Source: Parasphingorhabdus sp.
GTDB lineage: Bacteria; Pseudomonadota; Alphaproteobacteria; Sphingomonadales; Sphingomonadaceae
DNA: 64,000 nucleotides
Assembly: GCA_048270065.1 (NCBI GenBank)
Contig: JBLWTQ010000014.1
Span: 11,921-75,920 of the forward strand
Reading direction: 5' to 3'
Shown here one piece after another: positions 1 through 64,000 of the stretch (its first letter is position 1; every line of letters begins with the position of its first letter). The position numbers were made by a program, and so were the translations under genes. The notes under the pieces were generated by a model. It saw only the letters and a list, made by a program, of their open reading frames with translations, made no database searches and was not told where the DNA came from.

Positions 1-277
<277 letters not shown>

Positions 278-1099
278 TCAGGCGGATCGCAGCCCTTCCA
301 GTATTTTTTTGGTAAGCCAGTTTCTGGCTTCCTCGTCGGCAAAGCTGTGCGATGCCGTGTCGTGCACTTCGACGGAAATATCGGTATCACGCCGCAGCGA
401 TTCGAAATCTTTGCTCTCCCACGCAGCAATAAACGCGCGCGCCGTTGTATCGCGCTTTGCCAGCAGAATCCGGGTGTTGCCGTTGAGTCTGGACAGGGCT
501 TCGCGAAGTCGCAGGGAAAGCGCACTATTTTCTTCTGATCGAGAGGCTTGCTTCAATCCTTTCAGAAGTTTTTTGAAGTCGATTTTGCCCGACAGCAGGT
601 CAATGATCGTCCTCGGATTTCTGATCCGGTCCCAATAGCGCGACCGGATGGCGGCGGATGAGGGCATGGGTTCCCCCGTATCCGGTTCGCCGGCCGGTTC
701 GATTACCCAGGGATTGGCCAGTATATAGCCATCAATCCCGGCTTCGGGACCGAACAAGGCCAAGGCCGTAGCCGCATCGCAATTTCCGAAGGCGATAATG
801 GTCTCCACCTGTGGTTGTTCGTGCCTGAAAAATCTGGACGCTGCCGCGATGTCCTCGGCACTGTCCAGGAAGCCGCGGTTCTGCCCGGTGCTTTCGCCAA
901 TGCCGCGCCGGTCATAGCGCAGTACAGGGAAACCGTGTTCCGAGATGGTCAAGGCGAGATGCGCCATGCCGCCATGAGCACCGGAGCGGATTTCATTACC
1001 GCCGCTGACGATCAGCAAAGCGGTCGACCTCGTCCCGGCATCAAGGCTTGCCGCGAGCATTTCGCTTTCCCGGGGGATCTGGTGAAAGCTCCGGGTCAT
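278..1099 (-). CDS. Hydrolase 1, exosortase A system-associated (alpha/beta fold)
   Basis: GGNEIRSGAHGG, YDRRGIGES, GNCDAAT elbow, C-terminal ASHSF; ATG 1099 overlaps the upstream stop (ATGA); located in the XrtA locus. Confidence 0.88.
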   Translation of the reverse strand: MTRSFHQIPRESEMLAASLDAGTRSTALLIVSGGNEIRSGAHGGMAHLALTISEHGFPVLRYDRRGIGESTGQNRGFLDSAEDIAAASRFFRHEQPQVETIIAFGNCDAATALALFGPEAGIDGYILANPWVIEPAGEPDTGEPMPSSAAIRSRYWDRIRNPRTIIDLLSGKIDFKKLLKGLKQASRSEENSALSLRLREALSRLNGNTRILLAKRDTTARAFIAAWESKDFESLRRDTDISVEVHDTASHSFADEEARNWLTKKILEGLRSA

Positions 1100-1803
1100 T
1101 GTCCCATCCAAGCGGCAATATCCCGAGCAACAGCGGAGGACATTGCCGGATCGTCATCCGGCTCGGCACGGAGCCACAGGGCAGAACCGGGGACCTGGCA
1201 ATTGGCGGGCTTGCTGTCCGACTCCAGTCGCACGATTCGCTGGTTCGGCAAGTTCGGTATTTCGGCGGCATTCAACTGCGCAAACAGTTCGGGACCGATG
1301 ATATTCCCGGCCAGTTCGAGCGGTCCGGATTCCGCCTGGGCGGTCAGTTCGGCGAGGCTTGTGTTCAGTCCCGCCTCGCGATTAGCCGCAATCCTGGTAC
1401 GCATCATCGTCCGCAATATGGTTGTGCCTTTTACCGGGCTGAACATCCAGTGGTCGGCGGATGGCAAGTCAGCGACAAGCAAAGCGCCTCCACGGAACGA
1501 GGCAATATGCGAAATCTGATGTTGCTGCGCGCATGCCTGCATGGCCTTTTGCCAGTCGGACATCGTGATCCGCTCCGGCGGGGACAGGCTTTCATTGCTA
1601 CCCGGCAGATCGGGCAGGAAACTGGTGATTCCATGGGCCTGCAGCGATCGCATGACGTCGAGCAGCATCCTGCGCATGCGGTTCATCTCGTCGAACAGGG
1701 GCGGGACAAGCATCACACGGCGGTGGGGTGGCGCTGCTATCGACAGACAAAGCTCCTTGCGCCCCGCAAATTCGTAGGAGACGAACGCGGGACCGAGAGT
1801 CAC
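1096..1803 (-). CDS. Hydrolase 2, exosortase A system-associated (alpha/beta-like)
   Basis: PPLFDEMNRMRR, LPDLPGSNES, ELAGN and LWLRAEP motifs; GTG start overlaps the ACP stop. Confidence 0.82.
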   Translation of the reverse strand: MTLGPAFVSYEFAGRKELCLSIAAPPHRRVMLVPPLFDEMNRMRRMLLDVMRSLQAHGITSFLPDLPGSNESLSPPERITMSDWQKAMQACAQQHQISHIASFRGGALLVADLPSADHWMFSPVKGTTILRTMMRTRIAANREAGLNTSLAELTAQAESGPLELAGNIIGPELFAQLNAAEIPNLPNQRIVRLESDSKPANCQVPGSALWLRAEPDDDPAMSSAVARDIAAWMGQ

Positions 1804-2072
1804 TCTGTGACTTTCATCTCGGCAAAGGCGACCAGATTACCGAAGCTTTCAAACAGTTCGCCATCAACCTCATCATCCTCGATCATGATATCGAGGCGAT
1901 CCTCCAACTCGGTAAGCAATCCCGCTACCGCCATGCTGTCCAGTTCCGGGAGAGCGCCGAACAGCTCGGTTTCCGCCGTGAATTCCGCGACCTGTTCTTC
2001 GCTCAGACCCAAAATATCCCGCATCACTGCTCGCACGGCGGCATCCGGCGTCAACTCGACCTCATTCTGCAT
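1800..2072 (-). CDS. Acyl carrier protein
   Basis: 90-aa acidic protein with ELDSMAV phosphopantetheine site; ATG at 2072 (the 240-aa ORF-track version is over-extended). Confidence 0.88.
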   Translation of the reverse strand: MQNEVELTPDAAVRAVMRDILGLSEEQVAEFTAETELFGALPELDSMAVAGLLTELEDRLDIMIEDDEVDGELFESFGNLVAFAEMKVTE

Positions 2073-2107
2073 CAAAAAACCCCCGAATCCCGGATAAGGG
2101 CGCTTCC

Positions 2108-3136
2108 CTAAAGCGAAGTGCGCTTTCCGGCAAGGCCCGAGACATAGTGGCGCAAGATAGGAAGCCACGACATCGGGTTGTTTGGCCAATAGAATTCCAG
2201 CCGGTAGCGATCCCGGACATCTTCCATCCATTCGCGCTTGTAGCCGTCGTTGCCGGTGCCGAAGTCGATCAGTTCCACATTGTCGACATCGATTACATGC
2301 TGGAACATCGCGACCGACAACAAGGTTCCGGGGGAAGATTTTGTCGCATCCTCGATATGCGCGAGCTTGTGGATCAGTGCCTCGCCATTTTCGACGGTCC
2401 AGAATTGCGCGGCAACCGGTTCGCCTTCGATATAGGCCAAACCAAGGCGCATGCAGCCTGCCGCTGCCTCGTGCTGGGCCAGTTTCTTCAGAAATTCGGG
2501 ATTGCCCTCTTCGGGTTTCCAACTGCGTTCGTAAACGGATACATAGTCATTCCAATCCTCATCGGAAAATTGCTGTTCAATCCTGACCGACACCAGGCCT
2601 TTCTTTGCCTTGCGTCTTACCGTGTTGCGCAGCTGGCCGGGGCGACCTGCCCAATATTGGTCGAAGGTACGGCCCCTGACGTTGAGGATATGATTGTCAT
2701 CCGCCTTCGAACGGAAAACGATCCAGCCCGCTTGTCCGAACGCACGCTCGGTGAGGCTGGCCGCCGAATCTTCGTCAGGAACCGGTGTGATTTCAATATG
2801 ATGCGAGATAGATTTCAGTTTTTTTGCGAGTTTCGTGAGCAATGCCAGTTTGGTCACTTCGTCATAATCGCCCAGAAAAATCGGGCGAAAGGTGAAATTA
2901 TACCAGTTGGCCAGCGCAGCGTGGCGCCCGAGGCCGGTTTTCATCAGGAATATCCAGGCTTCGGCGTCGCCTTCACTGCTGTGGACGATCAACGGCGACT
3001 TGTCCGGCAGGCACAGTTCGTGCAACTGTCTCAGCCATTCGATCCGGTCGAACAGGGACTTCTGGTCTGACCGGCCCAGTTTTTCTCCCGCTATGGCTTG
3101 CACAGACTGAAAATTGCTATGATATTCGCTGGTCAT
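2108..3136 (-). CDS. GNAT-family acyltransferase (CelD/BcsL-like)
   Basis: SPGTLL and IDFGTGNDGYKREW motifs; likely ATG at 3136. Confidence 0.82.
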   Translation of the reverse strand: MTSEYHSNFQSVQAIAGEKLGRSDQKSLFDRIEWLRQLHELCLPDKSPLIVHSSEGDAEAWIFLMKTGLGRHAALANWYNFTFRPIFLGDYDEVTKLALLTKLAKKLKSISHHIEITPVPDEDSAASLTERAFGQAGWIVFRSKADDNHILNVRGRTFDQYWAGRPGQLRNTVRRKAKKGLVSVRIEQQFSDEDWNDYVSVYERSWKPEEGNPEFLKKLAQHEAAAGCMRLGLAYIEGEPVAAQFWTVENGEALIHKLAHIEDATKSSPGTLLSVAMFQHVIDVDNVELIDFGTGNDGYKREWMEDVRDRYRLEFYWPNNPMSWLPILRHYVSGLAGKRTSL

Positions 3137-3189
3137 GATTAAGGTCGTATCTGTCACAAATCTGCTCTTTTTCCCATAGGTCAACACAA

Positions 3190-4734
3190 TTGAATATAGA
3201 TCCCGAAAACGCCGCATTCCCGCTGGACCATCTGGCGATAGGCCAGGATCCGGATGCAGACGCTCTTGCGATGCGTTCGGGCAGTCTTAGCTACAAGATG
3301 TTAAATCATCGTGTCGGCCTACTGGCGGCATGGCTGCTGGGGCAGGGCGTCGTCAAAGGCGACCGGGTGGCCACCTGGCTGGCCAAGACCGAACTGGCCT
3401 GCCTGATGCCGCTGGCTGCGGCCCGGGCCCGTCTGGTCCATGTGCCGGTCAACCCGCTGCTCAAACAGCCTCAGCTCGTGCATATTGTGGCCGACAGCGG
3501 TGCCAAGCTGTTGATCAGCAATGCCGGACGCCTGAAAACTCTGGAAAACAGCGATATCAATCATGATTGTGCCTTGTTCGAAGACAAGGTTGTTGCGGAC
3601 GCTCTGGAATTGGTTGCGACACCGATGCCGCCCAGCGCGACCACGACCGATACCGATGATCTGGTCGCGATCCTGTACACCAGCGGTTCCACCGGTCGTC
3701 CCAAGGGAGTCATGCTCAGCCACGCCAATCTGACGCTTGGTGCGCTCAGCGTGGCTGAATATCTGAAACTGTCTGCCGATGATCGTACCATATGCGTATT
3801 GCCGCTCAGCTTCGACTATGGCCAAAATCAGTTGTTTTCGACCTGGGCAGCGGGTGGTTGTGCGGTTCCGCTGGACTATCTGACACCGCGTGACGTCATG
3901 AAGGCATGCGCCCGCGAAAAGATCACTACCCTGGCTGCGGTGCCGCCGCTGTGGGTGCAACTGGTGGAGCATGAATGGCCAGATGAAGCGGTCGCCTCTA
4001 TGCGGCGGCTAACCAATAGTGGTGGTGCGCTGACTCCCAGTCTGGTCAAACAATTGCGCGGGATATTTGGGCCTGGTACCGATATTTATGCGATGTACGG
4101 TCTGACCGAGGCGTTTCGATCGAGCTATCTCGATCCCGCTTTGATCGATGACAATCCGACCAGCATGGGCACCGCGATCCCGTTTGCCGAAATTCTTGTG
4201 GTAAACGAAGCGGGGAGTGTCGCCGCGCCGGATCAAACAGGGGAACTGGTTCATTGCGGGCCGCTGGTAGCGCAGGGTTACTGGAAAGATCCGGAACGGA
4301 CGGCGCAAAGGTTCAAAAGCGCTCCGGAAGCATCACGCTATCGCGGGACAGCGGTTTTTTCCGGTGATACGGTGAAGCGCGGCGATGACGGATTGCTCTA
4401 TTTCGTCAGCCGGGATGATGCGATGATCAAAAGTTCGGGCAACCGGATAAGCCCTACGGAGATTGAAGAAATCGCGGTCGAATCGGGGATGATCGCGGAA
4501 GCGGTGGCGTTGGGCGTGCCGGATGAACGGCTTGGTCAGGCGATCCGGCTGTTTGTCAGGCCGGCTGAACGGGAACCGGATCCAGCCGCGGTGGCAGCAT
4601 CGCTGGAAAAATATCTAAAACAGAATTTACCGAATTTTATGCACCCCAGGGATATTGTCCTGCTTTCTGAATTCCCCAAGAACCCCAACGGAAAACTGGA
4701 CCGCAACGCCCTGGCCAGCATGGACATCGAATGA
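3190..4734 (+). CDS. Acyl-CoA/acyl-ACP ligase (AMP-forming), exosortase A-associated
   Basis: YTSGSTGRPKG, YGLTEAF, GD, and PKNPNGK adenylation motifs; TTG start. Confidence 0.92.
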   Translation: MNIDPENAAFPLDHLAIGQDPDADALAMRSGSLSYKMLNHRVGLLAAWLLGQGVVKGDRVATWLAKTELACLMPLAAARARLVHVPVNPLLKQPQLVHIVADSGAKLLISNAGRLKTLENSDINHDCALFEDKVVADALELVATPMPPSATTTDTDDLVAILYTSGSTGRPKGVMLSHANLTLGALSVAEYLKLSADDRTICVLPLSFDYGQNQLFSTWAAGGCAVPLDYLTPRDVMKACAREKITTLAAVPPLWVQLVEHEWPDEAVASMRRLTNSGGALTPSLVKQLRGIFGPGTDIYAMYGLTEAFRSSYLDPALIDDNPTSMGTAIPFAEILVVNEAGSVAAPDQTGELVHCGPLVAQGYWKDPERTAQRFKSAPEASRYRGTAVFSGDTVKRGDDGLLYFVSRDDAMIKSSGNRISPTEIEEIAVESGMIAEAVALGVPDERLGQAIRLFVRPAEREPDPAAVAASLEKYLKQNLPNFMHPRDIVLLSEFPKNPNGKLDRNALASMDIE

Positions 4735-5966
4735 TCAAGACCAAACCAACAGGACCGATCCCTCCCGGATATAGTACAATCGACGGAGAACTGGCGATCG
4801 GGAAACAGAAAGTCAGTGGGCTGGTTGCGGAAAACAGCTCTCCGCTGTTTGTCTATTCCCGGCAGCATCTCGATGCGCGCATGGCGCAGTTGCGGGCCGC
4901 CATGCCGGATCGTCTTGATCTGCATTACGCGATGAAAGCCAACCCGTTTCAGCCGCTGCTCCGTCATATGGTGGATTTGGCGGACGGTATCGATATTGCT
5001 TCCGGCGGGGAATTGCGGATGGCCCTGGACGCGGGAGCCGCTAGCGAAAATATCAGCTTTGCCGGACCGGGGAAACGGGACGAGGAGCTTGACCAGGCCA
5101 TCCAGGCCGGTGTCACGATCAATATTGAATCGCCGAGTGAATGCGATCGGGCGCTGCAGATCGGGGCCACCAGCGGCAGGAAACCGCGTCTTGCCATTCG
5201 CGTCAATCCGGATTTCGATCTCAAGGGGTCGGGAATGAAAATGGGTGGCGGCGCCAAACCATTCGGGATGGATATCGAACTGGTCGCACCAACCGTGAAA
5301 CGGTTATTGGACGCCGGAGCAGATTGGCGCGGATTCCATATTTTCGCCGGTTCGCAAGCGCTCAGCGCGGATGCGATTATCGAAACACAGGCCCAGACGC
5401 TTGATCTCGCCGCGCGTCTCGCGACGGCAGCTGGCCAATCACCGGGTCATATCAACCTTGGAGGTGGCTTCGGCATTCCCTATTTCCCGGGCGATGAACC
5501 GGTCGATATCACCAAGGTCGGAAAAGCCTTGTCGGACCAGTTCAAGCGATTGCCAGACATCCTCGCTTCCACGCAATTTGCCATCGAGCTGGGCCGCTAT
5601 CTCGTTGGCGAAGCGGGCGTGTACCTGACCCGGATTGTCGATCGCAAGGAAAGCCAGGGCCAGATATTTCTGGTGACAGACGGTGGTTTGCATCACCAGC
5701 TTGCGGCAAGCGGCAATTTCGGGACGGTGGTGAGACGAAATTATCCCGCCGCCATTGCCACCAAGTTTGAGGAGGAGCCGACCGAAACGGTCTCCATCGT
5801 CGGATGCCTTTGCACCCCGCTCGACCGTCTGAGCGATAACGCCGCCATGCCCAAAGCGAGCGTCGGGGACATTGTCGCGATATTCTGCGCCGGGGCCTAC
5901 GGTGCGACGGCAAGTCCCGCAAATTTCCTCGGTCAGGGACCGGCCAGGGAGATATTAGTCGAATAG
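4731..5966 (+). CDS. PLP-dependent decarboxylase (LysA/ornithine decarboxylase fold III), exosortase A-associated
   Basis: YAMKAN PLP lysine, HIFAGSQ, NLGGGFG, ELGRYLV, GCLCTPLD, GAYG; ATGA overlap with the ligase. Confidence 0.92.
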   Translation: MIKTKPTGPIPPGYSTIDGELAIGKQKVSGLVAENSSPLFVYSRQHLDARMAQLRAAMPDRLDLHYAMKANPFQPLLRHMVDLADGIDIASGGELRMALDAGAASENISFAGPGKRDEELDQAIQAGVTINIESPSECDRALQIGATSGRKPRLAIRVNPDFDLKGSGMKMGGGAKPFGMDIELVAPTVKRLLDAGADWRGFHIFAGSQALSADAIIETQAQTLDLAARLATAAGQSPGHINLGGGFGIPYFPGDEPVDITKVGKALSDQFKRLPDILASTQFAIELGRYLVGEAGVYLTRIVDRKESQGQIFLVTDGGLHHQLAASGNFGTVVRRNYPAAIATKFEEEPTETVSIVGCLCTPLDRLSDNAAMPKASVGDIVAIFCAGAYGATASPANFLGQGPAREILVE

Positions 5967-6004
5967 TTTCAACGTGCTTGGCCGCAGTCAAAACGCCAGA
6001 CCCG

Positions 6005-6020
6005 TTAATCTGAAATTCAC
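6005..6020. promoter_or_regulatory. Possible CtrA-like box upstream of the polysaccharide export operon
   Basis: TTAA-N7-TTCAC, one mismatch to the TTAA-N7-TTAAC consensus. Confidence 0.3.
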
Positions 6021-6137
6021 CTATTCCTAACGCTATATTCACTATTTTCTAGCATAGCCATCTCGTGACCTTGCGTGATCTGTCCGTTTTCCGTCGGAAA
6101 TCGGTCGTCGCCGGAGGCTTCTAACGAGGTGAATAAA

Positions 6138-6794
6138 ATGCGTTCTGCTATGAAAAACAAACACTTGGCAAAGTTGATGGTCGGTGCCGGAATGGCGTCA
6201 CTGACCGTCGCCGGTTGTTCCGGCAACTCCAGTGGCCCGCAGCTGCCGCCGGCGTCCTTTGTTTCGATGCAGGAAGGGCCGGGCGAAGAATATGTCATTG
6301 GTCCGCTGGACGAACTGACAATTTTCGTCTGGCGCAATCCCGAACTGGGCGCGAAGGTTCAGGTCCGGCCCGATGGACGGATCACCACACCGCTGATAAC
6401 CGACATGCCAGCCGTCGGCAAGACGCCCGCCATGCTGGCACAAGATCTGAAATTGCAGCTGTCCGAATATATTAACGAGCCGCTGGTTTCGGTGATCGTC
6501 AACAATTTTTCCGGTACATTCTCGCAGCAAATTCGCGTCGTCGGCGCGACCGAGAAACCGGCATCCATTCCGTACCGGGCCAATATGACTTTGCTCGACG
6601 CGATGATCTCGGTCGGCGGTCTTTCCGAATTTGCATCCGGTAATCGCGCCCGGCTGATCCGATATGATCGTGGTACCGGCCAGCAGAAAGAATATGCGCT
6701 GCGCATCGACGACTTGCTGAAGAAGGGCGAGACCCGCGCCAATGTCATGCTGCGTCCCGGAGATGTGATCATCATTCCGGAAAGCATGTTTTGA
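6138..6794 (+). CDS. Polysaccharide export lipoprotein (Wza/OPX), XrtA system
   Basis: Lipobox VAGC, YVIGPLD.L.I.VW, VRPDG.I, and SLBB-like C-terminus; RBS GAGG before ATG 6138. Confidence 0.9.
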   Translation: MRSAMKNKHLAKLMVGAGMASLTVAGCSGNSSGPQLPPASFVSMQEGPGEEYVIGPLDELTIFVWRNPELGAKVQVRPDGRITTPLITDMPAVGKTPAMLAQDLKLQLSEYINEPLVSVIVNNFSGTFSQQIRVVGATEKPASIPYRANMTLLDAMISVGGLSEFASGNRARLIRYDRGTGQQKEYALRIDDLLKKGETRANVMLRPGDVIIIPESMF

Positions 6795-6833
6795 ATTTTT
6801 TCGGCTTCATCTGACAGGAATTGAAAAGAACTC

Positions 6834-8369
6834 ATGAACAGTCTTTATGACGAATTTCGAATTGCAGTGCACAGCGTCTGGAACCGGCGCTGGCTAGCAC
6901 TGGCTGTCGCCTGGGGGCTTTGCCTGCTGGGCTGGCTGGTTGTTGCCTTGATACCGAACAGCTATGAATCGAAGGCCCGGATTTCCGTAGAGATGCAGTC
7001 GATATTGTCCGACAAGGTCGGCGTTGATGCGCGCGAGCGCAAAAAGAATATGGAACGCGTCCAGGAAACTCTGGCTTCCACTATCAATCTGGAAAAAGTT
7101 GTCCGCGGGACGGCGTTGAACAAGTCGGTCTCGAGTGACCGGGAACTGGCTGGCAAGGTCGAGATGCTGCGCAAAAGCATCCAGATAAAATCGGAAAAGG
7201 ACAATCTGTTCGAGATTATCGCAACATCCTCGGCGAGCAATCTTTCCGACGCGGAAAATGCTGTCCTGGCCCGGGATATCGTTCAGAAAATGATCGATTT
7301 TTTCGTCGAGGAAAACCTGTCCGGAGATCGCGATGAAACCAGCCAGACGATCAAGTTTCTCGATGCGCAACTGGCACAGAGGGAAAAAGAACTTCAGGAA
7401 GCCGAGCAGAAGCGTGTTCAGTTCGAGACAGAAAATCTGGGGCTGCTGCCCGGAGTGGGCTCGATCAGTCAACGGATGGAAGCCGCCCGCGCCGAACTGG
7501 GACAGATTGACTCGCAGCTTAGCCAGGCATCGGCTTCGCTTGCCGCGCTGAACGGCCAGCTTTCCGGAACACCTTCGTCGATCGCTACGCCGGGCGTTGC
7601 AGGCGGTGGCGGTGCTCGTGCCCAGCTGGCCCAGGCGCAGGCTACATTGGCTTCTGCGCGGGCCCGCGGCTGGACCGACAGCCATCCTGATATTGTGGCG
7701 ATGAAGAACGAAATTGCAGCGCTTCGGGTACAGGCATCCAAGGAACCCGCTGGTGGCGGTGGCTATCGTACGCCAAATCCGGCCTATAGTTCGCTGCAAA
7801 GCATGCGTGCCGAACGTCAGGCGACGGTTGCTGCCCTACAGGCGCGGAAAAATGCGTTGCAGGCCGATATGGCGCAACTGGCGTCCAAACAGACGCTGGA
7901 GCCGGGAATTGCTGCAGAAATGTCGCGGATCAATCGTGACTATGATGTTCTGAAGGAGCAGTATAACAAGCTACTCACTGACCGGGAGCAGATTAAATTC
8001 CGCGGTCAGGTGGAAACAGAAACCGACTCCGTGAAATTCCGGGTCATTGATCCGCCGTCCAGCCCGCGCTCCCCCGCCGCCCCCAATCGTCCGCTTCTGC
8101 TGGCCATGGTGTTGTTTGTCGGCATTGGTGGTGGCGTGGGCACGGCTTTCGCGATGGGGCATTTGCAAACCAGCTACCCGACCGCAGACAAACTGGAAAA
8201 AGCCAGTGGATTGCCGGTTATCGGTTCTGTTTCGCAGGTCCTGACGAACGCGCAGCGCGCAGTGCAAGGGAAAAAAATGCGGATATTCTACGGCACGAGT
8301 GGTGCGCTCTTCGGCGTTTTTGGACTGCTGATGATCGTGGAGTTTATCCAGCGCGGCATGGTGGTTTGA
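6834..8369 (+). CDS. Polysaccharide chain-length determinant / co-polymerase, XrtA system
   Basis: Two TM segments flanking a long coiled coil; IDPP..P..P..PNR motif. Confidence 0.9.
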   Translation: MNSLYDEFRIAVHSVWNRRWLALAVAWGLCLLGWLVVALIPNSYESKARISVEMQSILSDKVGVDARERKKNMERVQETLASTINLEKVVRGTALNKSVSSDRELAGKVEMLRKSIQIKSEKDNLFEIIATSSASNLSDAENAVLARDIVQKMIDFFVEENLSGDRDETSQTIKFLDAQLAQREKELQEAEQKRVQFETENLGLLPGVGSISQRMEAARAELGQIDSQLSQASASLAALNGQLSGTPSSIATPGVAGGGGARAQLAQAQATLASARARGWTDSHPDIVAMKNEIAALRVQASKEPAGGGGYRTPNPAYSSLQSMRAERQATVAALQARKNALQADMAQLASKQTLEPGIAAEMSRINRDYDVLKEQYNKLLTDREQIKFRGQVETETDSVKFRVIDPPSSPRSPAAPNRPLLLAMVLFVGIGGGVGTAFAMGHLQTSYPTADKLEKASGLPVIGSVSQVLTNAQRAVQGKKMRIFYGTSGALFGVFGLLMIVEFIQRGMVV

Positions 8370-8379
8370 GGGAGCAGTT

Positions 8380-9297
8380 ATGAATAAATATAGTCCTCCC
8401 AAAAAGCCAGCTTCGCTGCTCGAAAGGGCAGGGGAAATCTATGATTATATTCCGGCAATCCGCACGGGCGATCAGCATGGCATTGCTCCGGAAGCGCTGC
8501 CACCCGAGACCCCCGGTTCGCAAATCACTCCAGCCCCGCAAGGGCCGGTGGCGGCATATGACGGCCCGCGGCTCATCGTCGATCGCGACAAGTTAAAGGA
8601 CGCCGGATTCATCGTTCCCGATGGACCCGTCACCGGCATTTCGGAAGAATTCCGGATCATCAAGCGTCAATTGCTGCTGCTGGCGAAGGGCAATCAGAAA
8701 ACCGCGCCGGTTCCGCATGGCGAACGGATTTTGATTTGCTCCGCTCTTCCTAACGAAGGCAAGACATTCTGTGCACTGAACCTCGCGCTCTCGATAGCGG
8801 CGGAGAAGGATAATGAAGTCCTGCTCGTCGATGCTGATTTTGCCAAGCCAAGTATCCTTTCCAGCCTGGGTCTGGAAGGCAGCAAGGGACTCATGGATGC
8901 GCTTGCCGATCCGCAGTTGCCGGTCGAAAACTGCATCATTCATACGGATATCCCGGGCCTCGCAATCTTGCCGGCCGGTGACCAGACCAACGCCGATACC
9001 GAATATCTGGCCTCGTCGCGCACCGAACAGGTGCTCAACCGCCTGACCCAGAATAATCCCAATCGCATCGTAATTTTCGATTCACCACCGGCATTGTCGG
9101 CTTCGCCGGCATCCGTACTGGCGACTCATGTCGGTCAGGTTCTGATGGTGGTCAAAGCGGACGAAACGACCGAAACCGCCCTGCGCGATGCGCTGAGTTT
9201 GCTGGGCGGCTGTGATCATATCCAGCTTCTTCTGAACGGCACCAAGTTTTCGCCGACGGGAAGACGATTTGGATCCTACTATGGATATGGAGAGTAA
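8380..9297 (+). CDS. Protein tyrosine kinase (stand-alone Wzc/CapB-type cytoplasmic domain)
   Basis: Walker A ALPNEGKT, LLVDAD, IFDSPP, C-terminal YYGY tyrosine cluster. Confidence 0.88.
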   Translation: MNKYSPPKKPASLLERAGEIYDYIPAIRTGDQHGIAPEALPPETPGSQITPAPQGPVAAYDGPRLIVDRDKLKDAGFIVPDGPVTGISEEFRIIKRQLLLLAKGNQKTAPVPHGERILICSALPNEGKTFCALNLALSIAAEKDNEVLLVDADFAKPSILSSLGLEGSKGLMDALADPQLPVENCIIHTDIPGLAILPAGDQTNADTEYLASSRTEQVLNRLTQNNPNRIVIFDSPPALSASPASVLATHVGQVLMVVKADETTETALRDALSLLGGCDHIQLLLNGTKFSPTGRRFGSYYGYGE

Positions 9298-9300
9298 GCC

Positions 9301-10923
9301 ATGACCGCGTGTGGAACTAACAACCGCCTGAAATATGGTGCGGCTATTCTACCGTTGCTGAGCCTGGCTGCGCCCGCCGCCGAGGCGCGCGAACGCAATG
9401 CCGACGTGGCGCCCTATATCGAGGTCCAGCAAGTGTTGGTTGCCGATTTGAAAGACGGTAGCGACGTGCTGACCTATACCTCGGTTGCCGCCGGTATCGA
9501 TAGCTCCATCCGGACGCGCGGCGCCGAAGCCCAGCTCAATGTGCGTTATGAACGCCGCTTCTTCTACCAGGACAATATTGGCGACGATGATGTCATCACC
9601 GGTCTCGCACGCGGCGGTATCCAGATTGTACCCAATGTTCTGTCACTGGAGGCCGGAGGCCTTGCGACGCGCAGCCGGATCGATTTGCGCGGCGAAGCAC
9701 CGTCGAATACAGTGGGCGACATCGACAATGTGACGCAAGTCTATTCGGTTTACGCCGGTCCGAACCTTTCGACCCAGGCCGGTGCGCTGGATGTGAATGC
9801 CAATTACCGGGTCGGTTATACCAAGGTCGAGAGCGAAGACACCGGTGCCTTGCCTCCGGGACAACTTCCGATCGATGTTTTCGACGATAGTATCAGCCAT
9901 TCGGCCAGCGCCAGTGTCGGCATGCAGCCCGGCGATCTGCCTTTTGGCTGGTCGGTCGGTGCGGGCTGGGAACGCGAGGACGCGGATCAGCTCGACCAGC
10001 GCTATGAAGGCAAATATGTACGGGCAGACGTCACCGTGCCGGTCTCTTCGACCCTGGCCCTGGTTGGCGGCGTTGGTTACGAAGACATCGAGATTTCGGA
10101 ACGCGACGCTGTGCGCGATATCAACGGCGATCCCGTCATCGATGACGATGGTCGCCTGGTAACCGATGAAACATCACCAAGATTGCTGTCCTACGATCAG
10201 GACGGGATTATCTGGGATGCCGGTGTCCTGTGGCGGCCAAGCCGTCGCACCTCACTCGAGGCGCGGGTCGGTCAGCGTTACGGCAGTGAAACCTATTACG
10301 GCAGCTTTGGCTATCAGCCCAATCAGAATTCGGCGCTGCATATTTCGGTCTATGACACGGTTTCCGGATTCGGCAATTTGCTCAATGATAATCTGGCAAA
10401 TCTCGGGACCAGTTTTTCCAGCACCCGCAACCCTCTGAGCGGTGAATTGAACGGCTGCGCCTTCGGTCAATCGGGCGGTCTTTGCTTCAACGATGTGTTG
10501 CAGTCGGCGGCTTCGTCCTCCTTCCGAGCGCGTGGCGTCAACGGGCAATACACCTATAATCATCGCGGTTGGACGACCGGGCTCGGGATAGGATATGCCC
10601 GGCGCCGCTTCTTTGCCTCGCAATTGGGCGCCGTCTCGGCCATCGATGGTCTGATCGACGAAAATTATTATGCCAACCTGTCGATCGGTCGGGATATCGA
10701 TGCCTATTCCAGTTTCGACGCAAATATTTACGCCAATCTGCTGGATAGCGGTTTTGCAAATGCTCCAAATGTCCTGGGACTCGGGGCCAACGCGGCATAT
10801 TATCGTCAGATTATTCCGGGACTGCAGGGCACGGCGGCTGTCGGGCTAGACAGTTTCCAGCAGGATGGTTTCGACAGCGAGATCACGGCATCCGCTCTGT
10901 TGGGACTCAGATATGATTTTTAA
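9301..10923 (+). CDS. PEP-CTERM system-associated outer-membrane beta-barrel protein
   Basis: Signal peptide, alternating beta-strand pattern, C-terminal LRYDF; position in the XrtA locus. Confidence 0.8.
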   Translation: MTACGTNNRLKYGAAILPLLSLAAPAAEARERNADVAPYIEVQQVLVADLKDGSDVLTYTSVAAGIDSSIRTRGAEAQLNVRYERRFFYQDNIGDDDVITGLARGGIQIVPNVLSLEAGGLATRSRIDLRGEAPSNTVGDIDNVTQVYSVYAGPNLSTQAGALDVNANYRVGYTKVESEDTGALPPGQLPIDVFDDSISHSASASVGMQPGDLPFGWSVGAGWEREDADQLDQRYEGKYVRADVTVPVSSTLALVGGVGYEDIEISERDAVRDINGDPVIDDDGRLVTDETSPRLLSYDQDGIIWDAGVLWRPSRRTSLEARVGQRYGSETYYGSFGYQPNQNSALHISVYDTVSGFGNLLNDNLANLGTSFSSTRNPLSGELNGCAFGQSGGLCFNDVLQSAASSSFRARGVNGQYTYNHRGWTTGLGIGYARRRFFASQLGAVSAIDGLIDENYYANLSIGRDIDAYSSFDANIYANLLDSGFANAPNVLGLGANAAYYRQIIPGLQGTAAVGLDSFQQDGFDSEITASALLGLRYDF

Positions 10924-10958
10924 TAGCATCAACAAAGCTGTTGATCGGAGACACGCGC

Positions 10959-12230
10959 ATGTATGAGACATTTTATGGATTAAACGGTCGGCCTTTTCAG
11001 CTGACCCCGGATCCGCATTTCTATTTTGAGAGTCTGACTCATCGCAAGGCGCTGTCCTATCTCGGTTACGGCCTTGCACAGGGTGAGGGATTCATCGTTA
11101 TTACGGGTGACGTCGGTGCGGGCAAAACCACTTTGGTCAGTCATCTCATGGCGACGATCGACAAAGCGCGTCTGACCGCAGCCAATATCGTCACCACCAA
11201 GCTGGACAGTCAGGATATCGTGCGCGTCGCCGCCGATCATTTCGATATTGAAACAGACCATATGGACAAGGCGCAGCTGCTGAGCGCGATTGAAGAATTT
11301 CTCCACGCCGAAGCGCGGGCGGGTCGACGGTGTCTGCTGATCGTGGATGAATCGCAGAATCTGCCGGTGGATGCGCTGGAAGAATTGCGGATGCTGTCAA
11401 ATTTCCAGCTCGGCGGACAGGCATTGCTGCAGATATTCCTGCTCGGCCAACCGGAATTCCGCGACATGCTGGAAAATTCCAATCAGTTGGAGCAGCTGCG
11501 TCAGCGAGTCATTGCGCATCACCATCTCGATCCGATGAGCGCAGAGGAAATCGAACCCTATATCACCCATCGCCTGTCCAAAAGCGGCTGGTCGGGGCGT
11601 CCCAAGATCACGTCGGGTGTTTTCCGCTTGCTTTTCGCGGAGACCGAAGGCGTTCCCCGCAAAATCAACACGCTGATGAGCCGGATATTGTTGATGGGTT
11701 CGATCGAACATGCCGAGTTGATCGACCAAGCCATAGTCGGACGTGTGCTCGCCGACCTGAATGGCGAAGACGTGGACATTGCCGCACCGGCGGAATCGTC
11801 CGACGGGAACAACAGCCCACTATGGGAAAAGCCCAGGAAAGCGCGTGACCCTCGCGTCGACCAGCCCTCTGAAACATCGGAGTCATCGCACGGGACGCAG
11901 GATCAACCGCCGTTCGAGCCGGTCTCGGAGCCGGATGATGACGTTGTCAATCTGCGGGATCCGGAAGTCACGGAAGTCTCCTTTCCAGAGCCAGCTCACA
12001 CTCCGATCGCAGCCGAAACCGGGACCGCAGAATTCGTTGCACCGCCGGCAACAACCGATAATGCGACCGCCTTGAGATTCGAGATGATGTCCAAGCGCCT
12101 GTCCCTGTTGGAACAGCAAATGGAATGTCAGGAAGAAAATCTGCACCGCGTCTTGACGATGCTCGTGGAATGGGTCGAAAACGATGTCCGGAGCAAGGAA
12201 AGCTATGTCAATGCAGGACGCGCGGCCTGA
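10959..12230 (+). CDS. ExeA-like AAA ATPase, XrtA/PEP-CTERM-associated
   Basis: MYETFYGL..RPFQLTPDP, Walker A GDVGAGKT, Walker B IVDESQ, LGQPEF; acidic linker and coiled-coil tail. Confidence 0.9.
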   Translation: MYETFYGLNGRPFQLTPDPHFYFESLTHRKALSYLGYGLAQGEGFIVITGDVGAGKTTLVSHLMATIDKARLTAANIVTTKLDSQDIVRVAADHFDIETDHMDKAQLLSAIEEFLHAEARAGRRCLLIVDESQNLPVDALEELRMLSNFQLGGQALLQIFLLGQPEFRDMLENSNQLEQLRQRVIAHHHLDPMSAEEIEPYITHRLSKSGWSGRPKITSGVFRLLFAETEGVPRKINTLMSRILLMGSIEHAELIDQAIVGRVLADLNGEDVDIAAPAESSDGNNSPLWEKPRKARDPRVDQPSETSESSHGTQDQPPFEPVSEPDDDVVNLRDPEVTEVSFPEPAHTPIAAETGTAEFVAPPATTDNATALRFEMMSKRLSLLEQQMECQEENLHRVLTMLVEWVENDVRSKESYVNAGRAA

Positions 12231-13107
12231 AACGTTCGCCACGGCGGGAAAAGCGGATGCTTTGCTCAATGCCATGTCGGTCGATATCGAGGACTGGTTT
12301 CAGGTGGGAGCCTTTGAGACGGTCATTGACCATGCCGACTGGGACCAGCTGGAACATCGGGTAGAACGCAATACCAAAGCGGTGCTTGCGCTGTTTGACG
12401 AGGCAGGAATCAAGGCGACATTTTTTATCCTGGGCTGGGTGGCCGAGCGCTATCCGGCGTTGATGCAGCAGATTGTGGCTGCCGGCCATGAAATTGCCAA
12501 CCACGGCTATGATCATGCCCGTGTGTTTACGCTGTCTGCCGATCAGTTCCGGGACGATCTGGATCGCAGCCGGAAAATTCTCGAAGATACGTCCGGTCAA
12601 AAGGTCGCCGGTTACCGGGCGCCGAGTTTCTCGATCGACCAGCGGACACCGTGGGCGCATGAAATACTGGCTGAGCAGGGCTATGCTTATTCTTCCAGCG
12701 TCGCGCCAATTAATCACGATCATTATGGCTGGGCCGGATCGCCGCGCTTTGCCTGGAAGCCGGTGGGCCAATCGGATTTCATCGAATTGCCGGTCACCAC
12801 CGTGAAGCTGGGCAATAGGATATTGGCCGCCGGTGGTGGCGGCTTTTTCCGGCTCTTGCCATATACATTATATGAGCGTTCCATCCGGAAGATGCATCGT
12901 GATGACGGGCGCGGGGCGATATTCTATTTCCACCCCTGGGAAATCGATCCCGGACAACCCCGGGTCAAAAACGCGCCTGTCCGGTCAAAAATGCGGCACT
13001 ATACGAATTTGCAAAGCATGCGGCCCAAGCTGTTGCGGGCCGGACAGGATTTCAGATGGGGCAGGGTTGACGAACTCGCGGCATTGGAAGCGGGGTTGAT
13101 GCGATGA
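12211..13107 (+). CDS. Polysaccharide deacetylase, XrtA system
   Basis: SVDIEDWFQ, HEIANHGYDH, GYRAPSFS, YFHPWEIDP; start could be 12205 or 12211. Confidence 0.9.
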   Translation: MQDARPETFATAGKADALLNAMSVDIEDWFQVGAFETVIDHADWDQLEHRVERNTKAVLALFDEAGIKATFFILGWVAERYPALMQQIVAAGHEIANHGYDHARVFTLSADQFRDDLDRSRKILEDTSGQKVAGYRAPSFSIDQRTPWAHEILAEQGYAYSSSVAPINHDHYGWAGSPRFAWKPVGQSDFIELPVTTVKLGNRILAAGGGGFFRLLPYTLYERSIRKMHRDDGRGAIFYFHPWEIDPGQPRVKNAPVRSKMRHYTNLQSMRPKLLRAGQDFRWGRVDELAALEAGLMR

Positions 13108-14177
13108 ACATGGCGTTCAAGCCCAAGCCTTTGTCGGTGCGCGTCCTCGATCGTCCAGAGGCGAATGAACTAGACCGTATCGAAGCCTTTGTGGCCGCTT
13201 GCCCGGAAGGTACAGCCTTTCACCGTCCTGCATGGGTGCTGTCGGTCAGCAAGGCCTGCGGTCATGAATGGCGATATCTTCTCGCAGAGGACGGGGCAGG
13301 GGCATTGCAGGGTATCTTGCCGCTCCATCTGATTCATTCCGCATTATTTGGCCGCGCTGTGGTGTCTTCCGGTTTTGCCGTGGGCGGCGGGATTCTTGCG
13401 GATAATGATCATGCGATCCAATTGCTGGCGGACGAAGCCTGGAGCTTGGCCGAGCGACTTAGTTTTCCGACCGTCGAATTGCGCGGCGGGTCGGTGCCCG
13501 ATGGTCAATGGCAAAACAGGCAGGGTGTCTATGCCGGCTTTGTCAATCCGCTGGCGGATGACGCGGAAAGCCAGCTGCTCGCCATTCCGCGGAAACAGCG
13601 AGCAGAAATCCGCAAGGGCCTCGCCAATGACCTGGGCGTGCGCGTCGGCACCGGGGAGCAAGACCGCTCGGACCATTATGCCGTCTATGCCGAAAGTGTC
13701 CGTAATTTGGGAACACCGGTTTTCCCCAGGGTCCTGTTTGATGAAGTCATGGACAGATTTGGCGAGGATGCCGAGATATTGACTGTCGCGCATGACGGCA
13801 AACCGGTGGCCAGTGTTCTGAGCCTGTACCACAAACAGACGGTTATGCCATATTGGGGCGGCGGGACTTGGGATGCGCGCCGGTTCAGGGCCAATGATGT
13901 CATGTACTATAGCTTGATGAATCATGCCCGGGAAAGGGGGTGCCGGTCGTTCGACTTTGGCCGTTCCAAATATGGCACGGGTGCTTTTTCGTTCAAGAAA
14001 AACTGGGGTTTTGAACCGAAGCCGCTATCTTATGCAACGCGCACCGCCGATGGCGAAGGCGTCCGCGATATCAATCCGATGAGTCCGAAATATCGCGTCC
14101 AGGTGGCGTTGTGGCAGCGTCTGCCCCTGCCGGTTGCAAACCGGATCGGACCGATGATCGCCAGGGGCCTCGGCTGA
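13104..14177 (+). CDS. FemAB-related protein, XrtA/PEP-CTERM-associated
   Basis: FHRPAW, KQRAEIRKG, NLGTPVF, FDFGRSK..TG...FKKNWG. Confidence 0.9.
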   Translation: MNMAFKPKPLSVRVLDRPEANELDRIEAFVAACPEGTAFHRPAWVLSVSKACGHEWRYLLAEDGAGALQGILPLHLIHSALFGRAVVSSGFAVGGGILADNDHAIQLLADEAWSLAERLSFPTVELRGGSVPDGQWQNRQGVYAGFVNPLADDAESQLLAIPRKQRAEIRKGLANDLGVRVGTGEQDRSDHYAVYAESVRNLGTPVFPRVLFDEVMDRFGEDAEILTVAHDGKPVASVLSLYHKQTVMPYWGGGTWDARRFRANDVMYYSLMNHARERGCRSFDFGRSKYGTGAFSFKKNWGFEPKPLSYATRTADGEGVRDINPMSPKYRVQVALWQRLPLPVANRIGPMIARGLG

Positions 14178-15400
14178 TGGGGGAAATCCTGTTTCTGGCA
14201 CACCGCGTCCCGTGGCCGCCGAACCGCGGCGACAAGATCCGTTCGCATCATTTCTTGCAAAAGCTGATGGATTGCACGTCCGTGCATGTGGCCTGTTTTG
14301 CCGATGATGAAACCGAAAAGAAGGCCGACTGGGTTCGCAAAGCGGAACTGGCGTCTTGCGAAATTGTGGTGCGAACCAAACCGAAATGGCGGGCAGGGAT
14401 CGAAGCGCTGGTATCCGGGAAGCCGGTATCGCTGACCTCATTCGATAGCGCCAGAATCAGCGCCTATATCGGGCATGTAACTGCCACCCGGCCGATTGAT
14501 TGCATCTTCGTCTTTTCCGGACAGATGGCGCAATATATTCCGCAGGATTTCGGCGGTCGTGTGGTGATGGATTTTGCCGATGTCGATAGCGCAAAATTTG
14601 AAAGTTACGCGGACGACGGATCGGGTCCGATGGCCTGGATCCATCGCCGGGAAGGCCGCTTGCTGCGGATGTTCGAGAAAGATATTGCCGAACGCACCGA
14701 TCACAGTCTTTTTGTCAGCGAAGCCGAGGCGCACTTGTTCCGGCAGCGCTCGGGATTGTCGCATGAACGCGTCAATGCGGTCGGCAACGGGATCGATCTG
14801 GACTTCTATAGTTCTTCGGATATTCAGCCCGCGGGCCAGGAAAATAGCGGCCCGCTGATCCTGTTCACCGGCCAGATGGACTATCAGCCGAATGTTCAGG
14901 CGGTGGAGAGTTTCAGCGCCGAGGTCATGCCCAAGATTCTGGTGCGTTTTCCCGATGCGCATTTTGCCATCGTCGGGCGATCGCCCACGGACAAGGTGAA
15001 GCAACTCGATCAGGAAAATGGCACAATTGTAATCGGTGTGGTTGATGATATTCGAAGCTGGCTTGAGGCTGCCGATGTCGTTGTGGCGCCGCTACGGATT
15101 GCGAGGGGTGTTCAGAACAAGGTCCTGGAGGCGATGGCGATGGCCAAACCGGTCGTCGCCTCAAGCTGCGCCGCCGAGGGCATCGATGCGACCAGCGGCA
15201 AGCATTTCCTGATCGCCCAGACCGTCGAGGAAGAAGCGCGCATGGTGTGCGATCTGTTGACCGACCCGGGGCGGGCGAGACGGTTGGGTGGGCAAGCCAA
15301 AGAGTTGATCCATTCGCATTATTCATGGAACAAGCAGCTCGCCGGTCTGCCTGCATTGTGCGGGCTATCGGAACTCGCTGTTGCTGAGGCGGCGGCATGA
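14177..15400 (+). CDS. Glycosyltransferase (GT4-like), PEP-CTERM/XrtA system
   Basis: HRVPWPPNRGDKIRS, MDFADVDS.K, FTGQMDYQPN, GVQNKVLEAMAM; ATG overlaps the upstream stop. Confidence 0.9.
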   Translation: MGEILFLAHRVPWPPNRGDKIRSHHFLQKLMDCTSVHVACFADDETEKKADWVRKAELASCEIVVRTKPKWRAGIEALVSGKPVSLTSFDSARISAYIGHVTATRPIDCIFVFSGQMAQYIPQDFGGRVVMDFADVDSAKFESYADDGSGPMAWIHRREGRLLRMFEKDIAERTDHSLFVSEAEAHLFRQRSGLSHERVNAVGNGIDLDFYSSSDIQPAGQENSGPLILFTGQMDYQPNVQAVESFSAEVMPKILVRFPDAHFAIVGRSPTDKVKQLDQENGTIVIGVVDDIRSWLEAADVVVAPLRIARGVQNKVLEAMAMAKPVVASSCAAEGIDATSGKHFLIAQTVEEEARMVCDLLTDPGRARRLGGQAKELIHSHYSWNKQLAGLPALCGLSELAVAEAAA

Positions 15401-16950
15401 CGAGCGCGACTGTCGATCAATTGGGAACTGAACCGCAGCTTGCGATTTCTTCGTCGCTTTGGCCAACGCATCTCAAATTACTGGCGATTGCCACATTGGC
15501 GATTCTGGCGGTTTTCTGGCGCGACGGTGCGGATATGGTCCGGACCTGGTGGACAATTTCCACCTATAATCACTGCCTGTTGATCGTACCGATCCTTTAT
15601 TGGCTGGTTCAGCAGCGGCAGGAAGAACTGGCGAAGCTTGCACCGGAAATCTGGTTGCCGGGATTGCTCTGGATGGGCGTTGCCTCAGTGGGATGGTTGC
15701 TCGGGGAAGCCGCCGGTGTCGCCTTCGCGCGCCATCTCGGGCTACTGATGATGCTGCAGGGCGCGGTCGTGACGCTGCTTGGCCCGACGATTGCGCGCGG
15801 CTTGATTTTTCCGCTCGGATTCAGCTTTTTTCTGGTGCCGTTCGGAGAGGAATTCGTGCCGTTTCTGCAAATGGTCACCGCCAAATTATCGATGGTCTTT
15901 CTCGGCTGGGCCAATATCCCGGCCTTTATCGACGGAGTTTTCATATCGACACCCACCGGCTATTTCGAGGTTGCGGAGGCCTGTTCCGGGATCAAGTTTC
16001 TGATCGCCATGCTCGCCTATGGCGCGCTGGTTGGCAATGTCTGTTTCCAGAGCTGGAAACGCCGGATATTGTTCATGATCGCTGCGGTGGTCGTTCCTGT
16101 CCTTGCCAATGGAATCCGCGCCTTCGGGACCATCTATATCGCGCACCATACGTCGCTCGATTTCGCTACCGGTTTCGATCATATTTTCTATGGCTGGTTC
16201 TTTTTCGCGTTCGTTCTGATTTTGGTCATGGCCATCGGCTGGCCTTTTTTTGATCGCAAGATCGGTGATCCGATGATTGACGGCGATGCCTTGAGCAGGA
16301 AACAGTCTCTGCGCACCTCCGCGCAAAGGCCGATGACCGTCATGGCCGCAATGGCAGCCATTATTCTGGTTCCGGTGCTTTGGACATCGGCTCTTGCGGC
16401 GCAGGAATCACCGATCCCGGATAAAATTGCGCTGCCGGAGGTGGCCGGTTGGGAGAGGGTGGAGTACCAGCCTCTTTACGCCTGGCAACCGCTATTCCAC
16501 GGCGCCAGCCACCAGCTTCTCGGACGATACCGGAACGCGTCGACGGGAATGGAGGTGGACCTGTCGATCGCTGTCTATGATCGTCAGGAAGACGGGCGGG
16601 AGATCGTCGGCTATGGCCAAGGCGCTCTTGTGCCGAACTCGCAATGGTCATGGAACCGGAATCTTGATGCGCCACAGGGCGCCGCTGCGGTCGAATTGAT
16701 CGCGCCCGGACCGGTGGTGCGGGATGTGGTTTCCTTTTACCGGATCGGCAACAAGCTGACCGGCAGCGCCTCTCTGGTGAAGCTGGAAACGCTGAAGAGC
16801 AAGCTATTCGGCGGTCCGCAGCAGGCGGTGGCGATATTGGTGTCGTCCGAGACCAACCGCGAGGAGTCGCCGCGAATTCCCATCGATGCTTTCCTTGCTG
16901 ATTTGGGACCGGTCGACAAATTGGCTGACGCGATGGCGGGGCTGCGCTAG
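15397..16950 (+). CDS. xrtA: Exosortase A with C-terminal EpsI domain
   Basis: Multi-TM protein with VAEACSGI (Cys), ANGIR (Arg) and DHIFYGW (His) catalytic motifs; soluble EpsI-like tail. Confidence 0.92.
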   Translation: MTSATVDQLGTEPQLAISSSLWPTHLKLLAIATLAILAVFWRDGADMVRTWWTISTYNHCLLIVPILYWLVQQRQEELAKLAPEIWLPGLLWMGVASVGWLLGEAAGVAFARHLGLLMMLQGAVVTLLGPTIARGLIFPLGFSFFLVPFGEEFVPFLQMVTAKLSMVFLGWANIPAFIDGVFISTPTGYFEVAEACSGIKFLIAMLAYGALVGNVCFQSWKRRILFMIAAVVVPVLANGIRAFGTIYIAHHTSLDFATGFDHIFYGWFFFAFVLILVMAIGWPFFDRKIGDPMIDGDALSRKQSLRTSAQRPMTVMAAMAAIILVPVLWTSALAAQESPIPDKIALPEVAGWERVEYQPLYAWQPLFHGASHQLLGRYRNASTGMEVDLSIAVYDRQEDGREIVGYGQGALVPNSQWSWNRNLDAPQGAAAVELIAPGPVVRDVVSFYRIGNKLTGSASLVKLETLKSKLFGGPQQAVAILVSSETNREESPRIPIDAFLADLGPVDKLADAMAGLR

Positions 16951-16960
16951 GGCGCACAAC

Positions 16961-18856
16961 ATGTGCGGAATTGCAGGTATTTTTCATTTGGAGACGGCCA
17001 AGCCGGTTGATCCCGAACGTCTGCGCAAGATGACCGACAGTCTGAGCCACCGCGGACCGGACGGATCCGGGATATGGACCGCACCGGGTGTCGGGCTGGG
17101 TCACCGCAGGCTTTCGATCATCGATCTGGAAGGCGGCGCGCAGCCGATGCTGACGTCCGACGAAGCTCAGGTTCTGAGTTTTAACGGCGAGATCTATAAT
17201 TTTCTGGAAGTGCGCGCAGAGCTCGAACGACTTGGCCACCAGTTTCAGACCAGCAGCGACAGCGAAGTCATTCTTTATGCCTGGCGGCAATGGGGAGTGG
17301 ATTGCCTGAAACGGCTGAACGGGATGTTCGCCTTCGCGATATATGACCAGCGCACCCGTCAATTGTTTCTGGCTCGCGACCGGCTGGGCGTGAAGCCGTT
17401 GTTTTATGCGCCGGTTTCCGATGGCAGCATAATATTCGGTTCGGAATTGAAAGCCCTGCTGGCCAATCCGCTGTTGCGCCGGGAACCCGATATCACGGCG
17501 GTCGATGACTATCTGGCATTCGGTTATGTGCCGGACCAGACATCGCTGCTGAAGGGGGTGAAAAAACTTGCCGCCGGACATTATCTTTTGCTCGAGCAAG
17601 GCAAGCCGGAGCCGGCATCCGTCCAATATTGGGATATGGATTTCAGCGAGCGAAGCAAAGGATCGGCCAGGGTTCTGGAAGAAGAACTGGTCGAACTGCT
17701 CAAGCAGGCCGTGGGGTCGCGGATGATTGCCGACGTGCCGCTGGGAGCATTCCTCTCTGGCGGCGTCGACAGCAGCGCTGTGGTCGCCCTGATGGCCGAG
17801 AAAAGCCGCCGGGCGGTCAAGACTTGTTCGATCGGTTTTGACCAGCAGTCGCTGGACGAGACCAGCTTTGCCAGACTGGTGGCGGAGCGGTTCCGGACCG
17901 ATCATCGCGAGCGCATCGTCGCAGCCGATGATTTTGGCCTGATCAATACGCTCGCCGATCATTTTGACGAACCCTTTGCCGATGCCTCCGCCCTGCCGAC
18001 CTACCGGGTGAGCGAACTGGCGCGCGAGACGGTCACCGTGGCGCTTTCCGGAGACGGCGCGGACGAGGCTATGGCGGGTTACCGCCGCCACGTCTTTCAT
18101 CATACTGAAGAGCGGTTGAGGGGCTTGCTGCCGCAATCCTTCCGCGGTCCGTTTTTGGGCTGGCTCGGCTCTGTCTATCCCCAGGCCGACTGGGCACCGC
18201 GTCCGTTTCGTGCCAGGTCCACCTTGCTGTCGCTGGCCCGGACCGGACCGGAAGGCTACGCCGAAGCAGTCGGGGTGACCACGCCATCGGGTCGCCGGCA
18301 GGTCTTTTCCGACGCGATGCAGCGCGATCTGGGTGACTATCACGCCGAGCAGCGGATGATCGACCTCATGGAAAATGCGCCGGCGCAAAATGGTCTGGAT
18401 CAGGCGCAATATGCGGATATGAAAATGTGGTTGCCGGGTGACATTTTGACCAAGGTGGACCGGACCAGCATGGCGGTGGGTCTCGAAGCGCGCGAACCAT
18501 TGCTCGATTACAGGCTGATGGAATTTGCGGCGAAGCTGCCGACCAATTTGCGGGTGCACAGGGGGCAGGGCAAATATCTCCTCAAAAAATCGATGGAACA
18601 ATATCTCCCGAACGATATTCTCTACCGGCCCAAAATGGGTTTTGTCACGCCGATCGCGCAATGGTTCCGCGGACCGCTGGCCGATCGGGCCCGTGACATT
18701 AGCGGTGGCGGGACATTGGCGCACACCGGATGGTTTGACAGCAAATCGCTGCGCAAGGTGGCGGACGATCATATCGCCGGCCGTTCCGACAACAGCCGTC
18801 TGCTGTGGCAGTTGCTGATGCTCGACAAGAGCCTGCAGCGATTATTCGGTCTTTAG
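16961..18856 (+). CDS. asnB: Asparagine synthase-like glutamine amidotransferase, XrtA-associated
   Basis: N-terminal MCGIAG, HRGPDG, GHRRLSIIDL, FNGEIYN, LSGGVDSS, SGDGADE. Confidence 0.92.
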   Translation: MCGIAGIFHLETAKPVDPERLRKMTDSLSHRGPDGSGIWTAPGVGLGHRRLSIIDLEGGAQPMLTSDEAQVLSFNGEIYNFLEVRAELERLGHQFQTSSDSEVILYAWRQWGVDCLKRLNGMFAFAIYDQRTRQLFLARDRLGVKPLFYAPVSDGSIIFGSELKALLANPLLRREPDITAVDDYLAFGYVPDQTSLLKGVKKLAAGHYLLLEQGKPEPASVQYWDMDFSERSKGSARVLEEELVELLKQAVGSRMIADVPLGAFLSGGVDSSAVVALMAEKSRRAVKTCSIGFDQQSLDETSFARLVAERFRTDHRERIVAADDFGLINTLADHFDEPFADASALPTYRVSELARETVTVALSGDGADEAMAGYRRHVFHHTEERLRGLLPQSFRGPFLGWLGSVYPQADWAPRPFRARSTLLSLARTGPEGYAEAVGVTTPSGRRQVFSDAMQRDLGDYHAEQRMIDLMENAPAQNGLDQAQYADMKMWLPGDILTKVDRTSMAVGLEAREPLLDYRLMEFAAKLPTNLRVHRGQGKYLLKKSMEQYLPNDILYRPKMGFVTPIAQWFRGPLADRARDISGGGTLAHTGWFDSKSLRKVADDHIAGRSDNSRLLWQLLMLDKSLQRLFGL

Positions 18857-18941
18857 TATTCCTGCGGAGGCAGGGGTCCATCTCGTGCGATTGCGTCCGG
18901 ATGCACTAGTCAGAGATGGACCCCTGCCTGCGCAGGGGCAC
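18856..18941. repeat. 86-bp palindromic (REP/MITE-like) element, copy 1, between convergent asnB and truA
   Basis: Arms cctgcggaggcaggggtccatctc / gagatggacccctgcctgcgcagg (23/24 complementary) around a 28-nt spacer. Confidence 0.88.
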
Positions 18942-18943
18942 GG

Positions 18944-19687
18944 TCAGTCCGGATAGAGGGCCTCGACAAAATAGAGGCCATCGGGCGGGGCGTTGAGGCC
19001 GAGGGCGTTGCGGTCCTTTGCCGCGAGCGCGTTTTTCAGATCCACTTTCTTCCATTTCCCGGTGCCGACCAGCTTCAAACATCCGACAATCGAGCGGACC
19101 TGATGGTGGAGGAACGAGCGGGCGGAAACTTCCACTTCAATCTCTTCGCCGAACCGGCTGACCGATATGCTGTCTAGCGTCTTGACCGGGCTTTGCGCCT
19201 GGCAATTGACCGAGCGGAAAGTCGTGAAGTCATGCCGTCCGGTTAACGCCTGCGCTGCATTGTGCATTGCTTCGGCATCGAGCTTTTGGGCAACTTGCCA
19301 GCTCAGGCCGCGATCGAAAGTCAGCGGCGCCCGGCGATTGGTGATCTTGTAGAGATAGCGCCGTCCCTCGCAGGCAAAGCGGGCGTGCCATTCCTCGTCG
19401 ACAATGTCACAGGCAAGCACGGCAACCGGGTTTGGTCGCAGCCCGGCATTGATGCCTTCACTGAGCCGGAAGGGCGTGAGCTTTGTCTCTAGATCGAAAT
19501 GCGCGCGCATCGCCAGCGCATGGACACCGGCATCGGTTCTGCCAGCTGCGAATACGCGCACGGTCTCGCCGGTGATCGATTTGATCGACTCTTCCACAGC
19601 CTGCTGAACGCTTGGCCCGTGATCCTGATGCTGCCAGCCCATGAACGGGCGGCCATCATATTCCAGGGTGATCGCAAATCGGGTCAT
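18944..19687 (-). CDS. truA: tRNA pseudouridine(38-40) synthase
   Basis: [25 protein letters not shown]; ATG 19687 overlaps the fmt stop. Confidence 0.95.
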
Positions 19688-20610
19688 TGCAGAACGGTTC
19701 CTGCCGGGATTTTCGTACCGTTGAGGAACGATTTGAGTTCCATTGCCGGCTTGCCTGCTTTTTGAATGATTTCCGGCTGGATCGATCCCGTACCGCAAGC
19801 GATCAGAAGATGATCGTCCAGAATCGTGCCCGGCTGTCCCTCGCCATCGACGACCGTTGCTTTGAGAATCCGGTATCGGGCACCCTGATATTCGAAAAAC
19901 GCGCCAGGGTGGGGATTATAAGCGCGGACCTGCCGTTCGACCTGTGCGGCAGGCTGGCTGAAATCCAGCCGGGCTTCCTGCTTCTCGATCTTCTTCGCAT
20001 AAGTCGCCAGCGCATCATCCTGCGTTTCCGCGGGATATTCATCCGGAGAAGCCAGATATTGCACCATGAGCGCGGCACCGGTCCGGGCCAGTTCGTCGGT
20101 CAATTCGGCGGCTGTCTTGTGACCGATCGGGGTTGCCGCCTTGAGCAACATCGGACCGGTGTCCAGTCCGGCCTCCATCTGCATGATGGTGATGCCCGTT
20201 TCCTGATCTCCCGCGAGAATGGCGCGCTGGACCGGCGCGGCGCCGCGCCAGCGGGGGAGCAAAGAGCCGTGAATGTTCAGGCATCCCATTCTTGGTGCAT
20301 CCAAGATCGGCTGCGGCAGGATCAGGCCATAAGCGGCGACTACGGCAGCATCGAGATTGAGTGCTGCAAAGGCTGCTTGTTCGGCTTCATCCTTCAAAGA
20401 AACCGGTGTGCGCACCTCAATAGCCAGTTCCTCGGCCAAGCGCTGGACGGGCGAGGGCGTCAGTTTCTTGCCCCGTCCGGATGGTCGTGGCGGTTGCGCG
20501 TAAACCGCAACAATCTGATGCCCTGCGGCGTGCAGCGCTTTTAACGCCGGTACGGCAAAATCGGGGGTTCCCATGAAGGCAATGCGCAAGGATTTTGTAC
20601 CGGACGTCAT
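19684..20610 (-). CDS. fmt: Methionyl-tRNA formyltransferase
   Basis: [32 protein letters not shown]. Confidence 0.96.
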
Positions 20611-20818
20611 AATGAATCTTTCTTCGGGTCACACGGGTCACACCCCCTAATCCGGAAAGTGATTTTCCGGGCTGGCTGGCATCCGGTCAAAAAATTCTGC
20701 ATTTCCATCAGATAATTGACCAGAGCCTGCCCCGACCGGGACGATAAACATTCGCGATCGTGTAGGACAGGTATTTTATACTTGGCAGGTTCGTGCGGCT
20801 GCTCCTAATGACTAAGCC

Positions 20819-21421
20819 ATGGCATCGCAAGAGATCGAAAATCTGGTTCAGGCCCTCGCCAAGCTTCCCGGGCTTGGCCCGCGATCGGCGCGGCGGGCGG
20901 TATTATATCTTCTGAAACGTCCGGAAACGGCGATGAAACCAATTTTGGCGGCCATGATGAAAGTCGATGAGCGACTGGTTACCTGCGGCACCTGCGGCAA
21001 TGTCGATACGCAGGACCCCTGCCAGATATGCACTGACCCACGCCGCGACGAGAAGGCGCTTTGTGTGGTCGAAGAGGTTTCCGACCTTTGGGCGCTTGAC
21101 AAATCCCGTCTGTTTCCCGGCAAATTCCATGTGCTTGGCGGCAAATTGTCGGCGCTCGATGGCGTTCGCCCCGAAGATATCGGGATCGACACCTTGATCC
21201 GGCGTGTGGAAGCGGGCGGCATTGATGAAGTCGTGCTGGCCATGAACGCGACGCTGGAAGGCCAGACTACAGCCCATTATATCGCTGAACGGCTGGAAAA
21301 TTATCCGATAAGGCTGAGCCAGCTGTCCCATGGTATCCCGGTTGGCGGCGAGCTGGATTATCTCGACGAGGGAACATTGGCGCAGGCGCTGCGTTCACGG
21401 CGGCCAGTTCACAGCGACTGA
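20819..21421 (+). CDS. recR: Recombination mediator RecR
   Basis: [11 protein letters not shown] HhH, C4 zinc finger, Toprim domain, GGELDYLD. Confidence 0.96.
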
Positions 21422-21621
21422 GCAAAATATTGGACCATGCACCGTTCAAGCGATCGAAAACTCCCGGACGTCATCAATTCCCCATCCTGCAGCCTACAGG
21501 AACGGTGAGAATTCCATGTAAATTCAGAGGATTAATAAAAATCCTTCGTTCTTGCCAGATCGCTGTGATGCGGCCGTGCCGGAAAATCGTACGCTGATCT
21601 CGTTCTGTCCCACGTAAAAAT

Positions 21622-21640
21622 TACTGACAATACTGACAAT
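21622..21640. promoter_or_regulatory. Tandem 9-bp direct repeat (TACTGACAA x2), candidate regulator site upstream of the TBDR
   Basis: Exact tandem repeat in an AT-rich intergenic region about 115 bp upstream of the ATG. Confidence 0.35.
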
Positions 21641-21753
21641 AAAGCCACAGTTTCCAAAAAACCGCCCCAGTCTGCTTTGATTCAGCTTTCAAATGTCGAT
21701 CGTAAAGCTATCATCGGCGCGGAAAAGTGAAGCTGTTATCAGGAGAGCCTAAA

Positions 21754-24471
21754 ATGAAACTAGCGTTAAATCTGTCTGCGTGCGCATTCGCACTTGCAGC
21801 GATCGCCACAGCCCCCGTGTATGCGCAGTCGCAATCAGATGCGGCTGACCAGGTTGATGAAACCGTCGACGATAACGTGATCGTCGTGACCGCACAGGGC
21901 CGAGCGCAGGTATTGTCCGATGTTCCTGTCGCTGTTTCGGCCATTGGCGCGGAACAATTGCAGCAAAGCGGCGCAACCGACATTCGTGAGCTCAACCAGT
22001 TGGCGCCTTCATTGCTTGTATCCTCTACCGGCAACGAAGCCAACGGCTCCGCCCGCGTTCGCGGTATTGGCACCGTTGGTGACAATCCCGGTCTGGAAAG
22101 TTCTGTCGCAGTGTTCATTGACGGGGTCTATCGTTCGCGTAGCGGTAACGCGCTCAGCGAGCTTGGTCCGATTGAACGGGTCGAAGTTCTGCGGGGTCCG
22201 CAAGGCACATTGGGCGGACGGAACTCTTCTGCCGGCTTGATCAGCATCACCACTGCCGCTCCGGAATTCATATTCTCAGGATATGGCGCAATATCCTATG
22301 GCAATTATGACCAGTTCCGTCTGGAAGGCGGCATTACCGGCCCGTTGAGCGATACGATTGCTGCGCGTGTCGACGGCGTTTATTTGAAACGCGACGGCTT
22401 TTACACCGATGTTGTCAACGATACCGATGTGAACAACAAAGACCGGTATCTTGTCCGCGGCCAGCTGTTGTTTGAGCCAAGGGATGGGCTGACTGTCCGT
22501 GTGATTGGTGATTATTCAAAGAAAGACGAGTCCTGCTGTGCAGCGACTTTTGTGCAGCCTGAATTCGCACAGCAAGCAAGGGTAAGCCCGGGACTTGATC
22601 CCTTTACTCTTCCGCAACCCGGTGCACCGGCTCTTACCAGTACCGACAACCCGATCATTCCTGTGCTTCTGGCTCTCGGTCAGGATCCAAACGCTCTGAA
22701 CCAAAGCACGTTTAACCGGGACATCTATGTCACCCCCGGTCGTTCCTATGCCGGTGAGACCGAGGATTATGGTGCTTCGGTCGAGGTCAACGCCGAATTG
22801 GGCGAGTTGAACTTCACGTCGATCACCGGATATCGTGAATATTCCAACTTTCAGGCTTCCGATACCGACTACACACAGGTGGATATCCTCTATCGCGCGC
22901 CGAATGAAAATGCCGGTTCGCGGGAGTTCAAGACCTTCACGCAAGAACTCCGCCTTCAGGGTTCGGCCTTCGACGACAAGCTCGATTGGTTGATCGGCGG
23001 TTTTTATGCGAACGAAAAGCTCGAAACACGGGATAACCTCCGCTTCGGTTCGCAATATGGTGCCTTCGCGCCTTGCCGTGTCGTCAATGCCATTAATCCT
23101 GCGCTTGCTTCACCGACCAGCACAGGCTGTCTGAGCGCTGGCGGCCGGGCTGTGCTGCAAGCCGCCAATGGCGGTGCCGGGGCATTCGGTGCCGCGACAC
23201 CGTTGATTTTTGCGGGCCTCGATAATCTGGCGCAGATCAACGACCGCGGCAGCATTGTTGACGTCTATAATCAGACAAGCGAAAATTTTGCGTTTTTCAC
23301 CCACAATATTTTCCACGTCACGGACAAGCTCGATCTTACTTTGGGGCTGCGCTATACCAATGAAACAAAGGATTTCGACGCTGCCTTTACCAACGACAAC
23401 ACAATGTGTCCGGTTCAACGGTCATTGTTAAGCCCGTTGCTTGGTGGTCCACTTAACGCGTTGGCGGCCGGTCTGATCGGCCTGTCATGTCAGGGTAACT
23501 CATCCTCCGAACTGGACGGCGTAACGCTGACTGATAGCCGGAGCGAGGATGAATTTACCGGCACTGCGGTCCTGTCCTACAAACCGACTGATGATCTGCT
23601 GCTTTATGGCAGCTACTCGCGCGGTTACAAGGCAGGCGGCTTCAACCTGGACCGGTCTGCACTGACCAGTGACACACTGAGCAATCCGGCAGTGGCAGGC
23701 GATACCGCCAATCTCCAGTTTGACCCGGAAACGGTGGACGCATTTGAAATCGGCGCGAAATATTCGACCCGGGAATTCTCGTTGAGCGTCGCCGCTTTCC
23801 GTCAACAGTTTGACAATTTCCAGCTCAATACGTTCAACGGATCGGTTTTTCTGGTTCAGAATATAAACGGGTGTAGCGATGATCTTGGTGGTGCGGATCG
23901 CGATGCCAGCGGCGCAACGGGCAATTGTGCAGCGGACAACGTCAGATATGGCGTTGTCGCACAGGGTGTCGAGCTGGAAGCGTCGATCAATCCGGTCAGA
24001 CATGTAAACGTCACCATGGGCCTGACCTATACCGACACCAGCTATGAAGATGATCTGGTTGGCCGCGATACGGGTGAAGCGCTGGATCCGGCGTTGCGTC
24101 TGCTTCCGGGCGACAATCTGTCCAACGCTCCCGAGATAACGGCTACGGCGTCGCTGTCTTACACCCCGCCACTCGGTAATAGCGGGTTGACCGGCCTGTT
24201 CTATGTGAACGCCCGTACGACCAGTGATTATAACACCGGTTCGGACTTGCTTTTCGGCAAGGAACAGGACGGCTTTACGCTTGTGAACGCCCGTATCGGT
24301 GTCCGCGGTCCGGACGACATGTGGGCCATCGAAGGCTGGGCGCAGAACCTGTTTGATGTGGATTATACACAGGTCGCGTTCAACACGCCCTTTGTCGCAT
24401 CGCAGCAAACCTATTCGGCTTTCCTTGCCGAACCGAGAACCTACGGCATCACGTTGCGTGGCCGCTTCTAG
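21754..24471 (+). CDS. TonB-dependent outer-membrane receptor
   Basis: Signal peptide, TonB box IVVTAQ, plug motifs VRGIG and IERVEVLRGPQGTL, C-terminal PRTYGITLRGRF; RBS AGGAG. Confidence 0.93.
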   Translation: MKLALNLSACAFALAAIATAPVYAQSQSDAADQVDETVDDNVIVVTAQGRAQVLSDVPVAVSAIGAEQLQQSGATDIRELNQLAPSLLVSSTGNEANGSARVRGIGTVGDNPGLESSVAVFIDGVYRSRSGNALSELGPIERVEVLRGPQGTLGGRNSSAGLISITTAAPEFIFSGYGAISYGNYDQFRLEGGITGPLSDTIAARVDGVYLKRDGFYTDVVNDTDVNNKDRYLVRGQLLFEPRDGLTVRVIGDYSKKDESCCAATFVQPEFAQQARVSPGLDPFTLPQPGAPALTSTDNPIIPVLLALGQDPNALNQSTFNRDIYVTPGRSYAGETEDYGASVEVNAELGELNFTSITGYREYSNFQASDTDYTQVDILYRAPNENAGSREFKTFTQELRLQGSAFDDKLDWLIGGFYANEKLETRDNLRFGSQYGAFAPCRVVNAINPALASPTSTGCLSAGGRAVLQAANGGAGAFGAATPLIFAGLDNLAQINDRGSIVDVYNQTSENFAFFTHNIFHVTDKLDLTLGLRYTNETKDFDAAFTNDNTMCPVQRSLLSPLLGGPLNALAAGLIGLSCQGNSSSELDGVTLTDSRSEDEFTGTAVLSYKPTDDLLLYGSYSRGYKAGGFNLDRSALTSDTLSNPAVAGDTANLQFDPETVDAFEIGAKYSTREFSLSVAAFRQQFDNFQLNTFNGSVFLVQNINGCSDDLGGADRDASGATGNCAADNVRYGVVAQGVELEASINPVRHVNVTMGLTYTDTSYEDDLVGRDTGEALDPALRLLPGDNLSNAPEITATASLSYTPPLGNSGLTGLFYVNARTTSDYNTGSDLLFGKEQDGFTLVNARIGVRGPDDMWAIEGWAQNLFDVDYTQVAFNTPFVASQQTYSAFLAEPRTYGITLRGRF

Positions 24472-24499
24472 GTCAACCCATAGACCCTGATAAAAACGG

Positions 24500-24540
24500 A
24501 GCGCGCGGTTCACCAAATGAACCGCGCGCTTTTGTTTTTT
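24500..24540 (+). terminator. Rho-independent terminator of the TBDR
   Basis: Perfect 13-bp stem agcgcgcggttca / tgaaccgcgcgct followed by a T-rich tract. Confidence 0.88.
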
Positions 24541-24638
24541 GCCCTGTTATTGCCTCAAGGGGCTGTGTTTTATACGGTTTCGCCATGCAACGCGGCCAAT
24601 TGCGTTTTTAGCGGCGGATAGACACTCTCCCGCGCAGC

Positions 24639-24667
24639 TTGACGAATCTCCGCGGAATCCCTAAATT
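24639..24667 (+). promoter_or_regulatory. Putative sigma70 promoter for def (probably leaderless mRNA)
   Basis: TTGACG-N17-TAAATT ending 6 nt before the ATG at 24674; no SD sequence. Confidence 0.55.
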
Positions 24668-24673
24668 TGGCCC

Positions 24674-25246
24674 ATGGCTATTTTACCGATCCTTGAAGTT
24701 CCCGACCCGCGCCTGAAAACCGTTTCAGAACCGGTCACAGAATTTGATGACGCGCTGAGGACTCTGATCGCGGACATGTTCGAAACCATGTATGACGCGC
24801 CGGGCATTGGCCTGGCCGCGATCCAGGTCGGCGTGCCCAAACGGATATTGGTTATCGACCTGCAGGAACCGGTTGAGCATGACCACGATCATGAACATGG
24901 TGAACATTGCCATCACGAGCATGAAGTGGTGCGCGATCCCCGCGTCTTCATCAATCCCGAAATTCTCGATCCGTCAGAGGATCTGAACGTCTATAGCGAG
25001 GGATGCCTTTCGGTGCCCGACCAATATGCGGATGTCGAACGGCCCGCGCGCATCACCGCGCGCTGGCAGGACGAGGATGGCAATCAGCATGAGGAGCAGA
25101 TCGAAGGCCTGCTCGCCACGTGTCTGCAGCACGAGATGGATCATCTCGAAGGCATATTGTTTATCGACCATCTGTCACGGCTGAAGCGCCAGATGGTGCT
25201 CAAGAAGCTCGCGAAACTGCGCAAGGAACACGGGATCGCGGCCTGA
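24674..25246 (+). CDS. def: Peptide deformylase with a His-rich insertion
   Basis: [26 protein letters not shown]. Confidence 0.96.
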
Positions 25247-25250
25247 TATG

Positions 25251-25336
25251 GTGCTCCTGTGAAGGCAGGAGCCCATCTCCAAATCTGTCGTCCAGACGCC
25301 ATTTCAGGAGATGGACCCCTGCCTGCGCAGGGGAAC
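25251..25336. repeat. 86-bp palindromic element, copy 2, between def and rmuC
   Basis: Right arm identical to copy 1 over gagatggacccctgcctgcgcagggg; same length and central GTCCNGAYGC motif. Confidence 0.88.
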
Positions 25337-25415
25337 AGGTTGCGGATTCAGCGCTTGAGTTAAAGTGCAACCCGGCTTAAGTTCTCTTTTCGTTCTTGTC
25401 GGAAAGAGAATCATT

Positions 25416-26774
25416 TTGGATCCCATCATTGTCATCATCGCCATCGTCGTCGCTCTTCTGGGCGGTCTGGCGTTGGGCTGGTTTATCGGTGGCAAGCCGG
25501 TCAAGGACGCGGTTCAAGCGACCAAAGACGCCGCTCAGGCGACCGATGCGCTGCGGATAACGCTGGATGGCGTGCGCGACGAGCGGGATGCGGCGAGGAC
25601 CGAGCTGGCGGCGCTGCAGGCCGATGCTCGCAACCACGAAAAACAGATGCAGCAGTTGATCGAGGCGAAAGAGGCTTTGTCGGCGCAATTTTCCGAAATC
25701 GGCGCCAAGATGCTGGAAACCGCGCAGCGCCAGTTTCTCGAGCGGGCCGACCAGCGGTTTGACCAGGCCAATGAAAAGGGCGGCGAGAAGATAGCCAAAT
25801 TGCTACAACCGGTGCACGAACGTCTGGCAACCTACGAAGCCTCGATCACCAAGATCGAGAAGGAGCGTAGCGAATCCTATGCCGGAATCAGCGCCACCAT
25901 CGAGCAGGTCAGGCAGGGGCAGGACAGGGTGCAGCAGGAAGCGGCGCGGCTCGTCAATTCGCTCCGCAATGCTCCCAAATCGCGTGGCCGCTGGGGCGAG
26001 CAGCAGCTGAAAAATGTCCTCGAAACCTGCGGACTGTCCGAACATACCGACTTTGTCACCGAACAGAGCATCGATACCGATGAAGGACGCCTGCGGCCCG
26101 ATGCGGTGATCAATGTGCCGGGCGGCCGCAAGCTGGTGATCGATGCCAAGGTTTCGCTCAACGACTATCAGGATGCTTTTGAGGCAGAGGAAGAAGATGC
26201 GCGCAGTTTTGCCATGACGCGGCACTGCAACAGCATGAAGGCGCATATCGATGGCCTGTCGAAAAAGGCCTATTGGGACCAGTTCGAGGACGCGCCCGAC
26301 TATGTCATCATGTTCGTGCCGGGAGAGCATTTTCTCGCCGCCGCGCTGGAGCATGAACCGGCCCTATGGGACCATGCTTTCGAGAAGAAGGTGCTGCTCG
26401 CCACGCCGACCAATCTGGTCGCAATTGCGCGGACTGTCGCCGGTGTCTGGCGGCAGGAAAAAATGGCCGCCGAAGCGAAGCAGATCGGGCAGCTGGGCAA
26501 GGAAATGTACGATCGGCTTGCGGTCGCCGGAGAACATTTGAAGCGGATGGGGTCGGGACTGGGCAGTGCGGTCGGCAATTACAACAAGTTTGTCGGCAGC
26601 TTCGAGCGCAATGTCATGGCGACCGGACGCAAATTTGCCGAGTTGCAGATCGAAACCGGCAAGAAGGATCTGGAGCCGGTGCCCGAAATCGAAGCGCTGC
26701 CCCGCTATTCCGACGAGATCACGGACCAACTGATCGAGGACGATCGGGCAATCAGCAACGAAGCGGCAGAATAG
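25416..26774 (+). CDS. rmuC: DNA recombination protein RmuC
   Basis: N-terminal TM plus coiled coil, RGRWGEQQL, RPD.V...P, IDAKVSL, MFVPGE, LATPTNL; probable TTG start at 25416. Confidence 0.93.
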   Translation: MDPIIVIIAIVVALLGGLALGWFIGGKPVKDAVQATKDAAQATDALRITLDGVRDERDAARTELAALQADARNHEKQMQQLIEAKEALSAQFSEIGAKMLETAQRQFLERADQRFDQANEKGGEKIAKLLQPVHERLATYEASITKIEKERSESYAGISATIEQVRQGQDRVQQEAARLVNSLRNAPKSRGRWGEQQLKNVLETCGLSEHTDFVTEQSIDTDEGRLRPDAVINVPGGRKLVIDAKVSLNDYQDAFEAEEEDARSFAMTRHCNSMKAHIDGLSKKAYWDQFEDAPDYVIMFVPGEHFLAAALEHEPALWDHAFEKKVLLATPTNLVAIARTVAGVWRQEKMAAEAKQIGQLGKEMYDRLAVAGEHLKRMGSGLGSAVGNYNKFVGSFERNVMATGRKFAELQIETGKKDLEPVPEIEALPRYSDEITDQLIEDDRAISNEAAE

Positions 26775-26777
26775 GGC

Positions 26778-27188
26778 TTAAGGTGGCCCATCCGGCCCTT
26801 CGGTAATGGTGCCGCCACAGCCGTTCAGGCTACCGCTGTTGCTTGCTTCCACCTTCACCGTATCGGCATAGCTGCGGTCGCTCATGCCATCGCTGCATTT
26901 TTCGCCGCTGGTGATATAGATATTGATATTGTCGACGTCGGAAAAGCCCTTGATCTCCCAGCCGCCATCGGTTTTTTTCATCCGGTGTACCGGAAGCGTA
27001 AAATCATTGCCGTCCTGGGTGGTGAAGGCAATTTCTTCGCCCTTGAGCTCGACCCTCCAGCCCGGTTCGGTGCCGATGGCGCTATAGTCACCCAGCTTTT
27101 CTTCCACCACCACCGGTTCTTCCGCAGTTTCCCCGCAGGCCGCAAGCGCCAGCGCGGCAAGTGGTGATAGCAATATCGCGTTTTTCAT
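26778..27188 (-). CDS. Small lipoprotein (COG3650-like)
   Basis: Lipobox LAAC; GTEPGW and CSDGMSDRSY...GCG motifs. Confidence 0.75.
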   Translation of the reverse strand: MKNAILLSPLAALALAACGETAEEPVVVEEKLGDYSAIGTEPGWRVELKGEEIAFTTQDGNDFTLPVHRMKKTDGGWEIKGFSDVDNINIYITSGEKCSDGMSDRSYADTVKVEASNSGSLNGCGGTITEGPDGPP

Positions 27189-27237
27189 ATCGTTTCCCTC
27201 CGCCTCGAAGTTATCATAGGGGATGTAAAAACTCTAA

Positions 27238-28041
27238 CTATCTCTTCCGGCTCTGATTCAATACTTCATAAGCCATGACGGAGGCCGCGACGGCAGCATT
27301 GAGACTATCTGCTCTGCCCATCATCGGCATTTTGACGAGCGTGTCGCAAGCCGCTTCATATTCCTCTGGCAACCCCTGCGCTTCATTGCCGATCAGCAAA
27401 AAGGTTGGCGCCTTGTAGTGAACCGATTGATAGTCGTTTTCGGTGTTGAGACTGGTCCCGACCAGTTCGCCCGGACCGCTCCGCAGCCAGCTATGGAATT
27501 CCGGCCAGCGCGCCTGGGCAATTTGCTGGGTGAAAATGGCACCCATGCTGGCGCGCACCGCCTCGACCGAAAAGGGATCGACGCAATCGTCGATCAGGAT
27601 CAATCCACCGGCGCCGACGGCGTCGCCGGTCCGCAATATCGTACCGAGATTGCCGGGATCGCGCAGCGACTGCGCCACCAGCCAGATATTTGCCCGGGAT
27701 CGATCCAGTTCCTCCAGCGCGACCGGATGATCCTTGTAGATCCCGATAATCTGCTGCGGATTGGATTTGCCGGAAAGTTTGGCGATGATCGCCTCGCTGG
27801 TTTCGATGACATCACCGCCGGCAGCAATGGTAGCGGCTTCGATTTTTTGAGCGAGCGGGTGCAGTTCGGTATCCTCGACGACGACCAGCATCCTCGGCGT
27901 TCTTCCGCTGTCCAGCGCCTCGGTTAATATCCTGAGTCCTTCGGCGAGAAACAGGCCCTCGCGTTTGCGGTGTTTCTTCTCACGCAAGCTCCTGAGCCGC
28001 TTGATCGTCGGATTGGAAAAACCGGTAATCTGGTGGCGCAT
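27238..28041 (-). CDS. TrmH/SpoU-family RNA methyltransferase
   Basis: LRDPGNLGTILRT, IGNEAQGL, DSLNAAVA. Confidence 0.92.
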   Translation of the reverse strand: MRHQITGFSNPTIKRLRSLREKKHRKREGLFLAEGLRILTEALDSGRTPRMLVVVEDTELHPLAQKIEAATIAAGGDVIETSEAIIAKLSGKSNPQQIIGIYKDHPVALEELDRSRANIWLVAQSLRDPGNLGTILRTGDAVGAGGLILIDDCVDPFSVEAVRASMGAIFTQQIAQARWPEFHSWLRSGPGELVGTSLNTENDYQSVHYKAPTFLLIGNEAQGLPEEYEAACDTLVKMPMMGRADSLNAAVAASVMAYEVLNQSRKR

Positions 28042-28045
28042 AGGC

Positions 28046-28324
28046 TCAGTCTTCGCCGAAGCCGTCGACGACCAGGCCGGTCAGTTTTTCGAGTGCGCTC
28101 TCTGCCAATTCGCCGGAAACGATGATTTCGATGCTGTCGCCCTTGGCGGCACCGAGCATCATCAGCCCCATGATCGACATCCCGGTTACTTCGGTGCCGT
28201 CCTTCGCCACACTGACGTTGAGACCGTCGGGCAATTTGCTGACATAGGTGACAAATTTCGCGCTTGCTCTTGCGTGTAACCCGCGGGCGTTGGTGATCTC
28301 GACGATTTTGCGAAATTCGCTCAC
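28046..28324 (-). CDS. ptsH: Phosphocarrier protein HPr (NPr-like)
   Basis: NARGLHARAS and SIMGLMMLGA motifs; GTG at 28324 overlaps the EIIA stop. Confidence 0.92.
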   Translation of the reverse strand: MSEFRKIVEITNARGLHARASAKFVTYVSKLPDGLNVSVAKDGTEVTGMSIMGLMMLGAAKGDSIEIIVSGELAESALEKLTGLVVDGFGED

Positions 28325-28725
28325 GCATCGCTTCCCAATATTTCCGATGCGACGCTGATATATTTTTGTCCGGCTTCCTTGGCGGCGGCGATGGCTGAAA
28401 CGATTTCCATGGATTTCCGAGCACCGTCGAGGCGGATGAGCATCGGCAGATTTACACCGGCAATGACTTCGACCTTGCCTTTTTCCATCAAGGAAATCGC
28501 GAGATTGGACGGCGTTCCGCCAAACAAATCGGTCAGGATGATAACTCCCTCGCCGGAATCCACCTTCGCTATGCAATCGGCTATTTCCTGGCGCCGTTTT
28601 TCCATATCATCATGCGCACCAATGCCGACCGCTGCAATCGCCTTTTGCGGGCCGACGACATGTTCCATCGCGATGACAAATTCCGTTGCCAGATGCCCGT
28701 GTGTGACGAGAACCAACCCAATCAT
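28321..28725 (-). CDS. PTS EIIA component, mannose family
   Basis: MIGLVLVTHG, LTDLFGGTPSN, GVNLPML. Confidence 0.93.
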   Translation of the reverse strand: MIGLVLVTHGHLATEFVIAMEHVVGPQKAIAAVGIGAHDDMEKRRQEIADCIAKVDSGEGVIILTDLFGGTPSNLAISLMEKGKVEVIAGVNLPMLIRLDGARKSMEIVSAIAAAKEAGQKYISVASEILGSDA

Positions 28726-28730
28726 GTTGA

Positions 28731-29666
28731 TTAAATTCCCTTGTTCCCGTTCAAATTCTGCATGGATTCCAGCGCTTCCATTGGCCGTGATGCCAAATTG
28801 CGATGCAGGACATTGGGCGAAAAGCCTGCGGCACGCAAGTCTTTGCTCAGCCGTTCCGCAACATGTACCGATCTGTGACGCCCGCCGGTGCAGCCAATGC
28901 CTATATTGACGTAGGCCTTGCCAGCCTCCTGATAGCGCGGAAGCAGAAATTCGAGCATGCCGAATATCTTCTCAATCGCTTCCGGATAGGCGGGATCCTT
29001 GCTGATATATTCCGCCACTTCCGGATCGAGACCTGTCATCTGCTTGAGTCCGGGATCCCAGAACGGATTGGCCAGGAAGCGGACATCGAACAACAGGTCG
29101 ATATTGTTCGGCAGACCTCTGGAAAAGCCGAAGCTGGTCAGCGTAATCGTCGTGGCGGCGTCCTTGTCGAGCGAGAAATGCTGGCGGATTTCGCGCTGGA
29201 GGTCATTGGCCGTCAGATCGCTGGTATCGATTACATGATCGGCCCAGCGGCGAAACGGCTCGAGCAAGGTTCTTTCGAGCGCGATGCCTTCCTTGGCGGG
29301 ACGATCCAGGGCCAGCGGATGGCGCCGCCGGGTTTCTGCATAGCGTCGCTCCAGTTCCCCACCGGCGCAATCCAGAAAAAGTGTGGAAATAAGGTAGCCC
29401 GGTTTGTGTTGCAGACGCTTTATGCTGTCGATCAGCTTGTTCGGCTCAAATCCTCTGGTCCGGCTATCGAAGCCGAGGGCCAATGGCGGATCGCTGTCGC
29501 CACGGGAACTCGAGGGCGGTGTTTTCAGCAGGCCCTCGACCAGTCGAATGGGAAAATTGTCCACCGTCTCCCATCCGATGTCTTCCATCGTTTTCAGTGC
29601 AGTCGACTTCCCCGCTCCCGACAGGCCGGTGACCAGAAGCACCTTTTTGACGCAATCATCGGTCAT
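28731..29666 (-). CDS. rapZ: RNase adapter / P-loop ATPase RapZ
   Basis: VTGLSGAGKS, SFGFSRG, DVRFL.NP, GCTGGRHRSV. Confidence 0.93.
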   Translation of the reverse strand: MTDDCVKKVLLVTGLSGAGKSTALKTMEDIGWETVDNFPIRLVEGLLKTPPSSSRGDSDPPLALGFDSRTRGFEPNKLIDSIKRLQHKPGYLISTLFLDCAGGELERRYAETRRRHPLALDRPAKEGIALERTLLEPFRRWADHVIDTSDLTANDLQREIRQHFSLDKDAATTITLTSFGFSRGLPNNIDLLFDVRFLANPFWDPGLKQMTGLDPEVAEYISKDPAYPEAIEKIFGMLEFLLPRYQEAGKAYVNIGIGCTGGRHRSVHVAERLSKDLRAAGFSPNVLHRNLASRPMEALESMQNLNGNKGI

Positions 29667-30117
29667 CAGCCAAGCCATCCCGCAGTATTCCTTGCAAGGC
29701 CCATTCTGCCTTGATTGCCGCACTGTTTTCCATGGCGTCCAGTGTACAGTATGGAACGGTTATTCCCAGCACTATCATGACCTGCTTGTCCATTGGGAAA
29801 CGGTCGGGATTTTCTGCCAGCTTGATGATCAATCGTAACGGGACTTCGGACATATGGTCGCGCTGCAATATCCCCAATGAGCGGACCTCCAGTTTGCCGA
29901 CGATACTGGATGGCGGGCTCAACAGCAACTGTTCGCCTTGTCGATTGATGACCACATAATCGTCGCTGATCAATGTCGCCCCCCGGTCGATCAGACGCAG
30001 TGCCAGATCGGACTTTCCCGACCTTGATTTTCCGCAAATCACCAACCCCGCGCCTGAAATTGCGACGGCGGTTGCGTGCATTTTTAACTGATCATCCTTG
30101 CCGCTCATTGTCGTCAT
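29656..30117 (-). CDS. hprK: Short HPr kinase/phosphorylase (alphaproteobacterial type)
   Basis: MHATAV, GKSRSGKSDLAL, LISDD, LEVRSLGI. Confidence 0.85.
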   Translation of the reverse strand: MTTMSGKDDQLKMHATAVAISGAGLVICGKSRSGKSDLALRLIDRGATLISDDYVVINRQGEQLLLSPPSSIVGKLEVRSLGILQRDHMSEVPLRLIIKLAENPDRFPMDKQVMIVLGITVPYCTLDAMENSAAIKAEWALQGILRDGLADDR

Positions 30118-31700
30118 TCCGGCGCCTTTGGAAGACGAATCTCAAAACAGGCGCCTGATTTTCCGCCCGCCCGGTCCAGAATATGGATAGTACCCTGGTG
30201 GCCTTCGACTATGGTCTTTGCAATCGCCAGTCCCAGTCCGCTATGTTTTCCAAAAGCTTCCCCATCGGGGCGGGCGGAGTGGAAGCGCTGGAAAACCTCT
30301 TCCCGCTGGTCGGGGTGAACACCTGGTCCTTCATCGGCGATATGGATGACAATTTCGTCTCCATCCGGTGTTGCCAAAATCTCCACCAGACCGCCCTCGG
30401 GTGAAAAGGATACGGCGTTGTCCAGCAAGTTGCTGAACACACGCTCCAGCCGACCCCCGTCTCCCATCACTTTTGCAACATCCTTCGCCGGTCGTGCAAA
30501 GGCAATATTGACTCCCAGATTAGAGGCCCGTTGTTCGCGGGCGGCTAGCGACTGCTCCAGCATATTGCCAATATCAATGGGCTCAAACTTGGCTCTGGCC
30601 AGTTCGGCATCGACCCGCGAAGCGTCGGAGATATCGTTGATCAGCCGATCGATGCGGCGGATATCGTCATTGGCAACGTCGAGAAGCTGTTTCTGCAAAT
30701 CCGGATCATCGACCCGTTCCAGTCCCTCGAGCGCAGACCGCAGCGAAGCGAGAGGGTTCTTGATTTCATGACTGACGTCGGCTGCGAATGCTTCTGTGGC
30801 ATTGATCCGATGGCGCAAGGCTGCGCTCATGTCGGAAAGGGCGCGGCTCAACTGTCCGATTTCGTCGCGTCGGCCCGGCATTCGGGGGATCGCGATTTCG
30901 TCCGACCGTCCCATGCGAACCCGGACAGCAGCGCGCGCCAGTTTTCTGATCGGTCGGACAATGGTTCGCGCCAGAAACAGCGAGAGCAGAATCGAGATGG
31001 TTGCAGCAACCAGTATCACGAGCAGCACACTGGATCGCTCCGCTCGCACAATGCGCGTGATATCTCGCGTGTTCGCGGTGAGAAGGATCGAGCCGGTACC
31101 GTCGGGCAGCGGTCTCCCCGCGACAATTACCGGCGTGCGATCCGGCGCAAAGCTGACAGAACTGACCGCATTACCGGTGTCCTGGGCTGCCATGAGCTCT
31201 GGCCATTCGCCCGCGACATCAGTGGATGGCTCGCTGTAATTCGGGATCTGCTTGCTGAAAACGACGCTTTCAATTGTTCGATCCAGCATGCGGGCAAAAT
31301 CTTTGCGTAATGGCTCTGCGTCCGGATCGACAAATTGGTAGGTCGGCTTCGCCAGCGTGAAACTGTCGACGACCTTCCGACCATCAGGAGCGTAGACCCG
31401 TAGCCGGGCGTCCAGATGGTTGGAGAATCGACGGACGAGTTCGTCTCTGTTTTGAGCCTCTTCCGAGGACAATGCGTCCGAGATGATCGTCAGTTGCATT
31501 CGCGCCTGCGCGAGCCGCTCTTCGGTGAGCCTGTCCCGGTAATTGTTGAGATAGAACAGGCCGCCAGCCAGCAGCGCAATCGCCAGGACATTGACGACCA
31601 AAATGCGGGTTGTAAGCGAAAGTCGGGCCGACCAACGGAGAGACAGGCCGCTTTCACTATCCTGTCCGCCATCATTCCGTATAGCGATATCCGGCTCCAT
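30114..31700 (-). CDS. chvG: Sensor histidine kinase ChvG/ExoS
   Basis: Two TM segments, HAMP (RRDEIG.L), [32 protein letters not shown]. Confidence 0.93.
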
Positions 31701-32376
31701 ATAGCGTATCTATTGCATCAAAGTCAGGATCGGCGGCGCGAAATTTCCGCCGCAATCGCTTGATATGGCTGTCGATCGTGCGGTCGTCGACATAGACGTC
31801 ATCCTGGTAGGCGGCGTCCATCAACTGGTTTCGGCTTTTGACGACGCCCGGCCGATGCGCCAAGGCTTCGAGAATCATGAATTCCGTGACCGTCAGGGTT
31901 ACTGTTATTCCCCTCCATGTCACCAGATGGCGTGCCGGATCCATTTCCAGATCGCCGCGGACAAGCGGTTCGGCGGAATCGTCGTCCTCGCCTTCATCCA
32001 GTGATTTGATAAGCTCTGTCCGGCGCAAAATGGATCGAACCCGTGCGATAAGCAGGCGCTGCGAAAACGGCTTTTTGATATAGTCGTCCGCCCCCATTGC
32101 GAGGCCGAGGGCTTCGTCCAGCTCCTCATCCTTCGAGGTCAGGAATATGACCGGCAGGTTCGATTTTTCCCGTACTCTTCTCAGCAGTTCCAGGCCATCC
32201 ATTTTCGGCATCTTTATATCGAAGATCGCAAGGTCCGGCGGATTCTCCAGTATCGCGTGAAGGGCCGCTTCGCTGTCCGAGTAAACGCGCGTGACAAAGC
32301 CTTCAGCCTGCATCGCGATCGAAACAGAGGTCAAGATATTGCGGTCGTCGTCGACAAGAGCAATATTGGCTGCCAT
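31672..32376 (-). CDS. chvI: Response regulator ChvI
   Basis: [38 protein letters not shown]; ATG at 32376. Confidence 0.95.
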
Positions 32377-32614
32377 AAATTTGCGTTCCTTTGCCGGGCG
32401 CTCTGGATTCGACCTAGGGGATGGGATAGTATGTTTCAAGACAAGTCGTCGGTATCGGTTTCGACGCCGGGATTCCCGATCAAGCAAGGAAATTCGTAAT
32501 ATTCCGATAGTAGGCGGGAAGAAATTTGACCGACTCGAAAGTGTCCAGTAAGCGCCTTTTCAAATTGCCAGATCGGCGTGACCTCAACCTGTTTCAAGCT
32601 TTAGGGGATTACCT

Positions 32615-34210
32615 GTGCCAAATGTTTCGTCTGTTTCGTTAAATGACCAAGGTTTTGGCAGCTCCGCCGAGCAGCACTGGAATCTGGGTGCCCCCGCTTT
32701 GGTCGAGGCTGCCGTCAGTCGTGGCGAAGGACATTTGGCGAAAGATGGCCCTTTGGTCGTGGAGACCGGCAAGCATACCGGACGTTCCGCCAATGACAAG
32801 TTCATCGTCCGTGATGCCGAGACTGAAAACAGCGTATGGTGGGGGAAAACCAATGTCGGGATGACCCCGGATCATTTCGCCGCGCTGAAGAAAGATTTCC
32901 TTGCCGCTTTGGCCCAGAAAGAGACGTTGTTCGTCCAGGACCTTTTTGGTGGATCGCAACCGGAGCACCGGGTCAACGTCCGCGTGATCAACGAACTGGC
33001 CTGGCACAATCTGTTCATTCGAACGATGCTGGTCCGGCCCGATGCTGATGAACTTACCACGTTCGAACCCGAATATACCATCATCGATCTGCCCAGCTTC
33101 AAGGCCGATCCGGAACGGCACGGCACGCGCAGCGAAACCGTGATTGCGGTGAACCTCGCGGAAAAGCTGATATTGATCGGCGGCACGGCCTATGCCGGTG
33201 AAATGAAGAAATCCGTATTCGGCCTGCTCAACTACCTGTTGCCGCTCGACTCGGTCATGCCGATGCATTGCTCGGCCAATATCGGACCAGAAGGTGATAC
33301 AGCCATTTTCTTCGGCCTGTCGGGAACCGGCAAGACGACGCTGTCGGCTGACGCCAGCCGCGTGCTGATCGGTGATGACGAGCATGGCTGGTCGGATACC
33401 GCGGTGTTCAATTTTGAAGGCGGCTGTTACGCCAAGATGATCCGCCTGTCCGAAGACGCCGAACCGGAGATTTTCGCGACCACGCGCCGGTTCGGAACCG
33501 TTCTCGAAAATGTGGTGATGGATCCGGCTACACGGGAACTGGACCTCGATGACAACAGCAAGGCGGAAAATACCCGCGGTGCCTATCCGATCGATTTCAT
33601 TCCCAACGCTTCGGAAGAAAATATGGGTCCGGTGCCCAAGAATATCATCATGCTGACCGCGGACGCGTTCGGTGTGCTGCCTCCGATTTCCCGGCTGACA
33701 CCGGAACAGGCGATGTATCATTTCCTGTCCGGCTATACCGCCAAGGTCGCCGGCACGGAAATCGGCGTGACCGAACCGGAAGCAACCTTTTCAACCTGTT
33801 TCGGTGCGCCGTTCATGCCCCGGCATCCTTCGGTCTATGGCAATCTGCTGAAAGAGCGGATCGCCAAGGGCGGGGTCCACTGCTGGCTGGTGAACACGGG
33901 CTGGACCGGCGGCAAATATGGCGAAGGCAACCGGATGCCTATCAAGGCAACCCGGGCCCTGCTGAATGCGGCGCTGGACGGTAGCCTCAACGACGGCGAG
34001 TTCCGGATCGACGACAATTTCGGTTTTGAAGTGCCGGTATCGGTTCCCGGCGTCGACAGTGCGATCCTCGATCCCCGCTCGACCTGGTCCGATTCAAGCG
34101 CCTATGACGAAACCGCGCAAAAGCTCGTTAAATTGTTCATCAACAATTTCGAACAATTTGCCGACCATGTCGATCAGAACGTCCGGGAGGCAGCCCCTAC
34201 GGCCGCCTAG
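32615..34210 (+). CDS. pckA: Phosphoenolpyruvate carboxykinase (ATP)
   Basis: [42 protein letters not shown]. Confidence 0.97.
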
Positions 34211-34349
34211 GGTGTGGTCTCAACTGATCCAGCATTTGATGGTGAGGAGATGCAGCGATGATTCCAGCTTCTCACCGCAATGCACTTTCGGTATTTTCGA
34301 ATAAGAGCGAGTTTTATTGATAGAGGGCATCTGCTATCTCGGCAAAATT

Positions 34350-34853
34350 TCAACTTTGACCTGTGGTGGGTTTGAAATCTCGATGACATGATGCCACTGC
34401 ATCAATCATATCGGCATAGGCATCCACCACATCCCCCATTTTCTTCGTTTTTGCGACACCGTTCAACAGCACAGCAGCGTCGTGCACTTTTTCGTCACAG
34501 GTGATGAAGGCATCTTTACGTGGTCCGAGCGCTTCGAACAGGCTGGTTAGGTCTTCTTCTGCGATTGGATCATGATGAGCGATGGCATACGAAGAGGCCT
34601 CAATTTTTGCAAAATCGTTGAGTATTATCCCGTCGGCAATCTCACGTGTACTCGTATTTAAAGCTTGCATGACGTGGACGATAGATTTTGCGTTCTCATC
34701 AGATGCATCGCCATGACCATGTTCTTTGTTCGCCGTCTCATCCAATTGGGAGGCATTTTCATGTGTATTTTCACGCACATCCTCGCAGGATGTCATGAGC
34801 ATGCCCAAAAATACAAAAACGATCATCTGTGTGATTTTTTTTATCATATCCAT
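34350..34853 (-). CDS. Lipoprotein resembling class II cytochrome c (c'), with a single-Cys VASCH motif
   Basis: Lipobox MTSC; helical body; C-terminal AVASCHRDFK where CXXCH is expected; AT-rich codon usage. Confidence 0.55.
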   Translation of the reverse strand: MDMIKKITQMIVFVFLGMLMTSCEDVRENTHENASQLDETANKEHGHGDASDENAKSIVHVMQALNTSTREIADGIILNDFAKIEASSYAIAHHDPIAEEDLTSLFEALGPRKDAFITCDEKVHDAAVLLNGVAKTKKMGDVVDAYADMIDAVASCHRDFKPTTGQS

Positions 34854-35046
34854 GCATTCATACTAGTCGTCGCAAAATCGGAATACAAATTTTTATCGTC
34901 TCGCCTCTGACGTAAATGCCCCGGAGAGTCACGAGCTTAAGCCGATTCAGTTGCGCGGTACAATCCTCCCGAAAATGACTTTGCTTTCCCGCCATCTTCT
35001 GGCCTGGTCAATGAATCCCGAGCCTGGCTTCCGGCCGTATTGTTGC

Positions 35047-35841
35047 CTAACGGGTGTGGATGGGCTGATTGCTGATAGTGATATCAAGATATGCAAGATC
35101 ATCACTGGGTGAAAAGACCAGCGTTTCGCCTTCAACTAACCCCTTTGTCTGCGCTGGACTGTTGATCCTGCCGTGGGTTGTAACATCGTTGATGATGCGC
35201 ACCAGGCGTCTTGCTGCATCGCAAACGCTATAGTCGGAAGGCACGGTGAGGCGGATTTCCTGACCGGTAAAATAGTGCAGCCCGCTGGTTTCGAAACAGC
35301 CCGTATGGACTTCCGAAAAAGAGGTTTGCAACAATGTCGGAAATGGTCCGCCGGCCAGATATTCCCGCACTGTCTCGTCAAAATAGGCAAAGCTCACCAG
35401 TCTGCGAGACGGCATCCAAGCCGCCGCAGTGGCCGACAGACTTTCCCCGATCCATTGGCCCAACATAAGCATTCGATGATTGATCTCCGGCAGATGTCTG
35501 GCGCTGGCCAGAATATCCCTTGGCGCCACGCCGATCGCTGATTCTTCCGCAGAGGGAGGGCCAGAAAAAAGATACTCGAATCTGTCCGCCGCAAATCGCT
35601 GGCCGGTTTCTGCCGCTGTCAGGCGAGACAGAAGGAAAGACATGCCGTCCACAATGACCTCAAGCATCTCCAGTTCGTTGAACTTGGTATGATTGACGGA
35701 TATTCGCTCCCTTGCTGCATCGGACCACGGCGCATCCGCCAGATGGGAATCGTCCGCAACGGGAGCGATGATCAGCAGAGGAGGATCAGGATTCACGCGG
35801 CTGTTTCCGTTTCTCGATCGTCTTGTCTTGTTGTTCCTCAT
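35047..35841 (-). CDS. Hypothetical protein
   Basis: 264-aa ORF with protein-like composition that fills the gap between neighbours; start uncertain. Confidence 0.65.
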   Translation of the reverse strand: MRNNKTRRSRNGNSRVNPDPPLLIIAPVADDSHLADAPWSDAARERISVNHTKFNELEMLEVIVDGMSFLLSRLTAAETGQRFAADRFEYLFSGPPSAEESAIGVAPRDILASARHLPEINHRMLMLGQWIGESLSATAAAWMPSRRLVSFAYFDETVREYLAGGPFPTLLQTSFSEVHTGCFETSGLHYFTGQEIRLTVPSDYSVCDAARRLVRIINDVTTHGRINSPAQTKGLVEGETLVFSPSDDLAYLDITISNQPIHTR

Positions 35842-35989
35842 ATGTTCTATTCAAAAACAAAGACGATAGCAATGCAGTTCCTGAAGATCAGGCGGAATCG
35901 AACCGGAATTGGCAAGATAAGGCGGTTGATCCGGAAAATCACCAAAACAATTATTGTCAGTCTGCGGATGTATCCGTAACTATCCCGCC

Positions 35990-36193
35990 ATGTCTGACCT
36001 GATCTTATCGATACTGATGTTGGCCGGAACCGCGCTGCTCGCCGGAGGCGTCTTCGTGCTCCGCAAGGGAGTCAACAAAAGGCAGGGTTGGCTGATGCTC
36101 GTCGCTGCTGCTGTTATGTTTGCCAATGTCGGAATCGGGATGATTCCCGTTCCGGACAGCAATCAGCCTGTACCGCCGCCGTCGGCCGGCTAA
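35990..36193 (+). CDS. Small two-TM membrane protein
   Basis: 67 aa with two hydrophobic helices and a Pro-rich tail. Confidence 0.6.
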   Translation: MSDLILSILMLAGTALLAGGVFVLRKGVNKRQGWLMLVAAAVMFANVGIGMIPVPDSNQPVPPPSAG

Positions 36194-36195
36194 TT

Positions 36196-36852
36196 CTATT
36201 TGATCGGCGAATCCGGCGCGAGGCGCATGTCGAGATAATTGTCGATCGATCCCATCAGCAGTTCCATCTCGTTCTCGTAAAAATGGTTGGCACGGGGGAT
36301 CTCGTCGTGATGGATGGTGATGTGCTTTTGTGTCCGCAGCTTGTCCACCAGTTTCTGAACGGCGCTCGGGGTGACGACTTCGTCATTGACGCCCTGAATG
36401 ATGATGCCCGATGACGGGCAGGGTGCCAGGAAGTTGAAATCATACATATTGGCCGGCGGCGATACGGAAATGAAGCCGCGGATTTCCGGACGGCGCATCA
36501 GCAGCTGCATGCCGATCCAGGCACCAAAGCTGTAGCCGGCAATCCAGGTGGTCTGTGCTTCGGGATGGAAGCTTTGCACCCAGTCAAGCGCCGATGCAGC
36601 GTCCGACAATTCGCCAATACCATTGTCGAATGTACCCTGTGAACGACCGACGCCGCGAAAATTGAACCGCAATGTCGCGAAACCGCGCTTGACGAATGTC
36701 TTGTACATCGCCTGGGTGATCCGGTCGTTCATCGTGCCACCGGCTTGCGGGTGGGGATGCAGAATCATGGCAACCGGCGCGCGGTCACGGGGTCCTGGGC
36801 TGAATCGGCCTTCGAGGCGGCCTTCGGGTCCGGTAAAAATTACGTCTGGCAT
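36196..36852 (-). CDS. Alpha/beta hydrolase (conserved next to cysteine desulfurases in alphaproteobacteria)
   Basis: GPEGRLEGR, LHPHP..GGTMN, FNFRGVGRSQG, GYSFG, ANHF. Confidence 0.9.
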   Translation of the reverse strand: MPDVIFTGPEGRLEGRFSPGPRDRAPVAMILHPHPQAGGTMNDRITQAMYKTFVKRGFATLRFNFRGVGRSQGTFDNGIGELSDAASALDWVQSFHPEAQTTWIAGYSFGAWIGMQLLMRRPEIRGFISVSPPANMYDFNFLAPCPSSGIIIQGVNDEVVTPSAVQKLVDKLRTQKHITIHHDEIPRANHFYENEMELLMGSIDNYLDMRLAPDSPIK

Positions 36853-36910
36853 GGATTTTCTATTCTTCGATCAAAAATTACATTTTCCAGAGCGCGAGAA
36901 TATAGAATAG

Positions 36911-36938
36911 CTTTTGCGCTGGATGCAGCGCCTATATA
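36911..36938 (+). promoter_or_regulatory. Possible RpoH-type promoter for the desulfurase operon
   Basis: CCTATATA -10 element; the -35 (CTTTTG) is only a weak match. Confidence 0.3.
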
Positions 36939-36996
36939 GGAAGAGTGAACAAATCCGCAACTCAATCCAGCAAGCCAGAGAGTTTTTGCCCTTATT

Positions 36997-38070
36997 GTGA
37001 CCGAGAATAAACGCATCTATCTCGACTATGCCGCTACCACGCCGATGCTCGATGCGGCCAAAAAGGCCTGCGCGGAGGGTTTTGAACATTGGGCCAACCC
37101 ATCTTCGCCACATGGCGATGGTCGTGCGGCGCAAGCGATGCTGGAAAACGCACGGCAGCGGTTCAAGGCGGCTCTGGATTGGGACGGCGATGTTATTTTT
37201 ACCGGCGGAGCGAGCGAGGCGATCCAGATCGCGCTGACCAAGTCCAGGCCTGCCACGCAATATGTTTCGCCCGTCGAGCATGATGTGGTGCTGAGATTTG
37301 CGCAAAATGCCCAGTCGATTCCTGTCGACATGAGCGGAATGGTTGTTCCAATGAACCTCAACCATCTGCTGAAGGGTGCCGAGGGACCCGCTTTGGTGGC
37401 CATACAGTCTGTCAACAATGAAACCGGCGTGATCCAGGAGCTTGATGCGCTGGCGAAAGTGGTGCGCGACCGGGGCAGTTATCTTCTGGCCGATTGTTCC
37501 CAGTCGATCGGCAAAATGCCATTGCCGGATGCCGACCTGATCATCGTGGCCGGGCATAAATTTGGTGGACCTCCCGGAGTAGGCGCGCTTCTGGTAAAGG
37601 ATCTCAGGCTGCTCGAAGCCGACGGTGGTCAGGAACAAGGCTACCGGTCCGGTACCCAGAATCTGCCCTATATCATGGGCATGACCGCGGCGCTCGAAGC
37701 GCCGGCAAACTGGTCCGGACGGGCGACCGAGCTGCGGCAGCATCTCGATGACGCGATCAGGAAAGAGGGCGGCGCCGTGATTGCCGAGAAAGCTCCACGG
37801 ATCGCCACGATCGCCAGTTATCATATGCCCGGCGTGGCGGCGAATACGCAGTTGATCAAATTTGATATGGCCGGATTTTCTGTTTCGGCCGGAAGCGCCT
37901 GTTCTTCGGGGACGCTCAAGACCAGCCATGTCCTTGAAGCCATGGGAACGGACCCGCAAGTCGCACGCGAAGTCATCCGGGTCAGTATCGGTCGCGACAC
38001 AAGCCGCACGCATATTTACGCATTCCTCGACCGGTGGAAGGCGATATTCGCGGAATCGCGGGAAAGCTGA
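36997..38070 (+). CDS. Cysteine desulfurase (IscS/NifS-like), copy 1
   Basis: YLDYAATTP, NNETG, AGHKFGGP PLP lysine, SAGSACSSG. Confidence 0.92.
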   Translation: MTENKRIYLDYAATTPMLDAAKKACAEGFEHWANPSSPHGDGRAAQAMLENARQRFKAALDWDGDVIFTGGASEAIQIALTKSRPATQYVSPVEHDVVLRFAQNAQSIPVDMSGMVVPMNLNHLLKGAEGPALVAIQSVNNETGVIQELDALAKVVRDRGSYLLADCSQSIGKMPLPDADLIIVAGHKFGGPPGVGALLVKDLRLLEADGGQEQGYRSGTQNLPYIMGMTAALEAPANWSGRATELRQHLDDAIRKEGGAVIAEKAPRIATIASYHMPGVAANTQLIKFDMAGFSVSAGSACSSGTLKTSHVLEAMGTDPQVAREVIRVSIGRDTSRTHIYAFLDRWKAIFAESRES

Positions 38071-38079
38071 GCCGAACCC

Positions 38080-39189
38080 ATGGCCACCATCTATCTTGAC
38101 AATCAGGCGACTACGCCGCTTGCGCCCCAGGTGTTCGATGCAATGCTGCCGTGGCTCAAGGATAATTTCGGCAATCCGCACAGTCCGCACGTGATAGGCC
38201 GTCTGGCTGCAGCAGCGGTCGAAGTTGCCCGCGAACAGGTTGCCGCTTTGCTGCCCAAGGACGGGCGGGTGATTTTTACCGGTAGCGCGACCGAAGCGAT
38301 CAATCTGGCATTGGGCGCTGTACGCAATAGGCTAAGTCAGGGCCGCAACGAGATAGCCGTGTTGGACACCGAACATGCTGCCGTGCGCGACACCGCGCTC
38401 TGGTATGGCGCGCAGGGTTTCGCAACCAGCCTGCTTTCGGTCGATGCGGAGGGGCTGCTGATATTGGAAGATATGGAAGCATCTCTGGGCCCGAAAACAG
38501 CGCTTGTCGGTGCGATGCTGGTCAACAACGAGATTGGTGTTGTGCAGCCGGTCGAACAAATCGCGGAAATGGCGCATCGGGCAGGGGCATTGCTGCTCTG
38601 CGATGCCGTGCAGGGATTTGGCCGGATGGCTCTTCCGCAGCATGCCGATCTGATCGCGCTGTCCGGACACAAGATTTACGGCCCCAAGGGCATTGGCGCG
38701 CTTTGGGTGCGTGACGGTATAGACCTGCCGCCGCTGATCCATGGTGGCGGCCAGGAGCAGGGGGTGCGGTCTGGCACGCTTTCCCCCGCGCTATGTGTGG
38801 GGCTGGGAACGGCAGCGAAAATTTGCGCGGAGCAAAGCGCCGAAGATATGGCCCACATATGCGGTCTCGCCGAAAAAGCGCGCAACCTGTTCGGCGACTG
38901 GACAGTCAACGGGTCACTGGACCAGCGCTATCCCGGCAATTTGAATATCCGTCGTGATGGACTCGATGTCGCCCGTTTGATCTCCGATGTCCGCGGCGTG
39001 GCTTTTTCCGCGGGGTCGGCCTGCGCCAGCGGTTCGGGGCGGCCCAGCCATGTGCTGGCTGCACTGGGGCTGGCACCCGCACAGATTAAATCATCCATCC
39101 GTCTGGGATTTGGACGCTATAACAGCATCGAAGAGGTGGAACGGGCGGCGCGCCTGATCAATCAAGCGGCGGAGAAACAGCTATCATGA
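38080..39189 (+). CDS. iscS: Cysteine desulfurase (IscS-like), copy 2
   Basis: YLDNQATTP, NNEIG, SGHKIYGPKGIG, SAGSACASG. Confidence 0.9.
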   Translation: MATIYLDNQATTPLAPQVFDAMLPWLKDNFGNPHSPHVIGRLAAAAVEVAREQVAALLPKDGRVIFTGSATEAINLALGAVRNRLSQGRNEIAVLDTEHAAVRDTALWYGAQGFATSLLSVDAEGLLILEDMEASLGPKTALVGAMLVNNEIGVVQPVEQIAEMAHRAGALLLCDAVQGFGRMALPQHADLIALSGHKIYGPKGIGALWVRDGIDLPPLIHGGGQEQGVRSGTLSPALCVGLGTAAKICAEQSAEDMAHICGLAEKARNLFGDWTVNGSLDQRYPGNLNIRRDGLDVARLISDVRGVAFSAGSACASGSGRPSHVLAALGLAPAQIKSSIRLGFGRYNSIEEVERAARLINQAAEKQLS

Positions 39190-39527
39190 AGAAAGTTACG
39201 GTCCATTTTGTCAGCCCTGACGGTCAGCAGACGGTTTCCGTTGAGGCGTCGGAAGGTGACAATCTGCTCACCGTCGCGCAGATTCATGATCAACCGCTTG
39301 AGGGAACATGCGAAGGACAGATGGCCTGTTCAACCTGCCACGTGATCGTCGAGGCTGCGGATTTTGACAAATTGCCCGACGCGACCGAGATGGAAGAGGA
39401 TATGCTGGATCTGGCGGCCGGAGCGCGCCGGACCAGCCGATTGGCTTGCCAGATTACGCTCACCGCCGAACTGGATGGCCTGACCGTTCATATACCCGCT
39501 GAAAGCCATGATATGCAGATCATCTAG
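39186..39527 (+). CDS. fdx: 2Fe-2S ferredoxin (adrenodoxin/Fdx type)
   Basis: CEGQMACSTCH...SRLACQ. Confidence 0.93.
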   Translation: MKKVTVHFVSPDGQQTVSVEASEGDNLLTVAQIHDQPLEGTCEGQMACSTCHVIVEAADFDKLPDATEMEEDMLDLAAGARRTSRLACQITLTAELDGLTVHIPAESHDMQII

Positions 39528-39531
39528 TCGC

Positions 39532-39560
39532 TTGCATTTTGCCCGGACTCCCACCATATG
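39532..39560 (+). promoter_or_regulatory. Putative promoter of the SRP RNA
   Basis: TTGCAT-N17-CATATG, 6 nt upstream of the predicted 5' end. Confidence 0.55.
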
Positions 39561-39566
39561 CGCAGC

Positions 39567-39654
39567 GGGAGTCGGGTGGACGTAGTCGTCGCCAACCCGG
39601 TCAGGTCCGGAAGGAAGCAGCCGTAACGATTTTTCTGCGGGTCGCCCGGCTCCT
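39567..39654 (+). ncRNA. ffs: Signal recognition particle RNA (4.5S)
   Basis: Conserved domain IV CCAACCCGGTCAGGTCCGGAAGGAAGCAGCCG; closing stem gggagtcggg / cccggctcct. Confidence 0.95.
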
Positions 39655-39710
39655 ACTTTGAAACACCGCCCTATCTTCGCAGCGGTCCAAATCCCCCATT
39701 CCGATAAAAA

Positions 39711-41276
39711 TCACTCAACCAGGGATTCCTGCGATCCCCTGACGTCTATCCGGTCGCCGGACCTGAGCGGGATCACCGCCCGTCCGAACCAGACGAATTT
39801 TTTGGTCGGTCGGGCCAGGCTATTGTCATAAGCCTTGGTCACGGTAGACAGATCATAACCCATCCATGCCAGCGTAGACGGAAAAATCTGGCTGGCGCTA
39901 TAACCGGATTTAACGGGGACGGGGAAATTCTCTGCAACAGATGGTGGCAAAAATGCCAGCAACGGTACGGCGAACTCGTCCTTGTCAGGCATTGCCGAGC
40001 AATGCGGTATCACGCCCTCTTGCACATTCTGACCATGATCCGAGGTGTAGACGATAGCGATATTCTCACGATCAACACCGGCCAGCAGCGTCGGGAAAAA
40101 ATCCGTCTTTGAATAGGCAATTGCTGCTTCATATTGTTGCGACAGATCATGCTCTGCCGGGAGCGTGCCGGCAGGATAATGATCCGAATATTGAAAATGG
40201 ACACCGCGCAGCACGGCATAGACAAATTCTCTGCCGGTTGTTTTCAGCCGCGCGTTCAAATTTTTCGCTATCGCCAGATCGGTTTGCATTCCGGAGGCCA
40301 GCGACTGAATTTCGTCGATCCTGCCCGCTTCGGGCGCCAGCAGCAAATTCTGGGGCGGACCGGAAACCTGCCCGTCAACAAGGATGGTTTTATACCCGGA
40401 TTTTTTGGCGTACCCCCATATCGAAGGCGTTGTGCGGAGGTCGGTGAGGGCATTCACATGCGCCACATCGACGCCCGAGCGCAGCGCGACATGAGCGGGT
40501 GCGCTGCAATTTGCCATCGCGGCTGCCTTGCCGAAATCAGTCGGTCCAAAGCGCGATAGTTCCGGTCTGACAAGCTTCTGGAAAGCATCGTAGCCAACGC
40601 TTTCATCCACAATCCAGATGATCTTCTCGATGGAATTGTCGATATTCCCGGCGACCATTGTTACGGCCCGTCTTGGCGGCGGTGGCGGAATGGTGAGTTT
40701 TTCGACGGCAAAATTATAGATATTCCGTTCCGCTGCCAGCTGCCCGGGAACGCCCATACCGAAGGCGATTGAAGGAAGCAGGAGAAGCAGGATTGCCGAG
40801 ATATTGGCGCGGGAAGTGCTGAGCATGCGGGTGCGGTGCTGCAGGGAGAGCCGGATCAGCTTGCGGCAGGCAGCAAATAGTCCGAGTGCCGCCAGGGTCC
40901 TGACCAGGCCGATGGCGGCGGGAAGCGCAAATTCCCCGGCCGCATTTTGCGCGTGGCGCGCCTCTGTCAGCAACCAGTCGAATTTGGCGAGATCAATGAT
41001 GTCGTTGAGGATCTGGCTGTAGATCACGTTGGTGGCGGCAGAAAGCCCGATCAGGATCAGGGCAAACCAGAATAGCCGGTTGGACAGGACAATCAGGCCG
41101 ATCAGCAACGCAGTAGCTTGAACGGCCATTGCGATGAACGCAACCAGCGCGCTGCCATAGTCATTTGCCGCCGCCCGATAGAGGATCGACTGCACCAGAA
41201 TCTGTTCGTCGATCAGCAGATATCCGATACAGAAAAGACCAAATCCGGTCGCGGCGCAGATTGCACTTCTTGTCAC
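39711..41276 (-). CDS. Membrane-anchored phosphoethanolamine-transferase / sulfatase-fold protein
   Basis: About 5 N-terminal TM helices, then WIVDES, NCS, GVHFQY, YTSDHGQ, PH metal-site pattern. Confidence 0.75.
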   Translation of the reverse strand: MTRSAICAATGFGLFCIGYLLIDEQILVQSILYRAAANDYGSALVAFIAMAVQATALLIGLIVLSNRLFWFALILIGLSAATNVIYSQILNDIIDLAKFDWLLTEARHAQNAAGEFALPAAIGLVRTLAALGLFAACRKLIRLSLQHRTRMLSTSRANISAILLLLLPSIAFGMGVPGQLAAERNIYNFAVEKLTIPPPPPRRAVTMVAGNIDNSIEKIIWIVDESVGYDAFQKLVRPELSRFGPTDFGKAAAMANCSAPAHVALRSGVDVAHVNALTDLRTTPSIWGYAKKSGYKTILVDGQVSGPPQNLLLAPEAGRIDEIQSLASGMQTDLAIAKNLNARLKTTGREFVYAVLRGVHFQYSDHYPAGTLPAEHDLSQQYEAAIAYSKTDFFPTLLAGVDRENIAIVYTSDHGQNVQEGVIPHCSAMPDKDEFAVPLLAFLPPSVAENFPVPVKSGYSASQIFPSTLAWMGYDLSTVTKAYDNSLARPTKKFVWFGRAVIPLRSGDRIDVRGSQESLVE

Positions 41277-41396
41277 GCTTTTCCAGTCCCCGCAAAACCA
41301 TCGGTTTACGGAAATTGTCTTTATTTTTGGTTAGACACGGAAATGACGGCGAATAGCCTTCGACAAGCTGTCACCACTCGCCTAAACTGTTCTTTC

Positions 41397-43112
<1,716 letters not shown>

Positions 43113-43114
43113 CC

Positions 43115-43450
43115 ATGAAATCGATGGAAGAAATGATGAAAGCCGCGCAGGAAGCCGCGCAACAGGTCCAGACCCAGATGGAAGAAGCACAAAAGAAACT
43201 GGATAGTCTGGAAGTCGAAGGCCAGGCCGGTGGCGGGCTGGTAAAGGTCAAGGCGACCGCAAAAGGCCGTGTCCTCGCCGTGACGATCGATGAAGGCCTG
43301 ATGAAGGCGGAAGAGAAGCAGATGCTCGAGGATCTGGTTGCTGCCGCGTTCAACGATGCCCGCAACCGCGCCGACGCGGTGAGCAGCGAGGAAATGGGCA
43401 AGATGACCAGCGGTATGCAGTTACCCCCAGGTTTTAAACTACCTTTTTAG
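43115..43450 (+). CDS. ybaB: YbaB/EbfC nucleoid-associated protein
   Basis: EGQAGGGLVKV, LEDLVAAAFNDA, LPPGFKLPF. Confidence 0.95.
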   Translation: MKSMEEMMKAAQEAAQQVQTQMEEAQKKLDSLEVEGQAGGGLVKVKATAKGRVLAVTIDEGLMKAEEKQMLEDLVAAAFNDARNRADAVSSEEMGKMTSGMQLPPGFKLPF

Positions 43451-43477
43451 GCCGTTCTCCCAATCCGGCGCATTCCG

Positions 43478-43506
43478 CTTGAAGTGTCTCGGGCAGCCAC
43501 CATATA
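43478..43506 (+). promoter_or_regulatory. Putative RpoH (sigma32) promoter for lon
   Basis: CTTGAA-N16-CCATATA upstream of a heat-shock protease gene. Confidence 0.6.
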
Positions 43507-43548
43507 GTGGACAGAAGCGCTGTTGCAGCGCAACAAGTTGGAGTAAAA

Positions 43549-45978
43549 ATGTCCGAGACCGAAGCCCGTCCTGCCGCTGAATCCAAGGCTCTGCCGCTGT
43601 TGCCATTGCGCGACATAGTGGTGTTTCCGAACATGATCGTACCCCTGTTTGTCGGTCGAGACAAATCGGTGGTCGCGCTGGAAAAAGCGATGGATGCTGA
43701 CAAGGAAATCTTCCTCGTCGCGCAGCTCGATCCGGCGGAAGATGATCCCGTGCGCGACCAGCTCTACGATCTCGGCGTGGTCGCAACAGTCCTGCAATTG
43801 CTGAAACTGCCCGACGGGACGGTCCGTGTGCTCGTCGAAGGCAAACAGCGCGCCAAACATCTGTCGCTCGAAGAGAAGTCGGATGGCTACGTGCTGGCCA
43901 CGGTCGATATGCTCGAAGAGCAGGCTGCAGACAGCCCCCAGACCTCGGCCTTGATGCGCTCCGTCATCGACCAGTTCGAGAATTATTCCAAGCTCAACAA
44001 GAAAATGCCGGCGGAAACGGTAGTGCAACTGGGCGAGATTGACGATGCGTCCCGCCTCGCCGATGCCGTGGCCGCCAATATCAACGTGAAGGTCTCCGAC
44101 AAGCAGAGTCTGCTGATGGAAAGCGACCCCACCAAGCGGCTTGAAATGGTCTTTGCCTTCATGGAAGGCGAACTGGGCGTATTGCAAGTCGAGAAGAAGA
44201 TCCGCGGCCGCGTCAAGCGCCAGATGGAAAAGACCCAGCGCGAATATTATCTCAACGAGCAGATGAAGGCGATCCAGAAGGAACTGGGCGACGGCGAAGA
44301 CGGGGAAGGCGACGAACTCGCCGAACTCGGCAAGAAAATCAAGGAACTGAAGCTTTCCAAGGAAGCGAAGGCCAAGGCGACAGCCGAGCTGAAAAAACTC
44401 AAGGGCATGCAGCCGATGTCCGCCGAGGCGACGGTGACGCGCAACTATCTCGATGTCCTGCTCGGACTGCCCTGGGGCAAGAAGTCGCGGCTCAAGAAAG
44501 ACCTGAAGCAGGCCGAAAAGGTGCTGGATGATGACCATTTCGCGCTGGAGAAGGTCAAGGAACGCATTCTCGAATATCTCGCGGTGCAGACCCGGACCAA
44601 CAAGCTGAAAGGCCCGATCCTGTGCCTGGTCGGCCCTCCGGGTGTCGGCAAGACATCGCTCGGCCGCTCGATCGCCCGGGCCACCGGGCGGGAATTTGTC
44701 CGTCAGTCGCTTGGCGGCGTGCGCGACGAAGCCGAAATCCGCGGGCATCGCCGAACCTATATCGGCTCGCTTCCCGGCAAAATTGTCTCCAATCTGAAGA
44801 AAGCCGGCACGTCAAATCCGCTGTTCCTGCTCGACGAAATCGACAAGCTGGGCCAGGATTTCCGCGGCGATCCGGCATCGGCGCTGCTCGAAGTGCTCGA
44901 CCCGGAGCAGAATGACAAATTCCAGGATCATTATCTCGAAATCGATATCGATCTGTCGGACGTCATGTTCGTGACCACCGCCAATTCGCTCAATTTGCCG
45001 CAGCCCTTGCTCGACCGGATGGAAATCATTCGTCTCGAAGGCTATACCGAGGACGAGAAAGTCGAAATCGCAAAACGCCATCTGCTCGAAAAGCAGATCG
45101 AGGCCCATGGCCTGAAAGAGGGCGAGTTTGTCCTGCGTGAAGATGCGCTGCGCGAACTGATCCGCTATTATACCCGTGAAGCCGGAGTGCGGACTCTGGA
45201 ACGCGAGATCGCCAAGCTTGCCCGCAAGGCGCTGCGCCGCATTCTTGAAGGGGAATATAAGAGCGTGAAAATTACGCCCGACAATCTCGGCGAATATGCT
45301 GGCGTACGAAAATATCGTCATGGTGTCGGCGAAGAGGAAAATCAGATTGGCGCCGTGACCGGTCTTGCCTGGACCGAAGTCGGCGGCGAGTTGCTCACGA
45401 TCGAATCTGTGACCGTGTCCGGCAAGGGCCAGATCAAGACCACTGGCACACTGGGTGACGTGATGAACGAATCCATTCAGGCAGCGCTCTCCTTTGTGAA
45501 GGCGCGCGCGCCTTCCTACGGTATCAAGCCCAGCTTCTTCAGTCGGAAGGATATCCATATCCATTTGCCCGAAGGTGCTGTGCCAAAGGACGGCCCCTCA
45601 GCCGGTGTAGGTATTGTCACCGCCATCGTTTCAACGCTGACCGGAATTCCGGTCCGCCGCGATGTTGCGATGACCGGCGAAGTCACCCTGCGCGGCCGGA
45701 TATTGCCGATTGGCGGACTGAAGGAAAAGCTGCTCGCTGCGCTGCGCGGCGGAATCACCACCGTGCTGATTCCGGCCGACAATGAAAAAGACCTGGTCGA
45801 AATACCGGAAAACATCACCTCACAACTCAAGATTATTCCCCTCAGCCATGTTGATGAAGTGCTCGCCGTTGCTCTTGTGGAGAAGGTGGAACCGATCGAG
45901 TGGAGTGATGCGGATGAACTTGCCAGCCACGCCACCGCCCCGATTGCCGATGACGCGGGTTCAACAGCACGGCATTGA
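43549..45978 (+). CDS. lon: ATP-dependent protease La
   Basis: [32 protein letters not shown] catalytic Ser, IGGLKEK; RBS GGAG. Confidence 0.97.
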
Positions 45979-46214
45979 ATGGCCGCTATCGAGTCGCGGC
46001 GATGAAACGAAGGTCAAATTGCGTCCCAAAATACCCGAAATGTCGAAAGCTTTGTGACCGATCGGGGCATTTACCATGTTTTGTCGTAAAAAATGGGGGT
46101 TTGTCGCAGAAAACAGCGGTTTTTCTTTGACTCATCCGGATAATTTCGCATTACTGCCGCCAGACAAAGATGCGATTCCAACGAATTGCCACCAGAGAAG
46201 GGGGGATACCCAAA

Positions 46215-46490
46215 ATGAATAAACAGGATCTTATCAGTAACGTTGCGGACCACAGCGGCCTCAGCAAGAGCGATGCCGGCAAAGCGGTAGATGCCGTATT
46301 TGATTCCATCACCAGTGCATTGTCGGGCGGCGGCGAAGTTCGTCTCGTTGGCTTCGGTACATTCTCAACTTCAAAGCGCAAAGCATCAACCGGACGTAAC
46401 CCGCGTACCGGTGAACCGATGCAAATTCCTGCATCCACTCAAGCAAAATTCAAGGCCGGCAAGGGCTTGAAAGACTCCGTCAACAAATAA
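46215..46490 (+). CDS. hup: DNA-binding protein HU
   Basis: MNKQDLI, VRLVGFGTF, GRNPRTGE, FKAGKGLKD. Confidence 0.96.
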   Translation: MNKQDLISNVADHSGLSKSDAGKAVDAVFDSITSALSGGGEVRLVGFGTFSTSKRKASTGRNPRTGEPMQIPASTQAKFKAGKGLKDSVNK

Positions 46491-46497
46491 TCAAACC

Positions 46498-46526
46498 GGG
46501 GAGCAGAGTTGCGCTCCCCATTTTTT
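46498..46526 (+). terminator. Terminator of hup
   Basis: ggggagc / gctcccc stem followed by ATTTTTT. Confidence 0.75.
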
Positions 46527-46542
46527 CGCACTTTGTTCTGGA

Positions 46543-46581
46543 AAAAATCAGGCGGGATCTCGAAAAGAGGCCCGCCTTTTT
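46543..46581. terminator. Bidirectional terminator between hup and tRNA-Lys
   Basis: aggcggg / cccgcct stem with an A-run on the left and a T-run on the right. Confidence 0.65.
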
Positions 46582-46723
46582 CTATGGGTGATGTGTTATT
46601 TACGACCACACAACTTTGTCTCGATGCCGGTTCGATTGGTGATATTGGCTGAGAGGAACCCTCGCTTGCGCTCGGGATTTTTGCCGGAGACCATCCGCCG
46701 GATGGTCTCGTTTTCAGCAAAAA

Positions 46724-46799
<76 letters not shown>

Positions 46800-46853
46800 A
46801 TGAGAGGGGCTATATAGGGACGAACGGCGCGAACACAACATATGTTTGCGAAG

Positions 46854-47966
46854 TCACCCGAATGCACCGCTCTGACGACCGGGATGGCGATCAATCGACA
46901 TCAATATACCGACGCAGATCATGATTGTCATCATTGATGAGCCGCCGTGGCTGAGAAACGGCAGGGGGATGCCGACAACCGGCGCCAGCCCCATCACCAT
47001 CATCAGGTTGATCGCCACATAAAAGAATATCGTTACCGTCAATCCGGCCGCGGTCAGCTGGGAGAAGCGGGTTTTCGCCTTCATCGCAACGCCGAGACCC
47101 CAGCGGAACAGCAGGAAGAAGCAGAAGAGAACCAGTATCCCGCCGAACAGGCCCCATTCCTCGGCCATGGTCGCAAAGACAAAATCGGTGTGGCCTTCCG
47201 GCAAATAATCGAGGTGGCTCTGCGTGCCGTTCAGGAAGCCCTTGCCGAACAGGCCGCCAGAGCCGATCGCGATTTTCGATTGACTGATATGATAGCCTGA
47301 CCCCAGCGGATCATTTTCCGGGTTGAGGAATGTGGTCACCCGTCGTTGCTGATAATCTTCGAGCGCAAAAAAATAGGCCAGCGGCGCCAGGACGGCAACA
47401 GCCGCTGCACCGCCGATAAACAGCCGCAGCGGCAGTCCCGCCAGAAAGGCGACGGTGAGCGCGCCGACAAACACGGTTATCGTGGTGCCGAGATCGGGTT
47501 GCAGCAGAATCAGCGCGCAGGGCAGTGCCAGCAGCGCGAACAGCGGCCAGACCGCTCCCCATGTCCGGATCTGCGTGGGAGGCAGGAGGTCGTAGAATCG
47601 GGCGACCGCCAAGATGATCGCGACCTTCATCAATTCCGATGGCTGAATCCGGATGAAACCGAGATTGAGCCATCGCTGGCTGCCGCCGCCGACCGCTCCG
47701 ATCAGTTCCACGGCGAGAAGCAGGACCACGACGATGATATAGGTCGGGAAGGCCATGGTCTTCCAGAACGATTCCTTGAACCGGGACATCACCACCGCCA
47801 TCGCCAGGAAGACCACAAACCTGCCCATGTGAAGCCCCGCCCAGGGACTCAGGCTGCCGCCTGCAGCAGAATAGAGGACAATAAAGCCAAAGCTGGCCAT
47901 AACGAAAAGAAGCAGGATTGTTTTCCACGGAAGCTGCGCAATCGGCGCTGGAATGAAATCACTCAA
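46854..47966 (-). CDS. rodA: Rod shape-determining protein RodA
   Basis: GSQRWL, IQPSELMK, LLQPDLGT, GYHISQSKIAIGSGG, LPEGHTDF, LPFLSHGGSS. Confidence 0.96.
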   Translation of the reverse strand: MSDFIPAPIAQLPWKTILLLFVMASFGFIVLYSAAGGSLSPWAGLHMGRFVVFLAMAVVMSRFKESFWKTMAFPTYIIVVVLLLAVELIGAVGGGSQRWLNLGFIRIQPSELMKVAIILAVARFYDLLPPTQIRTWGAVWPLFALLALPCALILLQPDLGTTITVFVGALTVAFLAGLPLRLFIGGAAAVAVLAPLAYFFALEDYQQRRVTTFLNPENDPLGSGYHISQSKIAIGSGGLFGKGFLNGTQSHLDYLPEGHTDFVFATMAEEWGLFGGILVLFCFFLLFRWGLGVAMKAKTRFSQLTAAGLTVTIFFYVAINLMMVMGLAPVVGIPLPFLSHGGSSMMTIMICVGILMSIDRHPGRQSGAFG

Positions 47967-47969
47967 TTT

Positions 47970-49925
47970 CTATTCTCCGGCGCCGGCGTCGGTGGTTTCG
48001 GGTTCGGCCGGAACGGGGTTTTCGGCAATGGCCTTTTCGAGATTTTTCCTGGCACGATAGGCCGCCATTTTCATGTCCATGCGCTCCTGAATCGTGCCGC
48101 CCCAGGATTTTTCGAGTCCGGTGAGGACATCCATCGCCTTTTGGCGATCGTAGAGGAAGGTGAGCACGTCCCGCGCGACAGGATAGGCCGCACCGGACCC
48201 GCCGCCATGTTCTATAACCACGGCAGCGGCATAACGGGGATTGTCATACGGAGCGAAGCAGATGAACAGTCCGTGGTCCCGATATTTCCAGGCAACATCC
48301 TTGCCGCCGCGTCCGAAATCAAGATTGACCACCTGGGCGGTGCCGGTTTTTCCGGCCATCTTTACATTCTCGACCGGCAGGCGCGCGCGTCCGGCCGTGC
48401 CTGGCCCGTTGACCACGTCGCTCATCGCCTGTTGCACATAGACCAGATGCTCCGGATCCAGGTTCAATGTCTCGATCGGCGCTTTTTTCTCGTTCATGAT
48501 CAGGCGCGGTATGATATTCTTGCCGGTTGCAATCCGCGCCGACATGACCGCCAGCTGGGTCGGGTTGACCAGCATATATCCCTGACCAATGGTGGTGTTG
48601 ACCGTATCATAGGCCTGCCACTCCCGGTCGTATTTCTTGCGCAGCCACGCCGGGTCGGGCACCGTCCCGTAAAACTGGCTCGGGACCGGCAACGGATATT
48701 TTTGTCCCAATCCCAGACGGTTGGCCATCAAGGCAATCGGATTGATACCGATTTTCTGGGCGAAATAATAAAAATAGACATCGCAGCTCTGGTAGATGCC
48801 CTTGGCCATATCGGTTCGCCCGTGGCCACCGCGTTTCCAGCAGCGAAAGCGCCGATTGCCCACCCGCAACCCGCCGGTACAATTGACGGTTTCATCGGGA
48901 CTCAGGCCAGCCTGAAGAAAGGCAAGGGCGACCATCGGCTTTACGGTCGAGCCAGGCGGGAACAGGCTCTTGAGTGACTTGTCGAGCAGGGGAACGTGAT
49001 CGTCCTCGCGAAGCATGCCATATTCCGTAACACCAATGCCATCGGAAAAGCTGTTCGGATCGAAGGACGGCATCGACGTCATCGTCAAAATATCACCGGT
49101 AAGGCAATCGAGCACGACCACCGAACCCGATTCGGGCCCCAGGCGGCGGGCAGCATATTCCTGAAGATCGATATCGAGGGTTAATTGCAAGGCCTTGCCC
49201 GGAGTATCGGGGCGGGTGTTGAGTTCCCGGACAATCTTGCCACGCGCCGTCACTTCCACCCGTTTCGCTCCCGGCTTGCCCTGCAGGCGGTCCTCGAAGA
49301 TTTTTTCCAGGCCATCCTTGCCGATCTTGTAGCCTGGCGTAATCAGTATCGGATCGGGATTTTCCTTATATTCTTCCGCTGATGCTGTTCCGACATAGCC
49401 GACGAGATGGCCGATTGCCGGGCCGGTTGGATAGTTGCGCGAGAAACCCTGACGCGGCGAAACGCCGGGAAGGTCGGGCAGCCGAACACTGACGGCGGCA
49501 TATTGTTCCCAATCCAGTCCGGTCGCGACCTGAACCGGCTGAAAGCTGCTCGCCTGTTCCAGTTCGCGGTTGATCCGTTCGAGCGCTTCCGAATCGAGCG
49601 CGAGCAGCCTGGCCAGGGTGGCAACGGTCTTGTCCTTGTCGCGCAACCGGTCGGGAATGATGTCGACGCGAAAGTCGGTCTTGTTGTTGGCGATGGGCTT
49701 GCCGTTACGATCCACCAGCCAGCCGCGCCGGGGCGGGACGAGCGTGAGATTGACCCGGTTGCTCTCCGACAAAAGCTTGTAACGCTCATTCTCGGCGACC
49801 GAGATATAGGCCATCCGGCCCGCAAGCAGCACGCCCACGCCGATCTGCAACCCGCCGATCACCGTCGCCCTGCGCGAGAAGGTGAGCGCCTGCGTGGCGC
49901 TGCTGATGGTTTGCGCCGGTTTCAT
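47970..49925 (-). CDS. mrdA: Penicillin-binding protein 2
   Basis: PPRRG...DRNG, PPGSTVKP (SxxK), SCD, AGKTGTAQ; ATG 49925 overlaps the mreD stop. Confidence 0.96.
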   Translation of the reverse strand: MKPAQTISSATQALTFSRRATVIGGLQIGVGVLLAGRMAYISVAENERYKLLSESNRVNLTLVPPRRGWLVDRNGKPIANNKTDFRVDIIPDRLRDKDKTVATLARLLALDSEALERINRELEQASSFQPVQVATGLDWEQYAAVSVRLPDLPGVSPRQGFSRNYPTGPAIGHLVGYVGTASAEEYKENPDPILITPGYKIGKDGLEKIFEDRLQGKPGAKRVEVTARGKIVRELNTRPDTPGKALQLTLDIDLQEYAARRLGPESGSVVVLDCLTGDILTMTSMPSFDPNSFSDGIGVTEYGMLREDDHVPLLDKSLKSLFPPGSTVKPMVALAFLQAGLSPDETVNCTGGLRVGNRRFRCWKRGGHGRTDMAKGIYQSCDVYFYYFAQKIGINPIALMANRLGLGQKYPLPVPSQFYGTVPDPAWLRKKYDREWQAYDTVNTTIGQGYMLVNPTQLAVMSARIATGKNIIPRLIMNEKKAPIETLNLDPEHLVYVQQAMSDVVNGPGTAGRARLPVENVKMAGKTGTAQVVNLDFGRGGKDVAWKYRDHGLFICFAPYDNPRYAAAVVIEHGGGSGAAYPVARDVLTFLYDRQKAMDVLTGLEKSWGGTIQERMDMKMAAYRARKNLEKAIAENPVPAEPETTDAGAGE

Positions 49926-50437
49926 GCCGCCACCCGCCAGTTGTCGACTGCGCCGATGAACCGGGCAACAAACGGATAGAGCAGGACCGACAAAAATATT
50001 TGCGGCAAAAGCAGATCGAGCCGCAGCATATTGGTTTGAAAATCGATAATCAACATACCGCCTATTAGCACAAAAACGGTGGCGATGGAGGCGATAAGCC
50101 AGTCCTGCCAATAGTCGCGGTTCACCGCCTTTCTGTCGACTGCTTCAAGCAGGATGAAGACGACCGACCAGAGAAATGCGGCGCTGCCGAAAGGCTGTCC
50201 GCTGAATATATCATCGATCAAACCCAGCGGGAAACCTGCCCAGACCGCCCAATATCCGGGACGGATCAGGCGCCAGGCCAATATGACCAGCAACCCCATC
50301 GGCGGCAGGATCGGATAATCGGTGATGATCGGCAGCGCGGTAATCATCGAACCCAGCACGACGGTTACCGGAGGTACCAGCTTGATCCGCAACTGGGATG
50401 GTTGTCGGCCAATTCTGGATTGACGGGACCAGGCCAC
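49922..50437 (-). CDS. mreD: Rod shape-determining protein MreD
   Basis: Hydrophobic multi-TM protein with LGLIDDIFSGQPFG; lies between mreC and mrdA. Confidence 0.9.
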   Translation of the reverse strand: MAWSRQSRIGRQPSQLRIKLVPPVTVVLGSMITALPIITDYPILPPMGLLVILAWRLIRPGYWAVWAGFPLGLIDDIFSGQPFGSAAFLWSVVFILLEAVDRKAVNRDYWQDWLIASIATVFVLIGGMLIIDFQTNMLRLDLLLPQIFLSVLLYPFVARFIGAVDNWRVAA

Positions 50438-51339
50438 TACTCGCCGGTTTCCTCTTCCGCATCGGCGGAAGATTCCTTTTCGATCTGACGCACAGTTTCA
50501 GCCTGAAAAATAGGCTGGACAACCGCGTGGCTGACCTTGGCCGGATTGGCCAGAACCCGTCCGATAGCGCCGGTTTCCGTTTTGCGAATGACCACCGCCA
50601 CGGGAATGCCCGGGCTATACAGGCCGCCGCTGCCGGACGTGATCATCAGATCGCCGCCCTTGAACGGATTGGTGCCAATATTGATCGGTTGAATTTCGAC
50701 TGTGCCATCGCCGCGACCCGTGGCAAAGGCGGGAAGGCTGTCACTTGCCCTCTGCACCGGCGTCACATTTTTCCCGTCCGATACCAGCAGGACACGGGCG
50801 GTCGTGGGGCCGGATTCCAGTATCCGGCCGACAAGCCCTTCCGGCGAACGGACGGGCTGGCCGGGCTCCAGCCCTTTGTTGCTGCCGACCCCCAATGTGG
50901 CAATGCGGCGCGAACTCGACGCGGTCGAGCTGATCAGGCGAGCCATGGCGATCGAATCGGGCACTTCCTCGTTGAGCTTCAACAGCCGCTTGAGCCGTTC
51001 GTTCTCTTGTCTGAGTGCGCGGGCCTCCAGGATTTCTATGCGATTCTGCTCCACTTCCCGTTGCAAGGCGGCATTTTTGGATGCGGCATTGAAATAGGCG
51101 GAAATTTCACTCCCGGCGCTGCCTGTCGCGTTGCCGATGTTGGCCAGCGTTCTGCTGACCGGTGCGATCGTTTCTGCGCCTATCGTGCGAAGGGCTGAAA
51201 ATCCGAGAGGATCGATGAAAGAGACGAGCAACAGAAGCAGACCCATGATCGCTCCCAGAATGCCCAGCAAATAGCTGGCGAAAATGCTGTACTGCGCCCG
51301 CTTGGAAAATCCTGGACGCCGATTGATTGGCGGCGCCAT
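50437..51339 (-). CDS. mreC: Rod shape-determining protein MreC
   Basis: TM, coiled coil (ENERLKRLL), GLVGRI, ITSGSGGLYSPGIPV. Confidence 0.94.
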   Translation of the reverse strand: MAPPINRRPGFSKRAQYSIFASYLLGILGAIMGLLLLLVSFIDPLGFSALRTIGAETIAPVSRTLANIGNATGSAGSEISAYFNAASKNAALQREVEQNRIEILEARALRQENERLKRLLKLNEEVPDSIAMARLISSTASSSRRIATLGVGSNKGLEPGQPVRSPEGLVGRILESGPTTARVLLVSDGKNVTPVQRASDSLPAFATGRGDGTVEIQPINIGTNPFKGGDLMITSGSGGLYSPGIPVAVVIRKTETGAIGRVLANPAKVSHAVVQPIFQAETVRQIEKESSADAEEETGE

Positions 51340-51388
51340 ATTGGTTTATCCTTTCATTTCCAATCGTTGCTTCATCATCGGTGTCGAC

Positions 51389-52501
<1,113 letters not shown>

Positions 52502-52577
52502 TCACGAAATTAATCATGATAATCGCCCAGAAAATCAGGGGTCGCTTGGCAAGGTCGCTTGGGCTAGGAACGGCAAT

Positions 52578-54383
52578 ATGTCAATAAGAAGACTTCCAAA
52601 TAGCCTGATAAATCGGATCGCCGCCGGAGAGGTTGTCGAGCGCCCCGCCAGCGCCCTGAAAGAGCTGGTCGAGAATGCGATTGATGCCGGGGCGAGCCAG
52701 ATCAATATCCGTCTTGAGCAGGGTGGGCTGGACCTTGTCCAGGTCGCCGATAATGGCTGCGGGATGAGCCGCGATGACATCGCATTGGCTCTGGAACGCC
52801 ACGCAACCTCGAAACTTCCGGACGAAGCGATTGAACTGGTGACCACGATGGGGTTTCGCGGCGAAGCGTTGCCGTCGATTGCCAGCGTGGCACGGATGAC
52901 CATAGAAAGCCGGATGGCCGGTGACGATGGCTGGTCCCGCGTCATCGATCATGGCGAACTGGTGCAGGAAGGTCCGACGGCCATTCCACCGGGAACGAAG
53001 GTACGGGTCGAGCAGCTGTTCGCCAATGTGCCGGCGCGGCGCAAATTTCTGCGCACCGCGCGCAGCGAATATGCTGCCTGCACCGACATTGTCCGGCGTC
53101 TGGCGATGGCGCGGCCCGATATCGGATTCACGCTGGAGCATCAGGGGCGCAAGGCGATTGCGGTCCAGGGCGGGGAAACCGGGCCCGAACGGGTTGCTGC
53201 GCTGACCAGCCGCGACCTGCGCGCCAACAGCGTCGGCGTTGATCTGCAACGGGAGGAGATCCGGCTGACCGGCGTGGCCGGCCTGCCAACCTATAACCGC
53301 GGTGTCGCCGATCACCAGTTTCTGTTTGTCAACGGTCGCCCGGTCAAGGACCGGTTGCTGGTCGGGGCGGTTCGCGGGGCCTATGCCGAGATGCTGGCAC
53401 GGGATCGCCATCCGGTCGTCGCCCTGTTCATCGACATGCCACCCGAACTGGTCGATGTGAATGTGCATCCGGCGAAGACCGAAGTGCGCTTTCGCGAACC
53501 GGCCATGATCCGCGGCATGATCGTCAGCGGCTTGAGAAAGGCGCTTGATGAGAGCGGATTCCGGGCCGTCCAGCGACCAGCCGAGTCGGTCTTGGGCAAA
53601 TGGCAGCAGGAACCCGCTGCTCCGGATCCGCAGACCAGTATTTTTACCGCGCAGGGCCGGGTCAATGTCGCACAGCAGCCTTATCCGGCGGCGCGGGTAG
53701 AGGAGGGGGGCAGCGCCTTCGCCGGCTTTGATCCGCACGAAGATATCGCTCCGCTGATGGGCAGGGCAGAGGAAGCGTCCCATCCGGTCCCCGAGGCCGG
53801 TCGCCATCCATTGGGCATTGCCCGCGGGCAAGTCGCAAAAACCTATATTGTCGCCGAGGCGGAAGACGGTCTGGTGATCGTCGACCAGCACGCGGCGCAC
53901 GAACGGCTTGTGCTCGAACGGATGCGCAAGGCGGTCGAGGGCGGCACCGTGGCGTCACAGGCGCTGTTGATGGCGGAAGTGGTGGAACTGGATGAAAATG
54001 CCTGTGACCGGCTGGAAGCCCGCGCCGCAGAATTGTCCGATTTCGGACTCGAACTGGAACGATTCGGTCCGACGGCGATGCTGGTGCGCGCGACACCCGC
54101 GATGCTGGGATCGGGCGATGCCAAGGAACTGGTCACCGATCTGGCCGATGAACTGGGCGCCTATGATCAGGCGCTCAGCCTGAGGGAGCGGGTTGATCAT
54201 GTGGCCTCGACGATGGCCTGTCACGGTTCGGTCCGGGCAGGGCGGGTGCTGAACGTGGCGGAAATGAACGCGCTGCTGCGCGAAATGGAAGTGACGCCGC
54301 ATAGCGGCCAGTGCAATCACGGCCGCCCCACATGGGTGAAGCTAGCGCTCGAAGATGTGGAAAAACTGTTCGGCCGAAAATGA
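52578..54383 (+). CDS. mutL: DNA mismatch repair endonuclease MutL
   Basis: IAAGEVVERPASALKELVEN, GFRGEALPSI, DQHAAHER, CNHGRPT. Confidence 0.97.
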   Translation: MSIRRLPNSLINRIAAGEVVERPASALKELVENAIDAGASQINIRLEQGGLDLVQVADNGCGMSRDDIALALERHATSKLPDEAIELVTTMGFRGEALPSIASVARMTIESRMAGDDGWSRVIDHGELVQEGPTAIPPGTKVRVEQLFANVPARRKFLRTARSEYAACTDIVRRLAMARPDIGFTLEHQGRKAIAVQGGETGPERVAALTSRDLRANSVGVDLQREEIRLTGVAGLPTYNRGVADHQFLFVNGRPVKDRLLVGAVRGAYAEMLARDRHPVVALFIDMPPELVDVNVHPAKTEVRFREPAMIRGMIVSGLRKALDESGFRAVQRPAESVLGKWQQEPAAPDPQTSIFTAQGRVNVAQQPYPAARVEEGGSAFAGFDPHEDIAPLMGRAEEASHPVPEAGRHPLGIARGQVAKTYIVAEAEDGLVIVDQHAAHERLVLERMRKAVEGGTVASQALLMAEVVELDENACDRLEARAAELSDFGLELERFGPTAMLVRATPAMLGSGDAKELVTDLADELGAYDQALSLRERVDHVASTMACHGSVRAGRVLNVAEMNALLREMEVTPHSGQCNHGRPTWVKLALEDVEKLFGRK

Positions 54384-54484
54384 GGTAATGGGCGTTAAAT
54401 CAACGGGTTGTGATCGACCTTATTGCCCGCTCATGACGCTGTCTGCTTTCAGTGCAGCTACGCCTAACCGGATTGTTCGACCAT

Positions 54485-55585
54485 TCAGACATTGAATTTG
54501 AAATTGAATATATCGCCATCTTTTGCGATATATTCCTTGCCCTCCTGACGAAGCTTTCCGGCGTCGCGGGCCGCGCTTTCGCCGCCTAGAGTGACATAGT
54601 CGTCGAATGCAATGGTTTCGGCGCGGATGAAGCCTCGTTCGAAGTCGCTGTGGATTTCGCCGGCGGCCTCGGGCGCTTTCGCTCCCTTGTGGACGGTCCA
54701 TGCCCGCGCTTCCTTGGGACCGACGGTAAAGAAGGTCTGCAGGTTGAGCAGCTGATAGCCGGCACGAATGACCCGGGCGAGACCCGATTCTTCCAGTCCG
54801 AGCTCAGCCAGATATTCGCTGCGTTCTTCCGGTTCCATGCTGACCAGTTCGGACTCGATGGCGGCTGAGACGATCACCGCTTCCGCGCCTTCGGCCTTGG
54901 CCTTTTCGAACACGGCAGCGCTCATCGCATTGCCATTTTGGGCATCGCCCTCGTCGACATTGCAGACATAGAGCACCGGCTTGGCGGTCAGCAGCTGCGA
55001 CTGGTCAAAAATTCTTTGTTCTTCCTCCCCTTCGGGTTCGGTAAGCCGCGCCGGTTTGCCTTCGCGCAACAATTCCAGTGCCTGGCCCAGAACATTGGCC
55101 GCGATCCTGGCTTCCTTGTCGCCGCTTGTGGCCTTTTTCTGGAATGCCGGAACCCGCTTCTCAAGGCTTTCCAGATCGGAGAGCAACAGTTCGGTCTCGA
55201 CGATCTCCGCGTCGGAAATCGGGTCAATCTTGTTCGAGACATGCTGGATATCATCGTCCTCGAAACAGCGCAGCACATGGACGATCGCGTCAACTTCGCG
55301 GATATTGCCGAGAAACTGGTTGCCCAGACCTTCGCCTTGCGACGCCCCTTTGACGAGGCCGGCAATGTCGACAAAGGCCAGCTGCGTTTCAATGATCTTG
55401 GCACTGTTGCCGATCTTCGCGATCTGCTGCAGCCGTGGATCGGGGACCGCGACCTGACCGACATTAGGCTCGATCGTGCAAAACGGATAATTGGCCGCCT
55501 GCGCTGCCTGTGTCTCGGTCAGCGCATTGAACAGCGTTGATTTTCCGACGTTGGGAAGACCAACGATACCGCATTTGAAACCCAT
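54485..55585 (-). CDS. ychF: Ribosome-binding ATPase YchF
   Basis: MGFKCGIVGLPNVGKSTLFNA, DIAGLVKGAS.GEGLGN, FTVGPKEARAW. Confidence 0.97.
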   Translation of the reverse strand: MGFKCGIVGLPNVGKSTLFNALTETQAAQAANYPFCTIEPNVGQVAVPDPRLQQIAKIGNSAKIIETQLAFVDIAGLVKGASQGEGLGNQFLGNIREVDAIVHVLRCFEDDDIQHVSNKIDPISDAEIVETELLLSDLESLEKRVPAFQKKATSGDKEARIAANVLGQALELLREGKPARLTEPEGEEEQRIFDQSQLLTAKPVLYVCNVDEGDAQNGNAMSAAVFEKAKAEGAEAVIVSAAIESELVSMEPEERSEYLAELGLEESGLARVIRAGYQLLNLQTFFTVGPKEARAWTVHKGAKAPEAAGEIHSDFERGFIRAETIAFDDYVTLGGESAARDAGKLRQEGKEYIAKDGDIFNFKFNV

Positions 55586-55586
55586 T

Positions 55587-56012
55587 TTATTGTTCCTGTG
55601 TCTGGGATGGATCGACAACCAGCAAGCGGCTGTCGGAAATGGCTGCCATTCTATGGCCGATTGTTTTCATATTGTCCGGATCCTGGGCCATCGCGAAGAA
55701 ATTCTCGACGCTGGACTGCCTGACCAGCAGTACATGATCCCAGACTTCATCGACCGGGCCGATGAAATAATGACCACCGGCACCGGAAAAAATCACATCG
55801 CCGCCGTGTCGCTGGACAATCGGCCGGGTGGCCGCTTCGTACAGCCGATAGGCTTCCGCACCGCTGATCGGTGTGGCCGGGGCCAGCTCGGGGAATGCCG
55901 AATAGTCGGCTATATCGCGGAATCGCAGCAGGTTCAGATTCACGACCGGGCCTTTCAGGCCGCGTGATAAAAGCTTCATAGCGGATTCGCGGGATGCTTC
56001 GAGATATTCCAT
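55587..56012 (-). CDS. DUF1330-like protein
   Basis: PVVNLNLLRFR, Y..Y, GG.V.F.G, WD.VLLV, HR.AA..DSRL pattern. Confidence 0.75.
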   Translation of the reverse strand: MEYLEASRESAMKLLSRGLKGPVVNLNLLRFRDIADYSAFPELAPATPISGAEAYRLYEAATRPIVQRHGGDVIFSGAGGHYFIGPVDEVWDHVLLVRQSSVENFFAMAQDPDNMKTIGHRMAAISDSRLLVVDPSQTQEQ

Positions 56013-56016
56013 GCCT

Positions 56017-56589
56017 CTAGTCTTCCTGCATCCGCATCGCATATTCGCTCATGAACCGCGCGTCATCATCTTTTGCCAACCAGTCCGCTTCACCTGCAAT
56101 GGCACCCAGCATATAAGCCAGATCGTCAATCTCTGCCTTGGCGTAATTGCCCAGCACATGCCCGGTCACCCGCGCCTTGTGTCCGGGATGGCCGATCCCG
56201 ATGCGCACCCGGCGGAAATTCGGGCCGATATGGGCGATCATCGACCTTATGCCGTTATGACCCGCTGCACCGCCGCCGCGTTTGACCTTGACCCTGAACG
56301 GTTCGAGGTCAAGTTCGTCATAAAAGACGGTGACATCCTCCGGCTGCAACTTGTAGAAATCCAGCGCGGCGCGCACGCTGCTGCCGCTTTCGTTCATGAA
56401 GGTCGCCGGTTTGAGCAGGACCAGCTTTTCACCGCCCAGCCGCGCTTCCATCGTCCAGCCCTTGAACTTCTGCCTGGGTGGCGGAAAGCCGTGCACTTCC
56501 TCGAGCGCGTCGATCACCATGAAGCCGACATTGTGCCGGTGCATCGCATATTGCGCGCCCGGATTGCCAAGACCGACCCATAGTTGCAT
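56017..56589 (-). CDS. pth: Peptidyl-tRNA hydrolase
   Basis: VGLGNPG..Y...RHNVGF, KP.TFMNESG, YDELD, GHNGIRS, RIGIGHP. Confidence 0.97.
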   Translation of the reverse strand: MQLWVGLGNPGAQYAMHRHNVGFMVIDALEEVHGFPPPRQKFKGWTMEARLGGEKLVLLKPATFMNESGSSVRAALDFYKLQPEDVTVFYDELDLEPFRVKVKRGGGAAGHNGIRSMIAHIGPNFRRVRIGIGHPGHKARVTGHVLGNYAKAEIDDLAYMLGAIAGEADWLAKDDDARFMSEYAMRMQED

Positions 56590-56631
56590 TTTCTAACGCT
56601 CTCTCCGCTCGCTCGCAGCTTCTCGACAGAC

Positions 56632-56675
56632 AAAAAACCGCCCATGCTGTGAAAAATCAGCATGGACGGTTTTTC
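56632..56675. terminator. Bidirectional terminator downstream of rplY
   Basis: aaaaaaccgcccatgctg / cagcatggacggtttttt inverted repeat. Confidence 0.8.
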
Positions 56676-56700
56676 GTTACATTGTTTGGTAAGGAAAGGT

Positions 56701-57381
56701 CTAGTCGTCCGAACCGCCTTCTTCGCCTTCAGCGGTTTCGCCTTCGGCACCTTCTTCGCCTTCTTCAGCCTCTTCGCCTTCAGCCTCCTCGGCTTCGTCT
56801 TCGGACGATTTGAGCGCGGATGGTGCGGTAACACCGGCAATGGTAAAGTCACGATCCGTGATCGAGCTTACCGATCCCTCGGGCAGGGTGACGTTGGAAA
56901 TGTGGATCGAATCACCAATTTCCAGTCCGGTCACATCGATTTCAATCTGATCCGGGATCTTGTCGGCATCACACATCAGATCCAGTTCGTAGCGTACGAC
57001 GTTCAGAACACCGCCGCGTTTCAGACCGGGGGATTCTTCCTCGTTGATGAATACGACCGGGATGTTGACCTGGACCTTCGCGCCTTTCGACAGGCGGAAG
57101 AAATCGACATGGATCGGACGGTCGGTGACCGGATCAAAAGCAACATCCTTTGGCAGAGTCCGGGCTTTCTTGCCGTCGACGTCGACCTGCACCAGCGAAT
57201 TCATGAAATGGCCGGTGCCGAGAAGCTTGTTCAATTCCCGTTCCTCGACGTGAATAGTCACGGCGTCTTTCTTGTCGCCGTAGATAACGGCGGGGACACG
57301 GCCTTCGCGACGCAGTGCACGGGAGGCTCCCTTGCCAGCCCGTTCGCGAGGCTCGGCTGAAATAGTCAGCTGATCACTCAT
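56701..57381 (-). CDS. rplY: 50S ribosomal protein L25/general stress protein Ctc
   Basis: [40 protein letters not shown], acidic tail. Confidence 0.96.
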
Positions 57382-57505
57382 AATGTTGCTCCAAAAATTA
57401 GGTTTTTAAGAATTCCGCCACGCCTCCAGGGTGCTCATGGCCGGAAAGAGGGCGCTATAAGATCGGATTATCGCAAAAGCAAGGGATTTGCGTGGTTGAT
57501 ATGGT

Positions 57506-58303
57506 TTAGCGGAAAAACCCGATCTGGGAGCTTGTCGCGAGCAAAATTCCGTTTTGCGACCAGATTTCGACCCGTCCGTCGGTGGCGCTGTTTCTGACCG
57601 TTGCGCCGGTCACCCGGAGCAGCATGAAATCGCTGCCGGTCGCCGCCAGATCTTCGTCGCTCGCATAAATATAGGTCGCCATCGATACGGTCGAGCCAGG
57701 GCGGAATTGTTCGGTGACAAAAAATGTCCGCGGCATCGGCGTATCCAGAATCGAAAGAAGGCTGACGCGGTCAACCGGACGACGGTCCGCTTCCCGGATC
57801 CAGACGATCGCTTCGGGTGATTCGTTGACGGCAAAGGGTATGCCCTTGGCAATGCGCTGATCATAGTTTGTGACCCATTTGGGCGCCATCGGGTTGACCG
57901 ATGGCAAGGAAATAGCGTCGTCCGGTGATTTGGTCGCCGGCATTTCCACCTGATAGTCGATATCGGTCGGACGGCGGGTGCTGGTCACGATATCGGCGGC
58001 GTTGGTCATTGCACCATTTTGCGACAGTTCGACCCGCCAGAACTGGGTCGAGGCCCCGGCCCGGAGCAGTTTGACGGACAGGTCGACTTCGCCCGGTCCG
58101 ACCCCGGTCATGAAGATTATCTGCTGTGAAACCAGCGGTCCGCGGCATTCCGGATGCATTTCGACCGCCCGGCCAGCGATGGCCGCGACCCAGCCCCCGA
58201 AAGCCATGCCGGTCGGATTGCGATATACGTCGCTCGCCTCGATGGTGAACTGCCCGTCTTCCAGCGCGATTAGCGCGGTTTCGCGATCAAATATAAATGT
58301 CAT
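57506..58303 (-). CDS. Acyl-CoA thioesterase-like (double hot-dog) protein
   Basis: FGGWVAA, VKLLRAG.ST, DTP.P, STVSM..Y, EIWS..G.LLATS.Q. Confidence 0.8.
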   Translation of the reverse strand: MTFIFDRETALIALEDGQFTIEASDVYRNPTGMAFGGWVAAIAGRAVEMHPECRGPLVSQQIIFMTGVGPGEVDLSVKLLRAGASTQFWRVELSQNGAMTNAADIVTSTRRPTDIDYQVEMPATKSPDDAISLPSVNPMAPKWVTNYDQRIAKGIPFAVNESPEAIVWIREADRRPVDRVSLLSILDTPMPRTFFVTEQFRPGSTVSMATYIYASDEDLAATGSDFMLLRVTGATVRNSATDGRVEIWSQNGILLATSSQIGFFR

Positions 58304-59230
58304 GCCAAGCCCTGATTACTGGATTTTTTCGATTTTATACCCGCGTTTGGCGAGCGTTGCCTGGACTGCATCCGGTCCGGCGAGATGGGCTGCGCCCACC
58401 GCGACCAGCGAGGTGCCGGGGCTTTGCAGGCGCTTGTCCAGCTGTTCCGCCCAGTCCAGATTGCGCGCCACCAGCAGATATTGGCGGGTCGTGGGATCGG
58501 TCAATATGCCGCCATCGGAAAGGGTTACGATTTCCGCGACATCGCCCGTCATCCAGGCGTTGAACAGCTTCTCAAACATTTTTCTGGAATCGCCCGAATC
58601 CTCTACCACGCTCGTCAGCATCTGGCGCTGCTGGGCCTCGGGAAGCTTGTCGAAATAGCCCAACTGCATTTCGATGGTCTCCAGCGCCTCGATCGGTTTT
58701 CCCGCTGTTTCAAACTGGGCGGTGAGTTTTTTCTCGACACCGCCGCTCGATTTTAACCCGAGACTCTTGGTCTGCGCGGATGCCAGCGACAGGGCCGCTG
58801 CCCAGGTTTCCATCCGGTTGAGCGTGCGCTCGGAAATATTGGCGGTGTCGATGATCCGGTCGAGGTCTTCGCGCAGGGACGGCTTGATCCGTGCATCGAG
58901 CTTCTCCTGTCCGGGGGAAACCGCCAGCCGGGAAAATATTTTGGCAGCATTGCCCGTGTCATCGAGACCGAGCACTTCAATCACCAGCCGGTCGGAATCC
59001 GCAATCGCTTCCTCCAGAGCCGGTGTCCGCCATTGGACATCGTCGGGCAGGATGTGGATGGTGCCGAACATATAGGCCACGCCGACCTGTTCGGGCCGGG
59101 TGCCGCTGACTTTCCAGAGCGCGGGCGTGCCGACCTTGACCGTGTCGAGGGCCACAGGCGCCGGTGCGCTGTTGCAGCCGGTGAGCATCAACGACGCAAG
59201 CAGCGTCAGGATAGAGGAGATAATATGCAT
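58297..59230 (-). CDS. TraB/GumN-family lipoprotein, copy 1
   Basis: Lipobox LTGC; PALWKV, FGTIHIL, LETIEMQL, RN..W, VGAAHL. Confidence 0.88.
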
Positions 59231-59282
59231 GTTACCTATCTGGTGTACTTGCCGGTAAAAGCAAATCCGGCGATGAGAATAG

Positions 59283-60230
59283 TCAATATTCGATCCGTTC
59301 TGCAACCCGTCCTTTTTGTGCGAGCAATGCCTGGAGGCTGCTTTCTCCGGCGAGATGGCCGGCACCGACCGCCATGAACACCGTGCCCGGCTGTTCCATC
59401 CGCTGATCGACCCATTCGGCCCAGCTGCTATTGCGATTGACGAGCAGGGTCTGGTACAGAATCTTGTCCTCCAGACCCGCGTTCATCAGTTCGGCCAGCG
59501 CATTGACATTGGCATTGGCCCATTCGGCGACCATCCGTTCCATGCCCTCGGCGGCCTCGTCAATCGTGGCGACGGTGAAGTTGAGAAAGCGGATCTGGAC
59601 CTCTTCGGGCAAATTGTCGAAGAAGCCCAATTGCTGCTCCGGTGTTTCGAGACCGGTGATTTCGATCATCCGGACCCTGGCCTGCGCCAGCAATGCATCC
59701 TCCACGCCCTGATTGGCTGCATATCCGTTGCGCATCAGCGGTATCAGCGAAAGATTGACGCTGGCAAACCAGGGGTCGAGCGGATCGAACGCGGCGACCG
59801 GCAGGTTCAGCCTGGTCAGCGTCGCTTCATAAGCCGCCCGGTCCTCCTCGGTCAGCTTGTCGCGCAGCGGTATACCGGTCTTGTCGATCGCCAGATCGTT
59901 GACGATTTTCACCATCACCGCCGGGTCGGGCTTGATCATCTCGACGACCAGTTCGTCCGAAGCATCAAAACTTTCTTTCACCGCCTCGTCGAACCAGGTC
60001 ATTCCGGGCTTCAGAATATGCACGGTACCGAACAGGTAGATGGTCGTGTCCTCGTCCCGGATCACCCAGAGCGCGGGGTCGGCATCGTCCGGCATGACGA
60101 CAGGCGCTTCAACCGTCGCGGGAACGGCGTTGCTGCCCGCGCTCGCTGCATCATTTCGCGTTGCCGGGCAGGCGGTTAGCGACAGATACAGCGGGAGAAT
60201 CAGGATATTGAAAAGCCAGCGACGCGCCAT
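59283..60230 (-). CDS. TraB/GumN-family lipoprotein, copy 2
   Basis: Lipobox LTAC; PALWVI, FGTVHIL, GLETPEQQL, RN..W, VGAGHL. Confidence 0.88.
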   Translation of the reverse strand: MARRWLFNILILPLYLSLTACPATRNDAASAGSNAVPATVEAPVVMPDDADPALWVIRDEDTTIYLFGTVHILKPGMTWFDEAVKESFDASDELVVEMIKPDPAVMVKIVNDLAIDKTGIPLRDKLTEEDRAAYEATLTRLNLPVAAFDPLDPWFASVNLSLIPLMRNGYAANQGVEDALLAQARVRMIEITGLETPEQQLGFFDNLPEEVQIRFLNFTVATIDEAAEGMERMVAEWANANVNALAELMNAGLEDKILYQTLLVNRNSSWAEWVDQRMEQPGTVFMAVGAGHLAGESSLQALLAQKGRVAERIEY

Positions 60231-60398
60231 GAACAAGTTGCTCCGAGAGAAGATAGGATGGGCTTCATTGAACAATTGACGGCAAATGCCCAGCAAAATT
60301 TGAGCCATGGACAGGCGGCAATGGCTATGGGCTGGCGGGTTTGAACGCGCAGCCAGTGATTGTAGGAGTGGAAGATCTGGTAGCAGCGGGATAGATAT

Positions 60399-60485
60399 TG
60401 TCGCGCCAGCGCAGGCTGGGGGCCAATCCGATCGACCGGGGGAGCCGTAGGTTGGGTTTGGGTGCCAGCCTGCGCTGGGATGACA
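60399..60485. repeat. 87-bp palindromic TGTC-tagged element upstream of glyQ
   Basis: Arms tgtcgcgccagcgcaggctgggggccaa / ttgggtgccagcctgcgctgggatgaca, each with an internal CCAGC-GCAG-GCTGG-type hairpin. Confidence 0.82.
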
Positions 60486-60582
60486 TTTTTATCCTGGCCG
60501 GAAGGAACTCCTCCCTTGACCCTCTGCCGCCCTTTCGCCAAAGCGGGCGGGAAATATTGCAGCCGCGAAGAAAGTCTTCCTC

Positions 60583-61455
60583 TTGTCCGATACGAAGCCG
60601 CTCAGCTTCCAGCAGATCATCCTGAAACTCCACAATTACTGGAGCGATCAGGGCTGCGTGATCCTGCAACCCTATGACATGGAAATGGGGGCCGGGACGT
60701 TCCACACCGCGACAACCCTGCGCGCGCTCGGTCCCGATCCGTGGAACGCCGCCTTCGTCCAGCCCTGCCGCCGTCCCACCGACGGCCGCTATGGCGAAAA
60801 TCCCAACCGTTTGCAGCATTATTACCAGTATCAGGTGGTGCTCAAGCCCTCGCCGCCGGATATCCAGCAACTCTATCTCGACAGTCTGGTGGCGATCGGC
60901 ATCGATCCGATGCTCCACGATATCCGCTTCGTCGAGGATGACTGGGAAAGTCCGACGCTCGGCGCCTGGGGGCTGGGCTGGGAAGTCTGGTGCGACGGCA
61001 TGGAGGTCACCCAGTTCACCTATTTCCAGCAGATGGGCGGCTTTGACTGCAAGCCGGTGGCCGGCGAGCTGACCTATGGGCTCGAACGGCTGGCCATGTA
61101 CATCCAGAATGTCGACAGCGTTTATGATCTGGATTTCAACGGCAATGGAGTGAGTTACGGCGATATCTTCATGGATAATGAGAAGCAGATGTCGGAGTGG
61201 AATTTCGAGGTCGCCGATACCGAAACCCTGTTCGACCTGTTCAACAAGGCGGTCGGCGAATGCGAGAACTGTCTTGACGCCAAGCTGCCGATCCCGGCCT
61301 ACGAGCAGGCGATCAAGGCGAGCCATGTCTTCAACCTGCTGCAGGCGCGCGGCGTGATTTCGGTCCAGGAACGCGCCAGCTACATGGGCCGCGTCCGCGA
61401 TCTCGCCAAGGGCAGCTGCGAGGCGCATATGGTCAAGAACGGATGGGCGGCGTGA
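60583..61455 (+). CDS. glyQ: Glycine--tRNA ligase alpha subunit
   Basis: [61 protein letters not shown]; TTG start. Confidence 0.97.
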
Positions 61456-61607
61456 AGGTTCTCGCAATATCTATTTCCTCCCCGTTGCGCAGCAATGGGG
61501 AGGTGGCGTCCGCCGTAGCCTTGGCGGAGGCGGATGACGGAGGGGCCCCTCCACCGCGCTGCGCGCGGTCCCCCTCCCCGTGCTGCGCACAGGGAGGAAA
61601 ATCATGA
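61452..61607 (+). CDS. 51-aa repeat-derived mini-ORF bridging glyQ and glyS
   Basis: GTG overlaps the glyQ stop (GTGA); open for 51 codons ([51 protein letters not shown]); TGA overlaps the glyS ATG (ATGA). Translation is not demonstrated. Confidence 0.4.
61476..61598. repeat. 123-bp composite palindromic element, copy 1 (glyQ-glyS spacer)
   Basis: Terminal IR tcctccccgt / acagggagga; central palindrome ggaggggcccctcc; near-identical reverse complement of 62533-62655. Confidence 0.92.
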
Positions 61608-64000
61608 CCGACTTCCTGCTTGAACTGCTGTCCGAAGAAATCCCCGCCCGCATGCAGGCGAAAGCGCGCGCCGACCTCGAGCGGCTGTTCACCGAACAAA
61701 TGGCCGAAGCGGGCCTGAAGGCCGGCCCTATCACCGTCTGGTCGACGCCAAGACGACTTGCGCTCATCGCCCGCGACCTACCGGCCGAGACCGAAGCGGT
61801 CAGCGAAGAAGCCAAGGGACCACCCGAAGGCGCGCCCGATCAGGCCGTCGACGGCTTCTGCCGCAAGAATGGCGTCACCCGCGACCAGCTCGAGGTACGT
61901 GACGTCAAGGGGCGCCCGACCTGGTTCGCGGTAATCGACAAGCCCGGCCGCGACACCAGGGATGTGCTGGCAGAAGCCATCCCGGCGATCATCCGCGCCT
62001 TCCCGTGGCCGAAGTCGATGCGCTGGGGTGACGCCAGTACATCGACCGAAAGCCTGCGCTGGGTGCGGCCGCTGAGCGGCATTGTCGCGATATTGGGCGA
62101 TGATCTGGTGCCATGCGAAATTGACGGGGTGGCGTCAGGCTACGAGACGGTCGGACATCGCTTTCATCACTCCGTTCGCCCTGAGCCTGTCGAAGGGCAG
62201 CATGGCAAAGATGCTTCGACAGGCTCAGCACGAACGGAACTGGGCGGAATCACCATCGGTAACGCCGGCGATTACGCCGAGAAACTGCGCGCCTGCCATG
62301 TGATTGTCGACCATGAAGAACGCCAGAATATCATCCGCGAGGGCGCTGCCAGGGCGGCGGCGGACGCCGGCCTGCAACTGGTCGAGGACGAAGGGCTGGT
62401 GATCGAGAATGCCGGCCTGACCGAATGGCCGGTGCCATTGCTCGGCAGCTTTGACCCGGCGTTTCTGGACGTCCCCGAAGAGGTGATCCAGCTGACCGCC
62501 CGGGTGAACCAGAAATATTTCGTGTGCAAATATCCTCCCTGTGCAGAGCACGGGGAGGGGGACCATCCGAAGGATGGTGGAGGGGCCCCTCCGTCATCCG
62601 CCTCCGCCAAGGCTACGGCGGACGCCACCTCCCCATCGCTGCGCGACAGGGAGGAAAAACTGGCCCCCTATTTCGTCTGCACGGCCAATATCGCCGCCAG
62701 CGACGGCGGCAAGGCGATCATCGCGGGGAATGAAAAGGTCCTCGCCGCAAGACTCTCCGACGCCAAATTCTTCTGGGAACTTGACCAGAAGACGCGATTG
62801 GAGGATCATGCAAAGAAATTGAGCAACATTGTGTTCCATGAAAAACTGGGCACGGTTGCCGACAAGGTAGAGCGTGTGGCCAAGTTGGCCGAGTGGCTGG
62901 TTTCTTTAGAAGGGAATGGTTTTTACCAGTCCAGCCCCGGCGATACATTTCATGGTGAAGTGTCCGAGGCCGCACGTCTCTGCAAAGCCGATCTCGTCAC
63001 CGAAATGGTCGGCGAGTTCCCAGAGCTGCAGGGCTTGATGGGCGGCTATTATGCAGAGAAAGAAGGAAAGTCCGCCGCGGTCGCCAACGCGATCCGCGAC
63101 CATTACAAGCCGGTCGGGCAGGGTGACGATGTGCCCACCGATCCGGTGACGGTGGCGGTGAGTCTGGCGGACAAGCTGGATACTATTGGATCGTTCTTCG
63201 CTATTAATGAAAAGCCGAGCGGTTCCCGTGATCCTTTTGCGCTTCGCAGGAGCGTTTTAGGCGTGATTGCGATTTTAGTGGCTAATGGACTGCGAGTGTC
63301 TCTCGTTCGTTCAAGTTTGCGAGTGATTATCCTGTTGAAGGAGCAGGAACTCCGTAACATTAAAGCAGATACAGTTGGGTGGAGAGAAGTTGATTCAGCA
63401 TACCAAAAAATTGATCAAATTTTGGACGAACCCGGAATATCAGTGGATAAAGAAGTAGAGTACGTTCTTGAAAATTGGGCCAAAAGCAAAGCTCCAAAAG
63501 GTTCGTCATTGGAAATGCCTTCGCCGGAAGATGACGATGATATGGATGCCTATTTGGATGGCGATATTCCCATGTCAGAAATGTCTCTTCCGGAAAGTGA
63601 CGAAGACACGGAAGCGTATTTCGATAACGTAATTTCGTTCTTCGTTGATCGCCTCAAAGTTCAACAACGTGAAGCGGGTGTCCGTCACGACCTGATCGAC
63701 GCGGTATTCGGTGATAAAGGCGAAGATGATCTGGTGCGGCTGCTCGCCCGGGTGAAGGCGCTGCAGGCCTTTGTCGCAACCCCGGACGGCGAGAATCTGC
63801 TCGCCGGTTACAAGCGGGCTTCGAATATTTTGAAGAAAGAGGGCGGCACCAGTGCCCCTGCGGAGGCAGGGGCCCATCTCCCGACCTCTGGTCCTGACGC
63901 ACCGGTCCGTGATGGACTCCTGCCTGCGCAGGAGAACAATGTCCTTTCCTACACGCCCGAAAAAGCCGAAAAGACCCTGATCGACGCGCTCGACGCCGCT
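61604..64000 (+). CDS. glyS: Glycine--tRNA ligase beta subunit (3'-truncated by window), with in-frame repeat insertions
   Basis: Manual translation is open to the window end: [116 protein letters not shown]; SD AGGGAGG. Confidence 0.96.
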   Translation, partial: MTDFLLELLSEEIPARMQAKARADLERLFTEQMAEAGLKAGPITVWSTPRRLALIARDLPAETEAVSEEAKGPPEGAPDQAVDGFCRKNGVTRDQLEVRDVKGRPTWFAVIDKPGRDTRDVLAEAIPAIIRAFPWPKSMRWGDASTSTESLRWVRPLSGIVAILGDDLVPCEIDGVASGYETVGHRFHHSVRPEPVEGQHGKDASTGSARTELGGITIGNAGDYAEKLRACHVIVDHEERQNIIREGAARAAADAGLQLVEDEGLVIENAGLTEWPVPLLGSFDPAFLDVPEEVIQLTARVNQKYFVCKYPPCAEHGEGDHPKDGGGAPPSSASAKATADATSPSLRDREEKLAPYFVCTANIAASDGGKAIIAGNEKVLAARLSDAKFFWELDQKTRLEDHAKKLSNIVFHEKLGTVADKVERVAKLAEWLVSLEGNGFYQSSPGDTFHGEVSEAARLCKADLVTEMVGEFPELQGLMGGYYAEKEGKSAAVANAIRDHYKPVGQGDDVPTDPVTVAVSLADKLDTIGSFFAINEKPSGSRDPFALRRSVLGVIAILVANGLRVSLVRSSLRVIILLKEQELRNIKADTVGWREVDSAYQKIDQILDEPGISVDKEVEYVLENWAKSKAPKGSSLEMPSPEDDDDMDAYLDGDIPMSEMSLPESDEDTEAYFDNVISFFVDRLKVQQREAGVRHDLIDAVFGDKGEDDLVRLLARVKALQAFVATPDGENLLAGYKRASNILKKEGGTSAPAEAGAHLPTSGPDAPVRDGLLPAQENNVLSYTPEKAEKTLIDALDAA
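62172..62237. repeat. 66-bp palindromic element inserted in frame in glyS
   Basis: 24-bp arms ccgttcgccctgagcctgtcgaag / cttcgacaggctcagcacgaacgg (22/24 complementary), 18-nt loop; 22 codons. Confidence 0.92.
62533..62655. repeat. 123-bp composite palindromic element, copy 2, in frame in glyS and inverted relative to copy 1
   Basis: Perfect 10-bp terminal IR tcctccctgt / acagggagga; 41 codons. Confidence 0.92.
63852..63937. repeat. 86-bp palindromic element, copy 3, in frame in glyS
   Basis: Aligns without gaps to 18856-18941 and 25251-25336; read through as SAPAEAGAHLPTSGPDAPVRDGLLPAQEN. Confidence 0.9.

Follow-up and report, generated by a model that had tools for sequence, protein, structure and literature searches.

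At the junction between the two glycyl-tRNA synthetase (GlyRS) genes of Parasphingorhabdus, ribosomes are probably relayed from glyQ to glyS across a palindromic insert by a short intermediate reading frame, which begins on the glyQ stop codon and ends on the glyS start codon. The junction lies in a 64,000-nt stretch of Parasphingorhabdus sp. DNA (hereafter the window, from whose first letter all coordinates are counted), and frames of the same kind bridge nearly every glyQ–glyS spacer that could be assessed in related bacteria. As far as these sequences tell, the conserved feature is the frame itself, rather than the inserted element, the encoded peptide or the SD-like motif before glyS.

In the mechanism that we propose, a stop/start overlap would first have coupled the two GlyRS subunits by termination–reinitiation, and a palindromic repeat would then have inserted between them. 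A ribosome terminating glyQ at its TGA would re-initiate on the overlapping GTG (GTGA), translate a 51-codon frame through a short leader and the entire repeat, and in doing so unwind the hairpin in which the SD and AUG of glyS are sequestered. It would then terminate at the TGA of a second overlap (ATGA) and re-initiate on the glyS ATG. The peptide would be irrelevant, ribosome passage being what counts. Insertions, element swaps and indels would survive only with an open frame that ends on the glyS start, and the element would thereby be made translationally transparent. With two relay steps in series, less glyS product would be expected than from a direct overlap.

Anatomy of the glyQ–glyS junction

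The alpha-subunit gene glyQ (290 aa; 60583..61455, + strand) was identified from the ORF list and its match to Pfam PF02091 (tRNA-synt_2e, E 1e-144), and ends in a TGA at 61453-55. The beta-subunit gene glyS (61604..64000, + strand; Pfam tRNA_synt_2f, E 5e-173) has the N terminus MTDF and runs off the window. Between them lies a spacer of 148 nt, made up of an 18-nt leader (61456..61473, + strand), one copy of a palindromic, MITE-like repeat that we call family A (61474..61600, + strand, ends approximate, from repeat and fold analysis and BLAST) and 3 nt before the ATG. The leader, delimited by the BLAST limits of the repeat, the spacer listings and an alignment, falls outside the repeat family and shows a loose likeness among members of the genus when aligned. 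The repeat is present as one palindromic unit and is not arranged in tandem.

A GTG at 61452-54 sits on the glyQ stop (GTGA, 61452..61455, + strand) and opens a mini-ORF of 51 codons plus a TGA (61452..61607, + strand; TGA at 61605-07), which is found in the ORF list and in the comparison with relatives. Its stop in turn sits on the glyS start codon (ATG, 61604-06), forming ATGA (61604..61607, + strand). GTGA at 61452-55 and ATGA at 61604-07 are both −4 (NTGA) overlaps, as in gene pairs coupled by termination–reinitiation. An ATG at 61443, within glyQ, shares the frame of the mini-ORF. We also considered an N-terminal extension of GlyS from a GTG at 61580 and rejected it, as all relatives begin M[AT]DF at the ATG.

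The SD-like motif AGGGAGGA (61591..61598, + strand) lies 5 nt upstream of the glyS ATG, and an anti-SD-like UCCUCCC (61476..61482, + strand) forms part of the 5′ arm of the element, in inverted repeats I1 and I3. The predicted fold of the 186-nt spacer region has an energy of −102 kcal/mol (z = −5.2), and none of 200 shuffles was as stable. In the predicted minimum-free-energy (MFE) fold the motif at 61591-98 pairs with the 5′ arm at 61476-82, and the SD window has a predicted unpaired probability of 0.13. In silico, the region thus has the form of an RBS-sequestering hairpin whose pairing partner lies inside the upstream ORF. The initial annotation, made from the DNA alone, had placed the 51-codon ORF, both overlaps, the SD and the UCCUCCC arm, every coordinate of which proved correct, and had suggested that the SD could be sequestered by the element's own 5′ end, which is what the computed fold predicts. 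It had also raised a separate promoter directly upstream of glyS; our promoter and terminator scan of the + strand found no such site, nor any other promoter-like or terminator-like site in or beside the spacer. An Rfam scan of 60300-63000 gave no match for the element; all that it returned was a match to an sRNA, below threshold, at 62172-62237.

Spacers and bridging frames in related genomes

We compared glyQ–glyS junctions from 59 species of the genus, with the glyQ stop and the glyS start placed by homology. Twenty of the 59 have a direct TAATG or TGATG overlap, and their glyS begins MADF. In the remaining 39 the two genes are separated by 100-230 nt, and these spacers hold at least nine repeat types: A, A-reversed, B (CGTCATCCTGAAC...GTTCAGGATGACG), C (CGTCACCCCAGCG...), D (CCGTTAGTSSTGAGC...), E (CGTCATTGCGAGCG...), F, G and H. 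Mapped on a tree of glyQ+glyS, spacer type undergoes about 30 changes of state, with filled sites scattered among empty ones. We take the ancestral junction to have been, originally, a direct stop/start overlap.

Despite this turnover, a start codon lies on the glyQ stop (RTG at −1 and/or ATG at +2) in 39/39 spacer-bearing species of the genus. The frame opened by this start runs through the whole spacer and ends between −3 and +5 nt relative to the ATG of glyS in 39/39, counting one partly N-masked spacer (L017) that is not fully assessable. The stop lies at +1 relative to the glyS ATG in 29 spacers (ATGA), at −2 in five (TAATG), at −3 in three (TAGATG) and at +5 in two (ATGACTGA). Spacer length is 1 mod 3 in 34 of the 38 assessable cases, and the four exceptions are all compensated: where the length is 2 mod 3 (L003 and L052) a TAG directly abuts the glyS ATG, and where it is 0 mod 3 (L034 and L067) codon 2 is ACT rather than ACC, creating a TGA at +5 (ATGACTGA). 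Within family A, aligned spacers differ by indels of 15, 3 and 3 nt, and the lone 1-nt indel is the compensated one of L052.

The same arrangement also occurs outside the genus. Of 80 named loci from Alphaproteobacteria, mostly Sphingomonadales, 20 have a spacer of 103-603 nt and a reliable glyS start, and in 19 of these a relay frame leads from the glyQ stop to between −10 and +5 nt of the glyS start. These spacers come from Sphingomonas, Sphingobium, Stakelama, Erythrobacter and other Alphaproteobacteria; the sole failure is a Roseiarcus MAG (L146). The pattern also holds in L023 and L025, two members of the order that belong to other families and carry a spacer. In four of these 19 (L070, Sphingomonas yunnanensis L073, Sphingobium xenophagum L095 and L101), whose spacers measure 450-600 nt, the bridge is a DUF559 through-ORF of 151-199 codons (Pfam DUF559, E 7e-30) flanked by CCTCCCC/GGGGAGG repeats. 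Overall, a relay frame spans 59/60 assessable glyQ–glyS spacers, drawn from at least 12 repeat families. Whether insertions in relatives keep a doubly overlapping open frame, the comparison suggested by the initial annotation, is answered in the affirmative by this count for all but one spacer.

The SD-like motif does not share this constancy. It is missing before glyS in C-type spacers, in the D-type spacer of L035, in the B-type spacers of L018 and L048 and in most empty-site species, and in the spacers that have one its window is mostly paired by prediction. De novo initiation at glyS is therefore unlikely, and in this lineage glyS seems to depend on re-initiation, with the frame as the sole constant. 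Three earlier proposals are affected. That the element supplies the glyS SD holds for this spacer, where AGGGAGGA is present, but such a motif is not essential, as many spacer types do without one. That ribosomes finishing glyQ re-initiate, cross the hairpin and reach glyS is favoured by the frame comparison, from which we infer translation itself. Of the view that the repeat is tolerated or domesticated, we retain the first half: 20 species manage with a direct overlap, and where the site is filled its occupant is interchangeable and has often been exchanged, so the element appears to be tolerated rather than co-opted.

The position of the relay stops also bears on a protective role, in which the spacer would be translated to shield the mRNA from Rho-dependent termination or RNase while glyS initiates independently. 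The spacer is a very stable predicted hairpin within an essential operon, and translation across its entire length is the conserved feature, both of which such a role would explain. Coverage of the mRNA, however, does not require the stop to lie between −10 and +5 nt of the glyS start codon, which is where it is found in 59/60 spacers; the four off-register spacers are rescued precisely by stops abutting the ATG, and several spacer types have no SD from which glyS could initiate independently. We regard protection as an unlikely account of the junction. It may act alongside relay coupling, and would leave the exact stop placement unexplained.

Repeat origin, other operon junctions and chance expectation

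Family A is represented by 33 BLAST segments at about 15-20 diverged loci in the genome from which the window comes (3.34 Mb, 57% GC). The element is about 125 nt long, with arms TTTCCTCCC...GGGAGGAAA and many diverged copies. It shows the terminal inverted repeats, small size, multiple copies and lack of coding capacity that define MITEs, and a longer, gene-carrying element with the same ends is present in the same genome: at C10:111361-111838, both family-A termini flank a 130-codon DUF559 ORF. The 5′ half of this cassette reads CTTTCCTCCCTGTTGCGGAGCAATGGGGAGG...GGAGGGGC and its 3′ half GCCCCTCCACC...CCCCCTCCCC...CACAGGGAGGA. Because the cassette shares both termini around its ORF, the spacer copy is best read as a gene-less, MITE-like derivative of a DUF559 cassette, in which the 5′ and 3′ termini are joined and the ORF is lacking. 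The DUF559 protein may mobilise family A; DUF559 is not a known transposase. The purine/pyrimidine runs GGGGAGG/CCTCCCC are suggestive of BoxC or PIT intrastrand-triplex repeats.

A second family-A copy lies in the opposite orientation inside the coding sequence of glyS (62533..62655, − strand; ORF list and BLAST), where it is read in frame within GlyS (..PPCAEHGEGDHPKDGGGAPP..). Further copies occur in the same genome at nuoG–nuoH, reversed, and at sufC–sufD.

Bridging frames recur at other operon junctions. At hisH–hisA, where the ancestral overlap is ATGA, 17/17 D-type insertions (94, 115 or 118 nt) keep ATG(−1)...TGA(+1) and are bordered by ATGA/ATGA. At hisA–hisF (ancestral GTGA), 14 insertions have a relay from the −1 codon (13 of 118 nt, and L176 with 103 nt), and another 14 insertions of 96/105 nt have a stop-free frame from a GTG at −5 to ATGA. 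The latter group was considered as a counter-example and dropped, since 14/14 have a relay from the GTG 5 nt before the stop; such flexible start positions raise the chance expectation, and the glyQ–glyS counts use the strict −1/+2 rule. One hisA–hisF insert fails (L178, 284 nt and low in GC), and one is masked (L156). Within the genome of the window, relay frames cross repeats at nuoB–C, nuoG–H (family A reversed), nuoK–L, sufC–D (family A) and sufD–S, the nuo and suf genes having been identified by eye from translations, and sufB–sufC is bridged by a 179-codon DUF559 through-ORF running from GTGA to TAG-ATG.

A genome-wide count in the genome of the window, made with crude gene calls and given little weight here, shows only a modest enrichment. 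The relay frame stops close to the start of the next gene in 87 spacers and the two control frames do so in 72 and 62; a clear surplus is confined to spacers of 100-200 nt (32 against 15 and 15). Most repeat-bearing co-directional spacers of this genome have no relay in the tested frames, which indicates a property of coupled junctions rather than of every insertion. It is possible, if on balance doubtful, that a general rule applies across Sphingomonadales and other Alphaproteobacteria, by which DUF559 cassettes, their gene-less derivatives and other repeat families time and again invade stop/start overlaps in operons that encode stoichiometric complexes (glyQS, nuo, suf and hisHAF) and persist only as translated bridge ORFs.

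These junctions also allow the relay to be considered as a built-in property of the elements, comparable to that of mycobacterial interspersed repetitive units (MIRUs), in which repeats would home to NTGA or TGATG with a ready frame and little host selection would follow. An NTGA borders both sides of the spacer here (GTGA..ATGA), in four other species of the genus (ATGA..ATGA in L037, L040, L045 and L047) and at hisH–hisA; a given repeat family recurs in the same reading frame from one junction to another; DUF559 through-ORFs occur at glyQ–glyS in four taxa as well as at sufB–sufC; and MIRUs provide a published precedent (PMC12548453, PMC3184786). Part of the architecture may accordingly arise automatically at insertion, by NTGA duplication, and not by later host selection. 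The leaders and trailers, however, vary between loci and lie outside the repeats, and within a family lengths vary only by steps of 3 or with compensation. The relay is missing from most repeat-bearing co-directional spacers of the genome in the frames tested, and three of its four DUF559 copies (C1, C10 and C6) are not embedded as through-ORFs. We therefore give a purely built-in origin little credence. It is compatible with a translation relay, from which it differs in the level at which selection acts.

We then asked how often such frames are expected by chance. For the spacer in the window taken alone, 49% of dinucleotide shuffles keep an open frame, so that its openness is unsurprising and significance has to come from the relatives. 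When spacer interiors are shuffled by dinucleotides with length kept, the relay is retained in about 45% of trials, and after random 1-2 nt deletions (frameshifts) in about 10%. The observed 59/60 corresponds to about 25-45 independent spacer alleles, a number made uncertain by the relatedness of the species and the possible spread of alleles by recombination; over this range the data reject even the more lenient of the two null models, by many orders of magnitude. None of the 59 relay spacers contains an early stop, against 55% of shuffles, a difference that favours delivery of ribosomes to the start of glyS over a role limited to stopping stray ones. GC-rich palindromes are poor in stop codons, and openness by itself is accordingly weak evidence; the weight lies on register and stop placement.

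A coincidence of composition, by which a GC-rich palindrome is open by chance, the overlaps are fortuitous and glyS is translated from its own SD, would suit the shuffles of this one spacer, the strong SD 5 nt upstream of the glyS ATG and the near-automatic occurrence of an RTG at −1 whenever a GCR codon precedes TGA. It is nonetheless very improbable when set against frame retention across at least 12 repeat families at rates far from the 45% or 10% expected, the 34/38 lengths in register with all four exceptions compensated, and an SD that is missing from several spacer types and predicted to be paired here; the differing repeat families also exclude a single, recently spread allele. That the mini-ORF encodes a functional small protein would account for the conserved frame, but the relay peptides are unrelated between spacer types (for example RHPELVSGP..KQVQDD and PLALSLSK..) and range from 32 to 199 codons, and in view of this lack of sequence conservation we rejected a functional peptide as having a negligible probability.

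Relation to known systems

Termination–reinitiation coupling is nearly abolished once the gap between two genes exceeds about 20 nt, and overlaps are enriched among the subunits of heteromeric complexes (PMC10666635, PMC6728339). Both findings fit the relay mechanism. The two junctions of the mini-ORF are classical −4 overlaps of the NTGA/TGATG kind (Huber et al. 2019, PMC6728339; Huber et al. 2023, PMC10666635), and the GlyRS subunits form a heteromeric enzyme of the class reported to be enriched for them. In contrast to direct-overlap coupling, the relay would take two steps in series, with an intermediate ORF whose peptide codes for nothing. The glyQ–glyS junction supports the view that termination–reinitiation cannot bridge distance (PMC10666635), the apparent workaround being a relay ORF with a meaningless peptide. 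It offers a natural experiment, in which dozens of insertions, swaps and indels at an essential junction have almost never left an untranslated gap before glyS.

Leader ORFs that unmask a sequestered ribosome-binding site are known from tap/repA (IncFII), repY/repZ (ColIb-P9) and rpmI-rplT. There, as would be the case here, a short ORF ending at a start codon opens an SD hairpin and hands over the ribosome. The tap/repA-type leaders, however, are dedicated regulators with a conserved structure, whereas at glyQ–glyS any occupying repeat appears to serve, with no apparent regulatory input. The engineered analogue of such unmasking is the 'bicistronic design' (PMC12548453), of which the relay would be a natural counterpart, freeing expression from mRNA structure.

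As a repeat, the family-A unit is larger and more complex than REP elements (21-65 nt, RAYT-associated). Rickettsia palindromic elements (Ogata et al. 2000, cited in PMC3184786) likewise survive in translated sequence by keeping an open frame, and the copy inside glyS at 62533-62655 is exactly of that kind; the spacer copy differs in being fused to neither protein and in forming a separate ORF in the third frame. A literature search found nothing on coupling with REP or MITE elements, nor on coupling of glyQ and glyS.

Free-standing homing-endonuclease genes sit between essential phage genes. Intact DUF559 (Vsr-like PD-(D/E)XK) cassettes likewise occupy the glyQ–glyS junction in other taxa, with the difference that their nuclease activity, target sites and mobility are putative. 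If the general rule proposed above is true, DUF559 would be a selfish gene that is expressed through the translational coupling of its host and passes the ribosome on, a nuclease-element lifestyle distinct from those of introns, inteins and free-standing homing-endonuclease genes. Annotation pipelines overlook or misinterpret such relay mini-ORFs, as they do DUF559 'genes' beginning on the stop codon of a neighbour.

The closest known case is that of the MIRUs (Supply et al. 1997). As summarised in section 11 of PMC12548453 and in PMC3184786, these are dispersed repeats of 40-150 nt between co-directional operon genes, with a small ORF that overlaps the upstream stop and the downstream start and a tetranucleotide repeat at the borders. 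The same accounts propose start codons as their insertion sites and translational coupling as the reason why expression is hardly affected. Family A, too, is dispersed and sits between genes of operons, crossed by an ORF that overlaps the gene on either side. The border tetranucleotides here, GTGA and ATGA (3/4 nt identical), edge the spacer, whereas the repeat itself is set off from them by the 18-nt leader and the 3-nt trailer. MIRUs are actinobacterial, often tandem (VNTR), and constitute one family with its own ORF; in contrast, the host here is alphaproteobacterial and the units are single and strongly palindromic, a single junction is occupied by one or another of at least nine unrelated families, whole DUF559 genes among them, and the bridging frame spans the locus-specific leader and trailer too. 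By this comparison the glyQ–glyS insert appears to work like a MIRU and to fall outside that family, and homology in sequence between the two would not be expected. It would extend the logic of MIRUs to strongly structured palindromic repeats in another phylum, with the DUF559 nuclease cassette as the candidate autonomous partner of one such repeat family. The MIRU-type relay is already known; the interest of the present case lies in the unusually strong comparative support at one essential junction, together with the link to DUF559.

DUF559 cassettes as the source of the family-A repeat

The palindromic family-A repeat that lies in the glyQ–glyS spacer of the window (61474–61600) is a DUF559 (PF04480) gene cassette reduced to its 5′ and 3′ termini, which are fused together. 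Four DUF559 ORFs are found in the genome that contains the window (contigs C1, C2, C6, and C10), and the copy on C10 (C10:111361–111838, outside the window) carries both A-type ends. Intact DUF559 cassettes of 450–600 nt occupy the glyQ–glyS junctions of other Sphingomonadales (loci L070, L073, L095, and L101) as through-ORFs, frames that run from the stop of the upstream gene to the start of the downstream gene across the inserted element. Their occurrence at this junction in four distant taxa suggests that the site is a preferred target or that cassettes have repeatedly survived there.

Bridging frames in the suf and his operons

Within the suf operon of the same genome, a through-ORF of 179 codons spans the sufB–sufC junction (C2:139657–140198, outside the window). 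It begins on the GTGA that contains the stop codon of sufB, terminates at a TAG immediately before the sufC ATG, and encodes a DUF559 domain flanked by GCCCCTCCCC..GGGGAGGGG repeats. The next two junctions contain shorter relay frames, with 56 codons spanning an A-type repeat at sufC–sufD and 32 codons spanning a repeat of a second type, B, at sufD–sufS.

We also surveyed the hisH–hisA–hisF junctions of 30 genus members (L149–L178; own-genome locus C7:3444–5797). The ancestral overlaps are ATGA at hisH–hisA and GTGA at hisA–hisF, and repeats occupy both junctions in most species. The bridging frame is maintained in 17/17 repeat-filled hisH–hisA junctions and 28/29 repeat-filled hisA–hisF junctions; in the 96/105-nt class of the latter, it begins at a GTG 5 nt upstream of the hisA stop.

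Possible exchange and loss of glyQ–glyS spacers

Among the genus junctions (L001–L067), 39 sites are filled by a spacer and 20 are empty, with glyQ and glyS directly overlapping. The glyQ stop is TGA in 38/39 filled sites, compared with TAA in 16/20 empty sites, while glyS codon 2 is ACN (Thr) in 36/39 filled and GCN (Ala) in 18/20 empty sites. The filled allele may have arisen from a −4 (RTGACC) type junction; alternatively, these differences may have been selected because they create the overlapping start and stop.

Because empty-site species are nested within filled-site clades of the glyQ+glyS tree (L013, L021, L031, L022, L064, and L043), either the whole spacer was cleanly lost with reversion to TAATGGCT, or junction alleles were swapped between species by recombination. 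The spacer measures exactly 112 nt for four repeat families, B, C, D, and E (e.g., L010, L033, L035, and L061), and the family-A 3′ end (CAGGGAGGAAAATC) is still present in B-type spacers, which suggests that the core was replaced within an existing spacer rather than newly inserted.

A 380-codon shadow ORF antisense to glyQ (60325–61467, minus strand) was rejected as a gene and attributed to a composition artefact.

Repeats read within glyS

Repeat insertions are also read in frame within glyS itself (62172–62237 and 62533–62655). One is a D-type unit translated as ..VRPEPVEGQHGKDASTGSARTELGG.., and the second is a reversed family-A unit. These in-frame repeats are analogous to the Rickettsia palindromic elements.

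Follow-up and report, generated by a model that had tools for sequence, protein, structure and literature searches.

How does the gene for an essential tRNA synthetase come to carry repetitive DNA at three places and keep its reading frame through all of them? The question is raised by glyS, which encodes the GlyRS beta subunit at the end of a 64,000-nucleotide stretch of a Parasphingorhabdus genome (hereafter, the window). An earlier note on this DNA had described the glyS frame as open through three repeat inserts, and comparison with orthologues whose corresponding sites are empty bore this out: the ORF runs across three hairpin-forming inserts, one from each of three dispersed repeat families (A, B and C), and gains 23 + 38 + 27 = 88 residues. 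Our answer, which we hold to be very probable, is that three REP/MITE-like dispersed palindromes were kept in glyS as neutral survivors in tolerant loops. The features concerned are listed in Table 1.

Table 1. Genes and repeat elements of the glyQ-glyS locus, and the other family C copies of the window
Feature	Position in the window	Strand	Details
Family C copy between ORFs	18861..18941	.	repeat comparison and fold
Family C copy between ORFs	25256..25336	.	repeat comparison and fold
glyQ, GlyRS alpha subunit	60583..61455	+	PF02091, E 1e-144
Family B element that fills the glyQ-glyS spacer, in inverse orientation to the copy within glyS	61474..61598	.	DNA fold -48.4 kcal/mol, z -7.0
glyS, GlyRS beta subunit (cut by the window edge)	61604..64000	+	PF02092, E 5e-173
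Insert 1, family A palindrome, 68 nt	62171..62238	+	read as SVRPEPVEGQHGKDASTGSARTE; DNA fold -27.6 kcal/mol, z -6.7
Insert 2, family B composite palindrome	62531..62657	+	read as YPPCAEHGEGD...SLRDREEK
Low-GC (~0.43) hypervariable glyS segment, end of HD domain	63260..63640	+	relatives compared
Insert 3, family C palindrome (REP-like hairpin dimer), 81 nt	63857..63937	+	read as APAEAGAHLPTSGPDAPVRDGLLPAQE

The glyS gene continues for about 207 nt past the window end, and full-length GlyS comprises 868 aa (complete ORF, L001). Its product is the sole GlyRS of the genome (a 35-contig draft of 3.3 Mb with 57 % GC), in which a search for the dimeric GlyRS (TIGR00389) gave no match. The host is a free-living sphingomonad-like bacterium.

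Relative to the empty orthologues, insert 1 is a true indel of 69 bp (23 aa) located in the B1 domain, directly after GHRFHH (approximately E. coli beta residues 193-196). Insert 2 brings a net gain of 38 aa (114 bp) at a hairpin tip of the B3 domain, after NQKYFVC (approximately residues 289-294), and insert 3, which follows NILKKE in the anticodon-binding domain, lengthens the protein by 27 aa. These positions agree with those given in the earlier note, i.e. directly after GHRFHH, NQKYFVC and NILKKE(G). Its sizes needed correction in part, insert 3 being 81 nt and not 86, and the total 88 residues and not about 92. It had also stated that two of the families have intergenic copies in the window, and these were found, for B in the glyQ-glyS spacer and for C at two places between ORFs; family A had no second copy within the 64-kb window. 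The spacer B element and the intragenic one (62533-62657) form a 125-nt inverted repeat that is 90 % complementary, and the 3' end of the spacer element (AGGGAGGA) lies directly before the glyS ATG and carries the glyS Shine-Dalgarno sequence.

The inserts were located on an AF2 model of GlyS and on a domain map aligned to E. coli GlyRS. Insert 1 (model residues 190-213) is modelled as coil with pLDDT 53-57; insert 2 (residues 310-352), which separates strands 306-309 and 353-361, likewise as coil (pLDDT 44-69); and insert 3 (residues 746-786) as disordered, with pLDDT 35-41, while the folded core flanking them exceeds 90. All three are thus predicted to be floppy surface loops, at hairpin tips or in a linker, as the earlier suggestion of tolerant surface loops would have it. 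The hypervariable segment at the end of the HD domain (model residues 567-665, pLDDT 46-72) is unrelated in sequence in nearly every relative and is not a member of family A, B or C.

Genome-wide, nhmmer retrieved about 97 loci for family A, 23 for B and 47 for C, so each family is multi-copy, as the reading of the inserts as repeats demands. Copies of all three form strong hairpins (fold z -3.2 to -7.6), that of the family A copy in glyS being almost perfect. Family C is built from the unit gtG-CCCCTGC-GCAG-GCAGGGG-TCCA, set as inverted pairs, and the arms of families A and B are longer and different from it. As regards the features of a classical MITE (terminal inverted repeats, target-site duplications and kinship to an IS with a DDE transposase), the entire element is palindromic, and no consistent target-site duplication was visible in the flanks of 45 A copies. 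Their many copies, their hairpins and their absence from the corresponding codons of orthologues show the inserts to be repeats at the DNA level, as had been proposed, and not protein-level indels.

At least 12 further housekeeping genes hold in-frame copies, verified by Pfam or NCBIfam: dnaE, valS, ileS, pheT, uvrA, ligA, lhr, truB, trmD, trpE, sufC and an E2 acyltransferase gene. Several copies may share a gene, i.e. three B in dnaE, two A in valS, and one A plus one B in ileS; ValS length ranges from 919 to 1061 aa across the genus. The intragenic copies number approximately 20-25 after a codon-usage filter and Pfam/NCBIfam checks, which makes about 10-15 % of all copies, most being intergenic in a genome assumed to be mostly coding. 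An ORF-spanning criterion alone gave 47 intragenic copies and was dropped, many of these ORFs being antisense shadows with no Pfam match. Among the in-frame A copies, 10 of 11 use the hydrophilic VRPEPVEG frame and one the PFVLSLSK-type frame; the third reading frame of family A holds a TGA.

Alignment of GlyS from relatives confirmed presence or absence at each site, and the empty orthologues are shorter, not of equal length, with 3, 8 and 6-9 residues at the sites of inserts 1, 2 and 3, respectively. Across the genus, site 1 (insert 1) holds A, A', A'' or nothing, according to the species. It is occupied in 8 of 15 genus members (seven clear repeat-type inserts, and in L011 a 4-aa extension only) and in none of 46 other sphingomonads. 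At site 2 (insert 2) there is B, alone or with another element nested in it, family E, or a deletion scar (KYPPNAQHGED), and site 4 (insert 3) holds C, D, or A'' with a D remnant. The additional families seen at glyS sites of congeners are also dispersed repeats in the present genome, and insert size differences between species remain in frame. Maximum likelihood trees of the conserved glyS blocks were poorly resolved within the genus, with 5' and 3' parts in disagreement, and gains and losses are accordingly given here without counts.

These observations suggest the following course of events. Three dispersed palindromic elements would have landed in glyS, and their persistence would be owed to a length that is a multiple of three, to the lack of a stop in the frame used, and to a hydrophilic peptide rich in Pro, Gly, Ala and Glu which, at a hairpin tip or in an interdomain linker, may leave the fold undisturbed. 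Purifying selection would remove the copies that disrupt genes, whereas those in tolerant loops of large modular housekeeping proteins would be kept and translated; the insertions would thus be survivors and not adaptations. Once occupied, a site may turn over by replacement or nesting of other families, or by deletion between short direct repeats. The short elements themselves would be counterparts, lacking an ORF, of cassettes that have the same arms around a small nuclease gene, i.e. a GIY-YIG nuclease of Ssn-like architecture for A, A'' and C, and a DUF559 nuclease for the CCTCCC/GGGAGG families B and E.

That the inserts are an artefact of assembly might be suspected from repetitive elements in a draft of 35 contigs; we regard this as practically excluded, as glyS lies within a 103-kb contig and independent congener assemblies, some of them complete, agree with it in site 2 (B), site 4 (C) and the spacer (B), i.e. 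the same families at the same sites. A weightier alternative is that the elements, or their nucleases, recognise the three glyS positions, so that recurrence reflects homing and not tolerance. Three families in one gene, the three or four different families held by congeners at the same codon positions and the restriction of site 1 occupancy to the genus speak for it. By-eye inspection of the three empty-site sequences, however, revealed no evident common motif, the linker at the site of insert 3 varies throughout the family, and nested copies and remnants are more readily explained by insertion beside or within a hairpin already present than by recognition of glyS. The 12 or more other genes with in-frame copies, together with the mostly intergenic location of the elements, likewise argue against homing, and for the same reason the earlier proposal of glyS as a preferred target or sink was not sustained. 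Homing is therefore unlikely in our judgement, and tolerance of a few loops, with turnover at sites that are already filled, accounts for the pattern better than glyS targeting does. Since site 1 accommodates several subfamilies within the genus and none in the 46 other sphingomonads, pure tolerance is nevertheless insufficient, and some site memory or targeting is needed.

Two further alternatives concern the fate of the peptides, which we infer to be translated and neutral. They might have been co-opted, either for a GlyRS function (tRNA or partner binding) or for regulation through mRNA hairpins, as could be read from elements that stay open and in frame, from the almost perfect hairpin kept by the glyS A copy, and from the pairing of intragenic B with the inverted spacer B that bears the glyS Shine-Dalgarno sequence. 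In close relatives, however, the corresponding site is empty or filled by an unrelated insert, and the peptides themselves, for which disorder is predicted, recur in unrelated proteins; we consider co-option improbable, more so than homing. Removal of the inserts before the mature protein, by RNA-level excision or protein splicing, appears more improbable still: net insert sizes are always stop-free multiples of three, one hydrophilic frame is strongly favoured, size differences between species stay in frame, and intron or intein features are lacking. RPE-bearing Rickettsia proteins have moreover been reported as expressed in vivo, according to a study cited in PMC3733652 (its ref. 49). Neutral survival of dispersed palindromes in tolerant loops remains the reading that we favour.

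As to the origin of the elements, the earlier note had supposed trans-acting nucleases encoded elsewhere in the genome. Candidates were found, and their link to the repeats is architectural: A, B and C each also occur in a long form whose arms enclose a small nuclease gene, GIY-YIG for A and C and DUF559 for B. Among eight small GIY-YIG ORFs in the genome, which match Pfam PF01541 and gave no match to NCBIfam, A arms enclose those at C10:93466 and C10:94756, C modules that at C12:81180, and canonical NTS-like arms that at C9:79047. The DUF559 gene C10:111445 occupies the exact centre of a B element, between its halves. Across the genus, hairpin inverted repeats bracket 22 of 30 GIY-YIG loci and 23 of 30 DUF559 loci, and the arm family co-varies with the GIY-YIG protein clade. 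These nucleases may thus generate or move the repeats. Nuclease genes could also have inserted into pre-existing hairpins. No RAYT was found in the genome, where the single PF01797 match is an IS200-type TnpA (C16:33052-33405). RAYT was accordingly rejected as mobiliser, this sole Y1 transposase being flanked by its own unrelated hairpin and not by A, B or C.

In-frame insertion of palindromic repeats is an already published phenomenon, of which glyS offers a clear further example. CGTC/GTAG-tagged REPs are GC-rich hairpins, mostly intergenic, some of which are translated in frame within replication, repair and tRNA-related genes (Di Nocera, De Gregorio & Rocco 2013, PMC3733652). For the sphingomonad Erythrobacter litoralis, Additional file 3 of that work lists a glyS (beta subunit) gene with a REP dimer, and copies in ileS, truB and dnaE2; a REP copy was also noted in glyS of X. 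oryzae. Like these intragenic REPs, the present elements are short GC-rich hairpins, often head-to-head dimers, with some in-frame copies. The E. litoralis insert lies at another site (residues 398-423), whereas here three families share one gene, and families A and B are longer than the published REP consensus and do not fit it. The REP shape (GC stem of 7-9 bp, loop of 4-5 nt, CCA-like tail, head-to-head dimers) was found in family C only. RPE and CGTC-type REPs, which the earlier note had chosen for comparison, were the right reference, though the strict SRM/CGTC pattern fitted no locus of the three families: the SRM consensus (HGTCWY..YYVSBRH..WNVSBRG..RNCYNB) overlaps 0 of 97 A, 0 of 23 B and 0 of 47 C loci. 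Its 24 matches genome-wide, approximately the chance level, include the arms of the GIY-YIG gene C9:79047.

RPE (Ogata et al. 2000), as described in PMC10969869, are palindromes found in frame in many housekeeping genes, where they encode hydrophilic peptides thought to be at the surface. The present multi-copy palindromes, with in-frame, stop-free copies at three glyS sites and in 12 genes and with empty orthologues, appear to belong to the same class, sharing the unrelated housekeeping hosts and the hydrophilic peptides predicted from them. They differ by the free-living host and by a length of approximately 70-125 bp, compared with the roughly 150 bp reported for RPE; here, the genome also contains nuclease-carrying long forms. 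Ssn GIY-YIG nucleases cut ssDNA beside their flanking hairpins, and Sphingomonas is listed among the repeat-rich genera (PMC11893778). The ORFs found here, of about 100 aa, likewise encode single-domain GIY-YIG proteins and have inverted hairpin repeats on both sides, of which further copies are scattered through the genome, with clade-specific repeat variants. The A, A'' and C arms nevertheless differ in sequence from the Ssn NTS/SRM, the resemblance being one of architecture, and PMC11893778 does not treat translated intragenic copies. In REPIN/RAYT systems, a single-copy enzyme is believed to mobilise dispersed hairpin dimers in trans (Bertels & Rainey 2011, PMC3116915); hairpin dimers are dispersed in this genome as well, with the difference that a RAYT is lacking.

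We found no description in print of DUF559 genes paired with hairpins. Tentatively, and as a less likely extension of our reading, DUF559 genes (Vsr-like PD-(D/E)XK nucleases) within CCCTCCC-N4-GGGAGGG-type hairpins may, alongside Ssn/NTS, represent a second and as yet undescribed family of selfish cassettes made up of a nuclease gene and hairpins. Its ORF-less forms (B and E) would spread in sphingomonads, supply the genes downstream of them with Shine-Dalgarno sequences and end up as part of the proteins encoded by essential genes such as glyS and dnaE, with occupied loops serving as landing pads for family replacement.

The glyS locus offers a compact view of selfish hairpin DNA turning into protein sequence in a free-living bacterium. 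Within one essential gene, three fixed positions bear the traces of six or more repeat families that were inserted, replaced, nested and deleted there. Since the same genome holds nuclease-bearing long forms, the link of Ssn-like and DUF559 nucleases to translated repeats can be tested in culturable sphingomonads. Finally, such inserts inflate and diversify the lengths of aminoacyl-tRNA synthetases, and they may mislead marker-gene annotation, alignment and phylogeny.

In this work, we analyzed three palindromic elements across which the glyS frame remains open (see table). All of them, as well as the related copies, are predicted to form strong DNA hairpins (z -3.2 to -7.6 against shuffles). 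The full-length product, read from the whole genome, has 868 aa, and it represents the sole GlyRS of this genome, as no match to the dimeric-type GlyRS was found there. Relative to empty-site orthologues, the inserts add 23, 38 and 27 residues. The three in-frame inserts described in the earlier note were thus confirmed, its coordinates and peptides being essentially right and the corrections small: the third element is shorter than the 86 nt given there, and the gain amounts to 88 residues, not about 92.

Location of glyS, its inserts and associated repeat or nuclease loci (positions without prefix are those of the window; C followed by a number denotes a contig of this genome)
Feature	Position	Description
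glyQ	60583-61455	Pfam
glyS	from 61604, past window end	Pfam
Element 1 (family A, site 1)	62171-62238	68-nt palindrome
Element 2 (family B, site 2)	62531-62657	125-nt inverted repeat with glyQ-glyS spacer sequence 61474-61598, 90% complementarity
Element 3 (family C, site 4)	63857-63937	81 nt
Copy related to element 3	18861-18941	between ORFs
Copy related to element 3	25256-25336	between ORFs
Family B 3' end ahead of ATG	61591-61606	glyS
Family B 3' end ahead of ATG	C1:31440	
Family B 3' end ahead of ATG	C2:141054	
Family B 3' end ahead of ATG	C9:50679	
Family B 3' end ahead of ATG	C24:17690	
GIY-YIG	C10:93466-93681	between family A arms
GIY-YIG	C10:94756-94971	between family A arms
GIY-YIG	C12:81180-81398	between family C modules
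GIY-YIG	C9:79047	between canonical NTS-like units, TGTCATTCCCGCGAAGGCGGGAATCCAG
DUF559	C10:111445-111765	exactly in variable centre of a B element

The genome was laid out (3.34 Mb, 35 contigs, ~57% GC) and searched by iterated nhmmer, which recovered ~97 loci of family A, 23 of B and 47 of C; all three families being multi-copy, the inserts are DNA repeats, as previously proposed. Family A presents a variable loop between conserved arms CCGTTCGTCCTGAGCYTGTCGAAGGAC ... GYNCTTCGACARGCTCAGSACGAACGG. Elements of family B are composite, TCCTCCC...GGGAGGAAA, and vary in their centre; those of family C combine two REP-like units, each CCCCTGC-NNNN-GCAGGGG-TCCA, in inverted orientation, and many such units also occur singly, dispersed through the genome. 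Further hairpin families (A', A'', D and E) are dispersed repeats in this genome as well. Several downstream genes have a family B 3' end (AGGGAGGAAA) 5-15 nt upstream of their ATG, so that the repeat seems to supply Shine-Dalgarno sequences. Contig C28 (20.8 kb) has a GC content of 0.39 vs ~0.57 in the other contigs and may be a plasmid, a phage or a contaminant.

The GlyS comparison covered 15 congeneric genomes, outgroups and 46 named or MAG sphingomonads. When empty, site 1 (after GHRFHH) reads HRFHH-x-G-x-(I/V)T and has 3 residues between its anchors; 7 genus members and each of the 46 sphingomonads show this form. An A-type element of differing subfamily stands exactly there in 7 genus members: A in this genome and L007 (L numbers denote glyS loci of relatives), A' in L004 and L010, A'' in L002, L003 and L006; L011 shows merely a 4-residue extension, GPEK, possibly a remnant of an element. 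Site 2, after NQKYFVC, comprises 8 residues when empty and holds family B in this genome, L002-L004 and L015, with a further element nested within that of L003, a different CCCTCCC/GGGAGGG element in L005, and in L008 the scar KYPPNAQHGED, which looks like a B element deleted between its two GGGAGG direct repeats. About 110 bases mid-way in the L015 insert (genome G005) read as N. Site 4, after NILKKE, has an empty form of 6-9 residues and is occupied by C in this genome and L006, by hairpin D in L002, L003 and L015, and by A'' adjoining a D remnant in L008 and L010; its length ranges from 6 to 79 residues across sphingomonads, many of the peptides being recognisably repeat-derived. The inserts are absent from the same sites in the empty-site orthologues. 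Given the genomic dispersal of A', A'', D and E, in-situ divergence between families is implausible, and different occupants at one site are separate insertions or replacements. The glyS trees had too little resolution for events to be counted, and the two halves of the gene gave conflicting topologies.

In many genera (L034, L039, L042, L044, L045, L091, L107, L035, L080, L043), site 4 carries an optional, conserved peptide, I(P/A)QTGEEDPLALVDDP..., which has no look of repeat origin and may represent a functional linker module. Identity of the GlyS N-terminus was 57-79% with Sphingomonadaceae and only 39-53% with genomes labelled as other families of the same order. Visual comparison of the family C insert and its close flanks (63852-63950) with L006 (genome G001) shows few differences, and this stretch looks more similar than expected for the remaining glyS; in the 5' glyS tree, G001 groups with species bearing hairpin D at site 4, and local recombination may lie behind this likeness. 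A segment at the end of the HD domain (63260-63640, GlyS residues ~553-680) is hypervariable, with a low GC content of 0.42-0.46 vs 0.57-0.59 for glyS. This segment spans 28-138 aa and is unrelated in almost all of ~60 sphingomonad GlyS, a few cassette types being common to distant lineages. The cassettes of L006 and of the Sphingomonas MAG locus L075 are 67% identical, the same as their N-terminal regions (first 300 aa), whereas those of congeners ~88% identical elsewhere in GlyS are unrelated, which suggests cassette exchange or an old polymorphism and not simple drift.

Alignment to E. coli GlyRS beta (7YSE/7EIV), with domain boundaries taken from Ju et al. (PMC8464048), places site 1 in B1 (~E. 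coli residues 193-196), site 2 in B3 (~289-294) and site 4 in the anticodon-binding domain (~593-600). In an AlphaFold2 model built from a 48-sequence alignment (mean pLDDT 80.9), residues 190-213 are coil flanked by two strands (pLDDT 53-57), residues 310-352 are coil at a beta hairpin tip (44-69) and residues 746-786 are disordered between two helices (35-41), the surrounding core being mostly >90. This predicted model supports the proposal that the inserts sit in loops.

A census of intragenic copies by spanning ORFs alone was dropped, as it gave too many calls because GC-rich antisense frames stay open; the revised census combined a codon-usage filter with Pfam/NCBIfam checks. It confirmed in-frame copies in 12 other genes, namely DnaE (three B), ValS (two A), IleS (adjacent A and B), PheT and LigA (C each), UvrA (two partial A), Lhr helicase, TruB, TrmD and TrpE (A each), SufC (A') and an E2 acyltransferase (partial A). 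Hence glyS, which the earlier note had suggested to be a preferred target or sink, is not special, and the interpretation offered there is, as a whole, partly supported. ValS open frames range from 919 to 1061 aa in the genus, so other synthetases vary likewise. Although the genome is assumed to be mostly coding, intragenic copies make up only roughly 10-15% of the total, consistent with strong purifying selection against the majority of insertions into genes. Among the in-frame A copies passing the codon-usage filter, 10 of 11 use the VRPEPVEG frame and one the hydrophobic PFVLSLSK-type frame, the third containing TGA; such a bias would be expected under selection for harmless, hydrophilic loops.

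No RAYT was found in the genome, whose sole Y1 transposase belongs to the IS200 type and has a hairpin of its own. Small GIY-YIG genes number eight in this genome and DUF559 genes four, and the DUF559 genes other than the one within a B element are flanked on both sides by related CCTCCC/GGGAGG hairpins. Across the genus, inverted 18-43-nt hairpins of this type bracket 23 of 30 DUF559 loci, and 22 of 30 GIY-YIG loci are bracketed by inverted hairpins, so that each repeat family found in the glyS of the genus has a predicted nuclease-carrying counterpart. The GIY-YIG protein clade tracks the arm family: proteins 76-100% identical to the query have A arms, those at 57-62% A'' arms, and those at 36-44% NTS-like or C arms. 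Small GIY-YIG nucleases paired with flanking hairpin repeats constitute the Ssn/NTS system, for which ssDNA cleavage was demonstrated with Neisseria and Wolbachia homologues and in the description of which Sphingomonas is listed among repeat-rich genera (PMC11893778). We infer that GIY-YIG and DUF559 nucleases may make or move the repeats; the nuclease genes could instead have settled into pre-existing hairpins. Within the literature searched, no paper tying DUF559 genes to flanking dispersed hairpins was found.

The classic example of translated palindromic repeats is provided by the RPEs of Rickettsia (PMC10969869). Di Nocera et al. (2013) reported intragenic GTAG-/CGTC-tagged REPs that cluster in genes for replication, repair and tRNA-related functions. 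In Erythrobacter litoralis, these include (Additional file 3) a REP dimer at residues 398-423 of the GlyS beta subunit (ELI_05865) and further copies in ileS, truB and dnaE2; the glyS of X. oryzae also contains one (PMC3733652). None of the families A, B and C fits the strict published SRM pattern, although family C shares the SRM/REP unit architecture. The glyS case, in which the inserts are predicted to be translated, is a well-documented further instance of an already known phenomenon, to which the turnover of several families at fixed codons in a single essential gene, the co-variation of GIY-YIG protein clade and arm family, and the consistent DUF559-hairpin cassette architecture add points of moderate interest.
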